A stretch of 12,371 bases of DNA, taken from the NCBI RefSeq assembly GCF_006345805.1, contig NW_021826557.1, positions 1-12,371 of the forward strand, written 5' to 3'. The position numbers and the translations under genes are program-made. This stretch comes from Octopus sinensis (taxonomy: Eukaryota). The notes beneath the pieces were generated by a model, which was not told where the DNA came from, did not search any database, and saw only the letters and a list, made by a program, of their open reading frames with translations. This document shows positions 1 to 12,371 of the stretch, in pieces (the stretch's first letter is position 1; every line of letters begins with the position of its first letter).

Positions 1-189
1 CACATTATAATCATTTATGCATCTCACACACACACACACACTAATTTGACTGCTATTTCTAGTAGGTCGAGAGATGATGCCAGGGACTACATCGAAAGAA
101 GCATGACAAAGCTTCTACCACTAGCGCCCAATCCATCATTAAGGTCGTAATCGGTATCACAATTCGAAACCCCAAAACCCACCACTGAT

Positions 190-340
190 TGATAACTGGT
201 GTTGGTTTGTTTACGTCCCCATAACTTAGCGGTTCGGCAAAAGAGTCCAATAGAATAGGTACCTGACTTAACATAACTACTGAGGCCGATTTGTTCGGCT
301 AACTCAACAAGGTGGTGCTCCAGCATGGCTACGGTTCAAT
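190..340 (+). mobile_element. 3' part of a cephalopod SINE-like interspersed repeat
   Basis: The tail 'gatttgttcggctaac...aaggtggtgctccagcatggctacgg' resembles the tail at ~9815-9865 ('tttgatcgactaaaccctttaagacagagccccggcataaccgcaatc'). The family is recognised from memory of octopus repeats, and boundaries are approximate. Confidence 0.55.
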
Positions 341-539
341 ATATGTGACTGCGTGTGTGTGTGTGTGTGTGCGGGCGCGCGTGTATGTGCACTCTTTTAC
401 TTATGTACCTTTTTACGTGTACCATTATGCACCTAAGTGGTTGACTATTCCACAGACACGTCTACCCCTAGCATATTTCTCAAGAAGAATTTATGTGATG
501 AGGTTGTGTACATTTTGACATTCAAGTACATCCGACACG

Positions 540-676
540 CTTCCATACAGTTTTCGCATATCCAGTTTTACACTCAAGGTATGTGTCAATCTGAGGCTGC
601 AGAAAATGCCGTTTACCTACGAGGCCACGCAGTCGGATCGAATCAGGCACCTCATGCTTTTGAAGTGAACAACTTC
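540..676 (-). mobile_element. Decayed tRNA-derived SINE (same family as 2037-2168 and 7893-8028)
   Basis: Colinear degenerate match to 7893-8028: gcttcc..cagtttt / cactcaagg / gaggct / cacgcagtcggatcgaa. Confidence 0.55.
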
Positions 677-936
677 AAAATTCGGTCATACTGCACGTGT
701 ATGTGCTTGTGTATGCACGCAAGCGCGCGCGTAAGTAAATTTGAGAGAAACAACCTGCGTTGCGTTAGAGATAATATCGAAATCGGAAAGGATTGCACAA
801 AGAGGCATCGAACAAACTGACAGGGCAGCCTGCTGAAGAACCCAGTTTAAAATCACCGAAACGCCATATGTTAGAACGGCGCCAGTATGCCTTCATCAGA
901 AGTGAAAACCTCCACCTCTGCACACACACTCCACCT

Positions 937-939
<3 letters not shown>

Positions 940-978
<39 letters not shown>
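940..978. repeat. (CA)n microsatellite
   Basis: Pure CA run, preceded by a short duplication of ctccacctctgcacacaca. Confidence 0.95.
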
Positions 979-980
<2 letters not shown>

Positions 981-1078
981 TTATGTATATCTGTCGTATT
1001 CATAAACATTTGCACAAATACTCATATAAGTACTAATATCAAGACCAACAAAGAAACCTCTAGGTGGTTGCTTTTTCC

Positions 1079-1160
1079 TGTGTGGTAAGAAGTTTGCTTC
1101 CCAACCACATGGTTCCGGGTTCAGTCCCATTGCTTGACACCTTGGGCAAGTGTCTCCAAC
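1079..1160 (+). mobile_element. tRNA-derived SINE 5' fragment
   Basis: tgtggtaagaag (A-box-like) ... gggttcagtccc (B-box-like) ... caccttgggcaagtgtct. It is the reverse complement of the family at 7893-8028. Confidence 0.7.
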
Positions 1161-1313
1161 AGTCAAATCACCCTCAAACGATAATACAAAAAAATAAAAA
1201 GGAAAGACACTAAACTATGCCCTAAAACAAGAAATATGGAAGACAGGATGGTCATAGTGGTGGCATGCCTCGATGAGGTCTTCCCCATCAGGTTGATGCC
1301 GGGCTTAATCATT

Positions 1314-1364
1314 AACAGCAGCAACAACAACAACAACAACAACTACTACTACTACTACTACTAC
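1314..1364. repeat. Compound (CAG/CAA)n(CTA)n trinucleotide microsatellite
   Basis: acagcagcaacaacaa...actactacta. Confidence 0.9.
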
Positions 1365-1410
1365 ACACTGAAGCGTGCACCTTGGATACAACCGCATTAA
1401 TCTTAGTATA

Positions 1411-1743
1411 AAAGGGTAAAGACCCCCTTCGGTCATGAGTGACCATGGGTTTGCACCTAGAGAGTTACCTCTGAGAGGCACAAGTCTGGGCAAGGTTGTT
1501 TTTATGGAAGACCAGTAGTCGCCCATGCATACCGGCCTCCCTCTCAGCCACCAGTGTTATCCAAGGGAAAGAACAAAGGTCGATACAGCTTGCACCAGTG
1601 ACGTCGCAACTCATTTCTACAGCTGAGTGAACTGGAGCAACGTGAAATAAATTGCTTTGCTCAAGAACACAACACGCAGCCCGGTCCGGGATTCGAACTC
1701 ACAACCTCACGATCGTAAGCTCGACGCTCTAACCACTGAGCCA
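1411..1743 (-). mobile_element. Near full-length tRNA-derived SINE with 7-bp target-site duplication
   Basis: The minus strand starts tggctcagtggttagagcg (A box) ... gagttcgaatccc (B box), followed by the central domain gtgttcttgagcaaagcaatttatttcacgttgctccagttcactcagctgtagaaatg. It is flanked by TAGTATA at 1404-1410 and 1744-1750. Confidence 0.85.
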
Positions 1744-1765
1744 TAGTATACAATTCCAAATATTG

Positions 1766-1918
1766 GTATGTAGTTAAGAAGGTTGCTTCTCAACCAATGT
1801 TGTGTTGGGTTCAGATCGACCTCGCGGCACCATGGACAAATGTATTCTACTGTTGTCCCGGCCCTACCAAAACTTTGTGAGTGGATTTGGTAGAGAAAAG
1901 CTAAAATAAACAATTCGT
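1766..1918 (+). mobile_element. Decayed tRNA-derived SINE
   Basis: gttaagaaggttgcttctcaacca...gggttcag...ttgtgagtggatttggtaga, the same family as 1079-1160. Confidence 0.7.
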
Positions 1919-1957
1919 GTGTGTGTATGTATGTATGTATGTATGTATATATAAAAA

Positions 1958-2022
<65 letters not shown>

Positions 2023-2031
2023 CACACACAC
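1917..2031. repeat. Compound (TG)(TATG)n/(TA)n/(GA)n/(CA)n microsatellite
   Basis: Direct inspection. Confidence 0.95.
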
Positions 2032-2036
2032 ATAAA

Positions 2037-2168
2037 CGACGGGCTTCTTTATGTTTCCGTCTACCAAATCCACTCACAAGGCTTTGGTCGACCCTAGGCT
2101 ATGGGTGTAAAGCAGTGGGAGTGAATCTGGAACCATGTGGTTGGGAAGCAAAATTCTTACCACACAGC
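2037..2168 (-). mobile_element. tRNA-derived SINE (internally deleted), inverted relative to 1766-1918
   Basis: gggcttc...gtttccgtctaccaaatccactcacaaggctttggtcg...gaaccatgtggttgggaagcaa...cttaccacacagc. Confidence 0.8.
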
Positions 2169-2812
2169 TACGATAAACTGGCTCGAAAACAATTACGTAG
2201 GCAGGTTAAGTAGATACAGAAATTGCGGATGAGTCTCGCTTTTCCTAACAGAAGGGGAGAATGTGGAATTAATATATTCGCAACTTAAAAGACGAAAATG
2301 AAATAATAGGTTAGAGGAACAAATCAGGGGCTCTACGTGGAATAGGAAAGGAACAAGCCAACAGTTTGTAAGTTTAGCTCAAGCGATAAGTTGGTTAGTG
2401 AAGATTTGGTTTAGCGATGAACTGGATCGGCGTCGAATGGGAATCAGTGAGCAGGCAGCAGTGAATTGTGGCGATAACTTTATTTAACGGCTTTTAAGGT
2501 ACAGTTTATATTTCCTAAATGATATTGAAGAAAATCCGTTTGCATCTTATAAACATTTGATCAAGGTTTAGGTTACTGGCAAATGGCGGCTCAAGAAAAG
2601 GTCTATGAAAATTAAAGTGTGTCTTATGAGCTGTCAAACACGGAAGTTATCCCAAGCTGATTCGAAAACGTTTATACTAAGATTATATGAAGCATAAACT
2701 ATGACAACAACGAGGGCAGATCCTGCACCTTTCATAAAGCTTTTCTCAGATTCTTACCAGGAAAGCCTCAAATGTCATTGCTCAGGTTACTAGAAAGAAC
2801 AGTTAAAATATC

Positions 2813-3118
2813 ACAGACTTCAAGCAGCGCTTGAGTAACCACAAATCCTGCTTTAGGACGCCGGGGAAGCGTAACATCACGTCCTTGACCAATTACGTAT
2901 GGCATTTAAGAAGAGAGTGCGCCGTATATTATTAAGTGAAGGCATTAGAACAACCGGGGTCATACATCAACAGAATAAACAGTATAAGATTTGCTTGCCC
3001 GAGAGCGCAAGGATCCTGAAAAACTCCCTTGATCAATGACTTTTTTTTTAACTCCAGAAAAGTGTTTAGCCAATGTTCACATCAGAGGCATTTCCTGTTG
3101 CAAACTTGGAATTCATAA
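2813..3118 (+). pseudogene. Frameshifted C-terminal half of a Penelope-like element GIY-YIG endonuclease
   Basis: Hand translation from 2813 gives TDFKQRLSNHKSCFRTPGKRNITSLTNYVWHLRRE. After frameshifts it gives PYIIK, YKICLPESARILK and VFSQCSHQRHFLLQTWNS* (TAA at 3116-3118). This matches the PLE endonuclease pattern FKxRxxNHxxSF...TxLSxYxWxLK...CxLCxxEKxxI...LNxRxE...CxHxxxFxL. Confidence 0.8.
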
Positions 3119-3305
3119 TTTGTCGAATAGGAATACACCGCCAGCTTCGAAAATCGTTACGGACACGGCTCGAACCGATGTAAGGTTGATAATCCCGCCC
3201 CACCCGAAGGTTTACTACTAGGATTTCGTTCCGAGTATTTTTTGCTTACACAACTAATTTACCATAACGTTTTCCTCTCTCCAGTTGTCGAGAGGTTATG
3301 CGCCT

Positions 3306-3381
3306 CCGGCCATTTGAGTCTGATGTGTCGTCTATACTTGGCGCCTTATTAGTGTGAAACCAATGGTCACTCTTTGACCGG
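3306..3381 (+). ncRNA. Type I hammerhead ribozyme relic in the PLE 3' UTR/pLTR
   Basis: Stem I gagt(3316-3319)/actc(3369-3372) extends past an internal loop with ccggcca/tgaccgg. Core CTGATGT (3320-3326, A9 changed to U) ... GAAAC-CAATG-GTC (3356-3368). AATAAA follows at ~3402. Stem II pairing is poor. Confidence 0.65.
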
Positions 3382-3760
3382 CTATAACAAATAACCTTCT
3401 TAATAAATTACTGCTATAATGTTTTAGAGTGTACTTCTTTTTCGTATATGTGAACTACTGACGATATATATATGTAATATATACATGATTCAGGTAAATA
3501 AGGCACTTAAATGGTAAAGCGCCGGTTGAGCCAGAATTAAAATGCATATACAGCAATAATAGCCGAATAGCAATATTGGTACAGATGTACTGACAGAAAG
3601 ATATTTAGGTTATGTATACAATTAATTGAAGCCAACTAAATATATCATCAGTCCTTGGGCTAATTCAGAAACGCACATTATATTAAATATACGGAACACG
3701 CGAGGAGCAGGCTCCGAGAGAGGTGAATCATAAATAAATAACAAACGATGGAGAGGTGTC

Positions 3761-3847
3761 AATTCATTACAGCTGTTTCCAACGAAGTTTTTAATTGATT
3801 AATCAATACTTTTATCATTATAAAATCCCATTTTCTTCAGATGAATT
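3761..3847 (-). ncRNA. Type I hammerhead ribozyme motif (intact core, long stem II region)
   Basis: The minus strand reads aattcat-CTGAAGA-[54 nt]-GAAAC-AGCT-GTA-atgaatt. Stem I is 7 bp, the stem III loop is palindromic and the triplet is GUA. Confidence 0.7.
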
Positions 3848-3978
3848 CAAGAATTATACAATTAAGATCATTTAAAAACCTTTTAAATCCTCAGCATCTA
3901 CATATTTAGTGAATCCATTATCGTCGTGAAATCACTAAATATGCACATGCCGGAGATTTAAAATTTAAAATTCGTCTT

Positions 3979-4068
3979 TTCATCTGAAGAAAACGGTCGG
4001 TTATTTTAAATAATGATATAATGTACTCATTAATCAATTAAAAACTTCATTGGAACAGCTGTAATGAA
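3979..4068 (+). ncRNA. Type I hammerhead ribozyme motif (one A lost from GAAA)
   Basis: ttcat-CTGAAGA(3984-3990)-[62 nt]-GAAC-AGCT-GTA-atgaa. This is the mirror copy of 3761-3847. Confidence 0.6.
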
Positions 4069-4227
4069 TTGGCACCTATCCATCATTTGTTATATATATA
4101 TATAATGTTAAGTATAATTTAAAATGTATGGGCTATTTATGAAGTGTTCATAGAGAGCCAATGCGAAAAAATACAGAGTATATATATGTGTATATATACA
4201 GAGTATATATATGTGTGTATATACCAT

Positions 4228-4360
4228 ATCACCTGAAGAAATGAAAGGATGAATGAAGACCCTCATGATGGCTATAGATATTACGGATTGAACTGTAATC
4301 ATACCAGGAATAAGAACTAAGGTGGTAAGAAACGTGATGTGTGGAAACGCGCGTAGCGAT
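4228..4360 (+). ncRNA. Type I hammerhead-like motif with very long stem II region
   Basis: atcac-CTGAAGA(4233-4239)-[104 nt]-GAAAC-GCGC-GTA(4344-4355)-gcgat. Stem I pairs at 4 of 5 positions. Confidence 0.55.
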
Positions 4361-4650
4361 GCATTAGAATATTTATAAATTCTATCTATGGATTATTATC
4401 GTTATTACTATATTTGTCCTACGTAATATCGGCACAGCTCGGTAGAACCCCATAAATTTGCTGTTACAAGTTGGTATCGTTAGGCAGGAGCCGGCATAAT
4501 AAAATAGGAGCTTTTATATGGATATTCAAAAACGTTTCCCGTAAACTAACTTAGAGGATATATATATATAGTTTAATGTTTAAAATACCATAATAAAAAA
4601 ACTTGAAAACCAGACCATGTTTAAACTTTATTCAACTGATATATATACAT

Positions 4651-5124
4651 ATATATAAACATATGCATATATACATACATATATGTACATACCTACATCT
4701 ATATGTATATATACATGCATATATGGGTACAGGACATAAAAAAACGTAAGGACTATGAGAAACGAAAACATGGAAACAAACTTTTTTTCAAACAACGAAA
4801 GAACAGAGTACAAGATATACAACACAAGGAATATTCCTCTTCTTTAGTTGTCCCTGTTTCGTCTACTCCGCGTACCTTCGCAACGCAGTGTAGACGAATC
4901 AGGGAGAACTGAAGAAGGGGAATATTCCTTGTGTTGTATGTCTTGTACTCTGTTTTTCCGTTGTTTGAAAAAAAGATCGTTTCCATGTTTTTGTTTTTAT
5001 GTTTTTGTTTCTCATTGTGTTCAGCGTTTTATTTTTGGTGTCCTGTACCCATATATGAATGTATATATACATATAGATGTAGGTATGCACATATATGTGT
5101 GTATACATGCATATGTTTATATAT
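4651..5124. repeat. ~474-bp fold-back palindrome between TA-rich flanks (probably PLE-terminus derived)
   Basis: 4651-4873 is the imperfect reverse complement of 4883-5124, with a ~9-nt loop. The mirrored ORF translations (4628..4825- vs 4931..5143+; 4753..4986- vs 4848..5312+) confirm the symmetry. The PLE origin is inference. Confidence 0.9.
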
Positions 5125-5172
5125 TATTTATGTTATTATATGATCGAACGCCACGCATCCATTTCCAAGTAA

Positions 5173-5174
<2 letters not shown>

Positions 5175-5267
<93 letters not shown>

Positions 5268-5440
5268 GTATGTAATGTATGTATACGCAAATATACATTC
5301 AGAGATATATAAGAGCACACACACACACATATATATATATATTCACACACACACACACTCGTATATATATATAGGCATACATACATATGCATACACGGAT
5401 GCATACATGCATGCGTACATATGTATATGTGTGTGTATGA
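5175..5440. repeat. Compound (TC)n(TA)n and degenerate CA/TA/TATG microsatellite tract
   Basis: Direct inspection. Confidence 0.9.
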
Positions 5441-5859
5441 GTATGTTTCGCTGAAATGAATGAGATAGATAATAATATACTTAGGATTATGTTGTAGCAT
5501 TATTTTGGAGTATTATAGATGTATCTAAGTATATAAATGTGATCGCAGAGATAATAGTATTTCGGATGCCAGAGAATAGTGACGTCGAAAACACCTTGGT
5601 ATTAATTTAACAAGAGTTGCGTGATTTAGGTGAGCAGGTGTGGCTCTAAAGAAACAGGCATCAATGGTCACTGAGAAGCTAAAGAGTACCAAAGAAGTAA
5701 AGGAAGAACTTTCATATTTTCTGGTGGTTTTCATTGCATTTTAGACATTGGAAGTAAAGGCTAGGTTGGCAGTTGATAGAAAATTCCTTTTAAAGAAACT
5801 AGGACACAGTATACGTATGCTTTCGTAGATTAAGACCACTCTTCAGAGGATGATATATT

Positions 5860-6376
5860 TATTTCTTTATTGCCCACAAGTGGTTAAACCCACTGCACAA
5901 CTGGTACTTATTTTATCGACCCCGAAAGGATGAAAGGTAAAGTCGACCTCGGCGAAATTGAACTCAGAACGTAACAATAGACGAAATACCTATTTCTTTA
6001 CTGCCCACAAGGGGCTACACAATGAGGGGACAAACAAGGACAGACAAACGGATTAAGTCGATTATATCGACCCCAGTGCGCAACTGGTATTTATTTAATC
6101 GACTCCGAAAGGATGAAAAGCAATGTCGACCTCGGCGGAATTTGAACTCAGAACGTAATGGCAGACGAAATACCTATTTCTATTTCTTTACTACCCACAA
6201 AGGGCTAAACACAGAGAGGACAAACAAGGGCAGACAAACGGATTAAGTCGATTACATCGACCCCAGTGCGTAACTGGTACTTAATTTATCGACCCTAAAA
6301 GGATGAAAGGCAAAGTCGACCTCGGCAGAATTTGAACTCAGACGAAATACGGCTAAGCATTTCAGCCGGCGTGCTA
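5860..6376 (-). mobile_element. Head-to-tail trimer of a tRNA-derived SINE (one partial head, three bodies)
   Basis: Units are 5860-5990 (internally deleted), 5991-6174 and 6175-6376. Each contains atcgaccccgaaaggatgaaaggcaaagtcgacctcggc..ttgaactcaga or a close variant. The central block resembles the Deu/Nin SINE domain. Confidence 0.9.
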
Positions 6377-6583
6377 GTCGGTTGGTTGCACACATCAGCA
6401 AATAGTCTTGGTTTAGGTGTGACAACAATGCCGAAAAATTTGCTGTTCCAAAGTTTCTTACGCTAATGAATCGTGCTTGTTATGAAAACTCATTCCCCTG
6501 AACTGAAAGGTTGTTTTCCATTGACGAAATACAATAACAATCAGTGCAGTCTCGTTCCAGTCTGCTGGAACGTTATAAGAATA

Positions 6584-6604
6584 CACACACACACACACAT
6601 ACGC

Positions 6605-6670
<66 letters not shown>

Positions 6671-6685
6671 CACACACACCATACA

Positions 6686-6754
<69 letters not shown>
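6584..6754. repeat. Long interrupted (CA)n microsatellite
   Basis: Direct inspection. It explains the HT/CV-repeat ORFs. Confidence 0.97.
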
Positions 6755-6761
<7 letters not shown>

Positions 6762-7103
6762 ATGAGAGGTAATGGTGTCATTGAGACCCAAAGGTGTCAG
6801 GTAATGCTGAATAAGTGCTATAGATAGACCACAGTTATCGGTGATTATGCGAATAAGGGGTTCAAAGTTGGTCATATGTCAGCGTGTGTATATAAATTTG
6901 TTTCGTAATGAGATAAAAGGACCAAGGCTGTGTAGATTTTAGAACATTTATAGATATGAATCTTGTATGTATACCATTCTGCCTAAAAAAAAAGGATCTA
7001 CTAATACAATGTCCCTACACATCAAACATCTATTTTCTTTCCTCCACCTCACTCTCTATTTTGTATCTATTTTGTAACTATTACTTAACCATTTTCTCAC
7101 ACC

Positions 7104-7151
7104 GTCTCCGATGAAGGGATATAATAAATATCCTGGAAACAGCTGTTAGAC
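7104..7151 (+). ncRNA. Minimal PLE-type hammerhead ribozyme relic
   Basis: gtct-CCGATGA(U4 changed to C)-a-GGGATAT aataa ATATCCT-g-GAAAC-AGCT-GTT-agac. Stem I is gtct/agac, stem II is 7 bp and the stem III loop is palindromic. Confidence 0.75.
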
Positions 7152-7153
7152 CT

Positions 7154-7383
7154 ATTTTTTTACTACCCACAAGGGGCTAAACACAGAGGAGGCGAACAAG
7201 GACAGACAAACGGATTAAGTCGGTTACATCGACCCCAGTGCGTAACTGGTACTTAATTTATCGACCCCGAAAGGATGAAAGGCAAAGTCGACCTCGGAGG
7301 ATTTTGAACTTAGAACGTAACGGCAGACGAAATACTGCTAAGCGTTTCGCCCGGTGTGCTAACGTTTCTGCCAGCTCGCCGCC
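7154..7383 (-). mobile_element. Full-length tRNA-derived SINE (family of 5860-6376)
   Basis: The minus strand reads ggcggcgagctggcagaaacgttagcac (A box) ... agttcaaaatcc (B box) ... gtcgactttgcctttcatcctttcggggtcgataaattaagtaccag ... A-rich tail. A probable decayed TSD lies at 7137-7153 and 7384-7398. Confidence 0.9.
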
Positions 7384-7449
7384 AAACGGCTGGGACCTTC
7401 TATCTATAATGTTCTAAAATTTAAACTTTTTTTTTTTATTTCATTACCG

Positions 7450-7511
7450 TATATATATATATATTATATATATATATATATATATAATATATATGTATAT
7501 ATATATATATA
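7450..7511. repeat. (TA)n microsatellite
   Basis: Direct inspection. Confidence 0.9.
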
Positions 7512-7603
7512 CCCTCCTTCTTTCTTTCTTTCTAGCGTCCATAATACTATATGTTCCAGACCTCGCGTTGTTGTGTTTTTGATTGCTTATTGTTTAGATT
7601 AAC

Positions 7604-7627
7604 TATATAATATATTATATAATATAT

Positions 7628-7661
<34 letters not shown>
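7604..7661. repeat. (TA)n microsatellite
   Basis: Direct inspection. Confidence 0.9.
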
Positions 7662-7664
<3 letters not shown>

Positions 7665-7892
7665 TATTAACCTAGCAGCAGAAGCAATCCACGTTTTATT
7701 TCTAAAACTCCTTCGGATAGTGTGGTGGGAACCCATGATGTTCAGTATGAATTTACGAGCAGGAACTTCAAATTCTCTCGGATGCTAGACTAGTTTAGTA
7801 GCACCCTGCACTGTACTATATTAATACACTTATATCAAACACAGACAGAAAGATACACACACATAGATATACATAGATACAATGGTCATCTT

Positions 7893-8028
7893 TAAGCTTC
7901 TGTCTACCAAATCCACTCTCAAGACTTTGGTCGGCCCGAGGCTATAGTAGAAAACACTTGTCCAAGGTTTCAGTTTCACGTAGTGGGACTGAAACTCTAA
8001 CCATCTGGTTGGGAAGCAAGCTTCTTAT
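7893..8028 (-). mobile_element. tRNA-derived SINE
   Basis: gtctaccaaatccactctcaagactttggtcggcccgaggctatagtagaaaacacttgtccaagg...tagtgggactgaaac...ggttgggaagcaagcttctta, homologous to 2037-2168. Confidence 0.8.
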
Positions 8029-9056
8029 CTGCGCCTTTGTACAATTATTAAGCGATTCCTGCCTAATTCTTCCCTTGTTAATCCTTCTTTATTTCCACCT
8101 TTTCCTCCTCATCATCTGCACTAGAGAGAATGATGATAATGACGGTGGTGATCTACATACAACGTCCCTAGTAGTGGTAATGTTGATGGAAGTTACAGTG
8201 ACGAAACATCTGTTTCAATAGAGACAGTATACATTGTTCAGCTCACTCTCTATTTCCCATATTGCTAAAATATGCAAATTCGCGCTTACTTTTTATCCCT
8301 CTCTCCCTCAGTTTGCCTGCCTGTCTGTTTGTCTGTCTGTCTATCTATCTCTCTCCCTCTCTCTTCCTTTCCTCCCCCTCTTCCTTCTGTGTTCATCTTA
8401 TATAAATTATATTTACTCACATTTAAGCTTTATCCATTTTAGTGAACCGACATATATCCTATATTCCCAATTGTATCATATACAATATAGACCAACTGAA
8501 GGAGTTATTAACTTTGTTATTCTCGACCTCAAATTATTTTTATCTAGCCTATATATTTACATCCTACCCACCTTCACACTCACCTAACCTCTACACCTCA
8601 CGCACCACATTAAATGACATTTCCTGGCTGAAGCCCCAGCCTAGTGACAATTCTAATGATAACGTATTAAATTATATAATTTTGTATAAATTTTTTCGTC
8701 TTATTTTATTGCAATTTATTTCTTATTTAAGGTGCCTAAGACGTGTTTTGGTGTTTCATTCTTTCTTGGCCTAGTTTTATAATATCCTTTTTGTTGCTGT
8801 GTGTATATATATATACATTTGTTCTGCATTTATTTTTTGCATTTTATCATTATGTTTTTTTACGATCAATGTTAGGAACTTTATTCTTTACTTCTGTGTA
8901 TTCTGATGCTCTGGTGGTCTGGCTAGCATCTGTCTGTTAGTTTATCAACTGTCTCATCATCCCACCTCCTTCTCTTCCTCCAGTTCATATTCATGCACAT
9001 TTACGCACAAATACATTGTCTACCATTAACTTTTACCACCACTCTGTACGTTGCAG

Positions 9057-9333
9057 ACGATTTATACAGCTTCACGGAAATGCTTGAGAACTGGTTTGTT
9101 CCCTAAGCAGACTTACAAAGCCGATCTGAATCGTTACACGAAGATATGAGATAGTGAAATGTGCTAAATTCCATACGATGGAATATTTTACGCTTTTGGC
9201 AAGATGTCGATAAGCAAATCTCTCAAAATTGATAATATCTTTGCGAAGCTTTCACAGATTTATGTGATATAATGTCGCGAATCTTTAAATATATGTGATG
9301 AAAATGATTATGCAACAACGGTTTCTAGAACAG
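9057..9333 (+). other. Possible exon of a host transcript (non-coding, or 5'UTR plus first 10 codons)
   Basis: Acceptor ttaac...actctgtacgttgcag| and donor CAG|gtatgt in non-repetitive sequence. aaaATG at 9304 gives MIMQQRFLEQ ending in phase 0. There is no homology support. Confidence 0.2.
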
Positions 9334-9657
9334 GTATGTATAGTAGCACTTTATACAAAGGAAACAATCTAACAGGGACATAATTGGAAAATTCTGCTCA
9401 ACGTCCAACAAGTAATGTAAAATCATTTCCGTTTATTCAGCAAGTTACAGATTCTGGAGTATCTTGGAAGTTTACAGTCTGATATAAAATATGAATAATG
9501 TTACAGAAATAGTATATATTTTCATGTATCTGCTCATGCGCAACGATCCGGATGCCTATATTGTATTTAGGAAACAAAATCTTGTTCCGAGTATAAACTG
9601 TGGTTTTCCTATCTATTTAGTGACTAGATATATTCGGAGAAACCTACTGAAGCTACA

Positions 9658-9890
9658 AGTATGGTTGGGTCGTGAAGAAGTTAGCTTCAAGCTATGTGAT
9701 TTCAGGTTCAGTCCTATTGCGTGGCATCTTGGGCAAGTAATACCTACTATATCCGCGGGCCAATCAATGTATTGTGGGTTTGCATTTAAATCGCATTGCA
9801 TGGCAACATGGGTTAGTTTGATCGACTAAACCCTTTAAGACAGAGCCCCGGCATAACCGCAATCCAATGAATGAAACAAATAAAGGAATA
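9658..9890 (+). mobile_element. Decayed tRNA-derived SINE, possibly joined to the tail of a second family
   Basis: gaagaagttagcttc...caggttcagtcctattgcgtggcatcttgggcaagt...ctactatatccgcgggccaatcaa..ttgtgggtttgcattt, followed by a tail like that at 280-340. Confidence 0.65.
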
Positions 9891-10062
9891 TATTTTGTCG
9901 GCACATGAAGTCAATTGGCTTTTACTTAAGACGACTATTCGACTGAAGTATATTTCTGATATATATATTCTATTGATCTCAATAGTGAAATGAATGTTAA
10001 ACCCTCTGTGTCCATGACACTAATCTTCAGGGTCTGCTAAAACCATGCACAAACATCTAGAT

Positions 10063-10408
10063 CAGGGGTTCTCAACCATTTGTTATCTATGGACCACTTT
10101 ACTATTTTATTCTGATGGAGCCCCATAGCCATTTGATGTTTAAAAACTAGTTTTAAAGAAATTTCTTTCAGAATTCCTATTTTTGTTTTTCACACATTAA
10201 CTTGTGTAGATTGAGCAACGTAAAATGTTAGAGAAAGAAACCTAGCTGCTTCTTGCAATGCACACCAATACATAGACCTAAAGCAAAATTTTTTCAGGGG
10301 CCCTTAAAATACTATTGTGGATCTTCAATTTACTATTTTGTTGTTTGGAGCCCACAAAATCTTATATGGACCCTCAGGGGCCATATGGACCTCGGTTGAC
10401 AGCCACTG
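10063..10408. mobile_element. Non-autonomous hAT (Charlie-like) DNA transposon / MITE, 346 bp
   Basis: TIRs are CAGGGGTTCTCAACC (10063-10077) and GGTTGACAGCCACTG (10394-10408), matching at 12 of 15 positions. The 8-bp flanks atctagat / cttttgat match at 5 of 8, and the left one fits the NTCTAGAN Charlie target. Subterminal tatggacc repeats occur at both ends. Confidence 0.8.
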
Positions 10409-10803
10409 CTTTTGATCAAGCAATGAAGGTAAATGGACCCACATTAAAGTGGAGTGTGAACGGAGAAGAAAATAAAACATTCTCCCGTAACTGAGCTAGG
10501 AACTCTATCGTTTTTACCAAATAACTGGTGCCCAAATATTCAAACGAATTGTAAATATAAATAGTATATAAAATATGTAATGCATATATAAGATATATTA
10601 TATTTCTATCATCTCTCTCTCAAGTTTTTCTGGAACAAGTGAATTAGCTCCTGAGATTCAGCGTGAAAAATTACATCAATACACTAAATTTGAAAATTTT
10701 AACTTAACTTTAAAATTTAAAAAAGTGCAGCCAAACAGAGAATATCCTATATAAGCATATAAAACTGTGTTTGTGTTATTAAGATATATTGATACTCGGT
10801 ATG

Positions 10804-10804
<1 letters not shown>

Positions 10805-10831
<27 letters not shown>
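10805..10831. repeat. (TG)n microsatellite abutting the PLE terminus
   Basis: Direct inspection. Confidence 0.95.
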
Positions 10832-10834
<3 letters not shown>

Positions 10835-10868
10835 AAATCAAAATAAGCAACAGGGATATCCAGAGGTA

Positions 10869-10956
10869 ATGCAGTACGATCGTTTCAAGCAACTCCATTT
10901 AATCGAACAATGCAATCATTACATTGATTTAAATGCAGAGCAATCCTCAGCAGCAT
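10869..10956 (-). ncRNA. Type I hammerhead ribozyme motif (intact core) in PLE terminal repeat
   Basis: The minus strand reads atgctg-CTGAGGA-[57 nt folding as catttaaatc/gattaaatg and caatgtaa/ttgcattg]-GAAAC-GATC-GTA-ctgcat. Stem I pairs at 5 of 6 positions, or 6 of 6 using the atgcag of the inverted copy at 12314-12319. Confidence 0.75.
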
Positions 10957-10960
10957 AAAG

Positions 10961-12135
10961 ATGTTCTTTCGCCTTAGCGCTCCCTTATTAAATACCAGAA
11001 AATGCCAGTTGATCAATCTCCATAGACACCATCTAAATAGTTTATATTTAAGTATATAATATGTATAAATATTAAACTATTTCTATGTAATTTCTTTTCC
11101 CCCCTCTAATGTGGTAACATGTGGTTTATACTCAAAAGTACTTAAAGAAATTTTATCGTTTTGTTATAAGATTATTCTTAATAATCTTCTTGGTAGCCCT
11201 AAATTTTAACTTTATACAATATAGCTATATTGTTTAAAATGGTTTTAGTAATTACTTTATTTATCCATTTCTTAAAGAGTTCCACTCTCCTGTTCTTAGT
11301 ATTTATATTGGCCTTTATGCAAGTAGCCCTTCTAACATCAATATTCCTTTAGCTAATACCAGGTATTAGTATTTATTGATACATGCTAAATAAGTTAATA
11401 AACATTTTTAGTTTATAATACTTAAATTATTATACATTTTCTATAAATCTTCTCTATTGATGTTAATAAGGTATAAATACATTCTCATGGTTTTAGTGAT
11501 TAAGCTATTTTATTCCTTTCTATGGTGTTTTACCCTACCTGATCATTTCATTCTTTAATATAGCCTTTATAAAATAAATCTAATTTTTGTACTCTTATAA
11601 ATTCATACTTAGTTATATAAAACAATACCGATATCTTCACACCCAACTTAAAATAAACTGCGTAGATTATAATTTAATTAATATATAGTTAAAAGTTTTT
11701 TCGCCTCAGTGCTCCTTTATTAAATTACCAGTAAAATCCAATTGATCAATCTCCATAGATACAATCTAATAAGTTAATATTTAAGCATATAATATGTATA
11801 AATATAAAACTATCTTCTTAATAACCTTCCGAGTAACCCTAAATTTTAACTTTATACAATATGGCAATATTGTTTAAAATATTTAACTATAGAACCCCAT
11901 GATAAAAATTTCCCCTAATGGCTTGCCCCTTTAAATGTCAGCTAACTTCTTGATTTAAGATTTCCTTTACCAAATCTCATTATATTGTTTCAAATTAATC
12001 TTGATAGTTTTCTGACCATACCCACTATGATTTCTGTCGACTCCCCCAGCCCCCTTCCTAACATACATTGTTCCTTGTTTTTTGGCCTTAGATTCTGATA
12101 TACAAAGATTTGATAAAACAAATCTACAAATTAAA
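10961..12135 (-). pseudogene. Heavily decayed PLE reverse transcriptase plus start of GIY-YIG domain
   Basis: Motif remnants on the minus strand, read across frameshifts, occur in the expected order. They are FIKSLY (12117-12100; cf. DIKSLY), NNIMRFG, GQAIRG (cf. GLAMG), KIYRKC (11451-11434; cf. VYRKPT), RRATCI (11333-11316; cf. RAxRIC), LGLPRR (cf. LGYP), MLPH (cf. LPY), GVY (11030-11022) and KEH (10969-10961). No clear YxDD motif remains. Confidence 0.6.
11699..11880. repeat. Diverged direct duplicate of 10967-11240 lacking ~94 nt
   Basis: tttcgcct.ag.gctcc.ttattaaat...ttgatcaatctccataga...aaactat and ccctaaattttaactttatacaatat...tgtttaaaat are both shared. Positions 11081-11174 are absent from this copy. 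Confidence 0.9.
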
Positions 12136-12313
12136 ACTGACCCAAGAAAACAGTGACAAGCTGGGATTTCTAACCAAGTCTTTCTTCCTGATAACTTAGT
12201 AGCTGAAGTGAAGACAGCATGTTCTTTGTCTATCTCCTTACATCCTTGGAGGTTTTAGGTGAAATCATACTAATGTGTCCATCTGCTTTAATTTCATTAA
12301 ACTATATGTCTTT

Positions 12314-12371
12314 ATGCAGCTGGGGATTGCTCTGCATTTAAATCGATGTAATGATTGCATTGTTCATTTAA
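12314..12371 (+). ncRNA. 5' half of the inverted hammerhead copy (truncated by window end)
   Basis: atgcag-CTGGGGA (A6 changed to G)-ttgctctgcatttaaatcgatgtaatgattgcattgttc..., the mirror of 10869-10956. Confidence 0.55.

Follow-up and report, generated by a model that had tools for sequence, protein, structure and literature searches.

Hammerhead motifs in both polarities are a feature of the Avsunviroidae, viroids in which the two polarities are different sequences in one circle. Pairs of minimal hammerheads on opposite strands, 100-700 bp apart, have also been described by Cervera and de la Pena (2014; PMC4209133), and were ascribed there to truncated Penelope-like elements (PLEs). Arkhipova (2013; PMC3846280) and Craig (2021; PMC8557442) describe a 5'-truncated PLE copy with an adjacent inverted copy and a tail at one end; for such junctions, the former prefers self-priming on an antisense template. 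Section 11 of the latter gives the motifs that define the Hydra clade, and its supplement lists Hydra-1_Obim from Octopus bimaculoides with (TA)n targets. For PAc Poseidon of Anolis, Frangieh (2024; PMC11167929) states that both target strands are cut and extended, that two reverse transcriptase (RT) start sites bound the tail, that the hammerhead cut coincided with neither the start nor the end of any read, and that cleavage was dispensable in vitro. Non-LTR retrozymes are said in a preprint (bioRxiv 10.64898/2026.07.22.740005) to need two hammerheads in direct tandem. Finally, a PLE expansion at distance 0.2 in Octopus vulgaris is given in PMC13282606.

Here we analyze a locus in a 12,371-nucleotide stretch of the Octopus sinensis genome (the whole of contig NW_021826557.1, hereafter the window), where a first-pass annotation had reported a rod-like palindrome with a hammerhead on each strand. 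The feature is very probably a junction at which two truncated 3' ends of an old Penelope-like retrotransposon that has Hydra-clade motifs meet head to head; it was likely produced in one insertion event and is predicted to be an inert remnant today. Its inverted-copy, dual-hammerhead anatomy is already published for PLEs; the departures are a long tail, a mismatch in helix II, and a pile-up of copy ends at the predicted ribozyme cut.

Structure of the Insertion

The palindrome at 3738-4093 stands as first annotated in two respects: the arm alignment located one hammerhead motif per strand, and no stop-free frame of at least 80 aa overlaps it. It is imperfect, with 18 substitutions in 150 aligned bases between the arms, plus indels. 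Folding of its minus strand gives -168.9 kcal/mol (z -22, reached by 0 of 100 shuffles), a trivial result because any palindrome gives a strong rod. The palindrome is real, but its annotated extent was too short, since a 251-bp tail on the left arm had been overlooked: the 356 bp are the middle of a 607-bp insertion at 3487-4093, which holds no ORF.

The insertion was delimited by mapping family segments and by the end and length of the tail. The left arm (3738-3923, minus strand; family positions about -182 to 0) is the end of the 3' UTR, a pLTR-like part of the element. It continues past the short 3' end of the family into the tail (3487-3737, minus strand), which only this arm carries, and for which 222 first-look candidates were obtained in the genome and 40 scored. 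The right arm (3904-4093, plus strand; about -198 to 0) stops at the short 3' end. Both sides end in (TA)n, the left target flank being (TA)n-rich (3465-3486) and the right one (TA)n (4094-4105), and the insertion is therefore placed at 3487-4093; no target-site duplication is readable within the (TA)n. At the head-to-head junction (3904-3923) the arms overlap by about 20 bp, and the comparison of centres indicates a sequence unique to this locus. Contigs from two sequencing runs, X2 and X3, span the centre (X2, 3757-4039, no differences; X3, 3817-4039, two differences), although the assembly itself may have been built from X2, and the loss of an A at 4053 recurs as a deletion in an X3 contig; thus neither the centre nor the lost A is an assembly error. 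Run X4, with zero cover at 3864-3917, is uninformative. A contig of X1, whose RNA origin is a guess, matches 4016-4164 and gives no strand, ends, or level.

The divergence of the arms had been put down to age or editing. Age is supported, as the 83 family arms differ from the column majority by a median of 15% (minimum 7.6%), and the expansion in O. vulgaris at distance 0.2 is compatible with it. Editing was rejected as the cause, because A>G accounts for just one of 12 changes in one window arm and three of 14 in the other, which is no excess.

Several other repeats were observed in the window. A larger head-to-head palindrome from another family (4651-5124, -302 kcal/mol) carries the half-core CUGAAGA in each arm with no GAAA after it. 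A like fold-back is present in locus L102, and single arms in L014, L026, L173, and L208; it is likely the same kind of inverted insertion, and could conceivably be the "half core" end of a Naiad element. A third hammerhead-like motif (4232-4362, plus strand; CUGAAGA ... GAAAC-GCGC-GUA) has a palindromic loop III, and its core halves are about 105 nt apart. It may belong to a high-copy family, as contig cover at 4296-4403 is very deep; no match to it was seen among the loci examined. Tandem and dispersed copies, about 190 bp long, of a very common SINE-like repeat, which we take to be octopus-type, lie at 5849-6363 and 7142-7343. Finally, a 63-nt inverted pair (10899-10961 and 12309-12371) extends to the last base of the contig, and an AT-rich stretch contains a 91-nt direct pair (10990-11080 and 11723-11813).

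Hammerhead Motifs

The minus-strand motif (3761-3847) retains the type I core CUGANGA/GAAA/UH with stems I and III: CUGAAGA starts at 3840 (C3) and GAAAC-AGCU-GUA lies at 3779-3768 (G12 at 3779). The intact core, the 7-bp stem I, and the predicted cut at 3768/3767 agree with the first-pass annotation, and stem III is palindromic (AC-AGCU-GU). Absent from that annotation was the helix II of about 55 nt, whose first pair is an A.G mismatch. The plus-strand motif (3978-4070, CUGAAGA at 3984, nominal cut 4063/4064) lacks the same type I core by the loss of one A, which had been noticed and is assigned here to 4053; it is predicted to be inactive. The hammerhead fold of the left motif has -3.3 kcal/mol versus -8.5 for the best fold, about 5 kcal/mol less stable. 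A read-through transcript is predicted to make the antisense half first, which would bury the intact hammerhead; given the weaker fold and this order of transcription, no ribozyme activity is predicted for the locus, which would be an inert remnant today. Neither window motif was detected by the Rfam hammerhead models at E <= 10, the scans giving miRNA-hairpin noise only, and the isolated hammerhead motifs fold no better than shuffles in five of five cases (z -0.54 to 0.47). A strict hammerhead motif occurs 12 times in the genome versus 0 for the reversed control.

Across the family, 81 of 83 arms were aligned, two with large internal deletions being left out. Stems I and III and the long helix II are kept across these 81 arms, and 37 of them have an intact 11-nt core together with H17. 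A paired 10.1-11.1 position is expected of a type I hammerhead, but most arms lack it: the base of helix II is A.G in 35 and A.A in 32 (67 together), and the A-U (five) or G-U (two) pairs belong to a small divergent subfamily. An A-U pair closes the helix in the arms of L267 and L240. The next position, 10.2-11.2, is A-U in 75 of the 81. The loop III pair (A-U 45, G-U 24, G-C 6, unpaired 5) stays self-complementary, as expected for a dimer-type motif. The motif resembles the minimal PLE hammerheads in being type I, with a short palindromic stem III and a larger-than-usual helix II, but differs in the A.G or A.A opening and the length of about 55 nt, whereas G10.1-C11.1 is given as highly conserved in the published description of those ribozymes.

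Helix pairing amounts to 81.4% versus 80.3 +/- 0.3 in shuffled alignments, and two-sided changes number 40 versus 24.6 +/- 3.9 (0 of 500 shuffles), with 28-43 in the slid controls, the copies being related. Since covariation beats the 500 shuffles yet not clearly the slid controls, it is weak support for the helices. Core columns have a uniformity of 0.92 versus 0.89 in other near-invariant columns, with no sign of selection after insertion. By eye, a hammerhead-like motif with a U.U opening of helix II and a palindromic AGUACU stem III was also seen in the 3' UTR of another PLE family (L154-L176).

Parent Element

The sequence upstream of the arm is present in 32 candidates only. The upstream walk crosses about 1.5 kb of AT-rich UTR and then enters the remains of a GIY-YIG endonuclease, which is preceded by CxCx5C and has CxxC and CxH towards its end. 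At L206, L207, L208, and L010 this endonuclease is linked in cis to the hammerhead arm, both being on the same strand. A wider fetch of the last (L266) gives the order inverted tail, RT, linker, endonuclease, and arm, with RT at 5897-5337, endonuclease at 4118-3880, and arm at 2657-2448, all on the minus strand. The RT matches a sister ORF at E 4e-30 and has the YRDD motif, in a coding stretch interrupted by stops and frameshifts. With the arm downstream of RT and GIY-YIG endonuclease at this locus, the PLE origin proposed earlier is borne out.

The CxCx5C linker is present in frames of L204/L182, L207, L245, and L269, and a further Hydra-clade feature is present in L204 (7287-7538), L245, and L271. 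The RWK and DKT motifs of the N-terminal part of the RT were seen in relatives only, and no copy that is linked to the present arm has preserved them; DRT is found in a relative (L279) with 73% DNA identity to L266. Among 58 long homologues of the sister ORF, DK[TS] is present in 57 and RW[KR] in 50. No intact ORF or full-length copy of the present family was found. The tail was never seen upstream of an ORF, and tblastn gave zero matches between it and the N-termini of the 58 homologues. Pfam returned no families for three of four Hydra-type protein queries, and GIY-YIG at E 0.03 for the fourth. The order of RT and endonuclease, the CxCx5C linker, the CxxC and CxH around a conserved E and N, the (TA)n targets, and the 3' hammerhead are as in the Hydra clade. 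In contrast to the elements under 3 kb described for that clade, the present one is old and broken and has a 3' UTR of about 1.5 kb.

Two other upstream sequences were considered. A Neptune-like RT fragment upstream of the arm in L015 was rejected as the parent: the arm is absent from 20 loci around its relatives, so L015 is a chimera. The upstream walk from L135 ended in an inverted piece of another PLE family.

Chimeras between PLE families were observed at several places. At L015 (682-1690) the Neptune-like RT piece is joined to the present arm, inverted 3' pieces of other families lie at 5' junctions in L135 (2180-2535) and L054 (2426-2499), and in L256 (2613-5369) a Neptune-like C-terminus is fused in frame to a Hydra-type RT. 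These cases suggest template switching between families.

The same genome contains a younger sister Hydra-type family (L256-L264) with long open frames and its own long-helix-II hammerhead of like build. Further hammerhead families were noted in L257 (6807 and 7974), L265, and L260, one of them with dual opposite motifs 1.2 kb apart. Young Neptune-like families have intact frames of 776-784 aa (RVT_1, GIY-YIG) and inverted ends (L129, 2534-4861; L131, 2643-4994; L130; L132). The Hydra-type endonuclease gave 11,305 first-look candidates in the genome.

Ends and Junctions of Family Copies

A search of the 2.7-Gb genome with the palindrome gave 952 first-look candidates, 40 of which were scored; such a query ranks palindromes first. 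Two-armed places account for six of the 40 (window included), with palindromes of 356-397 bp on different chromosomes. Most family copies carry a single hammerhead, and in blind samples drawn with short exact patterns, 4 loci out of 29 and 5 out of 28 had hammerheads on both strands.

When positions are counted along the family from window position 3738 as 0 (the family ruler), two 3' ends are seen, at 0 and about +269, some 260 nt apart; blast ends near +290 include flanking TA. The tail between them measures 251-269 bp (269 bp in L006). In most copies examined, both ends reach (TA)n or related microsatellites, an observation made by eye and not set against background. A junction map of 100 unique loci contains 28 head-to-head joins, 25 of which pair one short end with one tail end; the three that break this rule are L050, L069, and L083. 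In L334/L335 a tail is present on both sides. The length of the inverted arm varies continuously, the shortest consisting of some dozens of tail bases and the longest exceeding 600 bp; arm starts lie between about -43 and -391. The subfamily states are mostly the same in both arms of a locus, and the identity of such arms ranks above average.

The centres of the two-hammerhead copies differ in 12 of the 12 examined. As they differ at every locus, the palindrome was remade at each insertion rather than copied as a unit. The recurrence of 360-400-bp palindromes is explained by a cluster of 5' ends at about -180 to -215; in the blind set, 11 of 30 arms begin at about -175 to -215 (P between 1e-4 and 0.014, depending on the assumed range). 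This cluster probably marks where a pLTR-driven transcript begins, and an RT stop is possible. A splice acceptor behind the cluster near -200 was rejected, since the starts lie scattered before and after the candidate AG.

Copies Starting at the Predicted Cut

Some tail-bearing copies begin at or just past the predicted cut. Profile extension over all loci gave 130 anchor hits, 31 of them without family sequence further upstream. Fourteen of these, which did not extend past the anchor, were set aside; they are chiefly weak or foreign hits, but include L086 with its true start at -21. Among the remaining 17 arms, 11 have their start at -30 to -26 and six at -54 to -43, while no start falls at -25 to -23 or at -42 to -31. 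Starts 0-3 nt past the predicted cut thus account for 11 of 17 short arms and 8 of 13 loci, with none in the 12 nt upstream. For the 8 of 13 loci P is 6e-5, and 1e-3 for 6 of 11 without two ambiguous calls (L091, L101); the samples involved no selection on the upstream side of this region, although one of the blind patterns hides starts after -27 and the 5-nt window was chosen after the first cases. Both arms start exactly at -29 in L296 (900-1258), and both at -27/-26 in L317 and in L085. Further arms beginning at the cut or at most 3 nt past it belong to L082, L104, L338, and perhaps, by eye, L344. Other pile-ups of starts are at +9 to +19, about +61, and -180 to -215. In L199 (1373-1604), one arm of a tail-to-tail join ends at the predicted cut (GTA), where a 4-nt microhomology makes the call ambiguous.

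We lean towards reading the pile-up at the cut as a fossil of in-vivo cleavage by the PLE hammerhead, a reading drawn from the genomic copies. A stall of RT in stem I/III of the folded ribozyme, which would also place starts at -29 to -26, is a rather less likely origin. The site coincides with the base of a helix as well as with the cut, there are pile-ups elsewhere, the window was chosen post hoc, and L091 and L101 are ambiguous, all of which a stall could accommodate. However, a stall would be expected near -23, on entry into the helix, where no start was found, and no true start lies within 12 nt upstream of -29. The coincident arms of L296, L317, and L085 and the P value for the 8 of 13 loci, even without the ambiguous two, also speak for cleavage. 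Searches of open-access text listed no report of a truncation pile-up at a PLE hammerhead cut.

Discussion

The flagged palindrome is, with high confidence, an ordinary by-product of PLE insertion. In the proposed mechanism, the endonuclease would nick both strands of a (TA)n target, and the element RNA would be reverse-transcribed from two start sites, each primed by one of the strands. Both cDNAs would run toward the 5' end of the RNA and then be joined 5' to 5'; where both passed the ribozyme, the result is a palindrome with one hammerhead per strand. This scheme follows the one described for PAc Poseidon (PMC11167929) and resembles the twin priming of L1; self-priming on an antisense template, as preferred in PMC3846280, is a possible alternative. 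Arms that abut at about +9 to +15 (L009, L014, L090) are as twin priming predicts, and overlapping arms like those of the window would require either strand displacement or a second RNA template. The 5' end of ribozyme-cleaved RNA would be the likely source of the cluster at -29 to -26. On balance, we give slight preference to a fuller version of this mechanism, in which a non-canonical hammerhead with a 55-nt helix II and a purine-purine opening cut germline transcripts in vivo, after which reverse transcription of the 3' product started at two priming sites some 260 nt apart, each used by one target strand.

Three other origins of the palindrome were weighed. The first-pass annotation had suggested a non-autonomous fold-back derivative of a PLE. 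Such a family, MITE-like or retrozyme-like and mobilised as a palindromic unit, would explain why palindromes of similar size recur on different chromosomes and why 5' ends cluster at -180 to -215. But the ranking was biased by the palindrome query and most copies are one-armed, as the blind samples indicate; all 12 centres differ, the ends are asymmetric with a one-sided tail, the inverted arms grade into shorter and longer ones, and an RT-endonuclease element has the arm as its 3' end. Single arms and one-off centres were the very findings that the annotation itself had named as contrary to its proposal; the recurring sizes are a point in its favour. We therefore regard a self-propagating fold-back family as very improbable, although a small subfamily that copies the palindrome as a unit may exist beside the 40 of 952 candidates scored and the roughly 130 arms in all. 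An origin after insertion, by local inverted duplication or by two independent back-to-back insertions, is hardly more probable. In its favour, the window arms are only 82% alike over a 131-column unit, rank 10-19 of 82 among the copies, and have one non-majority state in common. Against it, a later duplication would have copied older mutations into both arms, and the same short/tail geometry in 25 of 28 joins indicates that the palindrome formed in the insertion reaction. By far the least probable is a viroid-like RNA that carried a hammerhead in each polarity, replicated from RNA to RNA, and was later integrated. It would account for the rod-like fold with one hammerhead per strand, and the annotation had been reminded of it. 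However, the rod is a single sequence present twice, the arm forms the 3' terminus of a protein-coding retroelement with a DNA parent at L266, no tandem or permuted copies were seen, the plus core is broken, and each hammerhead pairs with its antisense copy.

Origin by PLE insertion also fits the comparison with the described systems. The locus shares with endonuclease-positive PLE insertion units the head-to-head order, the short junction overlap, the one-sided tail, and the microsatellite target; it differs in a tail of 251-269 bp versus the 30-40 bp described, and the window insertion contains no ORF. PAc Poseidon likewise has two RT start sites bounding the tail, extension of both strands, and an AT-rich target, but the copies studied here pile up at the cut. 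Non-LTR retrozymes are also non-coding units with a type I hammerhead of PLE origin, whereas here the hammerheads are inverted: the window site has no tandem repeat and its motifs are on opposite strands, so the direct tandem of retrozymes is absent. Unlike in the Avsunviroidae, the two polarities are two copies of one sequence, with an identified DNA parent that has RT and endonuclease.

Hammerheads in both polarities in a rod can thus arise in genomes without viroid-like biology. The rule that inverted joins pair a short end with a tail end offers a genomic test of two-strand priming. If the truncation points mark the cut, in-vivo cleavage would be testable from assemblies alone, and truncation mapping would offer a generally usable way to assay the activity of PLE ribozymes in genomes.

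Follow-up and report, generated by a model that had tools for sequence, protein, structure and literature searches.

Hammerhead ribozymes of Hydra-clade Penelope-like elements (PLEs), as described by Craig et al. 2021 (PMC8557442), are type I and lie on the sense strand near the 3' end. They lie behind a gene for a reverse transcriptase (RT) with a GIY-YIG endonuclease at its C terminus and with the motifs CxCX5C, CxxC and CxH. The elements, for which a norm of <3 kb is stated, show 5' truncation, inverted copies, microsatellite neighbours and a 30-40-nt tail. In the hammerheads tabulated there, the core halves are ~12-26 nt apart and helix III mostly has 4 bp closed by a loop of 1-3 nt. Cervera and de la Pena 2014 (PMC4209133) described PLE hammerheads whose helix III is small and palindromic, as well as the minimal hammerheads (min-HHRs). 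Their descriptor permits 3-7 bp in helix II and 3-10 nt in its loop, thus no more than 26 nt, and has no loop III. Metazoan non-LTR retrozymes (PMC7229834; bioRxiv 10.64898/2026.07.22.740005) have type I motifs with a 2-bp helix III and a tetraloop; the arms described in these sources are short and the units are tandem. A long helix II has some precedent. Two spike-moss motifs, PLE-X1_sMoe and PLE-X1_sTam, are PLE-borne and type I with an enlarged loop 2 (35 and 29 nt, respectively), and the former is tabulated with ~54 nt between the core halves (PMC8557442, S2). Both are flagged there as off the canonical structure.

We analysed a 12,371-nt stretch of Octopus sinensis DNA (GCF_006345805.1 NW_021826557.1:1-12371), hereafter the window (Table 1). 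It holds real type I hammerhead motifs, predicted from their sequence to be self-cutting. CUGANGA, GAAA and NUH stand in type I order in copies A1, B and C1 and in the majority sequences of all three families; the core is broken in A2 and C2. The motifs share with the PLE hammerheads of PMC4209133 the CUGANGA core, the short helix I, the helix III palindrome, the extra base after A9 and dispersal as thousands of truncated copies in many families per genome. They differ from them at the base of helix II, where the first position is a mismatch (A-G, A-A or U-U) instead of the conserved G10.1-C11.1 pair; a U-U mismatch at this place is also described for the axolotl retrozyme form. The spacing of 54-106 nt and the strict 8-nt palindrome set the motifs apart from the tabulated Hydra hammerheads, and the elements are longer than the stated Hydra norm. 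The arm (helix II) exceeds its usual length three- to sixfold.

Table 1. Hammerhead motifs and neighbouring features in the window (positions from its first nucleotide).
Feature	Position	Strand	Remarks
Family A hammerhead, copy A1	3761..3847	-	sequence, family alignment, pair counts
A1 helix I	3847-3841/3767-3761	-	7/7 pairs
A1 core CUGAAGA	3840-3834	-	
A1 helix II	3833-3780	-	insert 54 nt
A1 GAAAC-AGCU-GUA	3779-3768	-	cut predicted at the 3768/3767 junction
Family A tail and 3' extension past hammerhead	3551..3760	-	matches other A copies, up to 215 nt
5'-truncated upstream stubs of two head-to-head A copies	3848..3978		
Self-inverted stretch within A stubs	3881-3963		
Family A hammerhead, copy A2, inverted partner	3979..4068	+	
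A2 core CUGAAGA	3984-3990	+	insert 61-62 nt
A2 broken core GGAAC-AGCU-GUA	ends 4063	+	
Family B hammerhead	4228..4360	+	sequence, family copies, pair counts
B helix I	4228-4232/4356-4360	+	4/5 pairs, one A-C mismatch
B core CUGAAGA	4233-4239	+	
B helix II	4240-4343	+	104 nt in window; family majority 106
B GAAAC-GCGC-GUA	4344-4355	+	predicted cut after 4355
Family B tail and 3' extension	4361..4570	+	matches other B copies, up to 215 nt from 4356
Family D hammerhead, short-arm comparison case	7104..7151	+	
D core CCGAUGA (U4C)	7108-7114	+	
D helix II	7115-7135	+	21 nt
D GAAAC-AGCU-GUU	7136-7147	+	
Tail of family C copy	10832..10868	-	~40 nt, (CA)n/(TG)n run at end
Family C hammerhead, copy C1	10869..10956	-	inverted, 5'-truncated
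C1 core CUGAGGA	10950-10944	-	
C1 helix II	10943-10887	-	insert 57 nt
C1 GAAAC-GAUC-GUA	10886-10875	-	cut predicted at the 10875/10874 junction
Family C 3' UTR	10960..12313	+	T-rich, non-coding, internal duplication
Family C hammerhead, copy C2, fifth copy	12314..12371	+	helix II cut by contig end
C2 broken core CUGGGGA	12320-12326	+	helix I strand present

A preliminary description of this DNA had placed these motifs, and its coordinates and layout for A1, B and C1 agree with ours. The GAAAC that it gave for A2 reads GGAAC, and the complementarity of stem I that it reported is complete in A1 but interrupted in B and in C1 (5/6 pairs, one U-U). The short helix II that it cited for comparison is present, in the copy with the CCGAUGA core and the GUU site. 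Its comparison with minimal hammerheads does not carry over: these motifs have a 2-bp helix III closed by a palindromic tetraloop, a form listed apart in PMC4209133, and their 54-106 nt exceed the 26 nt that the min-HHR definition allows for helix II plus loop, without loop III.

We observed four strict core-plus-palindrome pairings at 40-150 nt in the window, three of them with helix I, and no dinucleotide shuffle gave even one pairing with helix I (0/2000). Genome-wide, the core pattern occurred 38,637 times with a 36-65-nt spacer (control 1,708) and half as often, 19,034 times, with a 5-35-nt spacer (control 1,501). Chance was rejected on the window shuffles and these counts. The long form was present in 30/30 of the best copies fetched per family, in a search keyed on the long form, so that short siblings would rank lower; the inserts are thus family traits and not copy-specific insertions. 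The abundant class proposed in the preliminary description therefore exists, and length-limited searches do miss it: the published descriptor stops at 26 nt, and an Rfam search of the window returned no hammerhead family among 70 matches (E up to 10). We also rejected an intron inside helix II (no plausible splice-site pair by eye, the only GT..AG of family C spanning 30 nt, and no read joint that skips the insert) and a SECIS element, whose GA/GA core with a 10-13-bp helix is absent by eye from all families. The 'half cores' of Naiad elements are not long-arm hammerheads either, as the Naiad_Ovul end, inspected by eye, has GAAAC before CUGAUGA, a different layout.

The three families had been called unrelated, but the helix II inserts of A and C are homologous, which leaves two unrelated designs. 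Their alignment score was 49 compared to 29.3 ± 4.0 in 2000 shuffles (P = 0.001; ~0.006 after six comparisons). The A profile scored a median of 8.2 bits on 34 inserts of the C/E cluster and 1 or less on unrelated clusters. The B insert showed no likeness to A or C (P = 0.25-0.32). A set of 140 long motifs, in which 58 loci had been chosen by family and some matches are due to chance, formed 39 clusters with arms of 42-120 nt. Compared to the two single plant families of PLE-X1_sMoe and PLE-X1_sTam, there are tens of thousands of copies here, dozens of designs, arms of up to ~120 nt and covariation in one lineage.

Some long arms (42-76 nt) stand in tandem arrays of 404, 444 and ~600 bp with units 97-99% alike. 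These families fit the non-LTR retrozyme, a protein-free repeat with one hammerhead per unit, and are arrays of the same kind as the metazoan ones. Young arrays of this sort are an indirect sign of activity. In contrast, the copies of families A, B and C lie scattered as the ends of elements that code for protein, and the sequence upstream of them leads to PLE genes.

All three families form the 3' ends of Penelope-like retrotransposons, with the strongest link to a gene in C and the least secure in B. In family E, kin of C, a sense-strand hammerhead with a helix II of 46-60 nt lies 464-1179 nt behind the gene in 16/30 endonuclease loci. Families E and C both have the RT with its C-terminal GIY-YIG followed by the sense-strand hammerhead. 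The family C 3' UTR comes after a GIY-YIG endonuclease end elsewhere in the genome (L334, L342+L346 and L343), with endonuclease end, UTR and hammerhead in line at L334 and L342+L346; 5/30 upstream loci of this family extend to the endonuclease. Family A, linked to a gene at one or two loci only, has the endonuclease end alone, ~1.3 kb upstream in L002, with a spacer common, in order, to L215. Family B, likewise linked at one or two loci only, has same-strand RT pieces upstream of the hammerhead in L045; L057 holds an endonuclease that may belong to the same element as the hammerhead.

Hydra-clade motifs are present with the linked endonucleases: the linker motif CxCX5C, CxxC ahead of the conserved E and CxH following the conserved N. 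Each was found in 5/6 long E-type open reading frames (ORFs), and they also occur in the C-linked L346; for A and B they are decayed or out of view. An assignment to the Neptune clade was rejected in favour of Hydra. At the RT N-terminus, where RWK and DKT were sought, six regions gave one DKT match (L205), the other regions being 5'-truncated. A Pfam search of L174 gave no match; homologues carry PF26215, one PF01541 and one PF00078. The insertions resemble published Hydra elements. Their 3' ends cluster 20-50 nt beyond the predicted cut, and second copies, nearly all inverted, occur in 7/30, 7/30 and 16/30 loci of A, B and C; inverted pairs thus recur in family A, the window included. A dinucleotide run lies within 240 nt of the cut in 25/30 C copies and is (TA)n in 21 of these, a count taken without a background rate. 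The window copies themselves are dead or decaying 5'-truncated insertions.

We assessed the fold in family alignments. In C/E, both-side changes occurred in 8/16 pairs of helix II alone (22 sequences; 0/500 shuffles as high) and 5/9 pairs of the basal helix covaried. Covariation was marginal in A (3-21/500 shuffles as high) and none was detected in B (104/500); the signal was strong only in the C lineage. Next to the core, helix II is 76% paired in A and 87% in B; RNAalifold did not recover it in either family. Helix I showed both-side changes in 3/5 pairs in C/E and 2/5 in A; in B it is 85% paired with no excess over shuffles. The window inserts of A and B folded no better than shuffles (z = 0.12 for A and 0.23 for B) because they are decayed copies; C1 gave z = -2.5.

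Helix III consists of 2 bp and the palindromic tetraloop, with A15.1-U16.1 invariant in the three family alignments. Modelling gave a monomer helix III probability of ≤0.04 in 9/9 folded copies, with a predicted active fold 3.8-17.9 kcal/mol above the minimum in all nine, and a predicted palindrome duplex of -6.4 to -13.3 kcal/mol. A 2-bp helix III would be too weak alone, and the 8-nt palindrome may let two copies pair. The motifs are predicted to cut the transcript after GUA, and would probably do so in dimeric form or together with the protein of the element. In invertebrate retrozymes, hammerheads that share this helix III cut well in monomeric form (PMC7229834), and a dimer may therefore be unnecessary. 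Compensation of a short helix III by the long helix II was rejected, as short-arm families use the same palindrome.

We consider it probable that these are 3'-end type I hammerheads of Hydra-clade PLEs with a predicted cut after GUA, and that the arm is tolerated bulk which selection keeps folded. In the established structure of the hammerhead, helix II is stacked upon helix III and directed outwards from the core, and so could take insertions. Mispaired arms would invade the core, which would account for the compensatory changes, and growth as tolerated, folded bulk is likely. The arm may have lengthened in parallel with every other tolerant part of the elements. CxCX5C lies 430, 440 and 461 aa from the RT catalytic motif in three of the four ORFs measured (one gave no value), compared to a median of 212 aa in 76 homologues, and the linker holds 16-21% Asn compared to 8.6%. 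The ORF-to-hammerhead distance is 464-1300 nt or more, compared to a median of 129 nt in 25 Hydra-like metagenome relatives with a helix II of 10-30 nt. The parallel growth is a correlation over few families and one published compact element, the 2,507-bp Hydra-1_Obim with a 23-nt arm (PMC8557442). The protein linker is doubled and the 3' UTR much longer in the same elements, and this speaks for growth that was tolerated rather than for a new function.

The best-kept helix is the C/E tip hairpin, which lies ~20 bp away from the core, is 96% paired and shows both-side changes in 3/7 pairs; the tips of A, C and E have a common UGYAAU/UAUAAU-like sequence. This conservation and likeness exceed what bulk needs. 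They would fit a far end of helix II that acts as a module, docking on an internal loop of helix I or binding the RT-endonuclease or a host dsRNA protein, and so switching on or speeding an otherwise weak hammerhead. Arm length is held at 55-60 nt across subfamilies with differing helix I and palindrome, family C helix I can be extended in models by six more pairs past an internal loop, and an Anolis hammerhead is reported to cut only with its protein (PMC11167929). Nevertheless, arm length and sequence vary among the 39 clusters, short-arm families that share this helix III flourish in this genome too, the divergent E copy L204 has a different tip sequence, and no tip-to-flank pairing is kept by all subfamilies (by eye). 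We regard such a module as doubtful.

It is improbable that the long arm is a brake, with a 3' strand that covers the cleavage site by pairing and so holds the ribozyme off until refolding. RNAalifold placed a hairpin over the 3' half of the core in E subfamilies and B, and the minimum-energy fold of A2 is a masking hairpin of the helix II 3' strand over the cleavage site. However, the E hairpin is broken in family C, and across 28 family representatives native arm ends masked their own cleavage site no better than ends exchanged between families (mean -2.47 compared to -2.41 kcal/mol, P = 0.39), so an off-switch fold was rejected as a general feature.

RNA reads on family C came from both strands with no end pile-up at the predicted cut, a weak blank given many copies, fragmented libraries and a run whose organism code differs from that of the best DNA match; among the listed runs that contain the stretch, none is recorded as RNA. 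No insertion piece started at +0 to +9 of the cut (C, A and E). The lack of a cut in reads or insertion ends would suit non-cutting relics with a core kept otherwise, for example to mark the start of reverse transcription. So would the reported insertion of the Anolis element in vitro without cleavage (PMC11167929) and the 8/9 Xenopus retrozyme dimers reported uncut in vitro (bioRxiv 10.64898/2026.07.22.740005). This reading is very improbable, as all core letters are constant against paired changes in helices I, II and III, and long arms occur in young retrozyme-type tandem arrays, thought to require cleavage.

Animal hammerhead counts use descriptors that end at ~26 nt of helix II, and at least two thirds of the motifs with this core here exceed this. 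The limit excludes most of them, so censuses and statements that an element lacks a hammerhead can be wrong. If the arm is merely tolerated bulk, this is a useful annotation correction and nothing further. A wider claim, which we hold unlikely, is that this is the main hammerhead of the lineage's Hydra elements and their retrozyme parasites, with a selected, folded helix II appendage that binds protein or docks and so controls cleavage, much as engineered stem-II switches do; ~40,000-50,000 such motifs, the majority of hammerheads of this core type in the genome, would then have been missed by published searches. The role of the hammerhead in PLEs, and its need for a partner RNA or the element's protein, is a standing question, for which the dozens of arm designs that occur in nature, together with young copies and series of subfamilies, are ready test material. 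Descent of a 49-nt family from the short-arm family D is unproven (1/70 flank comparisons with z > 4), although the two agree in helix I, palindrome and basal pairs.

The long-arm hammerheads are real, abundant and overlooked by standard searches; they are a variant form, and both the parent ribozyme and the retrotransposon clade were already known. A pattern scan confirmed the three layouts proposed in the preliminary description, with CUGANGA-to-GAAAC spacings of 54 (family A), 104 (family B) and 57 nt (family C), followed by a 4-nt palindrome, GUA and the closing helix I. One detail did not hold: copy A2 reads GGAAC where GAAAC had been claimed. These motifs lay above the shuffled background (0/2000 dinucleotide shuffles of the window yielded one with helix I). 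The window, a complete contig of 12,371 bases, consists of repeats and microsatellites, and no real gene was found in it. The expectation that long arms escape length-limited searches was borne out. A 2014 descriptor limits helix II to 26 nt (PMC4209133), and an Rfam search of the window with E up to 10 gave no hammerhead match.

Features of the window
Feature	Position	Strand	Remark
A1	3761-3847	-	
A2	3979-4068	+	
B	4228-4360	+	
C1	10869-10956	-	
C2	12314-12371	+	fifth copy; core CUGGGGA; interrupted by contig end
Family D motif	7104-7151		short arm (21 nt); U4C core
CUGAAGA	833-839	+	
GAAAC	858-862	+	
CUGAUGA	899-893	-	
Fold-back	4651-5124		~470 bp
Fold-back arms	4651-4743/5032-5124		94%
Fold-back arms	4760-4873/4883-4996		89%
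GAAAC, then CUGAAGA	~4887-4914		fold-back right arm
Tandem units	5849-6363; 7150-7335		~186-190 bp

We observed 564 (A), 652 (B) and 1,832 (C) first-look candidates in the genome, scored 40 per motif and compared the best 30 copies per family. The long insert was present in all best 30 copies of each family, and is thus a family trait and not copy-specific. Where the window copies have mismatches in helix I, the family majority sequences are paired. Identity to the window copy was 77-87% for A and B and 94-96% for C; A and B are old families and C is a young one. The three families had been called unrelated, which did not survive comparison: the A and C inserts are homologous (p = 0.001 vs shuffles; profile scores agree) and only the B insert is unrelated in sequence to A or C. 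The window therefore holds two designs, not three. Family C is also related to family E, which sits behind endonuclease genes. A family with a 49-nt arm (L235, L239, L244, L251, L253, L274) has helix I, the palindrome and basal helix II pairs in common with family D, with weak flank likeness; short and long arm forms may interconvert within one lineage.

To count the class in the 2.72-Gb genome, we used the pattern CTGANGA-N-GAAACNNNNGTH and, as control, the same pattern reversed; the counts may include overlapping matches and exclude hammerheads without tetraloop III. The suggested abundance of long arms was upheld by the 36-65-nt matches, which were far above the control. A safe reading is that this class, without the longer bins, already holds twice as many matches as the short one. 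Among the first 100 of the listed 36-65-nt matches, a count by eye gave a palindromic tetramer in about three out of four, and requiring AGCT at 40-70 nt gave 2,138 matches vs 1 in the control. The two longest bins are mixed, because only 9/30 and 12/30 of their sampled loci passed the helix I test, vs 19/30 of the AGCT set. Eighty evenly spaced 10-kb stretches (800 kb) contained 9 strict motifs, 8 of them with arms of 42-77 nt and all differing in sequence, against a shuffled background of 0.3 motif per set (10 sets). Allowing one core mismatch added one motif (14 nt).

Whole-genome matches by spacer length
Spacer (nt)	Genome	Control
5-35	19,034	1,501
36-65	38,637	1,708
66-95	13,240	1,235
96-125	4,539	1,636

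Covariation of the arm differed among families. Taken by itself, helix II had 88% of cells paired and 8/16 pairs changed on both sides in a set of 22 distinct sequences from C and E; 0/500 shuffles reached this level and slid controls dropped to 29-49%, both controls being inflated because the sequences are related and the structure was drawn from them. The tip hairpin was the best-kept helix (96% paired). The covariation excess was marginal in A (26 sequences) and absent in B (29 sequences). The majority sequence of B gives a single long hairpin with interruptions (-31 kcal/mol). Across 39 clusters, one copy each, the median folding z was -1.1 (20/39 below -1, 12/39 above 0).

The endonuclease frame adjoining one C copy, used as query, gave 16,541 genome candidates. 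A sense-strand hammerhead with an arm of 46-60 nt followed the endonuclease gene by 464-1,179 nt in 16/30 loci. Long frames combine a reverse transcriptase with a CxCX5C linker and a GIY-YIG end in which CxxC and CxH are present; this linker and end are marks of the Hydra clade (PMC8557442). A Pfam search of one locus, L174, gave no match. Six loci (L201-L206) carry Hydra-type open frames of 577-787 codons, in which an Asn-rich stretch doubles the RT-to-zinc-linker distance. Upstream of C copies, a T-rich, partly duplicated UTR of 2-3 kb and then such an endonuclease were found in 5/30 loci; in one further locus, L228, the endonuclease is unrelated and inverted. Inside the family C 3' UTR, a repeat of ~830 bp is present two or three times (L342, L346, L320, L323). 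Such an endonuclease lies upstream of family A in L002, and RT pieces upstream of family B in L045. Insertions have ragged left ends and right ends grouped 20-50 nt past the predicted cut, and inverted partner copies are common, as described for Penelope-like insertions. The pairs A1/A2 and C1/C2 are such inverted pairs.

Among 78 metagenome loci encoding relatives (L349-L426), 52 of which had at least 150 nt of 3' sequence, 25 had a hammerhead behind the gene. In these 25, helix II was 10-30 nt (median 18) and the gene-to-hammerhead distance 80-533 nt (median 129), and the first two pairs of helix III enclosed 4-6 nt. These values fit the published Hydra table, and the one compact octopus element in print has a short arm (both PMC8557442). 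Compared to the outgroups, elements of this genome have a doubled, Asn-rich protein linker and a UTR whose length is greater by a factor of four to ten or more. The arm therefore grew along with the rest of the element. Helix III of the metagenome relatives is mostly 4 bp with a 1-2-nt loop, often non-palindromic; the motifs examined here have an 8-nt palindrome, under a search pattern that admitted only 4-nt loops.

The element transcript ends in the hammerhead, which would cut after GUA. Hammerhead helix II is directed outward from the core, and would tolerate growth provided folding is kept. A distal function for the far part of the arm seems rather unlikely, and the arm as a built-in off switch was not supported (off-switch test, p = 0.39). 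Hammerheads with helix II of 42-76 nt also occur in each of several retrozyme-like tandem arrays (L427, L428, L429, L430; 404, 444 and ~600 bp; units 97-99% alike). Their occurrence in near-identical arrays suggests that long arms do not stop the ribozyme. RNA reads on family C (596, 669 and 393, from about 6% of three runs) showed both strands and no pile-up of ends at the cut, and insertion starts gave no sign of the predicted cut. Helix III of the monomer was predicted to be unstable and the palindrome to pair well between two copies, so cleavage would likely occur as a dimer or be protein-assisted. Invertebrate retrozymes that share this form of helix III do cleave as monomers (PMC7229834), so the dimer or protein may be dispensable.

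In the literature searched, with most subscription papers outside it, we found no report of a long-arm hammerhead class in cephalopods. Type I hammerheads of viruses count as having a "long" helix II at 6-8 bp (PMC13725137), two spike-moss elements have enlarged loops of up to about 54 nt (PMC8557442), and the U-U pair at the helix II base was already known (PMC3088659, PMC7229834). The 3' ends of Naiad_Ovul and Naiad_Obim (PMC8557442) have GAAAC ~27 nt ahead of CUGAUGA with complementary flanking strands (by eye), and appear like a rearranged hammerhead in sequence.

In the window, the fold-back resembles a MITE or two elements in inverted arrangement; GAAAC shortly precedes CUGAAGA in its right arm, which is not the type I order. 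One tandem unit begins exactly where helix I of the short-arm hammerhead ends, in place of its tail. The motif pieces at 833-899, which on the + strand have CUGAAGA and GAAAC without the usual palindrome-GUH, are possibly a rearranged or decayed hammerhead.
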